NCBI GenBank assembly: GCA_963514005.1
Contig: OY740807.1
Span: forward strand, 1,488,001-1,552,000
DNA from: Raja brachyura
Lineage: Eukaryota
Reading direction: 5' to 3'
Length of the DNA: 64,000 nucleotides
Below are positions 1-64,000 of the stretch, one piece after another. How positions within the stretch are numbered: the stretch's first letter is position 1; the number at the start of each line of letters is the position of its first letter. Made by a program: the position numbers and the translations under genes. The notes beneath the pieces were generated by a model, which was given only the letters and a program-made list of their open reading frames with translations, had not been told where the DNA came from and did no database searches.

Positions 1-2289
1 TCCACTAAATTCTAATGCTATAGTGCTCGATTGGAATAATGTATTGCCTTTCTGCTGACTGACTAGCATGCAACATAAAGCATTTCGCTGTACCTCGATA
101 AACGAACTGACAATAAATTAAACTGATAAACTGCTTGACCCGTTGAGTTACGACAGCAGTTTGTATCTTTTTTTTGCAAATCAACATTTGTAGTTCATTG
201 TATCTGTAGAATATTTTAAACCACATTAAGGGAAATAAAACTGAATTATGAAGGGCTCCTTACATACATTTTTTCAAACAAATGGTAGGATCACTTTATA
301 TTTCATTCAGCGAGAACAGGAATGTGGAGTAAAGTAAGAGAGACAACATGAGCATACAAGATTACAAACAAAATGTATAACTGATGAATTACAAAACAAT
401 GCGAAATCCATTGACGATTAATATACAGAATATAAGAGACTATGCATTTTGTGAATCATTGAAATACTGATGATAGATGAGAGCGTCCTTGAGGCAGCGA
501 GAGATGTACAGTAGTAGAGCGAGAGAGAGAGGTGGCTGAGCTGGAGGTCCGGGCCGCTGAGGATGTTCTCGTCGGGGTTCCATCGTTCCCAGCGAGAGGG
601 CTTGAGCATCGTTCCCGGCGAGAGGGCCTGCGGGTGCTCGGGAGGCCCCGACCACGTGTGAACGTCTGGGAAGATCGGCAGGGAGGCTGGCTGGACTATG
701 GTACCTTTCTTAACTCTGGTGCCGCTGTGGGGTTATGTTGCGTGTGGACTTCTGTGTTTCTGCTTTAAAAAAAAATGTTTATTCATGTATTATTTACTAA
801 TTATGTTACTGACTGTAAGAGGAATCCATTTTGTTGTCTCTAAAATGAGATAATGACAATAAATTGAATACAATACAAAATAGATACTTTCGGTGGCGGG
901 AGAGCCGCCGCTTGAGATACCGAGCTGAATACCTGCAGTGCGCATGTTCTGCAGGCTCCTTCCTTCCTGTGCATGGGATTGTATTTCCCCGCCACGCGGC
1001 AAACAGTCAAATTAGGTGATATCGTACATGTGCTGGTTTGTTAGAGTTCTCTGTCACAATTAATTTCATTAAACCTCAAAGAACGTTTGCGCGCATTTAC
1101 ACAGAATTGGTGCGGTGTATGTGCCTATTTACTCCAGTGAATATTGGTGAGCCCGAACTGAACACATCACGGAGGAGCTATACCGCGACACATTACGAGT
1201 AAAAATTGCTTAAAAAACTGATCACCTCCCGCACAGCGTCTTCAGCGGCTAAATCCAGTGCAAATCTTGCCTGCTGGATTCCGGCTTTTTTACCATGTGG
1301 AACATTCCGGGTCTCAGAACCTCATACGGGACCAACAATGCGGAATAACGAACTGTTTGAGTGTGTCTGGGGGGAACTGTCATGTTCTTACGAAACGTTG
1401 CCTTTGTTCCCTTTTCTGAGCTGCCTGCTGAAAATTGCTGTCACTTTCCATCTTCATTATTAATATAATGTAATTGGTGGAGAACTGCAAGGCCAAATGA
1501 AGGAAAGTCATCGAGCGAGTATTGCTTGGACCCTCTTGATGCCTTGCTAGGTATAATAACAACATTCAAAATCAATTTGGACAGTTACATCTTCATGTAT
1601 ATGATCTTAAAGCGGGCAAATGGGACTGTTTTACACGGGGCATCTTGGTCGGCGTGAACCTGTTCGGCCGAAGGGTCAGATTCCGTTATGTACACTTCTT
1701 CGACTCTATGATAATTTAAAAGTTACCAATATGTGAACTCGAAATACACGCGTTTGGCAGCTACATAGATCACGTGTCGGTAGATGGAATAGATGTGACT
1801 CCATGAGTTTCCTACCGCTGCTTCACGTTCACATCCCATGCACAGCAGGCACGTGCCGTCAGGGTAGGCAAGGTAGGCACTGCCTACCCTGACTAAAATT
1901 ATAACATGGTAATTACTAAATAGAAATAATAAAGGCATGGGAGAATTATGCCTGTCTAAGAGATCGATCTCGAGGTAGGTATAATTATCCGTGCCTTTCA
2001 TCCGCAGCGCTTGTAAACCTTGCTCTGTGCAGCCCACGTGCCGTCAGCGCTGCCTGAAGCCGTCAATTTCAAGCGGGGCTGAAGGCAGCAGAAATTCTGC
2101 CTTTGCAGCACTGCGCATGCACAGCAGCCTACTGCGCACGCGCAGCGCTAGTTGCTTGGCGGGGTTTTCAAATATGGATTGCCATTATTTTAAGGGTATG
2201 TTAGGAAACAGGGAGAGAAGAATGAAGTTCATGTACCAATGAGGTGGTGAGTACATTTTGTGTTTATGTTTTTAAATACCGTATTTCCC

Positions 2290-2840
2290 GGGGTGTGGGG
2301 ATACCTTTCACAGCGTTTGGGGAGTCTGGCCCGGGGTAAAGTTGCGGGGAGGGCACGAATATTGTGAAGGAGGGGATCGGGATAATGCCACTTGCGACGC
2401 TCCTTGTATGGGGGCGTGCAAAACCTCTCTCCTGCCGCTCGCTGGCCTCACTCATGTCCCGCAACTCCTTAAATTTCGACAGCGCGATTGAGGTTACTCG
2501 GCTGTAGGAATTTAAGGATTTGCAGGAAGCCGCTGACATCAGCGAGCGGCAGGTGAGAGCTGTTCAGACGGAGAGCACTGTCAGAAGTGACCGGGCCGGC
2601 AGAAGGCGCTCAAGTGTTGGACAGTTTGACTCTCGGGTCCCGGCGGCCGCTCGCAGCTACCCGAGCTGCTTCTATCCCCGGCTACAATGTGGTGGTCCAT
2701 GCCTGGAGCGCCGCAGCAGCGGTAAGTGAGTGAGTTACTGGCATTATCCCCGACCCCCTCATTCTCAACAGTCCTGCTCTCCCAGCAACTTTACCCCTGG
2801 CACTGACTCTCCACACGCTGTGAAATGAACTCTACCCCCA
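2290..2840. mobile_element. Nested MITE-like element with ~100-bp imperfect inverted arms
   Basis: 2290-2390 (...ttcacagcg...ggggtaaagttgc...gggataatgcca) is an imperfect reverse complement of 2738-2840 (tggcattatcccc...gcaactttacccc...cgctgtgaa). Confidence 0.5.
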
Positions 2841-2869
2841 ATTGGTCACTTGAACAAGTGTTGTCTGTC

Positions 2870-2966
2870 GTGTCTGAAGAAGGGTTTCGGCCCGAAACAT
2901 TGCCTATTCCCTTCGCTCCTTAGATGCTGCTGCACCCGCTGAGTTTCTCCAGCCTTTTGTGTACCC
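2870..2966 (+). mobile_element. Penelope-like pseudo-LTR fragment with hammerhead-like core
   Basis: CTGAAGAAGGGTTTCGGCCCGAAAC...GATGCTGCTGCACCCGCTGAGTTTCTCCAGC, the same sequence as the Penelope terminal repeat at 54390-54485. Confidence 0.75.
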
Positions 2967-3433
2967 TTGTCATTCAATAAGATGACAATTGATTCTATTT
3001 TTCCCACCTTCTCTCCACCTGCTCCCCCCCCCCCCCCCCCCCCCCCCCGCCACCCATTCTCAGTAATTCAGTATAAAGGAGACTAGGAAGCCTTGGGCAA
3101 ATTGAATTGTTACTGTTTTTATTTTTATTTTTTGGTTTTACGGAGAGAACAATCTGCGCATGCGACTCATTTATCGACTGAGTGCCTGCCCCGAGTAATT
3201 ACTCACGGCACGTGCCTGTTGCACACTTACCAATCATGAATCTATTTGCCTTTTTTTTTGTTGCCTTCCGGCAGCAGGCACTGGGGGCATTGAATGTCAT
3301 ATCGAACTTTCCATATTCCAACCCATTCCTTGTAATTGGCGGTGTCTGTCATACGATGGAGTGTGCTGTGTAAACGTTTGGGTGACCAGGTTCTGTCCAG
3401 GCACGGTACAGTTAATTTTTCATTTGGTTTTCC

Positions 3434-3588
3434 ACAGATCCCTCAGGCACCCCACTGGTCACCGGCTTCCAACCTGACAAACAGCCATCCACCATTACTC
3501 TCTGGCATCTCCCATTCAGCCACTGTTGAATCCATCTTGTTACTCCGCCATTAACACCCAAAGATTGAACCTTCTTAACCAACCTAAC
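3434..3588 (-). mobile_element. CR1 LINE RT fragment (family A)
   Basis: Translates RLVKKVQSLGVNGGVTRWIQQWLNGRCQRVMVDGCLSGWKPVTSGVP, near-identical to the CR1 copies at 34500 and 62100. Confidence 0.85.
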
Positions 3589-4329
3589 AGGTAATGAGGC
3601 TTGCAGGCAACGGCATAGGGGCAGCCCCGACGTTACACCACAGTTCGCAATATCTCTGTGGGCTGACGGCTTTACATACGCCGTTGCCACAACTTTATTT
3701 CTAGACCGGGCAGGTTGGACAGCCCGTTGTCCTGGAAGAGTCCGGGCTCACACTCGCCGTTCGCAGGCAGCAATGGCAGAGCGGCAGCCCGAATCTACAC
3801 CGCAGCCCGCAGGGTCACCACGGACTGACGGCAACGCTACGTGGAAGTCGGGCAAGCCCGTGGACCAGGAGGGTCCGGGCTCGGAGACTGCCATTCGCGG
3901 GCAGCGAAGGCAGAGCAGGAGCTGCAACTCAACGCCGCAGGCCGCAGGTATACCATGGACTAGCGGCGATGCTACCCTATAGAGGTATTAGACAAAGCCG
4001 GGGCCCCGACTCACACACAGGCGGGCGCCTTTCCGTTAGCGGCAGTCTATGTCCAACGTCCCGCGGTGGACGATGCTAACGGGGCCAACTTGTATACCGG
4101 AAAGACTCACGTGCAATCCGTGATATATTTTCAGAATAAACAATAAATTAAAACTGTCCTGCGTTAGATGCTTTCAGATATAAAGCAAACATCGCTTTTT
4201 ATACTACACTCACCTACATTTCTAATTAACCAGTAATGTGCTTGCAATGAATGATGATATGTTAACCCTTAATGTGTTTGCAATAAATGATTTGTTAGCC
4301 CTTCATGACAATGCCATGAGTTGTTTGGC

Positions 4330-4560
4330 CTCCTGTCCTGCCTGTGCTTGAAACTGCAATGCTTTATTGGACCTGACTGTGTTTGGAAGGAATAAATGCT
4401 TTATTAGATCCGAATGTGTTAGGAACGAATACATACTTTATCAGGTCTGACTGTGTTTGGAAAGCATAAATGCTCATTAGGTCTGACTGTGTTTGGAAGG
4501 AATAAGTGCTTTGCTAGGTCCGACTGTGCTTTGAAGATACAAATGCGTTATTAGGTATGT
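4330..4560. repeat. Minisatellite, ~36-38-bp unit (TTATTAGGTCTGACTGTGTTTGGAAGGAATAAATGC-like)
   Basis: About 5-6 diverged tandem copies are visible. Confidence 0.75.
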
Positions 4561-4714
4561 GTCTAGTCCAAAAGTCCCGCTCATTCCGTGCTGATTGCGG
4601 AATTTTCCAGTAAGTGCAGAGGCTAATTGTGGAAGTGCCGCTGACTGTGGAAGCCCCACAATGGAGAGGCCGTGCTCAGCCGTTTGAGTAGATTTAAGAA
4701 GGTTTGCTGTCATA

Positions 4715-4853
4715 TATATGGTGTGTCTGTCAGTGTGCGTGAGTGCGTGTTTGAGTGTATGTGTGTATATGTGTGTGTGGGTGTGCGTGTGTGTGAGTGT
4801 GTGTGTGAATGTATATGTGTGTGTGAGTGTATGTGTGAGTCTGGGTGTGTGTA
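4715..4853. repeat. Imperfect (TG)n microsatellite
   Basis: Direct reading of the sequence. Confidence 0.9.
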
Positions 4854-4859
4854 AGTGCA

Positions 4860-5272
4860 ATACGCTGTTGCAGTTCAGAGTATGTTTGTTGGCGAGTTTA
4901 ATAGCGCAATGGCTGTGGGGAAGAAGTTGTTCCTGGATGTAACAGATTTCAGGCTCCTGTACCTTCTGCTCGATGGTAGCGGAGAGATGAGTGCGTGGCC
5001 AGGATGGTGTGGGTCCATGATGGCCTTTTTTTGTGGCAGCGACTGCGATACTTTCCTTCGATGGTGGGGAGGTCAGAGCCGATAATGCACGGGGCAGTGT
5101 TTCTGCATTATTTTCTGCTCCTGGACCCTCAGGTTGCCGAACCAGGCCACGATGCAACCAATCAGCATGCTCTCTACTGTGCACCTGGAGAAGTTCGAGA
5201 GAGTCATCTTTGACATACCGACTCTCCGCAATCTTCTCAGGAAGTAGAGATGCTGATGTGCTTTCTTTATAA
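4860..5272 (-). mobile_element. Rex1/Babar-like LINE 3' fragment
   Basis: Translates IIKKAHQHLYFLRRLRRVGMS...CTVESMLIGCIVAWFGN, homologous to the C-terminus of the LINE at 26627-27124. Confidence 0.75.
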
Positions 5273-6329
5273 TTGCAAAAGTGTGCTGGGACCAGGAAAG
5301 ATCTTCGGACTGGCGGCAGATCCGCGCGGAAGTCGAGTAGCCCCGCTGGAGCGGCACTCACCAACTTTCTACTGCAACAGTCCGATAAAATCCACCCCGA
5401 CAGGGTAAAGACTGGCCGTCATAGCCCCATTGACTCAGTTGAGTCTGGGGAAGATGACCTGCCATTCGCAGATAGCGACGGCGATCGCATTACCAGCATG
5501 GAGCGGATGATGGAGCAGCTGCTCCAGAGGGACCCACTCCAGCAGGAGCATGGGTCCCGTGGATCACACAGGTCCACAACAGCTCCTTATCCAGGATGGG
5601 CTGCAGGAAGAGGAACTTCTGGAGATGGTGTCCAAATTTGCACAGCCATCCCAGAAAGACCACTTCAGCCACGGTTAGCAACAAGCATAAACTATCTGAC
5701 TACGCACCAGCTACAAGAGCAGGTAATATCCGAGACCACAGCCCCGGAGAACTGCGTATCGCTGAATGTGCCTACCATCAATACTCCCATATGGGGGAAC
5801 ATAAGCCCGGGCATCAGGACACAAGAATTGAAAATTCAAAACATTCTAAAACTGCTAACTGCAGGAATCACTGCATTTGCAAGGTTCATTGATGGTACAG
5901 ACATGACGGAGGAGCAGCAGGAAGCGTTAGCTCTATTCTGCAACGCTCAATATGAAATCAATTGTTTCAGGAAGAGCTCAATCTGTCCCACATTCAACCC
6001 CAAATTTGCGGGGTTGTGCAAAGACAGCGCTACGCCGTCGCCGAGCTTGCTATTTGGGGATGACCTGCCTAAACAGGTCAAGGACCTCGATGACATTTGT
6101 ATAGCCATCTACCTCCGACATTATCTAGATGTCACCAAGAATATCAGGTGTACGGAAGTAGGTATTTTTTTATCAGTTTTAAACACCCTCACTACACCCG
6201 CACAGCATTGGTGTATTTGTCCCATACTTTAATTTAATCTGTTTAACTGAGCGATTATCTGCATGTTGAAAAGATAGCCTAATCTGAAAAATGGCAGTTT
6301 GAGGTCTGGCACCTCTAAGGGGGGTGGGG

Positions 6330-7954
6330 TGTCGAATGGGATAGTTGAGGATGGAGTTAAAGGGAAAGAGAGTTAAGGTTTGGTTAATGACCCCAGAATT
6401 AACGGGAAAGGAAGCTCACAAAGGGATAGGAGAATATGGCCAAGTGTAATAGGGATTGATGTGAAAGGTGAGATGCGTAAGGAATTAAAAGTATTGTATA
6501 TGAATGCACGAAGTATACGAAGTAAAGTAGATGAGCTTGAGGCTCAGTTAGAGGTTGGTAGATATGACATTGTGGGGATTACTGAGACGTGGCTGCAGAG
6601 GGATTGGGCATGGGAACTTAATATTCAGGGTTATACATCCTATAGAAAGGATAGGCAGGTGGGCAGAGGAGGGGGAATAGCTCTGCTGGCGAGGGATGGA
6701 ATTCAGTCCCTTGCGAGGGAACTGACGAGGTAAAGTCAATGTGGATTGAGTTGAGGAATTGTAAAGGCAAGAAGACACTAATTGGTGTTATTTACAGACC
6801 CCCAAATAGTAGCCCGGATGTCGGGTGTAAGTTGCAGCAGGAGTTAAAACTGGTAATGCCACTGTGGTGATGGGGGATTTCAATATGCAGGTAGACTGGG
6901 AAAATCAGGTTGGTTCAGGACCCCAGGAAAGAGAGTTTGTAGAATGCCTCCGAGATGGATTCTTAAAGCAGTGTGTAATGGAGCCGACCAGAGAAAAGGT
7001 AATTCTGGATTTAGTGTTGTCCAATGAACCAGATATGATAAGAGAACTCGAGATAAAGGAACCGCTTGGAGGTAGTGATCATAATATGATTAGTTTTAAT
7101 CTGCAATTTGAGAAGGAGAACGTTAAATCGGAAGTGGCAGTGATGCAGTTGAACAAAGGGAACTATGAAGGCATGAGAGGGGAACTGGCCAAAGTAGACT
7201 GGAAAGTGATCCTAACGGGAATGACGGTGGAACAGCAATGGCAGGAATCTCTGGGCATAATCTGGAAGAAGCAGAATCATTTAATTCCAAAAAGGAAGAA
7301 AGATTCTAAGGGGAGTAGGAGGCAACTGTGGCTGACAAGAGAGGTTAGGGATAGAATAAAACTAAAAAAAATATGTATAACACAGCAAAGAGGAGCCGGA
7401 AGCCAGAGGATTGGAAACTTTCGTAGGACAACAGAAGGAAACAAAACGGGCAATGCAGGCTGAAAAGATGAAGAATGAAGGGAAGATGGCCAGGAATATA
7501 AAGGACAGTAAAAGCTTCTTTAGATATGTTGAGGGAAAAAGAGTAGCAAAGTCAAATCTGGGTCCCTTGAAAGCAGACACGGGTGAAATTATTATGAGCA
7601 ACAAGGAAATGGCAGAAGAGTTGAATAGGTACTTCGGATCTGTGTTCACTAAGGAAGACACAAACAATCTCCCAGATGTACTGGAGGACAGATGATCTAA
7701 GGGGGTAAAGGAACTGAAAGAAATTTTCATTAGGCGAGAAATAGTATTCGGTAGGGTAATGGGACTGAAGAATGATAAATCCCCTGGGCCTGATGGTCTG
7801 CATCGCAGGACTTACAGGGAGGTGGCTCTAGAAATAGTGGACGCATTGGTGATCATTTTCCAATGTTCAATAGATTCAGGATCAGTTCCTGTGGATTGGT
7901 GGATAGCTAATGTTATCCCACTTTTCAAGAAAGGAGCGAGGGAGAAAATGGGGA
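6330..7954 (+). mobile_element. CR1 LINE ORF2 fragment (APE endonuclease to start of RT), frameshifted
   Basis: Motifs YMNARSI, GITETWL, MGDFN, LDLVLSN, GSDHNMI, KSPGPDGLH, ANVIPLFKKG. Confidence 0.9.
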
Positions 7955-8150
7955 ATTTCATTTTGGAGTCACGTGAGTGATTCCGTGAAGTAGCCGCCAG
8001 CCCGCATGCGCGTCAATACGTCGATGCATGGCGCAACACTGACTGGCAAGCATGCTGCTCCTGCCAGCGGTAAGTTTAAACCTGAAAGATACATGCAAGC
8101 AATTATTTTTTTACGCAGTAAACGTTGTGAGCCTGGAACTGTCTGCAAAG
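7955..8150 (+). mobile_element. Isolated DIRS left-end fragment
   Basis: ATTTCATTTTGGAGTCACGTGAGTGATTCCGTGAAG...CGCATGCGCG is homologous to the left end at 11942. It starts at an ATT in the CR1 host. Confidence 0.75.
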
Positions 8151-8569
8151 GGCGGCGTAAGAAGCATATATCATAATGGCATTTAACGGGCTTTGAGATA
8201 GGCACATGGATATGCAAGAAATGGATCATGTAAAGGCAGAGGCAAATAGTACAACGAAGCATCATGTTTGGCACAGATGTCGTGGGCTAAAGGGCATGTT
8301 CTTCTGCTGTACTAATTGTTCAAATGGAGTAAGGCAAATCTTGACTATGTATTGAATAAATCTCATCTTTAACGTTTAAATTGTTGTTATATTTCAAGTT
8401 ATTCACATTGTAAGCTTTAATAAATCCCTTTTCCATTTGCCGTGCCCGTCAGCTGTGCCTGCTCAGTAATACCTACATGTTCTATGTCAGAATGGGAACC
8501 CAACGGGTGGGAATGGCTGCGCCGCTGGAGAGCCACTAAGAGTGGAAGGGGGGGGGGGGGACTTGAGGG

Positions 8570-8790
8570 AGGTTGGAGTGAATGCAGGATGTTCCCCCCC
8601 ACCCACACCGGCCCTTGACAGCCCCTGCCTGAAGCCGGCCCCCTCCACCGGCTGCAGGATATTCCCCCAACCACCCCCCCCCCCCCCGACCGGTCCCCTA
8701 CAGACCTCTCCTGAAGCCGTCCCCCTCCCCCGCTGCAGGACATTCAACCACCCGCCCGATGCCGTCCCATCCCCAGCTGCAGGACGCACT
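8570..8790. repeat. C-rich tandem repeat (GCTGCAGGA...CCCC...GAAGCCGTCCCC units)
   Basis: 3-4 diverged units. Related sequence recurs at 29040-29125. Confidence 0.55.
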
Positions 8791-9444
8791 GTCAGAGAGT
8801 GAGTCTTACTTACTCCATTCACGTTTATCGGGTTTTTATTTTTTCAATTTGTTTATGAGCCGGTTATCATGGCAAACTCGTCTCGCCGTCCTAGTCCTCT
8901 GATCTTTGACTCTGACATTGCTGAACGCTGGCATCTTTTCGAGCGTGACTACACTCACTATGTTCGCATCGTTGATTGCAACAATCCTCCTGATGTGCAT
9001 GCTTCTGTATTGCTCAACCTAGCTGGTCCAGAGACAATCAATCGTGCCGACAATTTCACATTTGAGCCTGCTGTTTTAGATGCGAATGGACAGGTCCTAG
9101 TGACTGCAGAGGCGATTGATGACCCTGCCGTCTAACTTGCAAAGTTCAGACAGTTGTGTGACCTCCCCTCGAACTACATTATTGAACTACCAAGTTTTAT
9201 GCTCGTATGCAACAGATTGATGAACTGATAGAACGTTTTATCGGCATCTTAAAACACATGGCTGCACGCTGCCAATTTCGTAATTTGTGCGATTAATTCA
9301 TCCATGAGTGACTACGTGAAGAACCCGCCAGCACGCATGCGCGACATATCGTCGAACGCATTGCGGAAGCGACAGTCGGGAGGAGCGCCGCTCCTCCAGC
9401 GTAAGTTTTTGAAAAAACTACCGAAGGTAAGTCTTACCATTTCT

Positions 9445-9706
9445 TTCTTAGGACCGAGATGAGAAGGAATTTTTTCACACAGAGAGTGATGGGTCTCTCT
9501 GCCACAGAGGGTAGTTGAGGCCAGTTCATTGGCTATATTTAAGAGGGAGTTAGATGTGGCCCTTGTGGCTAAGGGGATCAGAGGGTATGGAGAGAAGGCA
9601 GGTACGGGATACTGAGTTGGATGATCAGCCATGATCATATTGAATGGCGGTGCAGGCTCGAAGGGCCGAATGGCATACTCCTGCACCTAATTTCTATGTT
9701 TCTATG
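9445..9706 (+). mobile_element. CR1 LINE 3' end (family B, (TTCTATGT)n tail)
   Basis: Matches 61090-61368. Inserted in the leader of the outer DIRS. Confidence 0.85.
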
Positions 9707-11521
9707 GTGAGCATGGCGACTCAGTGTTCTGTTTTCCAGAGTCGAAACAAGCACCATGGAGTCGAGAAAATACCGGAGAGCAGCGGCAAAATTCGCTGCT
9801 GTGGAAAGCAGCCAGCAGCGTGCCGTCTCTCCGGAGCTGCAGGTGCTACCAGCAGCCCCCGACTTCTCACCGCAACAGACCGCAGGTTCGCCGCGGTCCG
9901 CCGGCAAAACCACCCGGAAGTCCGACAGGTCCGTTGCCTCGGCGGGACCTGAGGACACCCCGTTCGCGGTTAGCGACGGCGGTCATCTTTCCCGCATGGA
10001 GGGGATGGTGGAGCAGTTGCTCCAGCGTGACCTGCTTTTGCAGGGGCAGAGTCACAGTGGGCCTCTTCGCAGACCCACGGCAGCATCCTATCAAGGACTG
10101 CCAAATGTCTCACCCTCTTCGCAGGGGAGCATTAGGGGTCAGAGCTGGGCTGACCCTGAAGAAGGGGCAATGGCTGAAGAGTACCTGTGTCAGGGGTGCC
10201 AGAAGAGTTGTAGGCATGGGTAATAAACATGCTGTACCAACCCAGAGAACTGCGTTTCTCTAAATGTGCCTGCAGTCAACAACCCATCTGGGGCAACATG
10301 AGCCCAACTACAAGGAGCCAGGAGGCAAACTCCAGAAAATCCTTAAACTGCTGACTGCTGGTATCACAGCAGTGGCCAGAACAGCGATGGGGTTGAGATG
10401 CCTGAAGAGCTACTGGATGCTCTAGCACTCCTGTGCAATACTCTATTCAGATTTACAGCTACAGGAAGGGCATCATCAAGCCTGCACCCAATCCAATATT
10501 GCGGGATTATGCAGGACTAGCAGCACACAGCCGCCAACTTGCTGTTTGGGGACTACCTCCCGAAACAGGTAAAAGACCTGGATAAGGAGGCCAAGGCTAT
10601 AGGCCTGATCAAGGTACCAAACACCACCAAAACCCATTATCAGCAGCGGCAGCACCCCTACACATCCACCAGACATCGTTATTATGAGAGACCATCTGGT
10701 GGTGAAAGCTCGAAGGCCAGCCCACCTGCACAACGGTCTTTTTAGACCATGGCCCAGCCCGGCCTTCTTGGAAAATGCGCCAACCCCACAACGCAGCAAC
10801 ACTATACACGAAGAAACAAGGACAGAGACAACCCACACAACAAGATGGCCGCAGAACCCGGTAACCTTGGAGGTAGGTGGGTCTGGTTGTCTCAAAAACA
10901 TTGCTGCCTAGATTCATCAAGGGTTGGTGGTCGGTTGCACTTGTTTCATCATGTGTGGAACACTCTTACCCCTGATCCTTACATACTCGGAAGTATTCAG
11001 GGTACTAATTGAATTTGTATATGAACTGTAAGACTAAACGAAAAAAGGGTAATTGAGAAGACAATCAGAATCTCAAGAGTTCATATCAAATATTTTTACA
11101 AAAACAAAAGATGACGGATGTCGCATCATTATAGATTTGACCGAACTAAATACTTCCGTTCAGTATGCCTATTTCAAAATGGACACGTTTGTCACAGCCA
11201 AATAGCTAATTTCTGATAGGTACTTCATGGCTTGCATCAATTTAAGGATGCATACTATTTAGTGCCAATACACAAGGATCATCGGAAATATCTAAAATTT
11301 GTCTGGATGGGACAGCCTTGGCAGTATAAAGCCTTACCCATTGGGTTGTCATCGGCACCCAGGCTGCTTACAAAATTGTTAAAACCAGCTTTAGCATAAT
11401 TAAGGAAACATAACCATGGTTTACCTTGATGATATTCTCATTGTAGGTGTAAATTTGGAGATGGCTACATTGGCAGTATCAGCCACAAAACATATTTTTA
11501 AAAGCTGGGATTAACATACAT

Positions 11522-11627
11522 GCTGTGTCGCTCTTCCAGGGAGATGCTAAATGCATTTTGTTGTCTCTGTACTGTACACTGACAATGACAATTAAAATTG
11601 AATCTGAATCTGAATCTGAATCTGAAT
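11522..11627 (+). mobile_element. Rex1/Babar-like LINE 3' tail with (TGAATC)n
   Basis: Reverse complement of 26478-26580. Interrupts the outer DIRS pol (ACATACAT|CCAGATAAA). Confidence 0.85.
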
Positions 11628-12111
11628 CCAGATAAATCAAAAATTGAAACCCTCCACTACCATGGATTATCTGGGGTTCACTATCGATTCTGTTCATATG
11701 TCTATCACCTTGCCACCAAACAAAGGGACAGACTTGACGGAAGCATGTAAAACCCTCACTGGCATCAGGAACCATCCATTCTGCAAGTAGCCAGAGTGAT
11801 TGAGAAACTAGTGGCTGCATTCCAGCAGCACAATTTGGACCACTCCATTAACAAAACCTGCAAGAGCAAAAATTCTAGCTCTTAAAAATCATGCGGGCCA
11901 TTTTGATAGGTCTATGAAACTACCAGAGAAGCTAAATTAGAATTTTACTTCGGAGTCACGTGAGTGACTACGTGAAGACCCCGCCAGCACGCATGCGCGA
12001 CATATCGTCGTACGCATGCGGAAGCGACGGTCGGGAGGAGCGGGGCTCCTCCAGCGTGAGTTTAAAAAGCTCACGCCAGGTAAGTCTCACCGAAGGGGTG
12101 AGTCGACCAGT

Positions 12112-13317
12112 ATGGAAGGGAGAAAGAGGAAGAGAGCGGCGGCCAAATCAGCGGCTAAGGACAGCAGCCAGCGGAGAACCGCTTCTCCAGAGCTTCAGGT
12201 TCCACCTGCAGCTCCCGACTTTTCGGACTTTGAGACCGTTGGTACGCCACGGTCGGGGAAAACTACCCGGAAGTCGGCTGGGGCGGACTCAGCGGAGTCC
12301 GGTCCCGAGGGCACCCCACTCGCTGGCAGCGACGGAGGTCGCCTTGACCGCATTGAGCGGCTGATGGAGCAGATGCTCCAACGTGACCTGTTACAGCAGG
12401 GGCAGGATCACAGTGGGACCCCTAGTAGGCCCACGGCAAGTTCCTTTCGAGGACTGCCCAATGTATCCCCTTCTATACAGGGGAGCATTGAGGGTCAGAA
12501 CTGGGCTGACCCAGAAGAGGGAGAGTTGGCTAAAGCACCTGCAGCGTCAGGGGTGTGTGAAGATTATATGGATGTGGTGAGCAAACATGCCATGCCCCAC
12601 CAGAAGGGCCTACCCATCCACCCCAAGCTGGCTGCCAGCATTGATTATATGGCCACCAACCAACTTCAGGAACAGGCCATCAATGCCACAGCAGATAAAT
12701 ATTTGGCGCCAGAAAACTGCAAATCGTTAAATGTGCCCGCGGTGAACAACCCGATATGGGGGAACATGAGCCCCTCAAGTAGAGGGCAGGAGATGAAACT
12801 TCAGAAGATTCTGAAGCTCCTTACCGCAGGGATTACTGCAGTAGCCAGAACAGCAGTGGGAGTGGATATGCCGCAAGAGCTGCAAGATGCTTTGGCCTTA
12901 CTGTGCAATACACAGTATGAAATTAACAATTTCAGGAAAAGCATTATAAAGCCGGCGCTTAACCCCAAGTTCGCGGGGTTATGCAAGCCTGGGAAGACGC
13001 AGCCTCCAAGCCTGTTATTCGGGGAAGATCTCCCCAAACAGGTAAAAGATCTTGACGAGGAGGCTAAGGCTTTGGGCCTTATTAAAGTACCTGGGTACAC
13101 TAAGCCTCATCACTCACACAGAACGCACCCCTACGCACCCACCGGGCAGAGTTACCCTAACAGGTCTGCCGGTGGTGAAAGCTCGAAGGCCGGCATACCT
13201 GCACAGCGGTCTTTTTTAGGCCAAGGCCCAGGCCGGCCTCCTTGGAAGATGCGCCACTCCCAGAACACCTACAACCAGCCGAGGAAGCAAGGGCAGAAAC
13301 CTCCACACCGGCAGTAA
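12112..13317 (+). CDS. DIRS ORF1, gag-like protein (frame is open from an upstream ATG at 12016)
   Basis: Open 433-codon frame with a basic low-complexity N-terminus and a conserved core shared with three other copies in the window. ATG 12112 corresponds to the ATG at 9756 in the outer copy. Confidence 0.85.
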   Translation: MEGRKRKRAAAKSAAKDSSQRRTASPELQVPPAAPDFSDFETVGTPRSGKTTRKSAGADSAESGPEGTPLAGSDGGRLDRIERLMEQMLQRDLLQQGQDHSGTPSRPTASSFRGLPNVSPSIQGSIEGQNWADPEEGELAKAPAASGVCEDYMDVVSKHAMPHQKGLPIHPKLAASIDYMATNQLQEQAINATADKYLAPENCKSLNVPAVNNPIWGNMSPSSRGQEMKLQKILKLLTAGITAVARTAVGVDMPQELQDALALLCNTQYEINNFRKSIIKPALNPKFAGLCKPGKTQPPSLLFGEDLPKQVKDLDEEAKALGLIKVPGYTKPHHSHRTHPYAPTGQSYPNRSAGGESSKAGIPAQRSFLGQGPGRPPWKMRHSQNTYNQPRKQGQKPPHRQ

Positions 13318-13319
13318 CC

Positions 13320-15254
13320 ATGGAGGTAGGTGGGTCTGGGATCCCCAAGAACACTACTGACCTAAATTCACTCTGCATAGGGGGCAGGTTGCACATGTTC
13401 CTCGAGAATTGGCTCACTTTTACCTCTGATCCTTATATACTCAGGAGTATTCAGGGCTACAAAATTGAATTTATTCACGAACTCCCTACCCCGGTACAGC
13501 ATGCGCCTAGTCGGAAATTCGTCCTTTCTCATAGAGATAAGGCAGCAGGGCATGCTGAACTGCAGAGGTTAATAGAAAAAGGGGTAATTGAAAAGGCCTT
13601 TAAAGAACCTCAGGAGTTCATGTCTAATATATTCACTAAAAACAAAAAAGATGGCGGGTGCCGCATCATCATAGATTTGACCGACCTGAATACTTCTGTC
13701 CAGTATATCCATTTTAAAATGGACACCTTCGACACTGCTACTCAGCTTGTAGCCAATAGGTACTACATGGCATGCGTTGACCTTAAAGATGCATACTATT
13801 CAGTACCCATACACAAGGATCATAGGAAATACTTAAAATTTATCTGGATGGGACAATTATGGCAATATAAAGCTTTGCCTAATGGGCTATCGTCAGCACC
13901 CAGATTGTTTACCAAGATATTGAAACCAGCTTTGGCCTATTTAAGGAAACAGAATCATACTGTTATGGCCTATCTTGATGACATCCTCATAGTGGGGGAG
14001 AATTTGGAAATGGCTACTTTGGCAGTCACAGCCACGAAACATATTTTTCAGATACTGGGGTTTACGATACATCCAGATAAATCAATATTGGAACCCTCTA
14101 CCACCATGAAATATTTGGGGTTCATTATTGACTCAGTGCAAATGTCTGTCACGTTACCACCAAGCAAGGTGGAAGACCTGATAGAGGCTTGCAGGAGCCT
14201 CTTTGGCATTAAGGTCCCATCCATTCGGCAGGTGGCCAGGGTGATTGGGAAGATAGTAGCTGCATTTCCTGCAGCACAATATGGGCCCTTACATTACCAA
14301 AATTTACAAAGAGCAAAAATTACGGCGCTCAAAAATCATGCTGGCCATTTTGATAGGCCCATGAAAATTCCAGAAAAGGCAAAAGCTGAACTATATTGGT
14401 GGATGGGTAATGCCCAAAATTGTTCCAAACCCATGACTATCGCCAATCCCTCGATCACCTTACAAACGGATGCCAGTGCCAAAGGGTGGGGAGCTACTAA
14501 CACTACCTCTAGCTGTGGAGGTAGATGGAGTGCACCAGAGTTAACCCTATTTAAAAACTTAGGGATTAACTATTCAGAAATGCTCGCAGCATTTCACGGA
14601 CTTAAAGCATACTGCACTAACATGCACAAAGTTCATGTTAGACTACAGATTGACAACACCACGGTGGTAGCCTATATTAACCACATGGGCGGTGTAAAGT
14701 CGATATCATGTGATGAATTGGCCAACAATATCTGGCACTGGTGTCTGCAAAGAGGAATTTGGATCTCTGCAACTTACCTACCAGGTAAACTAAACACAGT
14801 GGCAGACACCAGATCACGGAAATTCAACGACAACATAGAATGGATGTTGGATCGGAAAGTGTTTACAGATATTGTAGAACGTTATGGGACACCAGATATC
14901 GACCTTTTCGCGTCCAGGCTAAATCACCAACTACCAACGTATGTTGCTTGGGAGCCAGACCCGGCGGCGGTAGCGATGGATGCTTCCTCGCTACACTGGG
15001 GGGATTTGTTTTTCTACGCTTTCCCCCCTTTCTGCCTTATCAGTCGGGTCTTGCAAAAAATCAAGCAAGACTCCGCATCGGGTATCTTGGTAGTGCCCGA
15101 CTGGCCTACTCAACCATGGTTCCCTCTGGTACAAAAGATGGCCACAGAACCCTGTGTCAGGGTGAATAAAAGACCAAGCCTGCTTGTTCATCCTGTTACA
15201 GGAGAAAGTCATCCATGTCATGATCGTATGGATTTGTTAATCTGCAGACTTTAA
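13320..15254 (+). CDS. DIRS ORF2: reverse transcriptase - RNase H - Dam-like methyltransferase domain
   Basis: RT motifs RIIIDL, DLKDAYYSVPI, LPNGLSSAP, YLDD. RNase H motifs TDAS, INYSE, QIDN, NTVAD. MT-like C-terminus DIDLFAS...YAFPPF...VVPDWPTQPW. Kozak-like ACCATGG at 13320, two bases after the ORF1 stop. Confidence 0.93.
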   Translation: MEVGGSGIPKNTTDLNSLCIGGRLHMFLENWLTFTSDPYILRSIQGYKIEFIHELPTPVQHAPSRKFVLSHRDKAAGHAELQRLIEKGVIEKAFKEPQEFMSNIFTKNKKDGGCRIIIDLTDLNTSVQYIHFKMDTFDTATQLVANRYYMACVDLKDAYYSVPIHKDHRKYLKFIWMGQLWQYKALPNGLSSAPRLFTKILKPALAYLRKQNHTVMAYLDDILIVGENLEMATLAVTATKHIFQILGFTIHPDKSILEPSTTMKYLGFIIDSVQMSVTLPPSKVEDLIEACRSLFGIKVPSIRQVARVIGKIVAAFPAAQYGPLHYQNLQRAKITALKNHAGHFDRPMKIPEKAKAELYWWMGNAQNCSKPMTIANPSITLQTDASAKGWGATNTTSSCGGRWSAPELTLFKNLGINYSEMLAAFHGLKAYCTNMHKVHVRLQIDNTTVVAYINHMGGVKSISCDELANNIWHWCLQRGIWISATYLPGKLNTVADTRSRKFNDNIEWMLDRKVFTDIVERYGTPDIDLFASRLNHQLPTYVAWEPDPAAVAMDASSLHWGDLFFYAFPPFCLISRVLQKIKQDSASGILVVPDWPTQPWFPLVQKMATEPCVRVNKRPSLLVHPVTGESHPCHDRMDLLICRL

Positions 15255-16225
15255 AACGGCCACTTCATGGACTCGGACTCTCCAACAGGACCATTGATAC
15301 TATCACGGGAGCCTGCAGAGAGTCCACAAGGAAGCAGTACTTGACCTACATCAGGAAGTGGGAAAGATTCTGCGTGACTACTAAAACTACATACGAAACC
15401 GCCACCATCACGGAAGTGCTGGAGTTTCTGGCTACCCTTCATTACGATGAGGGTTTAAGCTACAGCGCCATTAACTGCGCCAGGAGTGCCCTATCGTCTT
15501 ACTTGGGCAAGGGGAGTGACCAATTGGGAATTGGGTCACATCCCCTGGTATCCAAATTTATGCGGGGAATATTTAATTCTAATCCCCCCAGGCCCAGATA
15601 TAGCCATACCTGGGACATCAGCACGGTATTGACGATGCTGCGAGGATGGACACCGAACACGGGACTCCCTTTGGCCAAATTAACCTACAAAATGGTCATA
15701 ATAATGGCACTGATCACGGCGCAACGGGTCCAGTCCCTGCACAAACTCAGTCTGGATGCCATGGCAATTACCAGTGGGAAAATCACATTCCAGGTGCAGG
15801 GACTATTGAAGCAAGATCGACCCGGAGTGTCTGGACATACTTTGGAGTTCATGGGTTACCCAGCGGACACTCGTCTTTGTATCGTTACATTGATTCTGCG
15901 ATACATTTCAGTCACTAAAGATCTAAGGGGCACGGAAACAGCTTTGCTTGTCAGTCACAAGAAGCCTCATCACAGGGTCACGGTGCAAACCATTTCCAGA
16001 TGGTTAAGGGTGGTACTGGATGCGGCGGGGGTGGATACTAATGTGTATAAATCTCACTCCACCAGGGCAGCATCCACCTCGGCGGCTAGAAGGATGGAGG
16101 TACCACTGGATCACATCCTGGCCACAGCGGGTTGGAACAATGAGAGAACCTTCCACCGCTTTTATAACAAACCCGTGACCTCCCCTGACAATTATGCAGG
16201 GAGGATCTTAAGTGCTGCCAGTTAA
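15248..16225 (+). CDS. DIRS ORF3: tyrosine recombinase (start uncertain; frame open from 15224, no ATG before ~15560)
   Basis: Catalytic residues R (TAQR), K, HSTR, GW and Y (HRFY) are present. The N-terminal core-binding region is STRKQYLTYIRKWERFC...GLSYSAINCARSALS. Confidence 0.9.
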   Translation, partial: TLKRPLHGLGLSNRTIDTITGACRESTRKQYLTYIRKWERFCVTTKTTYETATITEVLEFLATLHYDEGLSYSAINCARSALSSYLGKGSDQLGIGSHPLVSKFMRGIFNSNPPRPRYSHTWDISTVLTMLRGWTPNTGLPLAKLTYKMVIIMALITAQRVQSLHKLSLDAMAITSGKITFQVQGLLKQDRPGVSGHTLEFMGYPADTRLCIVTLILRYISVTKDLRGTETALLVSHKKPHHRVTVQTISRWLRVVLDAAGVDTNVYKSHSTRAASTSAARRMEVPLDHILATAGWNNERTFHRFYNKPVTSPDNYAGRILSAAS

Positions 16226-16382
16226 ATAACCCTTTTGGGACACAATATTGTGTTTGGTATGAATAAATACCTGTTTTGTTTTTCAGCCAGTGTCTTGTCT
16301 GAATCACGTCCATACTCTTATCCCAGCTTTAGTGGTGTGTGAGCATGGAGCTTCCAGGGCATGAAATCACAGAGCTTTGAAA

Positions 16383-16495
16383 TCTTCACGTAGTCACTCA
16401 CGTGACTCCGAAGTAAAATAGTAAGATTAAATGAGAACTTACCAGTTTGAAGTTTGATCTTTATTTTATGAGGAGTTACGATGAGGGATTACGTG
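16383..16495 (+). repeat. DIRS internal complementary region (ICR)
   Basis: 16383-16419 is the reverse complement of the left end (11942-11978). 16417-16495 is the reverse complement of the right end (16646-16724). Confidence 0.93.
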
Positions 16496-17463
16496 CCCTC
16501 CGCTCCCAACCCTCTATTATAAAGATCACCTGGTATGAAAGTTCTCTTTTTTCTCTTACTATGTCAGTCATTGAGACTGTTTTTTGTTCTGTGATTTCAC
16601 ACCACTGCTTTGAAGAATGTCGCGCATGCGTGCTGGCGGGGTCTTCACGTAATCCCTCATCGTAACTCCTCATAAAATAAAGATCAAACTTCAAACTGGT
16701 AAGTTCTCGTTTAATCTTACCATTATATTGGTGGATAGAAAATGCTCAGCATTGCTCTAACCCCATCACTATCATGAATCGCTCAGTTACATTACAGACT
16801 GATGCCAGTGTTAAAGGTGGGGAGCAGCTAATACCACCACTAGTTGTGGTGGCAGATGGAGTGCACAAGATTTAACCCTGTTGGGAGCACTAGGGATTAA
16901 TTATCTAGAAATGCTGGGAGCATTTCATGGACTCCGGGCCTACTGCTTAGATATGCACCAGTTGCATGTATGGTTACAAATTAATAATACCACAGTGGTG
17001 GCCTATATTAATCATATGGGTGGAATAAAATCGATATCATGTGATGAATTGGCAAATTACATCTGGCACTGGTGTCTGGATAGAGAGATTTGGATCTCAG
17101 CCACTTACCTTCCAGGTAAACTAAATACGGTGACGGACACCAGGTCACGCAATTCAACGACAACATTGAATGGATGTTGGATCGGGACCCGGGGCCAGCA
17201 GCGATGGATGCTTCTCGCTGCATTGGGGGGATTGTTTTGCTATGCATTTCCCCCCTTCTGCCATCAGTCGGGTCTTACAAAACATTAAATAAGACTCCGC
17301 AACGGGTATTTCGGGTTTCCCGACTGGCCTACCCAACCATGGTCCCCAGCAGTACTAAAGATGGCCGCAGAACACTGCTTTCGGATCCTCAAACGGCCGG
17401 GCCTGTTGGCACACCCTGTGACGGGTAAGTCATCCGTGCCATGATCGAATGAACCTATTGATG

Positions 17464-18843
17464 GGCAAATTCAGTGGTGGGCAAATTAATGGAAAAGATA
17501 CTTAGAGATAATATATATAAGTATCTGGATAAAGAGGGTCTAATTAGGAACAGTCAACATGGATTTATGCCTGGAAGGTCATGTTTGACTAATCTTCTTG
17601 AATTTTTTGAAGAGGTTACTAGGGAAATTGACGAGGGTAAAGCAGTGGATGTTGTCTATATGGACTTCAGTAAGGCCTTTGACAAGGTTCCTCATGGAAG
17701 GTTGGTTAAGAAGGTTCAACTGTTGGGTATAAATGCAGGAATAGCAAGATGGATTCAACAGTGGCTGAATGGGAGAAGCCAGAGGGTAATGGTGGATGGC
17801 TGTTTGTCGGGTTGGAGGCAGGTGACTAGTGGGGTGCCTCAGGGATCTGTGTTGGGTCCTTTGTTGTTTGTCATGTACATCAATGATCTGGATGAAGGGG
17901 TGGTAAATTGGATTAGTAAGTATGCAGATGATACCAAGATAGGGGGTGTTGTGGATAATGAAGAGGATTTCCAAAGTCTACAGAGTGATTTAGGCCAGTT
18001 GGAAAAATGGGCTGAAAGATGGCAGATGGAGTTTAATGCTGATAAATGTGAGGTGCTACACCTTGGCAGGACAAATCAAAATAGGACGTACATGGTAAAC
18101 GGTAGGGAATTGAAGAATACAGTTGAACAGAGGGATCTGGGAATAACCGTGCATAGTTCCTTGAAGGTAGAATCTCATATAGATAGGGTGGTAAAGAAAG
18201 CTTTTGGTATGCTAGCCTTTATAAATCAGAGCATTGAGTATAGAAGCTGGGATGTAATGTTAAAATTGTACAAGACGTTGGTGAGACCAAATCTGGAGTA
18301 TGGTGTACAATTTTGGTCGCCCAATTATAGAAAGGATGTCAACAAAATAGAGAGGGTACAGAGGAGATTTACTGCAATGTTGCCTGGGTTTCAACAGCTA
18401 AGTTACAGAGATAGGTTGAATAAGTTAGGTCTTTATTCTCTGGAGCGCAGAAGGTTAAGGGGTGACTTGATAGAGGTCTTTAAAATGATGAGAGGGATAG
18501 ACAGAGTTAATGTGGACAAGCTTTTCCCTTTGAGAATAGGGAAGATTCAAACAAGAGGACATGACTTTAGAATTAAGGGACAGAGGTTTAGGGGTACCAT
18601 GAGGGGGAACTTCTTTACTCAGAGAGTGGTAGCGGTGTGGAATGAGCTTCCAGTGGAAGTGGTGGCGGCAGGTTCGTTGGTATCATTTAAAAATAAATTG
18701 GATAGGCATATGGATGAGAAGGGTATGGAGGGTTATTGTATGAGTGCAGGCAGGTGGGACTAAGGGAAAAAAGTTGTTCGGCACGGACTTGAAGGGCCGA
18801 GATGGCCTGTTTCCGTGCTGTAATTGTTATATGGTTATATGGT
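17464..18843 (+). mobile_element. 5'-truncated CR1 LINE (family A) with open RT frame 17474-18763
   Basis: Motifs QHGF, DFSKAFDKVPH, SGVPQGSVLGP, YADD. (TATGGTTA)n tail. 8-bp TSD TATTGATG at 17456-17463 and 18844-18851. Confidence 0.93.
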
Positions 18844-20301
18844 TATTGATGCAGATTCTGAACAGGCCATTTCTGGACTACGGACTCTCCGACAGGACGA
18901 TCTATGTCAACACAGCGTCGTGCATGGAGTCCACCAGAGACAGCACTGACATATGTCAGAAGATGGGAGTGTTCTGCTTTAGAACAAACACTTCATATGA
19001 CTCGGCCACCATCACTGAGTGCTGGAGTTCTGGCCACCCTTCATTCCATGAAGGTTTGAGCTACAGTGCCATTAATTTTGCAAGGAGTGCCCTATCTAAT
19101 AACCTGGGCCGAGGGAGTGATCACCTGCCTATAGGATATCACCCACTGGTATCTAAACTGATGAGGGGTATTAATTCCCCCAGGGCCAGATACACCCATA
19201 CATGGGACTTAGGCATAGAATTTACTATGCTTCGAGGATGGACACCAATATTGGGGCTCACTCTGGATAAACTAACATATAATATGGTTATGTTATGGCA
19301 CTTGTAACAGCACAACGGGTCCAGTCTTTATAAAGCTAAGTATGGATGCCATGTATTAACCAATGGTAGATAACCTTTCTGATACAGGGGTTACTCAAAC
19401 TATATCGACCCCGTTCCTCTGGCCAAAAATTATCATTCTGGCCTACCCTGCAGATAGTCGGCTCTGCATTGTGACATATATTTTACGATATAGAAGGAAC
19501 CAAGAATCTAGGGGCACGGAGAGGACTTTACCCATAAGCCACAAACGCCCTCATCATAAGGTCACAGTGCAAGCCACTTCCAGTTGGTTAAGGGTGGTAT
19601 TGGGTGCAGCGAAGATGGACACTAATGTTTTAAATCTCACTCCACCAGGGCTGCATCCACATCGGCGGCTAGGATGATGGGAGTTCCTATGGACCACATC
19701 CTTGCTACAACGGGTTGAAGCAGTGAACGGACTTTTCAGCACTTCTATTATAAACCTGTGGCCGCTCCTGAGACGTTTGCAGGGGGAAAATGTTAAGTTC
19801 TGTTACATGATTTACCCAATGTGGGGCATATCACTTTAGGTATGATTAAATACCTTCTTTGTTTTTCAGCACAGTATCATGTCTGAAATACGTTCATCCT
19901 CCATCCCTAGCATGGCAGTGTGTGAGCATGGACTCGTTCCAGGGCATGAAATCACAGAGCTTTGAAATCTTCACGTAGTCACTCACGTGACTCCGAAGTA
20001 AAATAGTAAGATTAAATGAGAACTTACCAGTTTGAAGTTTGATCTATATTTTATGAGGAGTTACGATGAGGGATTACGTGCCCTCCGCTCCCAAACCCTC
20101 TATTATAAAGTTCAACTGGTATATAAAGTTCTCTCTTATCTTACTATGTTAGTCTACTCTGGTATCTGTGATTTCACACCACTGCTTTGAAGAATGTCGC
20201 GCATGCGTGCTGGCGGGGTCTTCACGTAATCCCTCATCGTAACTCCTCATAAAATATAGATCAAACTTCAAACTGGTAAATTCTCATTTAATCTTACTAT
20301 T

Positions 20302-20565
20302 ATACTGCATCTGCCACGCATCTGCCCACTCACTCAACCTGTCCAGGTCACCCTGCAGCCTCCTAACATCCTCTGCACAGTTCATACTGCCACCCAGCGT
20401 TGTATCATCCGTAAACTTGCTAGTGTTGCTCCTAATTTACTTATCCAAATCATTAATTTATATGGTAAACTGTTCCAGCCCCAACACCAAGCCTTGTGGC
20501 ACCCAACTCGCCACTGCCTGCCATTCTGAAAAGGACCAGTTCACTCCTACTCTTTGCTTCCTGTC
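20302..20565 (-). mobile_element. CR1 LINE RT fragment (target of the outer DIRS right end)
   Basis: Homologous to 29465-29730. Confidence 0.85.
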
Positions 20566-21327
20566 TGCATAACAGCAATGTGTACAGTTTCAGAAAATGG
20601 CGAGTTTATGAGCTTCCAAGATTTAAAGTCAAAGTATGGTCCCGAAAACAAAGATTTTTTGAGATACTTGCAATTAAGAGACTACTTTACAAAAGACAGA
20701 AGGCCAGAACTAAATGAAACTTCAAATAATTTGATCAAGGCGATTGGGGATGCAAACAAACGGAAGTTATCTCGGGTCATCTCTGCTTTCTACCAAGCTC
20801 TGGTGGGAAGCGGGGGAGAATCAACGCTCTACATAAAAACAAAATGGGAAGAAGAATTAAAAATTTAAATAACAGAAGAAGAATGGTATCAACTTGGTGA
20901 AACACAATGTACATGTACAAGCTCACTGGTATGGAAAGAATTTTGCTGGAAGAATCTAACTCGCTTTTTTATAAAACCCACAATAAAAAGCAGACAACTT
21001 GCTGTCCAACAGTGCTGTTGGTGGCTGTGTGGGAGTATGGGGGCAGACTACTCGTATATTTTCTGGAATTGTGTAAAGATAACGCCATACTGGGAAAATG
21101 TTAATGCAGTTCTTAAAAATATTTTGGGTTATAAAATCTCAAATACCTGCCCTGTGATGTATGAGGGGCACAATAAAGATATTGTAAAGATAGAAGATAC
21201 CTATTTGATTAAAGTTTTGCTTGCAGCAAGTTAGAAGATCATTACCAGGCAATGGCTTATTAAAAAAAAAACAGGAACAGTGGCTAGAAATTGTGAGAGA
21301 CATCTTTATTATGGAGAAACTGACATA

Positions 21328-22933
21328 CAGTGGTTTGCAAAAGTATTCATACCCCTTGAACGTTTCCACATTTTGTCATGTTACAACCACAAATGTAAAT
21401 GTATTTTATTGGGATTTTATGTGATAGACCAACACAAAATGGTGCATAATTGTGAAGTGGAAGGAAAATGATACATGGTTTCCAAATTTTATTACAAATT
21501 AAAAACTGAAAAGTGTGGTGTGCAAAAGTATTCAGCCCCCCTGAGTCAATACTTTGTATCCTTTCGCTGCAATTACAGCTGCAAGTCTTTTGGGGTATGT
21601 CTCTACCAGCTTTGCACTAGAGACTGACATTTTTGCCCATTCTTCTTTGCAAAATAGCTCATCTCAGTCCGATTGGATGGAGAGCGTCTGTGAACAGCAA
21701 TTTTCGAGTCTTGCCAGAGATACTCAATTGAATTTAGGTCTGGACTTTGACTGGGCCATTCTAACACATAAATATGCTTTGATCTAAACCATTCCATTGT
21801 AGCTCTGGCTGTATGTTTAGGGTTGTTGTCCTGCTGGAAGGTGAACCTCCGCCCCAGTCTCAAGTCTTTTGCAGACTCTAACAGGTTTTCTTCCAAGATT
21901 GCCCTGTATTTGGCTCCATCCATCTTCCCATCAACTCCGACCAACTTCACTGTCCCTGCTGAAGAAAAGCATCCCCACAGCATGATGCTGCCACCACCAT
22001 GTTTCACAGTGGGGATGGTGTGTTCAGGGTGATGTGCAGTGTTAGTTTTCCGCCACACATAGCGTTTTGCATTTAGGCCAAAGACTTCAATTTTGGTCTC
22101 ATCAGACCAGAGCACCTTCCTCCACGTGTTTGCTGTGTCCCCCACATGGCTTGTGGCAAACTGCAAACGGGACTTCTTATGGCTTTGTTTCAACAATGGC
22201 TTTCTTCTTGTCACTCTTCCATAAAGGCCCGATTTGTGGAGTGCACGACTAATAGTTGGCCTGTGGGCAGATTCTCCAACCTGAGCTGTGGGTCTCTGCA
22301 GCTCCTCCAGAGTTACCATGGACCTCTTGGCTGCTTCTCTGAACAATGCTCTCCTTGCCGGACCTGTCAGTTTAGGTGGACGGCCATGTCTTGGTAGGTT
22401 TGCAGTTGTGCCATACTCTTTCCATTTATTGATGATGGATTGAACAGTGCTCCGTGAGATGTTCAAAGCTTGGGATATTTTTTTATAACCTAACCCCACT
22501 TTAAACATCTCCACAACTTTATCCATGACCTGTCTGGTGTGTTCCTTGGGGTTCACGATGCTGTTTGTTCACTAATGTTCTCTAACAAACCTCTGAGGCC
22601 TTCACAGAACAGCTGTATTTATACTGAGATTAGATTACACACAAGTGGACTCTATTTACTAATTAGGTGACTTCTGAAGGCAATTGGTTGCACTGGATTT
22701 TATTTAGGGTATCAGAGTAAAGGGTGCTGAATACTTTTGCATGCCACACTTTTCAGTTTTTTATTTGTAAAAAAATTGAAATCCATGTATCGTTTTCCAT
22801 CCACTTCACAATTATGCGCCACTTTGTGTTGGTCTATCACATAAAATCCCAAAAAAATACATTTACATTTGTGGTTGTAACGTAACAAAATGTGGAAAAG
22901 TTCAAAGGGTATGAAAACTTTTGCAAGCCACTG
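21328..22933 (-). mobile_element. Tc1-like DD34E transposon with ~210-bp IR/DR-type TIRs
   Basis: CAGTG...CACTG termini and TA TSD at 21326-27 and 22934-35. Confidence 0.95.
21603..22556 (-). pseudogene. Tc1 transposase; start codon reads GTG and the C-terminus is frameshifted
   Basis: Motifs GRPPKL, WSDETK, QQDNNPKH, SPDLNSIE. There are 34 residues between the second D and E. Confidence 0.88.
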
Positions 22934-25900
22934 TATTTATTGAGAGTTAAGGAGAATTCATTTGGGATGATCTGGGAAAAATGGACCGTTTATTTAAGCC
23001 ATGACACCAACTAGATAAATGCCGAGCTAGATATGGGAAGATTGTGTTATATAGAACTAGATGGTATGCTTGTGCGAATATTGAAATATCTCCAGTAAAC
23101 TAATCAATTTAACTTTTATTTTATTTGGTAAGTGTATCACATGGCCTTATTCCATTTTTTTATTCATTTACTTTGTGTTGTGTGGGTTTTCCCTATTTAT
23201 TTATTTATTTATTTATTTATTTTGATTGTTGCTCTTCTTATTTTATTTTATTGATGGTGATGATGTTGCACTGTTTTGTATATATCTCTGTGAAAAATCA
23301 ATAAAAACTTAAGTGAAATAAAAAGTGTGCCCTCCGGTCAGCGTTCACAGTATAGTGTCGATCTTACAGACACCTCCTCTCGTAACAGCTGTTCCCAGCC
23401 CCCCCCCCCCCCCCCCCCACCGCCTGGTAGCAAAAAGGGTCTGCTGCTCGATGTCCTAATTACAACTAATTTCATGTTCTGTATTACTTACGGTAAAACC
23501 TGTAATTGCTGCATGAAATCAGACCACTTTGCAAGATGTTGCCATTCCTGTGCAACTCAATCCACCCCAAGAACGATCTTGCACCTGTTACAACATGAGC
23601 TTGCTGATAACGAAAACCAAGAGCCTGACTTGCCATCCCCTGCTCAGCTCTCTGAAAATACAGATAACAGTTCAGCCATCCACTCTCTCTTCCCTTCCTC
23701 CAATGAGCAACTTGACCCTGAGGTAACCATGTTTGTGAATAACAGACCTGTGATCACCATGGTTGATATTGGCACCAAATGCAATCTCATCTCCTTATCA
23801 GAATTTAAAAAAATTATTAATGCTGAACCTATTGAAAAGGCCTCGGCCTTGCTTTGGGTCTATGGGGGAGATGTTCTACACCCGCTTGGCTAAACTAATT
23901 TAAAATGCACACACAGCCCCATACCCTAAAGTTTTATATCATCAAGGGGGATTCAGAGACTTTGCTCGGTATCAATGCATGCCACGATCTAGGCCTGGTA
24001 TACCTTGGCCGCGCTGTCCATCAACTCATTCTCGCTGAGGGGCCCACTCAGCAAGTACTCTCTCAATACGAAGAACTGTTTAACAACGAGCTTGGCAAGT
24101 TGCCCCTCGAGTACCACATTGTCTTTGATCCCAACATCACTCCTGTGGTCCGAGCACCACGTAGTGTTCCACATGCCATGCGTGACAGAGTTCACAATGA
24201 ACTCAAGCGGATGGTCTCCAGGAGTGTTACTGCTGAAGTTACTGGCCCATCCAACTGGGTTTCCACCATGGTGGTCACAATGAAAGAAACAAGGAGAAGA
24301 TCCATATCTGCATAAACCCCAGAGATCTCAACTCTGCTATCAAACACCCGCAATACCCTATGCGGACAGTAGAGCTGTTTTGCTGCTCAAATAGGCAATG
24401 CTTCAGCGTTCACCATTCTAGATGCCAAAAGCTCATTTTGAAAGATTCCACAGGACCCAGACTTGTCCAATCTTATTACGTTAGGCACCCCCTTCAGCCG
24501 CTACAAATTCCTGAGAATGCACTTTTGCATCAACTCTGCCAACGAAGTTTTCCAGCGCACAATGGAACAATTGTTTGCTGAGTATCCATGTCCCATCATT
24601 GTTGATGACATTCTCATCCACGGACGTGACCTGGCTGAACATGATGCTAATCTGAAGACCATGCTAAAGACATTCAGCTCAAACTCAATCCCCTGAAGTG
24701 CAAGTTTTGAGTCCCGGAAGTTACCTACGTCGGACATGTTTTCACAAGTGATGGTCTCAGACCAGCTCATTAAAGACTGCAGTTATCAATGAGATGCCGG
24801 TCCCTACTGATGTTGCGAGTCTACAAAGGTTCCTTGGATTAGTCAACTACCTGGGGAAATTTATTCTCAAACTCAGCGACACATCTGCCCCCTGCGGGAA
24901 CAGACACATAAAGATGCTGCATGGTCCTGGTATCCGCAGCACCAAAGAGCTTTCGACTCTCTCAAGTTGCAGCTGCCTCGCCCACCTACTCTCACCTACT
25001 TTGCTTTGTAGTCACCAGTAATGCTCACCTGCGATGTGTCCCAGTACGGAGTTGGCGCTGCTTGCCAGCAGGGCACTACCCATGGCGACTGCAAGCCTGT
25101 TTCTTACGCCTCTCGCACACTGACACTGAACAACGTTACTCCCAGATTGAAAAAGAATTGATCACAGTGGTTTTCGCCTGCACAATATTCAAGGACCTTA
25201 TTTTTGGGAAGTCTGTGTCTATAGAAACTGACCACCAGCCGCTGGTCACTATTTTGAATAAACTCATTCGCACTACCCCAGCCCGATTACAACGGATGAA
25301 GATGCAGCTGCAGCAGCTTGCTTTCAACATTGTCCATAAGAAAGGCAAGGACATGTACATAGCTGACATGTTATCAAGGGCCCCATGCAAAACCAACGAA
25401 CAACAACTCTCTGAACACGACCAGTTCGCTGTAATGAAGGTATCGTATGTTCCTACTGATTGCTTAATTAGCCTGGCAGAGCACACAGCTGCTGGCGAGA
25501 CTTTACAGTTGCTGTCCGCAGTCTGGCCGGATAAACAACACAACACCCCGCTTGCAATCTGCCCATACTTCCTGGTTCGTGACGAACTGGTGTTACAGGA
25601 CGGGATTATAGTTAAGGGCCACAAACCAGTCATCCCAGCTGTCCTCCAGGACAATTACTTCCATGCCATCCACAGCCCCCCCCCCCCCCGGCATGGAGGC
25701 AACCCTACAACAGGCACAAAGCATGTTTTACTGGACTGGAATGACCAAGTACATATGCGACAAAACTGAAGACTGCGCCGTCTGCAAAAGACTGACGCCA
25801 CATTAGCAGATGCAGCCCTTACTGCTGCAGCCGGTTCCTTCTCTCCCGTGGTCCACGTTAGCCACCGATCTATTCGAATGGCATGGGAAAACCTATCTGG

Positions 25901-26479
25901 CTCTTGTTGGCTCATATGTCGACATCGATCTACTCCAAACCATTACATCTGAAGCAGTTATCGAGAAGTTGCAGTGCCATTTCTCCATGAGCGGCTCCTC
26001 TGCACGTCTTCTGTCCGACAACAGCAGTCAGTTCACCAGCCAGTCTTTCAGGAACTTTGCTAAACCGATGGGACTTCCGACATATTACCAGCAGCCCTGA
26101 GTTCCCGCAGTCCAACGAACTCGCCGAACGAGCCGTGCAAAGCGCAAACAACTAATGGAACGTTCATACGTTGCAAAATCGGACATCTACCTGGACCTGC
26201 TCAACTTAAGGAACATTGCAAGGGATCCCAGACTGGGTTCCCCAGCCCAGCAACTGATGTCTCACCAAACCAGTGCTGCCCTGCCTGTGTCCCAGCAGCT
26301 TTTGCAACCACATGTTCGTTCTCCGCCTGCAGTCCAGAAACATCTATAAATTCAAACACGGTACAAAGAAATGTTTTTTTGACAAATCCAGTAAGCCATT
26401 TATACCTCTCACCAGTGGTTCGCCTCCAGACCAACAAGGGCTATGGCCGTCTGGGTCACATCTATGACCCTGCCAAAGA

Positions 26480-27975
26480 TTCAGATTCAGATTCAGATTC
26501 AATTTTAATTGTCATTGTCAGTGTACAGTACAGAGACAACGAAATGCATTTAGCATCTCCCTGGAAGAGCGACACAGCAAATGATTTGAATAAATAATAA
26601 GTGTCCGGGGGGGGGGTGATTGGCAGTCACCGAGGTACGTTGTTGAGTAGCGTGACAGATGCCGGAAAGAAGCTGTTCCTGGACCAGCTGGTTCGGCAAC
26701 GGAGAGACCTGTAGCGCCTCCCGGATGGTAGGAGGGTAAACAGTCCATGGTTGGGGTGAGAGAGGTCCTTGGCGATGCTGAGCGCCCTCCGCAGACAACG
26801 CTTGCTTTGGACAGACTCAATGGAGGGGAGCGAGGAACCGGTGATGCGTTGGGCAATTTTCACCACCCTCTGCAATGCCTTCCGGTCGGAGACAGAGCAG
26901 TTGCCATACCAAACTGTGATGCAGTTGGTAAGGATGCTCTCGATGGTGCAGCGGTAGAAGTTCACCAGGATCTGAGGAGACAGATGGACCTTCTTCAGTC
27001 TCCTCAGGAAGAAGAGACGTTGGTGAGCCTTCTTGATCAGAGTTGAGGTATTGTGGGTCCAAGAGAGGTCGTCGGAGAGGTTGACTCCCAGGAACCTGAA
27101 GCTAGAAACACGTTCCACCTCCATACCGTTAATGTGGATGGGGGTGTGCAGTCATAGGTGAAGAGGGAGTAGAGGAGGGGGCTCAGCACACAGCCCTGTG
27201 GAACGCCAGTGTTCAGGGTGAGGGTTGAAGAGGTGTGCTTGTCTAACCTAACAGACTGGGGTCTGTTGGTTAGAAAGTCCAGTATCCAGTTGCAGAGGGA
27301 AGGAGCGATGCACAGGTTACCGAGTTTGGCGATCAATTTTGATGGTATAATGGTGTTGAATGCTGAGCTGTAATCGATGAACAGCATTCTTACGTAAGTG
27401 TCTCTGTTGTCGAGGTGGGAGAGGGCGGTGTGAAGTGCCGTTGAGATGGCATCCTCCGTACTCCTGTTCTTGCGGTAGGCAAACTGATAGGGATCCAGTG
27501 TGGGGGGTAGGCAGCTTTTGAGGTGTGCCAGGACCAGCCTCTCGAAGCACTTGGTGATGATGGGGGTAAGTGCAACTGGGCGGAAGTCGTTGAGGCTTGC
27601 CGCAGTGGAGTGTTTTGGCACTGGCACAATGGAGGTGGAGGGGACAACTGCCTGGGCAAGTGACAGGTTGAAGATATCAGTCCAGACGTCTGCCAGCTGC
27701 GCCGCACAGACCCTGAGCACGCGCCCGGGGATGCTGTCAGGGCCAGCAGCTTTACGTGCATTAGTCCTACTCAGTGCCACGTATACGTCGTAGGGGGTGA
27801 GTGTGAGGGGTTGGTGATTGGCAGGTAGCACAGCCTTGATGGCTGTCTCTAGATTGTCCCTGTCGAAGCGGCCATAGAAGTGATTGAGCTCCTCAAGGAA
27901 GGAGGCGTCGCTGGATGTTGGGGTGGTGTTGGCGGGTCTGTAGTCCGTGATGGCCTGGATGCCTTGCCACATTCC
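26480..27975 (-). mobile_element. 5'-truncated Rex1/Babar-like LINE with (TGAATC)n tail
   Basis: Motifs [51 protein letters not shown]. The RT core is internally deleted. Short TSD ~CAAAGA. Splits the Gypsy integrase at DPAK|EPRSY. Confidence 0.88.
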
Positions 27976-28611
27976 ACAAAGAACCGCGCTCTTATCTGGC
28001 TAAAGAGGATGGAGCCATTTACAGCCGCAACCGTCAACATCTCCTTCCAGTGAAGGAACTGCGTCCTGCGACTCCATACCCAGATGTTTCGCATTTTGTA
28101 TATCCCCCCACTTCCGGTCCTGCTGCTCCACTATCAGGGACCGTTTCCACCGCAGCCACCCCATGGCGTTCGCCGCCTAGCTCACCTAACTCACCACCTC
28201 CCCGTCCCATCGGGTGCTCGGTCTCATCCCCGCTATCTTCTCCGGTGAAAGGAGGTGAAGCACATTTCTATGGCACACGTGCCAGACAGGTTAGCAGGCA
28301 ACCCATTAGATACGGTGATTTTGTGTAACTATATAAACTTCCCCATATGCGTTATTAACATTCCACCACCTATATTCTTCAGCCACCATGTTCCTATGTA
28401 CCGATTCTTTCTTTTGTTTCTACAAGGAAAGATGTAGATTGGTTATTTCCTACTAGCCAATTGTAATGCTTGTTAGTAGTTGCTCCGCCTAATATGCATT
28501 TTATATTACCAAGAGCTTGCCTACGACATTCAGTATGAGTAGCTGCTAGGAAATGTAATGTCCTACAGACCGATGCTGTAAGTAGAATTAATAAACATGC
28601 GTTGTATCCTG

Positions 28612-29010
28612 AGGTAGACAGAAATGCTGGAGAAACTCAACGGGTGAGGCAGCATCTATGGAGCGAAGGGAATAGGCAACGTTTTGGGTTGAAACCCTTC
28701 TTCAGACTGGTGAGGGTGGGGGGGGGGGGGGGGCGGGAAGAAGAAAGGAAAAGGAGGAGCCAGTGGGGTGAGGGAGAGTTGAGAAGGGGAGGACAAAGTA
28801 GTGACTCTCCGAAATAACATAAATCAATATTCATACCGCTGGGCTGCAAACTGCCCAAGCGAAATATGAGGTTATGCTCCTCCAATTTACGGTGGTCCTC
28901 ACTCTGGCCATGGTGGAGGCCCAGGACAGAAAGGTCGGATTCAGAATGGGAGGGGGAGTTGAAGTGCTGAGCCACTGGGAGTTCAGGTTGGTTATTGCTA
29001 ACCATATCCT
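28612..29010 (-). mobile_element. Penelope-like element 3' fragment (GIY-YIG tail plus pLTR)
   Basis: Translates NNQPELPVAQHFNSPSHS...IFRLGSLQPSGMN, homologous to 52522-52720. Confidence 0.85.
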
Positions 29011-29430
29011 GACATGTGTTTGATTTGACTCATTACACCATGCCCCTCCCCAGGCTGCAGGATGCTCACTCCACAGATCCCTGACCGCCACCGCCTGAAG
29101 CCGTCCCTCTACCCCGGCTGCAGAATACAACAAGAGATGCAACAAGAAAGAATGGACTGATAAAATCTCATCTTTAATGTTTAAATTGTTGGTATATTTT
29201 TATAGTTATTCACATTTTAAGCTTAAAGGGCCTGTCCGACTTGAAGACATTTTCGGCGACAGCCTAAAAATAGGTTGTCGCGGCGTGGTCAGGGCATAAT
29301 GCGGCGAGATGCGGGGTGACGCATGTACTGACGTGCAGTATCTCCCTGTCGCCCTTGGATTTTGGAATGTTCAAAATCTTCAGATGACATCTGGGTGTCT
29401 TATTATTTGTGCACCCAGGTCTCGCTGTAC

Positions 29431-30024
29431 CTAACCCCATTGAGATAATAATCTGCCCCCTATATTATACTGCATCTGCCACGCATCTGCCCACTCACTC
29501 AACCTGTCCAGGTCACCCTGCAACCTCCTAACATCCTCTACACAGTTCACACTGCCACCCAGCTTTGTGTCATCCGCAAACTTGTTAGTGTTGCTCCTAA
29601 TTCCCTCTTCCAAATCATTAATATATATGATAAACAGTTGCGACCCCAACACCGAGCCTTGTGGCACTCCACTCGCCACTGCCTGCCCTTCTGAAAATGA
29701 CCCGTTCATTCCTACTCTTTGCTTCCTGTCTGCCAACCAATTTTCTTTCCACGTCAATTCCCTACCCCCAATGCCATGCGCTCTAATTTTAGTCACCAGT
29801 CTCCCATGCGAGACCTTATGAAAGGCTTTCTGAAAGTCTAGAAACACTGAATCCACTAGCTCCCCTTCATCCATTTTACTTGTACCATCCTCAAAAAATT
29901 CCAGAAGATTACTCAAGCATGATTTTCCTTTCATAAATCCATGCTGACTTGGACTAATTCCTTTACTGCTATCCAAATGCCCCGTTATTACCTCTTTAAT
30001 AATTGACTCCAACATCTTTCCCAC
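29431..30024 (-). mobile_element. CR1 LINE RT fragment
   Basis: Motifs SQHGFMKGKSC, SGVPQGSVLG, FADDTKL. Confidence 0.9.
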
Positions 30025-30029
30025 CTGTA

Positions 30030-31430
30030 CTGTACTGTATCAGTCATGGTGCGGGAGGCATATGCAATCGGTCTGTGGCCTTTACCATCATAATGGGTGG
30101 CATCACAAGTTAAGTGACAGGTAGCTTGACATCGAAGTAAGCGAGTGTTGGAGCAGAGGAGATCTGTTGCTTGAGAGTGCCAAACGCCCGTGCCAGGACC
30201 AGTCTGTATCTTTGTGAGTCAGTTGCCTTAGTGGGACCTAGAGTTCACTGAAGTTTGGGATGAACTGTCCCAAATAGTTTACTGTAGATTAACCATTATT
30301 AATCCATGCCATTACACATATTTGCATGCCATCCATTACATGGTATTACGGTACTACACTGTACGACACCAACAATGTCAGCCAGTTCTCAGAAGCCACG
30401 CCGAGCTGGGTACGAATGGCTGGCAGTTTAAATGTTCTGGATTATTATGGAATAAGGACACATCTTTCACTATGTGTGTTGTCGTGAATCATTCACAAAC
30501 ATTCAGAATATTTGAGCTCCATCTCCAACACTTTTGCTGAATTTATTTTATTTATTTTTTTTACTATGGACCGTAAAAAACCAGGTCCATAAAGATGATC
30601 CTCTGATATTCGACAGTGAACCTGCCAAATGTTGGCGTATCTTCGAGGAGGAATTCGGAATTTTCATTGATGCTGCCCCCACACCGTTGCATCGATTCTC
30701 CTGAACGTAGCGGGCACAGAGGCTGCCTGCAGGCACAGGATTTCTATTATTCCCCAGAACATAGCGACGTGGTAACACAGCTTGTGACCCCGGCAGAGTC
30801 TATCAGAGACCCCACCTGCCTCCTGCGAAGGTTCCGTGACCTGTGCCAACTTCACACTAACGTTATCATGGAACACCACAAATTATTTTCCCGTAGTCAA
30901 CATGAGGGTAAAACGGTTGAATCCCACATCGGTGCCCTGAAGAGTATTGTTGCAAGATGCCACTTCCAGGACGTACTTCTCTGCGGCATCCTGAATGCCA
31001 AGGTGAGAAATGAACTACTCTGGGATGAGGAGCTCACACTAGGTAAGGTTGAACGTGCCTGCCAGGTTGCAGAGTACACTGACACCCATACCAAATCCCT
31101 GAGATTGGAACCCCACTCTGCCTACGATGTTCATGCCTTCTATAGGTCCCCGCGACAACCATTAACAACCCCTCGACGCCCAAGGGAGGGTAACCGACAC
31201 AGTGGTCCATAACTGTGGTAATTGCGGTGGCTCACACAGGAAAACTCGTGAGCAATCGCTTATGGCAAAACCTGCCACCACTGTAAAAAGAAATCCACTT
31301 TATCCAGTATTGCTGCATTCGTGGTAACAGGGCCCAGCCACAACAATCTCTCTATGCGCTCGAGCCCACACTTACCCATGAGGTACTGACTGAAATAGCA
31401 GCTGCAGCAGAACCCAACTGCAGCACCTGC
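30030..31430 (+). mobile_element. Second decayed Gypsy element: probable LTR plus gag remnant
   Basis: PLIFDSEPAKCWRIFEEEF and FSRSQHEGKTVESHI...ELTLGKVERACQ resemble the gag at 8869. Zinc-knuckle remnant near 31270. The LTR boundary is uncertain. Confidence 0.65.
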
Positions 31431-31452
31431 AAGAAGACAACCAAAACAGGTG

Positions 31453-31725
31453 GTCAGTCAGTCAATCAGTCGGTTGATCAGAGAGAAGTCAATCAGTCAG
31501 TCTGTCACTGGGTCGGTCAGTCAGAAGTCAGTCGATCAGTCGACGTCTGTTGGTTGGGCTACTGGTGGTGCTGTGAAGGGTCGATCGGGCTATCGGTAGG
31601 CAGGTGAGTGCTGTGAAGGGTCGGGTGTGCTGTCCGTGAGCCGGTGGATGCTGTGAAGGGTCAATCGGGCTATCGGGCTGCCGGGCCGCAGGTGGGTGTT
31701 GCGAGGGGTCACTCAGGCTGTCGGA
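31453..31725. repeat. (CAGT)n-like tract followed by GCTGTGAAGGGTCG tandem units
   Basis: Direct reading of the sequence. Confidence 0.7.
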
Positions 31726-32954
31726 TGGCCGGTGTTGCAACGAATGAGCGGGCCGACTGACGGAGCCGGCGCTATGGGGGTGCTCCCCACCATCGTCAAC
31801 ACGATGATCCAGAAAGGCATGCTGGCCCAGGCGGACGCGCTGAGCGGCCACAATTATGGATCCCACTTACGGAGCCCAAAACAGCTCCAGCTCCAGCCTT
31901 GGACAGCTCTGGAAGGGGGGCGAGTTAGGGTTAGGGTTAGGCATTTTCCCGTCAGTGGAAGATGCCTTCGTCTTCCCCCAGCCTGGCTCTTCCCCGTCCC
32001 ACTATGGCTGTGACCCCCACTCTGCACACTGGCAGTCAGTGGGGTTCAGTAAACGGGGGAACCCACAGGAACTGCCCTCATCCATTAATTAGGCGGGTTC
32101 AGGAGCCGGACCTCTGCGGCAGTCTCACGCAACATACACACTCACAATTATATTCGTTATATTATATTTATATAATATAATTATATATAATTACACTCAT
32201 ATTCACAAGTATATATATGGTTTAAACAAACAGCAGCACAGAATTAGGCTCCCCATGGAGTAATATTGGCGTTGGACACTAGATGGCGCCTACTTTTTCG
32301 ATATTATATTCGAATTGGCTTAATTAATTAATGTGCAACTTTTGGCACTGACGAGTTATGACTTCCTTCTCAATTATGTTATATCTAAATCTGTGCAAAA
32401 TTTCAAGTAGTTCCCAGACATGGGTGATGAAAGTTAAATTCTAGACACATTTTCGATGCTCAGCCTACAGCTTACAACCAAATGTGACTAGCCCGGTATG
32501 CCAACTTGGACGGAGGGGTAAGGAGACCTGAAGGGCCTGTTTCTGTGATGTGCTGCTCTGTAATTTAATGACTGGTCTCAATGAAAAACGCTGTTTATCC
32601 GGTTGGAATTTCTTACTTCACGACACAAGCCTTTGCACCCTCACCATCTCCATATTTTTATTTACACTTCTCTAACCATTCATCGAGACTTACGGCACAT
32701 ACTATATCGGTATGCAGCATTAAACTCGGCATCCTGTCTTTCCTTATTCTTTACACCCAATCTCCAGCTCCCACCTTCTCCTCAGTCATCAACCCCAATG
32801 AAATGGTTTCACCCAAACCCTCAGACACCCATTTCACCTCATGATCTTTTGTGTGGTCATTCATTGAATTATTTGTGAGAGCCTGTGGTTGTAACTCACA
32901 TCGTGCGTCTAATTAATGAACCGATCAATCAATGCTCATGTATTAACAAAATAA

Positions 32955-33785
32955 AGCCCTGTCTTTAATAGAGGGTGGAGGTAAAGTGACAAGTGTAGCA
33001 TTTCCTGCGGTTGCAAGGGAAAGTGCCAGGAGAGGGGGTGGATTGGGTGGGAAGGGATGAATTGAGCAGGGAGTTACAGAGGGTGCGGTCTCTGTGGAAA
33101 GCAGACAGGGGAGGAAATGGGAAGATGTGGCCAGTGGTGGGATCCCGTTGGAGGTGGCGAAAATAGCGGAGAATTATTTGTTGTGACGGATGGTAGGGTG
33201 GAAGGTGAAGACAAGGGGGACTCTGCCCTTGTTATGAGTGGGGGATTGGGGAATGAGAGCAGAGTTACGGGGATATAGAAGAGACCCTGGTGAGAGCCTC
33301 GTCTACAGTAGAAGAGGGGAACCCCCGTTCCCTGATGAATTAGGACATCTCCAATGCCCTGGAGTGGAACACCTCATCCTGGGTGCAGATGCGGAATAGA
33401 CGGAGGAATTGGGAGTAGAGGATGGAGTCCTCACAGGAAGCAGGGTGGGAAGAAGTGTAGTCAAGACAGTCATGGGACTCAGTGGGTTTATAGTAGATGT
33501 CGGTCAGTAAGTAGATGTACTGGCCGACACCCACTGACACCTATGGCTATCTAGACTAAATTTCTCCAATTTCAGGTAGTCCCTGCTTTCTCCTCTCATT
33601 CTCAGCTCTCTCTCAGCCGACTGTCTCTGCCTCTTCCTTTCTTCTTCCCGCCCCCCCTCACATCAATCTCAAGAAGGAACTCGACCCGAAACGTTGCCTA
33701 TTTCCTTCGCTCCATAGATGCTGCCTCACCCGCTGGGATTCTCCAGCATGATTTTCCAGCATCTGCAGTTCATTCTTAAACATTC
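32955..33785 (-). mobile_element. Penelope-like fragment with inverted pLTR segment
   Basis: Translates TDIYYKPTESHDCLDYTSSHPASC...YSQFLRL on the minus strand. 33550-33785 is pLTR sequence in the plus orientation. Confidence 0.8.
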
Positions 33786-34367
33786 ACAACCCGGTGATCA
33801 GCTCTTGTGTACTTTAGTGTTCACCCATTAGGTCCTCGGTAACGAATGCTTCCCCAGAGATAGCGTCACACTTACTGAGTTCTGAGAACTTCGTGCATTT
33901 ATAGCGGCAACTGCAAACAAGCAACTGCAGATGCTGGTTTACCATGGAAAGGCATTGGTAATGGGTCGGATAGCATCCATGGAGAACATGGACAGGTGAC
34001 ATTTAGGTTCGGAGCTAAATCTGAAGAAGGGTCTCTAACCGAGTTTTCACCTACCCACGTGCTCCATGGATGCTGCCTGAGCAGCGATGTTACTCCGGCA
34101 TTGCGTGTCTTTCCTTACAATTAAAGATCACGGCTGGGAGCTCATTGGCGAAATCGGTAGGAGGTTGAGAGGCGAACCATGATCACGTTGAATGGTCCAA
34201 TGAGCGCACGGATCCGAAGGATCGACTTTGGCTTCTTATGTCATTATGTTTCCCTCCCTCCGACATGTTGAATATCGTAGCGTCGGTAGCCTCGGAATCG
34301 AACAACTTGCCCGTGGTGCATCGGATTACAAACGGCACGGACAATATTTGACGGATGGATCAGAGCG

Positions 34368-36416
34368 GATCAAGAACAGTCAACATGGATTTGTGCCTCG
34401 AAGGTCATGTTTGACAAACCTTCTTGAATTTTTTGAAGCGGTTACTGGGGAAATTGATGATGATAAAGCAGAGGATGTTGTCTATATGGATTTCAGTAAG
34501 GCCTTTGACAAGGTTCCCCATGGAAGGTTGGTTAAGAAGGTTCAATCTTTGGGTGTTAATAGCGGAGTAGCAAGATGGATTCAACAGTGGCTGAATGGGA
34601 GATGCCAGAGAGTAATGGTAGATGGCTGTTTGTCAGGTTGGAAGCCGGTGACCAGTGGGGTGCCTCAGGGATCTGTGTTGGGTCCACTGTTGTTTGTCAT
34701 AGAAACATAGAAAATAGGTGCAGGAGTAGGCCATTCGGCCCTTCGAGCCTGCACCGCCATTCAATGTGATCATGGCTGATCATCCAACTCAGTATCCCGT
34801 ACCTGCCTTCTCTCCATACCCCCTGATCCTTTTAGCCACAAGTGCCACATCTAACGCCCTCTTAAATATAGCCAATGAACTGGCCTCAACTACCTTCTGT
34901 AGCAGAGAATTCCAGAGACTCACCACTCTCTGTGTAAAGAATGTTTTCCTCATCTCGGTCCTAAAGGAATTCCCCCTTATCCTTAGACTGTGACCCCTTG
35001 TTCTGGACTCCCCCAACATCGGGAACAATCTTCCTGCATCTAGCTTGTCCAACCTCTTAAGGATTTTGTAAGTTTCTATAAGATCCCCCCTCAATCTTCT
35101 AAATTCCAGCGAGTACAAGCCGAGTCTATCCAGTCTTTCCTCATATGAAAGTCCAGACATCCCAGGAATCAGTCTGGTGAATCTTCTCTGCACCCCCTTT
35201 ATGGCAAGAATGTCTTTCCTCAGATTTGGAGACCAAAACTGTACGCAATACTCCAGGCGTGGCCTCACCAAAACCCTGTACAACTGCAGTAGAACCTCCC
35301 TGCTCCTATACTCAAATCATTTCGCTATGAATGCTATGAATGGAGGGGTATGGTCTGTGCAGGTAGATGGGACTAGCGGAAAATACCTTTTGCTTTCTTC
35401 ACTGCCTGCTGCACCTGCATGCCTACTTTCAAAGACTGGTGTCATGTACATCAATGATCTAGATGATGGGGTGGACAATTGGATAAGTAAGTATGCAGAT
35501 GATACTAAGATAGGTGGTGCTGTGGATAATGAAGTAGATTTTCAAAGTCGACAGAGAGATGTGGGTCATTTGGAAGAGTGGGCTGAAAGATGGCAGATGG
35601 AGTTTAATGCTGATAAGTGTGAGGTGCTACATCTTGGCAGGACAAATCAAAATAGGACGTACATGGTAGGGAATTGTGGAATGCTGTGGAACAGAGGGAT
35701 CTAGAAATAACTGTGCATAGTTCCCTGAAGGTGGAATCGCATTTAGATAGGGTGGTAAAGAAAGCTTTTGGTGTGCTGGCCTTTATAAATCAGAGCATTG
35801 AATATCGGAGTAGGGAAGTAATGTTAAAATTGTACAAGGCATTGGTGAGACCAATTCTGGAGTATGGTGTACAATTTTGGTCGCCTAATTATAGCAAGGA
35901 TGTCAACAACATAGAGAGAGTACAGAGGATATTTACTAGAATGTTGCCTGGGTTCCAGTAAGTAAGTTACAGAGAAAGGTTGAACAAGTTAGATCTTTAT
36001 TCTTTGGAGCGCAGAAGGTTAAGGGGGGGACTTGATTAAGGTCTTTAAAATGGTGAAAGGGGTAGACAAAGTTGACGTGGATAAGCTTTTCCCATTGAGG
36101 GTAGGGAAGATTCAAACAAGAGGGCATGACATGAGAATTAAGGGACAGAAGTTTAGGGGTAACATGAGGGGGAACGTCTTTACTCAGAGAGTGGTAGCTG
36201 TGTGGAATGATCTTCCAGCAGAAGTGGTGGAGACAGGATCGATTTTAACATTTAAAAGGTATATGGACGGGAAGGGAATGGATATATGGATAGGTATATG
36301 GATGGGAAGGGAATGGAGGGGTATGGTCTGTGCAGGTAGATGGGACTAGCGGAAAATAAATGGTCGGCACGGACTAGAAGGGCCGAGAAGGCCTGTTTCG
36401 GTGCTGCAATTGTTAT
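34368..36416 (+). mobile_element. CR1 LINE (family A), interrupted by an antisense CR1 (family B)
   Basis: RT motifs continue across the insert (LLFV|MYINDL). TGTCAT is duplicated at both junctions. Confidence 0.88.
34701..35438 (-). mobile_element. CR1 LINE 3' fragment (family B)
   Basis: Near-identical to the reverse complement of 60660-61360. Confidence 0.9.
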
Positions 36417-36443
36417 TTGGAAGAGTCCAGCTCCGTGTTTCAA

Positions 36444-36444
<1 letters not shown>

Positions 36445-36488
<44 letters not shown>

Positions 36489-36532
36489 ACCGGCAAAGGG
36501 CGGCATGTTGGGGGGGGGGGGGGGGGGGGGGG
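36445..36532. repeat. (TG)n microsatellite and poly-G run
   Basis: Direct reading of the sequence. Confidence 0.9.
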
Positions 36533-36716
36533 AGAGGTCGGTGCGGGACACAGTGTGCTATTGATCAAGAGGAGCAGAATGAGCCGTTTGAGCGGAGCTG
36601 GTTGTAGTTGTGTATAAGGCGGCTCCTGATCGCCAGGTCTTTGCGCCAAACCCCTCAATGTACTGCGAGGAACCGCGTGAAAATAGACCAATGGAATCAC
36701 ACCGCAGTTTTTCCTC

Positions 36717-36722
36717 TTTATT
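36717..36722 (-). promoter_or_regulatory. Candidate polyadenylation signal of the Ig light-chain gene
   Basis: AATAAA on the minus strand, ~270 nt after the C-exon stop. Confidence 0.65.
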
Positions 36723-36988
36723 AAGAGCTGAGATACACCAGATCCAATCACAACACGGTTACTGTCTACATGGGATCTCCCCCCACTCTACAGCCAGAGG
36801 CATTAAGACACATGGGACAAATCTACAAAGAAATTCGCACTGATCTCTGAGATAATTACATATTCGTGTTGTTCCCAGAAGTGGACATTGCTATAGGTTA
36901 CATTGCACAAGGTGGCGGCAGACCACAGTGAAGCTCTCTCCGTGTTAAACATAGCAGCGAATTCGCAGCCGATGCCAATGGCACGAAC

Positions 36989-37317
36989 TCAGTTCGCGCA
37001 GGTGGACGACGAGACGGTGTGTCGCAGAGGCGAGCTGAGCGAGCTATGTCCGACGCTGCAGGAATAGCTGGAGCCCTTGTCCCATGGGGCGGCGGGGACC
37101 CGCAGGTAACTGCTCAGCCTGTACGTCTGTTCGGCGTCCGGGGACACGGCGCCCGACGTCACCCCGCTCTCCGTCTCCACGCCGTCCACGGCCCAGCGCA
37201 GCGCCACGAAGCCCGGCTTAAAGCCGCTCACCAGGCAGCTGAGTGTGGCCGAGCCCGTGCCAGTTTCATCCGGAGACGGAGGGAGCAGGAGAAGTGAGGG
37301 CTTCCGAGACTCGCTAC
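36989..37317 (-). CDS. Immunoglobulin light-chain constant exon (sigma-cart / type I class)
   Basis: C1-set domain: PSLLLLPPS, ATLSCLVSGFKP, W, YRLSSYL, YSCSVGH, with a terminal Cys (STCAN*). Polypyrimidine tract and CAG acceptor at 37318-37320. Phase 1 matches the J donor. Confidence 0.95.
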
Positions 37318-37429
37318 CTGTGTGTGGAGAGGCGGAGGAGAAGAGAAACATTATTAGTTGATGGAGACCGTCGGCAGCGCCACACACAGCGAGAGAAACG
37401 AATTCGGCCACGGAAAGTGTCAGTGACTG

Positions 37430-37742
37430 GGCGCGGTGGTGCAGCGCTGGAGCAACTGTCTCACAGCGCCAGAGAGCCGGGTCGGATCCTAAATATAGGT
37501 GCATGTCCGTACGGAGTTTGTACATTTATCACCGTGACGTGTGTACGTTGTCAACGAGAACTTCGGTTTCCTCCCGCATTCCTTAACGTACAGTTGTGTA
37601 GGTTAATTGACTTGGTATCAATGTAAAATTGTCCCCAGTGTTTGTAGGGTAGTGTTCGTTTGCGGGGATCTTTGGTCGGTGTGGACTCGGTGGCCGAAGG
37701 ACCTGTTTTCGGGCTGTCTCTCAAACTAGAACTAAAACTAAA
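37430..37742 (+). mobile_element. tRNA-derived V-SINE (HE1-like) in the J-C intron
   Basis: A-box-like TGGTGCAGCG, CTCACAGCGCCAGAGA..CCGGGT..GATCC, V-domain-like core, CR1-like tail and (AACTAA)n end. Confidence 0.7.
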
Positions 37743-38029
37743 AGACCGTCGATGACGCGAACAATTCATGAAAGTCGAGGAAAAGGACGCGGCTATTGAA
37801 CCCAGCAGGTCTAAGCCGGCTAATGAAGATTGGCCCAGGTTAATCGCAGCTGTCGCCTTGCAGCCAACACCAGGCCGAGAGCTCTAAAGCCACTTGAGTA
37901 ACATCACCCCGGCCCCGTCCCTCCACCTGGCGCCGCTCGGCTTTACGTCGCTCTGTCGAGACGACTTCATTGCGGGGTTCAATAATTCCCCAGCTCTGGA
38001 ATTCGCTTGAATGTGAATTTGCGAATGTA

Positions 38030-38300
38030 GCTATTTTAGGAGATACAGCATGGAAACTGGCCCTTCGGCCCACCGAGTCTACACTGACCATTATCACCCG
38101 TTCACACTAGTTCTATGAGATCCCGCTTCTCACCCACTCCCCGTACACTCGGGGCAACCGGAGCACCGGGAGGAATCCCATGGGGGGTCACAGAGAGAAC
38201 TTGCAAACCCCACACAGACAGCACCCGAGGTCAGGCTCGAACCGGGGAATCTGGCGCAGTGAGGCAACATATCTACCATTGAGCCAATGTGCCACACCCA
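38030..38300 (-). mobile_element. tRNA-derived V-SINE (HE1-like), antisense copy
   Basis: Reverse complement reads CTCACTGCGCCAGATTCCCCGGTTCGAGCCTGACCTCGGGTGCTGTCTGTGTGGGGTTTGCA. Confidence 0.7.
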
Positions 38301-38830
38301 CTTTAAGGAGTTATGGCGGGAAATACCGGTACCGGAGAGGCCTCCGGATATCCAACACTCCCTGTCAAGTGACGCAAGGGGAGCGGCGGGACGCAGCGCG
38401 GTTCCGCAAACCATTGAGAGGTGAAGAGACGAGGAAGCGACCGGTTCATCCCGGATTACACCCCGAGCCCGCACCAACACGTCCTTTCCCGCTACACTCT
38501 CTAACTGACTTGCCCAACCCGCTGCACAGTATTTCCCTCAATGTCATTCATCAGAATGCCTGCAAATTGTCTTCCTTGTTTCCCCAACATTAACGCGTTT
38601 GATTGTGGCAAACTGCGACTTGTGTTAACGATGCAGGAATCCCCGCGGGCTAGCGTTCCCCGCAGGCGGGAATACTATCCCGACCGCTGACGTACGGCGC
38701 GGACCCGATGGGCAGAATGGCCTCCCGCGCCGAGTAGAGACAGAGCAAGTTCTTCCAGAGCGTTCCCGGACTGGGGAATGAGAACGACTGCAAAGGGGAT
38801 TCATGGGAACAGAACGAGGGAGTCACTTAC

Positions 38831-39183
38831 TATTTATATCCAGGATACTCCCAGGGCTGAAGATGTATCCCACGTCGTTTTCCCACACGACACAGTAGTA
38901 GACGGCGGCGTCTCTGGGCTCCAGGGTGACGATGGTCAGGATGTAGCTGTTGGCGGAGGTATCTCTGGACGGTTGGAACCGGTCTGTGATCCCACTGCCA
39001 CGCAATATATCATTATCCGTTTCATACTTTATCACCCACTCTGGTCTCTCCCCGGGACGCTGTCGATACCAATGTACATGGTAACTTGCAACATTTCCGT
39101 TCTGCATCCGACACACTTAATTTGTGCCGCGGAGACAGGTCCGGGCGTTGAAGTGTGATTCAGGACTGGGATCGCCAGGAGAC
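38831..39183 (-). pseudogene. Germline-joined V-J exon of an Ig light chain, with an FR1 frameshift
   Basis: Acceptor TTGAAG| at 39184-85. Reads GLLA-IPVLNHTSTPGPVSAAQ, then in another frame CRMQNGNVASYHVHWYRQRPG...DRF...DAAVYYC-VVWENDVGYI-FSPGSILDIN. Donor |GTAAGT at 38830. No RSS between V and J. Confidence 0.92.
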
Positions 39184-39558
39184 CTTCAACAAAACACAAT
39201 GAAAACCTTAATCAAAGCCTCAGAAATAAAGGACATTCCTTTATAATGAGATGATGAAGAGTTTCTTTAGTCCAGGGGAGGTTAATTAATTACGGCGGTT
39301 TAGGCCAAGCTATGACAGAGATAGATAGATCCGTGTTTCGTACGGGTGACAGGGGTTATGGGGAGAAGGCAGGAGAATGGGGTTAGGAGAAAGAGATAGA
39401 TCAGATAGAGATTGAATGGCCCATCACTTATGGACAGATGAAACGACTGGGTGATCTGGAGCCCACAGAAGGCTAGACACGCGTAGAGCACCGACGATGG
39501 TGGAGATTTTAACGAGCCTCGTTGCAGCTAATCAGTCGTGAACCAACCCGAGTCTCAC

Positions 39559-39607
39559 CTGCTGGGAACAGCAGCAGAGGCCACAGGAGGTGCAGCGCTG
39601 GGGCCAT
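39559..39607 (-). CDS. Ig light-chain leader (signal peptide) exon MAPALHLLWPLLLFPA(G)
   Basis: 49-nt exon with ATG at 39607, a hydrophobic peptide and a phase-1 donor CAG|GTGAGA. It is in frame with the V acceptor. Not shown in the ORF track. Confidence 0.9.
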
Positions 39608-39713
39608 TCTTCCGGACAGGCGAACACCACATCTTTAGACCCACTCGTGTTGTACTGCAAAGTCCGGGAGCCGCTCGGGGTCCAGTGTCTGGAAACCAGA
39701 GCCTCTGGTTGTC

Positions 39714-39806
39714 TTTATTAACCGGAATGTAATGAGTGGGAGGGGCCATGAAACCTGTGTGGGCGGAGACTGATTTCCGGCACTTTAGAATCTGCTGATG
39801 GCAAAT
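39714..39806 (-). promoter_or_regulatory. Candidate light-chain promoter: TATA-like TTAATAAA, ETS-like CCGGAAAT and octamer-like ATTTGCCAT
   Basis: Motifs at 39714-21, 39773-80 and 39798-806, in the order and approximate spacing typical of Ig L promoters. The octamer is imperfect. Confidence 0.5.
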
Positions 39807-39824
39807 TAAATGTCGTTTAATTCT

Positions 39825-40345
39825 TATTGAAATTAATTTATTAGCCAAGTATGTAAACATACCAGGAATTTGATTTGCCAACAATCATTCAAAAAAACAC
39901 CAAGATGCATAACCACATACAAATTACACATAGACTTAAACAGCCACCACAGCGGCGTGTGAGAATCCCCAGGGCCACAGCATAAGCGGAGACCCAAAGC
40001 CATCAGTTCAATGTCCGGGCCACACACGCGCTCCTTCACCGTGATGTGACCAGAGTTGTACCGACCGCAGTCACTCTCTCTGCAGTCCCTGTCCGCCCGA
40101 ACCGTCCCGTCCACACTCGCAGACTCTGGGATGTCCTCACGGAGCCACGTCCCTGCAAAACACCGAGATCACTGAACTCACGGCATTGCCTCCGAGTCCT
40201 CGCCAGTGCAGGCAGCAAGTCCATCTTGTTTTTTCGGCGACCTCACAATCCCCCACTGTCAAATAACTTATTCCTAATTTCCTCCTTTTCTCCCAGCACC
40301 ACGGTGTTAAAGCCGTGCAGACGAGATACGCCGAAAAAGTCGCAT
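39825..40345 (-). mobile_element. Internally deleted Rex1/Babar-like LINE (endonuclease start joined to 3' tail)
   Basis: Remnant peptides TVRADRD...ERVCGPDIELMALGLR. The 3' end reads ...CATACTTGGCTAATAAATT. Confidence 0.55.
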
Positions 40346-41373
40346 CTCCGTCGAGGAAAGAGTTAAAAGAAGCCCCCCCCCACATAATACAAAATGTATG
40401 TACATTGAAAACATACAAGTAAACACAAACCAAAACAGCAACCTCTAACCTGAAAATGTTTCATCTTTGGTTGGACATAGAGCATAGTACAGAGCAGCAC
40501 AGAAACAGGCCATTCGGCCCGCAATGCACAAGCCTCTTACCGCTAAATTTCGCATCCGCGATTAAATATAAACCAATCGTCAAATTCTGAATCTTCAACT
40601 ACAGGTTTAATCTCCGGCTTCAGCTTCAGGCTGGTGAAAATTTTATTAATATCAGGGTAAACTGGTTTCAGACATTCGGATTGGCTACTGTGGTCTGAGC
40701 CGGCGGGCCATTCAGTCCATCGCTTCTATCCCACCGGTCGGTGAGATCAAAGTTGCTCCGCATCATATTGATCAACCCCGCGCAAACACTCTCTGCTCGC
40801 AGCGAAACTGTCTCATCAATGAACAGGTTCAGATCTGGGTTTGGGAAAACGTTGCAGGAAACATGACGCATCTGTACTTTGCCTGTTTAAAATTAAAAAT
40901 AAAACTAATCCCCAAAATGCATAACACCCAATTGACTGGCGACCGTTTCCCAAGAGCAGCCGGAACGCGAACCTGGAGAATCGCGATTCGCCTCAAACAG
41001 TTGGGACAGGCTTTGCGCAAACTAAGATTATTAGGACATTGAAGATACACCAGTACAGCACATGAACAGACCCTTCGGCCTTCCAGACCAGTCGCTAAGG
41101 CAAAAGCTCCTCTCCATGCACATAATCCATATCCCACATTTCCCCGGATATGCAAATGTCTCTTAAACGCCACTGTCTAAACCACCGCTCCCGGCAGCGT
41201 GATCCAGGCATCGACCAACCTCTGTGTAAAACCCCTGCCCCACACATTTGATTCATACTTTGCCACTCTCACGTTCAAAACTGTACCCTCTGGGAGACTT
41301 CCGGTGGCGTCAATGGTGGGGTGAGAGACGCTGCTGTTTCGCTCTGCTCCCAAAGAATGTTTTAATGATCTAA

Positions 41374-44300
41374 AATAGTAAGATTAAACAAGAACTTACC
41401 AGTTTGAAGTCTGATCTTTATTTTATGAGCAGTTACGATGAGGGATTTCGTGAAGACCCCGCCAGACACGCATGCGCGACATTCTTCAAAGCAGCGGTGT
41501 GGAATCACAGATCACAAACCGAAGATAGTAAGATTAAAACTTGACCATACCAGTTGAATTTCTAATAGAGGGTTGGGAGCGGAGGGCACGAAATCCCTCA
41601 TCCTAACTCCTCATAAAATAAAGATCAAACTTCAAACTGGTGAGTTCTTGTTTAATCTTACTATTTTACTTCGGAGTCACGTGAGTGACTTCGTGAAGAT
41701 TTCAAAGCTCTGTGATTACATGCCCTGGACCACGCCCATGCTCACACACTGCCGTAATTCTGATGGAGGAAGTATGTTAACGTATTTCAGACTTGAACAA
41801 GCTGAAAAATAGTAACATTTGTTAATACAACAATAACCCCCTGAACTCGGGGACAAACATTTAGGGAACAGCACTTAAAACTGAATCCGCCAACGTTGCG
41901 GGAGCGGTTATAAGTCAGTTATAAAACCGTGGAATGTAGATTCACTGGCCCAGCTCGCTATTGCGAGGCCATAATCCATGAACACCGCCATAGTCCTTGC
42001 CACTGATGTGGATGCAGCCCTGGTAGAATGACATTTAAAATGTTAGTGTCATACCTGCTGCACCGAATACCACCTTGATTCATCTGGAGATAGTCTGCAC
42101 AATCACCCTGTGATGTGGGTTTCCATGGCTGAAACAGACCCGTCTCCATATACCTGACCTGCCCATTTTCAGACCTGTAGTCCCAGGTCTGTGTAGTGTA
42201 AGCAACTCTTCTATAAAGAAGTTACTTTATTATGGTCTGGTCATTCTATCCAGGTTTAATTCCTGTAAAGTCATGACCCGTTGTGCTGTGTTCAGTGCCA
42301 GTACCATAACCACTTTGAAGGTGAGCAAGTCCATCATAGGCGACCAGCTCCTGAGGATGGTCAACGCTACCTCCAATCTCAGGTAATATAATATCATGTT
42401 CGGGGAGGGATGGATAGACCATACTCCTCATAGTTTGGACACCAGCTGGTGAGATCCCACTCCAATCTAGCGATAGGATGACAATGCACGCCTGGCACTG
42501 TATACAGCACTGTAACTGAGGGACTCATCATAATGATGACCCATGAGTATTCCAGCACCTTGGAGAATATAGCAGATATGTAGATGGTCTAGGTCCGACT
42601 ACAGAAACCTCCCATATCCTTATGTAGGCGAGGTACTGCTTCCTACTGGACTCTCTCTGCATGATGCTGTTTGACGTCCATGGTCCTTTATGTTGCATAG
42701 CCTGGTTGTGTATCCTGCAGCACCTGTCTGATGAAGCAGAATGGGAAAAGCATAGAAAACCCACATTTCCCCCCAATGTAGTGAAAACGCGTCCATCGCC
42801 ACTGCCCCAGGATCTGGTTCTCAAGAGACATATGTTGGTATCCAATGGCTCAACCTGGACGCAAAGAGGTCGATATCTGGTATTCCATATTAGGCTATAA
42901 TTTTAGCAGATATTTTGAGGTTCAATCTAATTGATGTCGTTATTAATACTTGTGACCTGGTGTCCGCCACTATATTGAGCTTATCCAGAAGGTACATAGC
43001 TGAACCCAAATTTCTTTCAATCCACCAGAGCCAAATTAATGTTTCCAATTCATCCCAAGATATTAACTTGACACCACCAATAAGGTTTAATATGCTACTT
43101 CAGTGGTATTATTTTGAAGATGAACATACGTATGCTGCAGATTAGTGCATTAACGCGCAGCCCTTGACATGATCCCAGCGTTTCTAAACAGTTTATTCCT
43201 TGTAATTGAAGAGAAGTAGACTCATGCAAATCACAACCATTGCTAATCCACCATTGTACCTCAATTATGCTTCGATTGGTAGCTGCATAAGCTCGTAATT
43301 GTCCAGCATTCGCTTTAAATGCCGAGATTTTGCTTTTTTACCCAAGCTTTGATAGCGTAATGGCCCAATTATGTGGCTGGAATGTAGGTCCAATTTACCA
43401 ATAGCTTAGCAGCATGTCTAAAGTCGGTTCCCTGGCGCAAGCAAGGCTGTTATTGCATCTATCATGTCTATTGCTCTGTTCCCTGGATAGTCACAAACAG
43501 AGCCCCAGAATGTATGTAACCTCCCTCCTACTTGTGAGGTTATGCATGCAGCACTTCCAAGAGAACCAGACCCCCTTACCTCCATGGTTACTGGCGGGCC
43601 TGATGTTGTGGTTTCTGGTATTCCGTCTTTGCTGGGTGCTGCTCGATCGCCTCGGTAAATCCATGTTCCTGCAGCTGGTGTGTGGTGAGGTAGTCTATGC
43701 TGGCTCTGCCCTAACAAGGCTTCTGCTGTTGGGGAGCTGGTGCGGATGTGTTCTTGATGGCCCCGAGGTTTGGAGGAAGGATAAGGCTGTCCCCTGCACC
43801 CTTGCCGATGCTGGTGGTTTCATCAGCCCCTTTTGGCTTCCTCATCAAGTTCTTTGACCTGCCCAAGCAGCTGTCTTGGTGGTGTGGTGGAGGTATGACC
43901 CAACCCAGCGAATTCAGGGTTAATGTCGGGCCGGATGGAGTTCTGACTAAAACAGTTTCCCGAAGTGTGCTACACAGGAGGGCTAGAGCATCCTGCTGCT
44001 CTGTGGATACACCTGCCCCATCGAGGGTCCTGATGAGTGCCGTGATGCCCGACATCAACAGCTTCAGAATTTCCTGCCTCTTAACCTCTTGTGCCCTCGC
44101 ATTGGAACTGATGTTCCCTCAGATGGCTGAGTTGACCCTCGGGACGTTCAGAGTAACACAGTTTCCAGGATCCTTGTACTTCTCCATGGTTTCTGAAAGC
44201 ACCTGGTCTTGGAACTGGTGTGTCATCAAGAAATTAATACTTACTGCCAATGTAGAGTGCAGCGGTACCCCTGAAATACAGGCTTCGGAATTTCAACACT

Positions 44301-46419
44301 ACCTCCAATTTCTTCTTCTGGATCGAGAGCAATGGGCTCTTCTGCTGCCGCTTCTTCGTCAAATCGGCCATCTGTTGACTCCTAGCACTGCCGATGGACG
44401 AAGGTGAGATTGAAGGTGACAGCATGATCCGACTCCCAGACCGCTGAGACTCCTGCTCTTGCCGATCCAGGTCCCGCTGATATAGTTGCTCCACCATTAG
44501 CTCCATCCTAGCCATGCGACCGCTGCCGCTACACACGGACAACAGGTCGACTTCCCCAGGCCCTGATGAGTCGCTGGGGCTTCTGCCAGTAGGTCACACC
44601 TCAACGAAGTGGCTGACAGGTACTCGTCAGCACCCGCTCCTGCGGGGCTGAACGACTTCCGCATGGACAACCCGCTAGCCCGGAAAGGAGTCGGAACCGG
44701 TCCCCAATACCAGCTCCGTGGTCCGTGCAGGCACACCGTCACCCTCACCCCCAGGGGTCTGTGACGGCGCTTGGCTGGCTTTACCCGCAAGCAACGGGAT
44801 TGCCTAACCGTATACTGCTGCCACCAATCTGCGCTCCGGCAGCCTGTTCCGGTGCAGTGCCGGTACCTCCTGCTCCTGCAGGCTGTACAACTCCTGCACG
44901 GACATACCGCTAGTCCGCCGTCGTTCGGATCTAAGTGGCACCTCTGCCTGGTGGGAAGGCAGAGGGAAGGAATTGGTACCAGTCCCCATTACCGGCTCCG
45001 CTGGCTTGCCGTCACCCTTAACCACACGGGTCCGTGACGGCGCATAGCCGGCTTTACCCATAGCAACGGGGATGCCTGGCCGTAAACTGCTACCACCGGT
45101 CTGCGCTCCGGCAGCCTGTTCCGGTGGAACACCGGTACCTCCTTCTACTGCATGGCTCCCCGACTTCCAGCAGATCCATCACCGGCCCGCAGTCTAGCAG
45201 GTTACCCCCGATGGTATGTTGATGCCTCCCGCTGCAGCGGGGCATGACCTGTGCGCAGCTCTCCCCCTGCTCTGGTACCTGCATAGTAGGGGAGACAAAC
45301 AAGCCGCCGAGCGAGTCACATGTTTATGCACCTTTGCCCCACTGTCACTATGCTTAGGTGAGAGTGGTAGGGAGTCAAGGTCTTGCCTACCCTGCACCCG
45401 CGCGGTGCTCCACCATTTTGCGGCCCCATGGTCAGCCGTGGTGGAGAGACGGGTCCTGGCTGTGCAGGGCTCCCTGACCTCCGCATTCTTCTGGAATGGT
45501 GGCCGCTGATTCCCATCTGAAGTCGCACGGCCCTTGGAGACCTGCTTCGCTGCCTTCATTCTGGTCTCCATCCATCTGTAAGCAAACTCTAATACAGACG
45601 CTTAGCTATTCAAGGTTAGTATCTTACCTGAGGGTCTTTAAGAAGTATGGTGACCAGCCTCTCATGCTTTAATAACTTTTATGTGCTGGCAGTCTCAACT
45701 TCTTGAAGAAAATGCATACCCTGGAGTAGCAAGGCATTTTAATGTAGACAGGCCACAGTATCCCTGCAGCTGCAGTGTGGAGTCAGGCTGCCTTTGCTTG
45801 CAAGCCTGCTCCTTCCTGAATGCCAGCAACCCGCAGAGACCCCTGCGGGCTGCGGTGTAGAGTCGGGGCTGTAGTTCTGCCGTTGAAACTTCTGATGGCG
45901 AGCCTGCAAGCCCCACTCCTGCATGCACACCGCCAGCCCGCAGTATCCCCCGCGGGCTGTGGTGTAGAGTCGGGGCTGCCGCTCTGCCGCTCCTAACTTT
46001 GAACGGCGAGCCTGCAAGCCCCACTCCTACATGCACACCGCCAGCACGCGGTGTCCCCCACGGGCTGCGGTGTAAAGTCGGGGCTGCCGCTCCTAACTTT
46101 GAACGGCGAGCCTGCAAGCCCCACTCCTACATGCACACCGCCAGTCCGCGGTGTCCCCCGCCTCCAACTATTCCCGACTCCAACTATTGGAGCCGCCGCT
46201 GACTGCCGCAGCAGTCAGATCCGAGGCGGCCTCGAGACCCTGCGACAAGGCCACCTGGAAGAAAAAGACTGCAGGTTAGTTTTTTACTTACCTGCAGGTC
46301 CCAGCAGTAGAGGAGCAACACTCCTCCCTGCCTGTCACTCGCATGCGGTCGACGATATGTCGCGCATGCGTGCCTGCCGGGGTCTTCACGAAGTCACTCA
46401 CGTGACTCCGAAGTAAAAT
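41374..46419 (-). mobile_element. Third DIRS copy: termini and ICR intact, ORFs decayed, RT core deleted
   Basis: Left end at 46419, ICR ~41587-41700, right end at 41374, with ATT (AAT on plus) at both junctions. gag remnants at 43590-45571. Confidence 0.9.
45846..46160. repeat. Three tandem ~107-bp GC-rich units inside the DIRS 5' region
   Basis: Unit starts CGGGCTGYGGTGTA at 45846, 45953 and 46061. Confidence 0.85.
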
Positions 46420-46523
46420 ACGAGTTGGAAGACTGGGGTGTTCTAAAAATAACTACTGGAGCTGTTATTTAATTGTGTGTTATCAGAAGCCCTGCTGATA
46501 ACAGAGAATAACGGCTCTTTTAA

Positions 46524-47520
46524 ATGAAAAAAGCGAAAACTCGCCAGAAGCCTGCGAAAGCTGCTGCCAGACCTGCTACAAGAGCTTATCTGAAAAAATG
46601 TGGAAAGACTCCTCAATCCCCTCAAACATCAGCTGGAAGCTCAGAAGAAGAAGCTGACTTTCAAAATCCTTCTACAGAACTGACTTCAATGGAGGAACAA
46701 AGGGAACAAATTGAACAACTGGGAAAGTCAGTAACAGCTTCAGTCACTGAAAACATCTGTAAAGTGATACCAGAGGGGAATGTCGTGCTGGACAAAAGCC
46801 TGTCTGAAAAAATCAAACAAGGTAATGATAAGCTGATGGGGAAAATTGACGACCTAACCAAACGTGTGGTCAAGATTGAGGAGGATTTAAACAATAAAAT
46901 TAAGCGGGTTGATAAGAACTGTAATAAAAAGATGTTAAAGTCCACTGAAGCGGCTATGGAAGGAATGGATAATACGTTAACTGAGATGGAGATAAAGAGA
47001 CTAAAAACGGAACAAGAAAGTACTGGGGGTGAGCTTGCTAAAATGAACTATAAATGTATGGACTTGGAAGCAAGATCGAGGAGGCAGAACCTGAGGATAA
47101 TTGGAGTAAAAGAAGGAAAGGAGAGTGGACAAAACTTTCAGGAGTTTGCTGGCAACTTACTCAAACAAGTACTTAAGCTGCCTGAAGCCCCAAGAATAGA
47201 TATGCTTCACCGGGTCCGACATAAGGCTCAAGCAAGCTCAAATGCCCCCCCAAGACAGATTATTCTGAAATTCTGTGATATTTCAACCCTGGAAGGAATT
47301 ATGAAAAAGATTCCATATGGAGTGAATTTGATGTTTGGAGAAGACAAACTAAGATTCTTCCGTGATTTTCCAGCTGAAGTCATGGAAAAGAGGGACAAGT
47401 TTACAAACACGAGAAGGGAGTAAGATATGGGATAGTATATCCCGCGAAATTGAGAATTACTTATAACTCTGTCGTACATGCATTCACGGATCCAGAAGAG
47501 GCATTTAAATATGCATAAAG
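46524..47520 (+). pseudogene. L1 ORF1 (coiled coil, RRM, CTD), frameshifted near 47420
   Basis: Motifs DLEARSRRQNLRIIGVKEG, PRQIILKF, LRFFRDF. Confidence 0.88.
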
Positions 47521-50500
47521 TATCACACAGGAGGCTTACTGATAATTAGGAGTTGGTCTCCCCCAATAACACAGAAGAAAGGATTGTGTTTCCCTTTTTT
47601 TTTAACATACAAAAAAGATTACTCTGGTTAAGATGGAGAATTTTCATCGAGACGTTGTCTAGACATCTTATCTTTGGAATGTTAATTCAAGGTCGGATTC
47701 TATCTTTCATTTCAACAAAGGATTGGCAAAGAAAAAAAACTGTGGCGGGGAAAATAACTTGAGAATATGGAAAAATATTATCAGTGGACTTGTATATAGA
47801 AACTTATGATTTAAGAAACACACAATTATATACTATCATAAAATATAATTAATAAAATTGTGTAATATTAAGGCATAGCGTAACAATGGCTGTTGTTTAT
47901 TTCATTATGTTAATTACTTGCTAAATATAACAATAACGAGTTAAATATGATTGATAAGTATTAACATACTAACACATTTTATGGATATAGTAGATTTAGT
48001 TTAAATTGCACGTAAAGGGGAGGGGAGGAGACTCAGATACTTGGAAGTTATCCGGGCTTGTGTGTCGGACAACAGCAGGTTCCAAGGTTAACCACTTGGA
48101 GCCTGCTGTTGTCTGATACAAAAGTTTCAGACTTAATTGTAATAGATCTTGGCATATCGATAGATATGGATATATAATTAACATAATCACTGTTATATCT
48201 AAGTATATACTTAATGTTGGAAATTCTCTTTTATTTTGTTTTTCCTCTTTGAATCTATCTATCGGAGTGCGTTTTATTTTATATATATATATTTTAACTT
48301 TGTATTGTTCTCTCTTCCAATTAATAATAATTGGTCAAGGGAGCAGAGCGAAACATATAAAAACATCTACGGAAGTCGATAAGAATTTTTCTACCCCCGT
48401 TGGTGGTTTGTTTTAAATTATAATATCTTTATTTTTGGATATTATAATATCACTTTTTGTTTGTTAATTATCTTTTCACGACTCTACATTTTCTGGTCTT
48501 TTTCAAGGTCTATTCTGAAGGGGAGATGCCAACAAAATTTAATAGCTGGGGATGATCATCCCTCACCTAGAGTAATGAGGGTCTTGGTTGCACCATATGA
48601 AGTAAAGGTATTAACATGATCCATAATGCAAGACGATAAACAAAAGAAAACTGGAGGAATCACGTTCTGCAGTTGGAATATAAGGGGCGCTAATTAACCA
48701 ATTAAAAAGGGGAAGATCTTTGCCCAATTAAAAGCTTTAAATAGTGATGTCATTTTTTTACAAGAGACGGATCTGAAATATCAAATACAGATAAGACTGA
48801 AGGCAAATTGGATAGGGCAAACATACTCATTTACTTCAAAATCTAGAGGCACGGCTATTATCATTCGTAAAGGTATACCATTTAAATTAAAGAATACCAT
48901 AGCAGATAAAGAGGGGAGGTACATCATAGTCATGGGAGAAATTTATTCTACTCCACTTACTTTGATAAATATTTATGCTCCTAATTTTGACAACCCTCCA
49001 TTTTTTAGTAAAATTCTGGATAAAATTTCAGAACTTAACTATCAAAATATGATAATAGGGGGAGATTTGAATTGTGTTTTAGATCCATATCTGGATAAAT
49101 CTGCAAAACAAAAAAGGATTAACATAAAATCTAAAACTAGTGAACTCCTAAATACATACATGAAAAATACCAATATGACAGATGTATGGAGGATCGCTAA
49201 CCCAGTAGGTAGAGAATATTCATTTTATTCAACGGTACATAAAACATGTTCATGTATTGATTATTTCTTAGTGGACACAAAATTAATTCCATACACATAT
49301 AATGCTAAATATACAATAGTATTATTTCTGATCATTCCCTGTTAACTTTTTCTTTAAAATTAGAAGGAATAACAAAACGTTTTGGAGGTTTAACCCCCAA
49401 ATCTTAAACAACTAACAAGGTTGTACATATTTAAAAGAGCAGATGAAATTCTTCTTTGAGACAAATGATACACCAGATATTTCACCCTCCTTATTATGGG
49501 AAACTTTTAAGGCATTTACAAGAGGAACTATAATCTCATATCAAGCTTTCCAAAATAAAAATAATAATACTGAACAATTACAGTTAGAACAAGAAATTAG
49601 ACGATTAGTTTTACAAAATGCTAAAGAACCAACTATAGATAAACACAATAAGATAACAATACTAAAATATAAATTAAATAAAATTTTATCGGCCAGAATA
49701 ATAAGATTATTTCAAATTACAGAACAAGAAAATGTTGAATTTGGTGATAAACCACATAAACTCTTAGCACGCCAACTGAAAGAAAGAGAAACAGAAAATA
49801 CAATTACTAAAATTAAATCAGACAAAGGGGAATTAATAATACTACCTAAAGATATAAATAAAAGATTTGCTCAATATTATCAAAATGTATATACATCGAA
49901 AACCTCTGCAAATAATACTCAAATTACAAATGTCTTAGACAATTGTAATCTTCCAAAATTAAATATGGTGGAACAAGAGGGATTAGGAGCTCAGATTACA
50001 CTTCAGGAAATAGAAGAAAAAATAAATTTGTTGAAGAATGGCAAAACGCTAGGACCAGACAGCCTTAGAAATGAATTCTATAAAAGATTCCACATGATAA
50101 TTTCTCCACGCTTGCAAGATTTATATATACACGCTTTTAAAGAAAATTAACTACCAGAAACACTAACTGAGTCAACTATTACACTTATACCAAAAAAGGA
50201 TAAAGATCTAGAAGACCCAGGCTCATATAGAGCTATTACACTCCTAAATACAGATAAAAAAATATTAGCAAAGACACTAGCGAGAAGATTGAGTAAATAT
50301 GTTAGCAAACTAATAAACCCGGATCAAACTGGGTTTATACCAAAGAGATACTCATTTAACAATTTGAGATGGCTGTCTAATATAATGTACTCACATAATA
50401 CTGAAGAAGACCTAGCAATTATCTCACTGGATGCAGAAAAAGCTTTTGATCAAGTAGAATGGCAATATTTATTCAAAGTATTGCAAAAATTTAACATGGG

Positions 50501-52259
50501 AGATAACTTTATCTCATGGGTAAAATTATTATATGATAAGCCGACGGCTAGAATACTGACTAATAATATATTATCCCTGAAATTCCAATTGGCAAGGGGC
50601 AATAGGCAGGGGTGCGCATTATCGCCACTGCTATTTGCACTAGTGATAGAGCCTTTAGCAGAAAGTATAAGAAGTCATCCGAATATTCATGGATACAATA
50701 CCAAACACTTAAATAATAAAATTTCATTATATGCAGACGACATATTATTATATATTACAAATTCTCAAATTAGCATACCAAATATACTAAATTTAATAGA
50801 GGAATTTGGTTCTTTTTCAGGATATAGAATGAACTAGAAAAAAAGCAAAATTATGACGATAAAACCTCAAGAGCCGCTACATCTGTTGAAATTCCCCTTT
50901 AGAATTGCAACAGAAAAATTTAAGTATTTGGGCATCCAAATTACTAGGAAATATAAATCATTACTCAACGCAAACTATATACCTTTAATAACGAAATTAA
51001 ATGGGTTGATTAAATTTTGGAAAACATTGCCGATGTCCTTAATAGGCAGAATAAACGCGATAAAAATTATCTTCTTACCACAAATATTGTACCTATTTCA
51101 ATCAATACAAATATACTTTCCTAAAAAATTCTTTAAAAAGGTTAGATTCTGATGTTATAAACTTCATATGGGATTATAAATCACATAGAATTAAGAAGAA
51201 ACACTTGTTTAAATCTAAAGAATCAGGGGGACTGACACTCCCTAACTTATTGTATTACTATTGGGCAGTGAATATTAAAAATATAATCTATTGGTTGAAC
51301 AGTTCTGCCCAACAGGTAGGTTGGGTAAGAATGGAGAAAGAGGATTGTTCCCCTTACAATATAGGAGCGATCCTTCTTTCCCCGATGAAACTGAACAATA
51401 TAATGTATAACAAGAATCAAATTATGCACTATAATACGAATTTGGAATCAAATAAAATTAACTTTAAAATTAAGAAAATTATCGCTTCTTTCTCCAATAA
51501 CTAATAATCCCTCATTCAAACCATTCATTATTGATAAAACATTTATCCAATGGGAAAGATTAGGAATTAAAACAATGGGAGATATGTATGAAATGGGAAA
51601 ACTTTTATCATTCCAACAATTACAACTAAAATATAATTTGAAAAGTAATCAATATTTCAAATATCTTCAAATTCAAGATTATTTGAAGAAACATATACAA
51701 GCATATCACACCCTAACCCCAGATTTGTTGGAGGAAGGCATGAGTAGAAAGGCAGGATCAAGCAATTTAATATCTTACTTATATAATATAATTTTAAATA
51801 TAGGAACACCAATGACAGAGGCAATTAGAAGGGACTGGGAACAAGAGTTATGGATAAAAATTCCTAATGATAGATGGGATTTTTTTTTATTATATGTAAA
51901 TAAATGTTCAATTAATGTAAGACATAACCCAATTCAATTTAAAATTTTACATAATTATATTATTCAAAAACTAGACTGAATAAAATATTCCCAAATGTTT
52001 CCCCCATCTGTGACAAATGTCTAACTCAAATGCCACTATAGCACATTCCTTTGTCTCTTGTAGAAAACTGTATACATTTTGGAATGAAATTTTTGGAATT
52101 TTTACAAAACTATTTAACACAAAATTGAACCCCAATACAGAATTGATTATCTTTGGATCAATGGAAGAGGGAAGTAAACTAACTATATTCCAAGGGTTAC
52201 ACAAAAAGCTGGAGAAACTCAGCGGGTGCAGCAGCATCTAAGGAGCGAAGGAGATAGGC

Positions 52260-52287
52260 GACGTTTCGGGTCGAGACCCTTCTTCAG
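52260..52287 (-). ncRNA. Minimal hammerhead ribozyme core in the Penelope pLTR
   Basis: CTGAAGA-A-GGGT(CTCG)ACCC-GAAAC-GTC: CUGANGA, stem II, GAAA and a GUC cleavage triplet. Confidence 0.65.
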
Positions 52288-52521
52288 ACTGGTCAGGGAT
52301 CAGGGAAACGAGAGATATAAACAGTGATGTGGAGAGATAAAGAACAATGAATGAAAGATATGCAAAAATGTATTGATGATAAGGGAAACAGGCCATTGTA
52401 AGCTGTTTGTGGTGTGAGAATGAGAAGCTAGTGCGACTGGAGGGGGGGGGGGAGAGATGGAGAAGGAATGTCAGGGCCCGAGAGGTGAGGGAGAGGTGGG
52501 GAGGGGTGGGGGCAGTCTGGG

Positions 52522-53691
52522 TTAACAGAATTGAGAAAATTCAATGTTTAAGCCCAGAGGATGCAGACTCCCCAAGCGGAATATGACTTGCTGTTCCTCC
52601 AACTTGCGGTGTTGCTCACTCTGGCCGTGGAGGAGGCCCAGGACCGAGAGGTCGGATACGGAATGGGAGGGGGAGTTGAAGTGCTGAGCCACCGGGAGGT
52701 CGGGTTGGTTATTGCGGACCGAGCGGAGGTGTTCGGCGAAACGATCGCCCAGCCTCCGCTTGGTCTCACCGATGTAGATCAGCTGGCATCTGGAGCAACG
52801 GATGCAGTAGATGAGGTTGGAGGAGGTGCAGGTGAACCTCTGTCGGACTTGGAATGACTGCTTGGGTCCCTGAAAGGAGTGGATGGGGGAGGTGAAGGGA
52901 GAAGTGTAGCATCTCTTGCAGTTGCAAGGGAAAGTGCCCGGGGAAGGAGTGGAGCGGGAGGGAAGGGAAGAATTGACAAGGGAGTTGCGGAGGGAGCGGT
53001 CTTTGCGGAAGGCAGACAGGGGGGGAGATGGGAAGATGTGGCGAGTGGAGGCGTCACGTTGGAGGTGGCGAAACTGGCGGAGGACTATCTGTTGTATGCG
53101 CTGGCTGGTGGGGTGAAAGGTGAGGACCAGGGGGAGTCGGCCCTTGTTGTGAGTGGAGGAATGGGGAGAGAGGGCAGTGTTGCAGGGTATGGAGGAGACC
53201 CTGGTGCGAGCCTCATTTATAGTGGGGGAGGGGAAACCCCGTTCTCTGAAGAACGAGGACATTTGTGATGACCTGGTGTGGAACACGTCATCCTGGGAGC
53301 AGATGCGGCGTAGACGGAGGAATTGGGAATAGGGGATGGAGTCCTTACAGGAAGCAGGGTGGGAGGAAGAGTAGTCCAGGTAGCTGTGGGAGTCAGTTGG
53401 TTTGTAGTGGATGTCAGTCAGGAGTGTATCACCTGCAATAGAGATGGTGAGGTCAAGGAATGGTAGGGAAATGTCGGAAATGGTCCAAGTATATTTGAGT
53501 GCCGGATGGAAGTTGGTGGTGAAATGGATGAAGTCAGTCAGTTGTGCGTGGGTGCAGGAGGTGACACCAAAGCGGTCGTCAATGTAACGGAGGTAAAGGT
53601 TGGGGGTGGGGCCCTGGTACGCCGAGAACAAAAATTGTTCGACGTGCCCGACAAAGAGGCAGGCGTAGCTGGGGCCCATGTGTGTGCCCAT
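52522..53691 (-). pseudogene. Penelope RT C-half plus GIY-YIG endonuclease (upstream part frameshifted to ~54305)
   Basis: Motifs AMGT, LRYIDD, FLDL, IYCIRCSRCQLIYIGETKRRLGDRFAEH. Confidence 0.9.
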
Positions 53692-54979
53692 AGCTACGCC
53701 TTGTGTTTGGAGGAAATGGGAGGAGTCAAAAGAGAAGTTGACTCTTAAGGGTAAGGACCAACTCCGCTAGGCGGAGGAGGGTGTCAGTGGATGGGTATGG
53801 GTTGCTCCTCTGGTCGAGGAAGTACCGGAGGGCTTTGAGACCATCCTGGTGGGGGATGCAGGTGTATAGTGACTGGACGTCCATGGTGTGTAGATGAGAG
53901 GATGGGGGCCTGGACAACGGAATGTGCGGAGCCGACGGGAGAGTGTCTGAGGTGTCTTGAACATAGGTGGGGAGGGATTTAACAAAGGGCGATAGGATGG
54001 AGTCAAGGTATGTGGAAATGTGTTCGGTGGGGGCACGAACAGGCGGAGACAATGGGTCTGCCGGGGCAGTCGGGTTTGTGGATTTTGGGGAGAAGGTAAA
54101 ATCGGGCTGTGCGGGGCTGGGAAATGATGAGGTTGGAGGCTCGGGGGGGGTAGGGAGCTGGAGTTGATGAAGTCAGTTATGGTGCTCGAGATGGTGGCCT
54201 GGTGCTCATCAGTGGGGTCATGGTCCAGGGGTAAGTAGGAGAAGGTGTCCGAGAGTTGGCGTGTGGCCTCTGCTTTGTAGAGATCGACGCGCCAGACTAC
54301 CACAGCACCTCCCTTGTCATCTCCCTTTCATTCATTGTTCTTTATCTCTCCACATCACTGTTTATATCTCTCGTTTCCCTGATCCCTGACCAGTCTGAAG
54401 AAGGGTCTCGACCCAAAACGTCACCTATCTCCTTCACCCCTTAGATGCTGCTGCACCCGCTGAGTTTCTCCAGCTTTTTGTGTAACCCTCGATTCTCCAG
54501 CATCTGCAGTTCCTTCTTTAACTATATTCCAAGAAGCTTTTCTTAATTACGGTCTAATAACAGCAAAAAAACTTATACTCAAATTTTGGAAAAACGCAGT
54601 CAAGCCAACATTCAAAATGTGGATGTCAAACATGTCTGAAACGCTTCACCTACTAGACAAAGTAGATCAATTCTCAAAGACTTGGTCTCCTTTTATCAAC
54701 TTTTTACAAGCATATGGTGCAACATAACATAACCTTAGAAATTAAATGGTTTAGAACCGGGTGACGGATGGGCAAAAATACGAAATAGATGGATCTCTCC
54801 TAATCTCTCTTTTCTTTACTTTCTCCTTCTATTTCAATCTTTTCAGCTTCTCTTCTATGTCCTTTATTTCTTTTGCTATCTGTCTCTACTCGCTTGTCTA
54901 TCTATTCCCACACTCTGTATTTCTTTTTTCTCTCACTGTTCTCTTATTATTAAATCAAAAGTTGTACAAGAATGGAAAT

Positions 54980-55037
54980 ATGTATGTATGTACGTATGTA
55001 TGTATGTATGTATGTATGCATGTATGTATGTATGTAT
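54980..55037. repeat. (TATG)n microsatellite in the L1 3' UTR
   Basis: Direct reading of the sequence. Confidence 0.9.
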
Positions 55038-55171
55038 TAGGTACTCAAGTACCACACTATTGTACTTACTTCTAACAAAAATAAACAAAACAACAACAAA
55101 AAAAACTGTACCCTCTAGTATTTGACTTGGGTACAATACAGTATAATACAATTTGACTTGGGTACACTACC

Positions 55172-55996
55172 GTATAATATTGATCAATGTGAGGTTATCC
55201 ACTTTGGTGGCAAAAACAAGGGGTCAAATTATTATCTCAATGGGGTTAGGTTAGGTAAGGGGGGGGGGGGGGGGTACAGCGAGGCCTGGGTGTCCTTGAA
55301 AGTTGGCTTACAGGCACATCAGGCAGTGAAGAAAGCTAATGGAATGTTGGCCTTCATAACAAGAGGATTTCAGTGTGGGAGTAAAGAGGTTATTCTGCAG
55401 TTGTATAGGGCTCTGGTGAGACCACATCTGGAGTATTGTGTACAGTTTTGGTCTCCTAATTTGAGGTAGGACATCCTTGTGATTGAGGCAGTGCAGCGTA
55501 GGTTCATGAGATTGATCCCTGGGATAGCGGGACTGTCATACGAGGAAAGATTGAACAGACTAGGCTTGTATTCACTGGAGTTTAGAAGGATGAGGGGGTA
55601 TCTTACAGAAACAAATCAAATTATAAAAGGACTAAACAAGCTAGATGCAGGAAAAATGTTCCCAATCTTGGGCGAGTCAAGAACCAGGGGCCACAGTCTT
55701 AGAATAAAGGGGAGGTAATTTAAGACTGAGATAAGAAAAAATGTTTTCCCCCAGAGAGTTGTGAATTTATGGAATTCCCTGCCACTGAGGGCAGTGGAGG
55801 CTAATTCACTGGATGGATTTAAGAGAGAGTTAGATAGAGCCCTAGGGACTAGTGGAATCAAGGGATATGGGGAGAAGGCAGGCACGAGTTATTGATTGGG
55901 GAACATCAGCCATGATCACAATGAATGGCGGTGCTGGCTCGAAGGACCGAATGGCCTCCTCCTTGACCTATTTTCTATGTTTCTATGTTTTATGTT
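55172..55996 (+). mobile_element. CR1 LINE 3' fragment (family B-related)
   Basis: Motifs CEVIHFGGKN and LVRPHLEYCVQFWSP, with a (TTCTATGT)n tail. Confidence 0.88.
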
Positions 55997-57202
55997 CTGA
56001 TTGATGCTCCTATTTGTGCCCCTTAATTTTATGTACGTCCATAGGATTCCCCGCAACTTCCTGTGTTCCAGGGAATGCAACCAAGTAGCTCAAATTTCTT
56101 ACTGTAGTTGACAATCCAGGCATCGGCCTGTTGAATGTTTTTTGAAGCTAATCCACACAGCCCCAGTACATCACTGCAGGAGTTCCTTGAAATATCTAGC
56201 AGAGCCTAGCATCAACAGCACTTTCACCATTCCCATCCCACCTGCCCATTCTGGAATCACATGGCAGTTGTATTCATTGTACTTTCCATATCGAGTCGTA
56301 GAGCAGCGAAACCCTAGCCCTTCGGCGCACCTTGCCAACGGATGCCAGCGAGTCCCAGTGCATGCATTTAGCCCTCATCTTTCTAAATCCTTTCAATCCA
56401 CATAGCTGTTCAAATACGTATATTTCGAAAGTCATAATTGCATCCGATTCTTCCCGTATAATGGAGTGTGGGGCAGGATCACAGAACAACCATTTACAGT
56501 TCATGTGCTATTAATCGCCTCTTTGAACAAAGAGTCTGTCCACCAAGCTGTGATACCCAATGACACAGCACTACAGAATCCACCGCCATCAACATCCAGA
56601 GCTGACCATTGGCAATAAATTAAACCGGATTAATTAAATCAAGATGTGCAAATCATATTTCACACAGAGAGTGGTGGGTTTATGGAACGTGCTGCCAGAG
56701 GAGATAGTTGAGGCAGAACGAGAGTAGAATTTCAAATATATTTGTACAGGTACATGGATAGGAAAGTTTCGGATAGATTTGGGCCCAACGCAGGTAATTG
56801 GGACGAGTGGAGAAGGGGCATCGTGGTCGGCACAGCTAGGTCGAAGCGCCTGTAACTGTGCTGTGTGACTCAATGACTCTGTGACTAATGTTACCCGATC
56901 CCAGGGCCAAAGGCCTAGGGTGATATGGCGAGAGATTTGTTTCGGGTTAGGCCGAAGACGATCCAGGAATCAGCAGTGTGTTGGGATGCAACCACGTGGG
57001 TGAGGGGTCAACTCCCCCGAGCTCGTGGACAACTTGGCCCCATCCTGACCAACGGGTTGGGTCTGCGCCACCAACGTGAGAATCCATTCCCTGCGCCACT
57101 CGCGCATGGGCATTCAGCGTGAGGCGTTACATCAGAAATAAAGACATGGGTATGACAGTTCATTACTCTTCCCAGCAATCACCAGGCTCTTGGACACTCT
57201 GC

Positions 57203-57450
57203 CGCAGTGGAGCAGCGGGTAGAGCTGCTGTCTCACAGCGCCAGAGACCCAGGTTTCTGATCTCGGGTGCTGTCTGTGTGGAATTGCTTCTCCCTCTGTC
57301 CACGCTAGTTTGCTCCCGGTGTTCCAGTTTCCTCAAACATCCCCCCAAAAATGCTGGTCTTTAGATAATGCAAAGGTAGGATAACATGGAACATGTGTGC
57401 ATGAGTGATCTTTGGTCAGCCTGTTTCCATATTGTACCTTTAAACTAAAA
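57203..57450 (+). mobile_element. tRNA-derived V-SINE (HE1-like)
   Basis: GCAGTGGAGCAGCGGGTAGAGCTGCTGTCTCACAGCGCCAGAGACCCAGGTT, homologous to 37430. Confidence 0.7.
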
Positions 57451-58901
57451 AGCGCACAACACAAACCACTACCGCAGCAACTGTGATATTCTCTGATTTT
57501 GGTTGCACAACGGGCTTGGGTTTTCTACTTTTGTGGTTACCTTGAATAACTGATTACTAATTGATTGTATTATTGATTACTGTATATTTTCTCCGCGTTA
57601 ATACGTCAATGGGTCTATCAAGGTATCAAAAGTGAGAATATCAATGTTCCTTTCCCTGTGCATTTGACCATTAATCACTATTAGGGTACGGGGTTCCTCG
57701 TGCGTCGGCTCGCCCTTGTTCAACGTGAAGGTGGCTGATCATTTACCCGAGTGCTACCCTCCCGCACGAAACCCAGAGCATCAATTCCCTTCACGTCCAA
57801 CAATACAGTGGCTTGCAAAAGTTTTCATACCCCTTTACTTTTCCACATTTTGTCACGTTACATCCACAAACGTAAATGTATTTTATTGGGATTTTATGTG
57901 ATAGACCAACACAAAGTGGCGCATAATTGTGAAGTGGAAGGAAAATTAAAAATGGTTTTCAAATTTTTGTACAAATAAAAAACTGAAATGTGTGGCATGC
58001 AAAAGTATTCAGCCCCCATTGCACTGATACCCCTAAATAAAATCCAGCGCAACCAATTGCCTTCAGAAGTCACTAGTAAATAGAGTCCACTTGTGTGTAA
58101 TCTAATCTCAGTATAAATGCAGCTGTTCTGTGAAGGCCTCAGAGGGTTGTTAGAGAACATTAGTGAACAAACAGCATCACGAAGCCCAAGGAACACACCA
58201 GACAGGTCAGGGATAAAGTTGTGGAGAAGTTTAAAGCAGGGCGAGGTTTGAAAAAAAATCCCAAGCTTTGAACATCTCACGGAGCACTGTTCAATCCATC
58301 ATCCGAAAATGGAAAGAGCATGCACAACTGCAAACCTACCAAGACATGGCCGTCCTCCTAAACTGACAGGCCGGGCAAGGAGAGCATTGATCAGAGAAGC
58401 AGCCAAGTGGCCCATGGTAACTCTGGAGGAGCTACAAAGATCCACAGCTCAGGTGGGAGAATATGTCCACAGGACAACTATTAGTCGTGCACTCCACAAA
58501 TCGGGCCTTTATGGAAGAGTGGAAAGAAGAAAGCCATTGTTGAAACAAAGCCATAAGAAGTCCCGTTTGCAGTTTGCCACAGGCCATGTGGAGGACACTG
58601 CAAACATGTGGAGGATGGTGCTCTGGTCTGATGAGACCAAAATTGAAGTTTTTGGCCTAAATGCAAAACGCCATGTGTGACAGAAAACGAGCACTGCACA
58701 TCACCCTGAACACACCATCCCCACTGTAAAACATGGTGGAGTCAGCATAATGCTGTGGGGATGCTTTTCTTCAGCAGGGACAGGGAAGCTGGTCAGAGTT
58801 GATGGGAAGATGGATGGAGCCAAATACATATGGGTGATGTGCAGTGTTCGTTTTCTGCCACACACAGCGTTTTGCATTTAGGCCAAAAACTTAAATTTTC
58901 G

Positions 58902-61900
58902 TTGCTTCAGATGTGATAGAATTGGAGGGACCCGAGGTGGAGGTGTTGCATTGCTTGTCAGAGAAGATATTACAGCAGTGATTTGGCAGGATAGATTCGA
59001 GGGCTCGTCTAGGGAGGCTATTTGGGTGGAACTGAGAAGTGGGAACGGTGTAGCAACACTTTTAGGGGTGTATTATAGACCGCCAAATGGGGAGCGAGAA
59101 TTGGAAGATCAAATATGTAAGGAGATAGCAGATATTAGTAGTAAGCACAAGGTAGGGATTGTGAGAGATTTCAATTTTCCAAAAATAGACTGGGAAACAC
59201 ATTCTGTAAATGGGCTGGATGGTTTGGAGTTTGTAAAATGTGTGCAGATAGTTTTTTGCAGCAATACATAGAGGTATCGACCAGAGAAGGGGCAGTGCTG
59301 GACCTCCTGTTAGGAAATGAGGCAGGTCAGGTGACAGAGGTATGCGTTGGTGAGCACTTTGGGACCAGTGATTACAATACCATTAGTTTCAATATAATTA
59401 TGGAAAGAGTCAGAACTGTACCTAGGGTTGAGATTTTTGATTGGAGAAAGGCTAACTTTGAGGGAATGCATAAGGATTTAAAAGGAGTGAATTGGGACAT
59501 TTTGTTTTATGGGAAGGATGTAGAAGAGAAATGGAAGACATTTAAAGGGGAAATTGTAAGAGTACAGAATCTTTATGTCCCTGTTCGGTTGAAAGGAAAT
59601 AGTAAAAATTGGAAAGAGCCATGGTTTTCAAGGGAAATTGGACACTTGGTTCGAAAAAGAGAGATATCTACAATTATTATAGGAGGCATGGACTAAATGA
59701 GGTGCTAGAGGAGCATAAAGAGTATAAAAGGTTAGCCGGGAGGTGGTGTTGGGTAAATTGAACGGATTGAAGGCCGATAAATCCCCAGGGCCAGATAGTC
59801 TGCATCCCAGAGTACTCAAGGAGGTAGCCACAGAAATAGTGGATGCATTAGTGATAATTTTTCAAAATTCCTTAGATTCTGGAGTAGTTCCTGAGGATTG
59901 GAGGGTAGCTAATGTAACCCCACTTTTTAAAAAAGGAGGGAGAGAGAAAGCGGGGAATTACAGACCAGTTAGTCTAACATCGGTAGTGGGGAAACTGCTA
60001 GAGTCAGTTATTAAAGATGGGATAGCAGCGCATTTGGAAAGTGGTGAAATCATTGGACAAAGTCAGCATGGATTTACGAAAGGTAAATCATGTCTGACAA
60101 ATCTGATAGAATTTTTCGAGGATGTAACTAGTAGAGTGGATAAGGGAGAACCAGTGGATGTGTTATATCTAGACTTTCAGAAGGCTTTCGACAAGGTCCC
60201 GCATAAGAGATTAGCATACAAACTTAAAGCACACGGTATTGCGGGTTCAGTATTGATGTGGATAGAGAACTGGCTAGCAGACAGGAGGCAAAGGGTAGGA
60301 GTAAACGGGTCCTTTTCAGAATGGCAGGCAGTGACTAGTGGGGTGCCGCAAGGCTCAGTGCTGGGACCCCAGCTATTTACAATATATATTAATGATTTGG
60401 ACGAGGGAATTCAATGCAACATCTCCAAATTTGCAGATGATACCAAGCTGGGGGGTATAGTTAGGTGTGAGGAGGATGCTTGGAGGCTGCAGGGTGATTT
60501 GGATAGGCTGAGTGAATGGGCAGATGCATGGCAGATGCAGTACAATGTGGATAAATGTGAGGTTATCCACTTTGGTGGCAAAAACATGAGGGTAGACTAT
60601 TATCTGAATGGTGGCAGATTAGGTAAGGGGGAGATGCAACGAGACCTGGGTGTCATGGTACACCAGTCATTGAAAGTAGGCATGCAGGTGCAGCAGGCAG
60701 TGAAGAAAGCAAATGGTATGTTAGCATTCATAGCGAAAGGATTTGAGTTTAGGAGCAGGGAGGTTCTACTGCAGTTGTACAGGGTTTTGGTGAGGCCACA
60801 CCTGGAGTACTGCGTACAGTTTTGGTCTCCAAATCTGAGGAAAGACATCCTTGCCATAGAGGGGGTACAGAGAAGATTCACCAGACTGATTCCTGGGATG
60901 TCAGGACTTTCATATGAGGAAAGATTGGATAGACTCGGTTTGTACTCGATGGAATTTAGAAGATTGAGGGGGGATCTTATAGAAACCTACAAAATTCTTA
61001 AGGGGTTGGACAAGCTAGATGCTGGGAGATTGTTCCCGATGTTGGGGGAGTCCAGAACAAGGGGTCACAGTCTAAGGATAAGGGGGAATTCCTTTAGGAC
61101 CGAAATGAGGAAAACATTCTTTACACAGAGAGTGGTGAGTCTCTGGAATTCTCTGCCACAGAAGGTAGTTGAGGCCAGTTCATTGGCTATATTTAAGAGG
61201 GCGTTAGATGTGGCACTTGTGGCTAAAGGGATCAGGGGGTATGGAGAGAAGGCAGGTACGGGATACTGAGTTGGATGATCAGCCATGATCACATTGAATG
61301 GCGGTGCAGGCTCGAAGGGCCGAATGGCCTACTCCTGCACCTATTTTCTATGTTTCTATGTTTCTATGTAAAAAGAATCTTAAGAAAGAAATTAGAAAAG
61401 CTAAGAGGTTGCTTTGGCAAGAAAGTTGAAAGTAAATCCAAAGGGTTTCTACAGCTATATAATTAGCAAAAGGATAACGAGGGATAAAATTGGACCATTA
61501 GAGAGCCAGAATGCACAGCTATCTACAGAGCCAAAAGAGATGGGGGAGATATTAAACAATTTCTTTTCTTCGGTATTCACCAAGGTGAAGGATATTGAAC
61601 TCTGTGAGGTACGGGAAAAAAGTAGAGTAGCTATGGAAACTATGAGATTCAAAGAGGAGGAAGTACTGACACTTTTGAAAAATATAAAAGTGGATAAGTC
61701 TCCAGGTCCTGACAGGATATTCCCTAGGACATTGAGGGAAGTCAGTGTAGAAATAGCAGGGGCTATGACAGAAATATTTCAAATGTCATTAGAAATGGGA
61801 ATAGTGCCGGAGGATTGGCGTACTGCGCATGTTGTTCCATTGTTTTAAAAGGGTTCAAAGAATAAACCTAGCAATTATAGACCTGTTAGTTTGACGTCAG

Positions 61901-63274
61901 TGGTGGGCAACTTAATGTAAAGGATACTTTGAGATAATATATATAAGCATCTGGATAAACTGGGTCAGATCAGGAACAGTCAACATGGATTTGTGCCTGG
62001 AAGGTCATGTTTGACAAAACGTCTTGTATTTTTTGAAGAGGTTACTAGGGAAATTGATGAGGGTAAAGCATTAGATGTTGTCTATATGGATTTCAGTAAG
62101 ACCTTTGACAAGTTTCCTCATGGAAGGTTGGTTATGCAGGTTCAATCTTGGGCTGTTAATGGCGGAGTAGCAAGATGGATTCAACATTGGCTGAATGGGA
62201 GATGCCAGAGAGTAATGGTGGATGGCTGTTTGTCAGGTTGGAAGCCGGTGAACATTGGGGTGCCTCAGGATCTGTGTTGGGTTCACTGTTGTTTGTAATG
62301 TACATCAATGATCTGAATAATGGGGTGGAAAATTGGATAAGTAAGTATGCAGATGATACTAAGATAGGTGGTGTTGTGGATAATGAAGTAGATTTTCAAA
62401 GTCTACAGAGAGATTTGGGCCATTTGGAAGAGTGGGCTGAAAGATGGCAGATGGAGTTTAATGCTGATAAGTGTGAGGTGCTACATCTTGGCAGGACAAA
62501 TCAAAATAGGACGTACATGGTAAATGGTGGGGAATTAAGGAATGCTGTGGAACAGAGGGATCTAGGAATAACTGTGCATAGTTCCCTGAAGGTGGAATCG
62601 CATGTAGATAGGGTGGTAAAGAAAGCTTTTAGTGTGCTGGCCTTTAAAAATCAGAGCATTGAATATCGGAGTAGGGAAGTAATGTTAAAATTGTACAAGG
62701 CATTGGTGAGACCAATTCTGGAGTATGGTGTACAATTTTGGTCGCCTAATTATAGGAAGGATGTCAACAAAATAGAGAAAGTACAGAGGAGATTTACTAG
62801 AATGTTGCCTGGGTTCCAGCAACTAAATTACAGAGAAAGGTTGAACAAGTTAGGTCTTTATTCTTTGGAGTGCAGAAGGTTAAGTGGGGACTTGATTGAG
62901 GTCTTTAAAATGATTAAAGGGATAGACAGTTGACGTGGATAAGCTTTTCCCACTGAGGGTAGGGAAGATTCAAACAAGAGGGCATGACATGAGAATAAAG
63001 GGAATGAAGTTTAAAGGTAACATGAGGGGGAACTTCTTTACTAAGAGAGTGGTGGCTGTGTGGAATGATCTTCCAGCAGAAATGGTGGAGGCAGGATCGA
63101 TTTTAACATTTAAAAGTAAAGTGGATAGGTATATGGACGGGAAGGGAATAGAGGGGTATGGTCTGATTGCAGGTAGATGGGACTAGGGGAAAATAAATGT
63201 TCGGCACGGACTGGAAGGGCCGAGATGGCCTGTTTCCGTGCTGTAATTGTTATATGGTTATATGGTTACATGGT
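58902..63274 (+). mobile_element. CR1 LINE (family A) from APE to 3' tail, itself interrupted
   Basis: Motifs GVYYRPPN, LDLLLGN, KSPGPD, YADD. (TATGGTTA)n tail. Confidence 0.9.
59730..61368 (+). mobile_element. Young 5'-truncated CR1 LINE (family B) with an open 508-codon RT frame (59743-61269)
   Basis: Uninterrupted ORF and (TTCTATGT)n tail. The host frame KEYK|KNLKKEIRKAK rejoins across it. Confidence 0.92.
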
Positions 63275-63881
63275 TACAGGGCAATCTTGGAAGAAAACCT
63301 GTCGGAGTCTGCAAAAGACTTGAAACTGGGGCGGAGGTTCACCTTCCAGCAGGACAACGACCCTAAACATACAGCCAGAGCTACAATGGAATGGTTTAGA
63401 TCAAAGCATATTCATGTGTTCGAATGGCCCAGTCAAAGTCCAGACCTAAATCCAATTGAGAATCTCCGGCTAGACTTGAAAATTGCTGTTCACAGACGCT
63501 CTCCATCCAATAGCTTGAGCTATTTTGCAAAGAAGAATGGGCAAAAATGTCAGTCTCTAGATGTGCAAAGCTGGTAGAGACATACCCCCAAAAGACTTGC
63601 AGCTGTAATTGCAGCGAAAGGTGGCTCTACAAAGTGTTGGCTCAGGGGGGCAGAATACTTTTGCACACCACACTTTCAGTTTTATATTTGTAATAAAATT
63701 TGGAAACCATGTATCATTTTCCTTCCACTTCACAATTATGCACCACTTTGTGTTGGTCTATCACATAAAATCCCAATAAAATACGTTTACGTTTGTGGTT
63801 GTAACGTGACAAAATGTGGAAACGTTCAAGGCGTATGAAAACTTTCGCAAGCCACTGTATATCTAAAATCCATTCAATCCA

Positions 63882-64000
63882 GGGGTGGCGTGGCAGTTGA
63901 GCTACTGCCAGAGACCCGGGTTCGATCCTGACTACGGATACTTGTCTGTACGGAATTAGTACGTTCTCCCCACGAGCTGCGTAGGTTTTCCTCTCGATCT
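63882..64000 (+). mobile_element. V-SINE 5' part, running off the window
   Basis: GCCAGAGACCCGGGTTCGATCCTGAC contains a pol III B box. Homologous to the other SINE copies. Confidence 0.65.

Follow-up and report, generated by a model that had tools for sequence, protein, structure and literature searches.

A light-chain gene whose V segment runs directly into J in genomic DNA raises the question whether the join is inherited or was caught from a B cell and, if inherited, how it arose and what has become of the gene that carries it. The gene studied here lies in a 64-kb stretch of DNA, the whole of which was analysed and is called the window. It is very probably a pre-joined sigma-2 (type I) light-chain cluster of a skate, one of nine tandem copies with a single V-J junction, which a frameshift in the assembly makes a likely pseudogene.

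Structure of the light-chain gene in the window

Read directly from the sequence, the gene consists of a leader, an intron, a fused V-J exon, a second intron and a C exon, all on the minus strand. The leader exon (39559..39607; MAPALHLLWPLLLFPA followed by G) comprises 49 nt with a phase-1 GT donor, and its position and length are identical in all eight other copies on the same contig, C29. It is followed by a leader intron of 375 nt (39184..39558, GT..AG), which contains a fragment of a high-copy repeat and has lost 7 nt in comparison with the paralogues. In one intact copy (L053), the same intron has a private 106-nt insertion, probably a short repeat element. The fused V-J exon of 353 nt (38831..39183) was delimited by sequence reading, Pfam and comparison with paralogues, and contains no recombination signal sequence (RSS). 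A J-C intron of 1,513 nt (37318..38830, GT..AG) separates it from the C exon, a C1-set exon of 329 nt (36989..37317) that is open according to Pfam and paralogue comparison and whose protein is 98-99% identical to those of the eight other C29 copies. An AATAAA at 36717..36722 on the minus strand is, from its sequence only, the likely polyadenylation signal. No exact octamer was found within 1.5 kb upstream of the ATG.

At the junction, the protein reads YYC-VVWENDVGYI-FSPG. The fixed CDR3 VVWENDVGYI, 10 codons long, occupies 38862..38891 on the minus strand, between Cys at 38894-38892 and Phe at 38861-38859. V and J are thus contiguous and mutually in frame without an RSS, while both introns are kept, as expected of a germline-joined gene. 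A processed (retroposed) immunoglobulin cDNA was rejected on the same grounds, as both introns are present and all four splice ends are GT..AG. On the uninterrupted V-J run, both intron lengths and the exclusion of a processed cDNA, the preliminary description of this DNA was correct.

The window holds a single V, a single J and a single C, as in a minicluster, and the nearest other cluster is ~79 kb away. As the preliminary description had also stated, there are no other segments in the 64 kb: a tblastn search with five sigma-2 proteins detected no further V or C exon, and a J-motif scan yielded a single additional J-like motif, at 23838, which is a chance match. An exact heptamer-12-nonamer does not occur anywhere in the window. 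When up to 3 mismatches and spacers of 11-13 and 22-24 were allowed on both strands, three weak matches appeared (23346, 25163 and 58863), all of them more than 11 kb from the gene. A spacing of ~2.4 kb between some CACAGTG matches was also considered and rejected as being at chance level, with 11 found against 9.6 expected and no matching tandem array.

The V-J join is very probably inherited and is shared by a sigma-2 array

Protein and DNA searches of the genome located nine pairs of V-J and C on contig C29. They extend from 1.52 to 2.41 Mb as a 0.9-Mb array, at distances of 79-178 kb from one to the next and with both orientations represented; two further, more diverged sigma-2 clusters lie on C47. 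All 11 of these clusters, a lower bound because only top candidates were scored in the searches, are joined, each with a CDR3 of 10 codons. The comparison of CDR3 among paralogous clusters that had been proposed at the outset places the nine C29 copies at no more than 4 differences over the 30 junction nucleotides; they share a single V-J junction. A search of the genome for a sigma-2 V end followed by a heptamer returned no match to this exact pattern, which is not proof of absence.

The same junction was encountered outside this assembly. Contigs from six of eight public runs, which represent six coded organisms and six studies with tissue unrecorded, cross it with at least 31 letters on each side; both runs of organism A (X1 and X11) have fewer than 31 letters on one side and were not counted. 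Among the loose contig ends of the second of the two sets of runs, none showed a heptamer at the junction. The V-J join is almost certainly inherited and older than the window locus. Because nine copies carry one junction, and this junction is common to several species, a B-cell artefact is a very unlikely explanation of the join.

These results support the original proposal of a germline join, both in the 11 joined clusters and in the contigs of six organisms. The further statement that the CDR3 is a heritable record of a V-J joining event holds for the old join but not as an event at the window locus: since the junction is common to the nine C29 copies and a near-identical peptide occurs in little skate, an old join has been multiplied by duplication.

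Three near-identical pairs were observed among the C29 copies (L048/L049, L051/L052 and L054/L055, with 22, 7 and 2 differences in ~3.8-4.0 kb); in two of the pairs the members point in opposite directions. Such pairs may stem from recent duplication, from conversion or from haplotypes left uncollapsed. The two clusters on C47 (L056 and L057; C47:2236675-2239369 and 2413982-2416442) form a second joined sigma-2 subfamily with the CDR3 AVRETDAVYY and an unusual CDR2. Both are open, and the Amblyraja protein P0042 groups with them at 100/99. A second array, at 11.87-12.93 Mb of contig C30, belongs to another light-chain isotype and comprises ~25 matches to V and C; its V matches extend through J, and it probably represents joined lambda (type II) clusters.

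Relationship to known light chains

Pfam assigned a V-set and a C1-set domain to the window gene, and a search of the structure database gave generic antibody matches only. Its V-J stretch is identical to Leucoraja type I at 77 of 94 positions (82%) and its C exon at 90%, in line with the type I, cluster-type assignment made earlier; for the V-J of an intact paralogue, the best named match was "type I immunoglobulin light chain [Leucoraja erinacea]" with 86% identity. By its V and C sequence, the gene is accordingly classed as a sigma-2 (type I/NS5) light chain; the names type I, NS5, sigma-cart and sigma-2 are used for the same isotype in reviews (PMC4279169). A V-region tree of 53 rows, from which the frameshifted window copy and the near-identical twins L049, L052 and L055 were omitted, set three C30 light-chain rows apart, at 100/100, from all 50 sigma-2-like rows, which come from sharks, skates and rays. 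Within the sigma-2 clade the base of the tree does not resolve and 19 of 50 inner branches are open, so the join cannot be dated from it.

Germline-joined sigma-2 genes of skates are a system known since 1995, when at least 89 clusters, all of them joined, were described in little skate (Raja/Leucoraja erinacea), with replacement changes concentrated in the CDRs (PMC2192082). The little skate type I genes, which correspond to sigma-2 or sigma-cart (PMC2192082; P0002), resemble the present ones in having one L, V-J and C per cluster and all copies joined, and likewise in an excess of replacement over silent changes in the CDRs (PMC2192082). Their CDR3, AVWENDVGII, is also 10 residues long and agrees with VVWENDVGYI in 8 of 10. 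They differ in number, at least 89 clusters compared with the lower bound of 11 here, and from the window copy in its frameshift (PMC2192082). No recent skate-genome description of sigma-2 loci was found in a literature search, which does not show that none exists. The contribution of the present assembly is modest: it provides what looks like a full map of a small sigma-2 array (9 + 2 clusters), in which the birth and death of copies, the focus of their divergence on the CDRs and the uniformity of their C exons are directly visible.

According to PMC5192425, all sigma-2 genes of skates are joined, those of horn shark are split, and nurse shark has both kinds. Nurse shark NS5 and horn shark type I belong to the same isotype as the genes described here: in the tree, shark type I proteins group with these V regions to the exclusion of the C30 outgroup (100/100), and their identity to the window V-J is 56-65%. 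Yet the horn shark type I genes are reported as split, and nurse shark NS5 as comprising a joined gene and a pseudogene besides two split genes, whereas all copies are joined here (PMC5192425; PMC2193156).

Among the sigma-2 protein models P0002-P0044, CDR3 comprises 10 residues in those of skates, 11 in Narcine and 8 in the majority of stingray, manta and sawfish models, which also include a separate 10-residue RVWESGV group. If the genes behind these batoid protein models are joined, there are several germline joins of independent origin among batoids. In a number of horn shark protein models, ...SAGYI is followed by HS, perhaps a heptamer read through, and these models suggest that the skate CDR3 is almost wholly V-derived.

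A frameshift in the assembled window copy

The preliminary description overlooked a lesion in framework 1. The V-J exon of the window copy is 7 nt short, 353 nt compared with 360 nt in all ten paralogues. Alignment with the paralogues revealed four substitutions and a complex net 7-nt deletion (39113..39156, minus strand); the deletion lies near 39119, just before the first cysteine, and the substitutions fall within the 40 nt that precede it. The deletion shifts the frame, and in the spliced frame a premature TGA (39032..39034, minus strand) ends translation after 66 codons, with 201 nt left to the J-C splice. A frame open from the leader through C is retained by 10 of the 11 sigma-2 copies, the window copy being the exception. 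Its transcript would, from the position of the stop, be a target of nonsense decay, and on the sequence evidence the frameshift likely makes this copy a pseudogene. No RNA run was listed as containing the sequence, which speaks neither for nor against transcription.

A cryptic AG beside the deletion would give an open frame of 220 aa. A truncated product is therefore formally possible, but a working chain is not expected, because splicing at this AG would cost the chain the last part of its signal peptide and the first part of its V domain, and the pyrimidine tract of this AG is weaker (11 versus 14 of 20). Gene conversion from the C47 subfamily was examined as a source of the framework-1 changes and rejected, as the sequences do not match. 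The changed bases form a 7-bp inverted repeat with a small folding gain (-9.0 versus -7.8 kcal/mol), on which nothing is built here.

Alternatively, the copy could be an intact germline-joined sigma-2 gene and the frameshift an assembly error, and the public runs give this explanation some support. The framework-1 site is intact in seven of the eight runs and uncovered in one, so the deletion is present in none of the seven informative runs. Moreover, a contig of organism B has the private 7-nt intron deletion of the window copy although its framework 1 is intact, and the window copy's letters beside CDR3 recur in other contigs of that run. However, none of the eight runs looks like the assembled individual (the best share of words is 0.54). 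They probably derive from other species or individuals, in which an intact orthologue does no more than date the lesion, and since the organism B contig combines the intron deletion with an intact framework 1, the lesion would postdate the copy. The lesion itself, a complex indel with four nearby substitutions, is no homopolymer slip. Nor does it stand alone: in the alignment, 8 further indels are private to the window copy, two or three of them at its ragged edge, and none of the nine copies on C29 has diverged more, with 71 private substitutions in the window copy compared with 16-36 in the other five lineages, counts that are partly inflated by alignment near indels. An assembly error is accordingly considered unlikely.

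Origin of the join

In the reading favoured here, an ancestral split V and J would have undergone a single join, which took place in a germ cell of some early skate or batoid. The join would have been of RAG type, nurse shark NS4 serving as the analogy (PMC2193156), and we infer the RAG origin of the skate join from the NS4 literature, in which germ-cell RAG action is itself established by inference (PMC2193156). The joined cluster would then have been duplicated into the array, whose intact copies may be expressed without rearrangement and differ mainly in CDRs under diversifying selection, with a C exon held near uniform across copies. The window copy would have lost its frame later.

The NS4 genes (kappa) are described in PMC2193156 as germline V-J joins with introns kept, as here, and 2 of 6 joined genes are pseudogenes. 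They are a different isotype, with several recent independent joins beside near-identical split genes (PMC2193156). These split neighbours allowed the RAG mechanism to be reconstructed, whereas here one old join has been amplified and a split partner was not found.

Alternatively, the fused exon could be a primordial V-J gene that was never split. No RSS remnant was found in the window and no split sigma-2 gene in the genome. On the other hand, the type I orthologues of horn shark are split and those of nurse shark include both forms (PMC2193156; PMC5192425), and the CDR3 lengths of the batoid protein models differ, as separate joins would make them. PMC2193156 itself calls the direction of change for type I "probable, but not conclusive". 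A gene that was never split is, for these reasons, a very unlikely origin, and a germline join is preferred.

Germline-joined antibody genes serve as evidence that germ cells can be a site of V(D)J recombination, a point already made in 1995 and 2000 with the sigma-2 family and nurse shark NS4. The window copy adds no new test of germ-cell joining, because its junction is old, shared with its neighbours and has no split partner.

Diversification of the copies

In the V-J exon of the five intact lineages, 34 replacement and 1 silent nucleotide differences were counted (P = 0.0005 against a 3:1 expectation), and 24 of the 34 lie within the 33 CDR codons of 119. Differences were scored against the commonest codon with our own CDR boundaries, and the counts are without phylogenetic correction; the replacement excess in CDRs agrees with PMC2192082. 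In the C exon, variable sites are scarcer than in non-coding DNA (5 of 329 versus 113 of 2,329 sites, P = 0.004). Diversifying selection on the binding loops may thus replace the junctional diversity lost by joining, and the uniformity of C may be kept by purifying selection or gene conversion.

The V-J exon is far richer in adjacent differences than the non-coding DNA of the clusters (18 of 55 versus 2 of 149, counts that are not independent), and shark hypermutation includes tandem changes (PMC5931798). A germline, AID-type tandem hypermutation might therefore diversify sigma-2 genes, with the framework-1 lesion as a germline-fixed scar. Most adjacent V-J differences, however, are found in a small set of CDR codons where several residues alternate, a pattern for which stepwise selected changes account equally well. 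No AID hot-spot or hypermutation-domain signature was detected, either in the V-J variable sites of six lineages, where WRC/GYW hot-spot sites are variable at 3 of 29 and other C/G sites at 11 of 114 (P = 1.0), or in the private events of the window copy. The latter number 14 in the 750 nt upstream, 16 in the 1,228-nt hypermutation target (leader intron to 500 nt past J) and 13 in the next 1,013 nt. Hypermutation of the window copy was rejected on this even spread, upstream DNA included, and on the absence of WRC/GYW bias, and a germline AID process is considered very unlikely. A somatically rearranged, hypermutated B-cell allele caught in the assembly would fit the clustered substitutions and the small V-exon deletion, which resemble shark hypermutation with its tandem changes (PMC5931798), but eleven joined clusters, nine of them with the same junction and without any split form found, the same junction in other organisms and private changes that are not concentrated in the hypermutation domain largely refute this explanation, to which we assign next to no probability.

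Transposon remains in the window

Outside the light-chain gene, the window consists mostly of transposon remains. A DIRS-type retroelement at 11968-16225 on the plus strand has three long overlapping open frames (a gag-like frame of 449 aa, a reverse transcriptase of 691 aa and a tyrosine recombinase of 333 aa) and looks young; an older partial relative of it lies at ~5273-6232 and 18861-20304. A Tc1/mariner transposase was identified at 21603-22568 on the minus strand, with a second copy near 57780-58828. The plus strand also carries an interrupted L1-like element (46524-50837), and the minus strand a GIY-YIG-bearing element of probable Penelope type (52522-53766).
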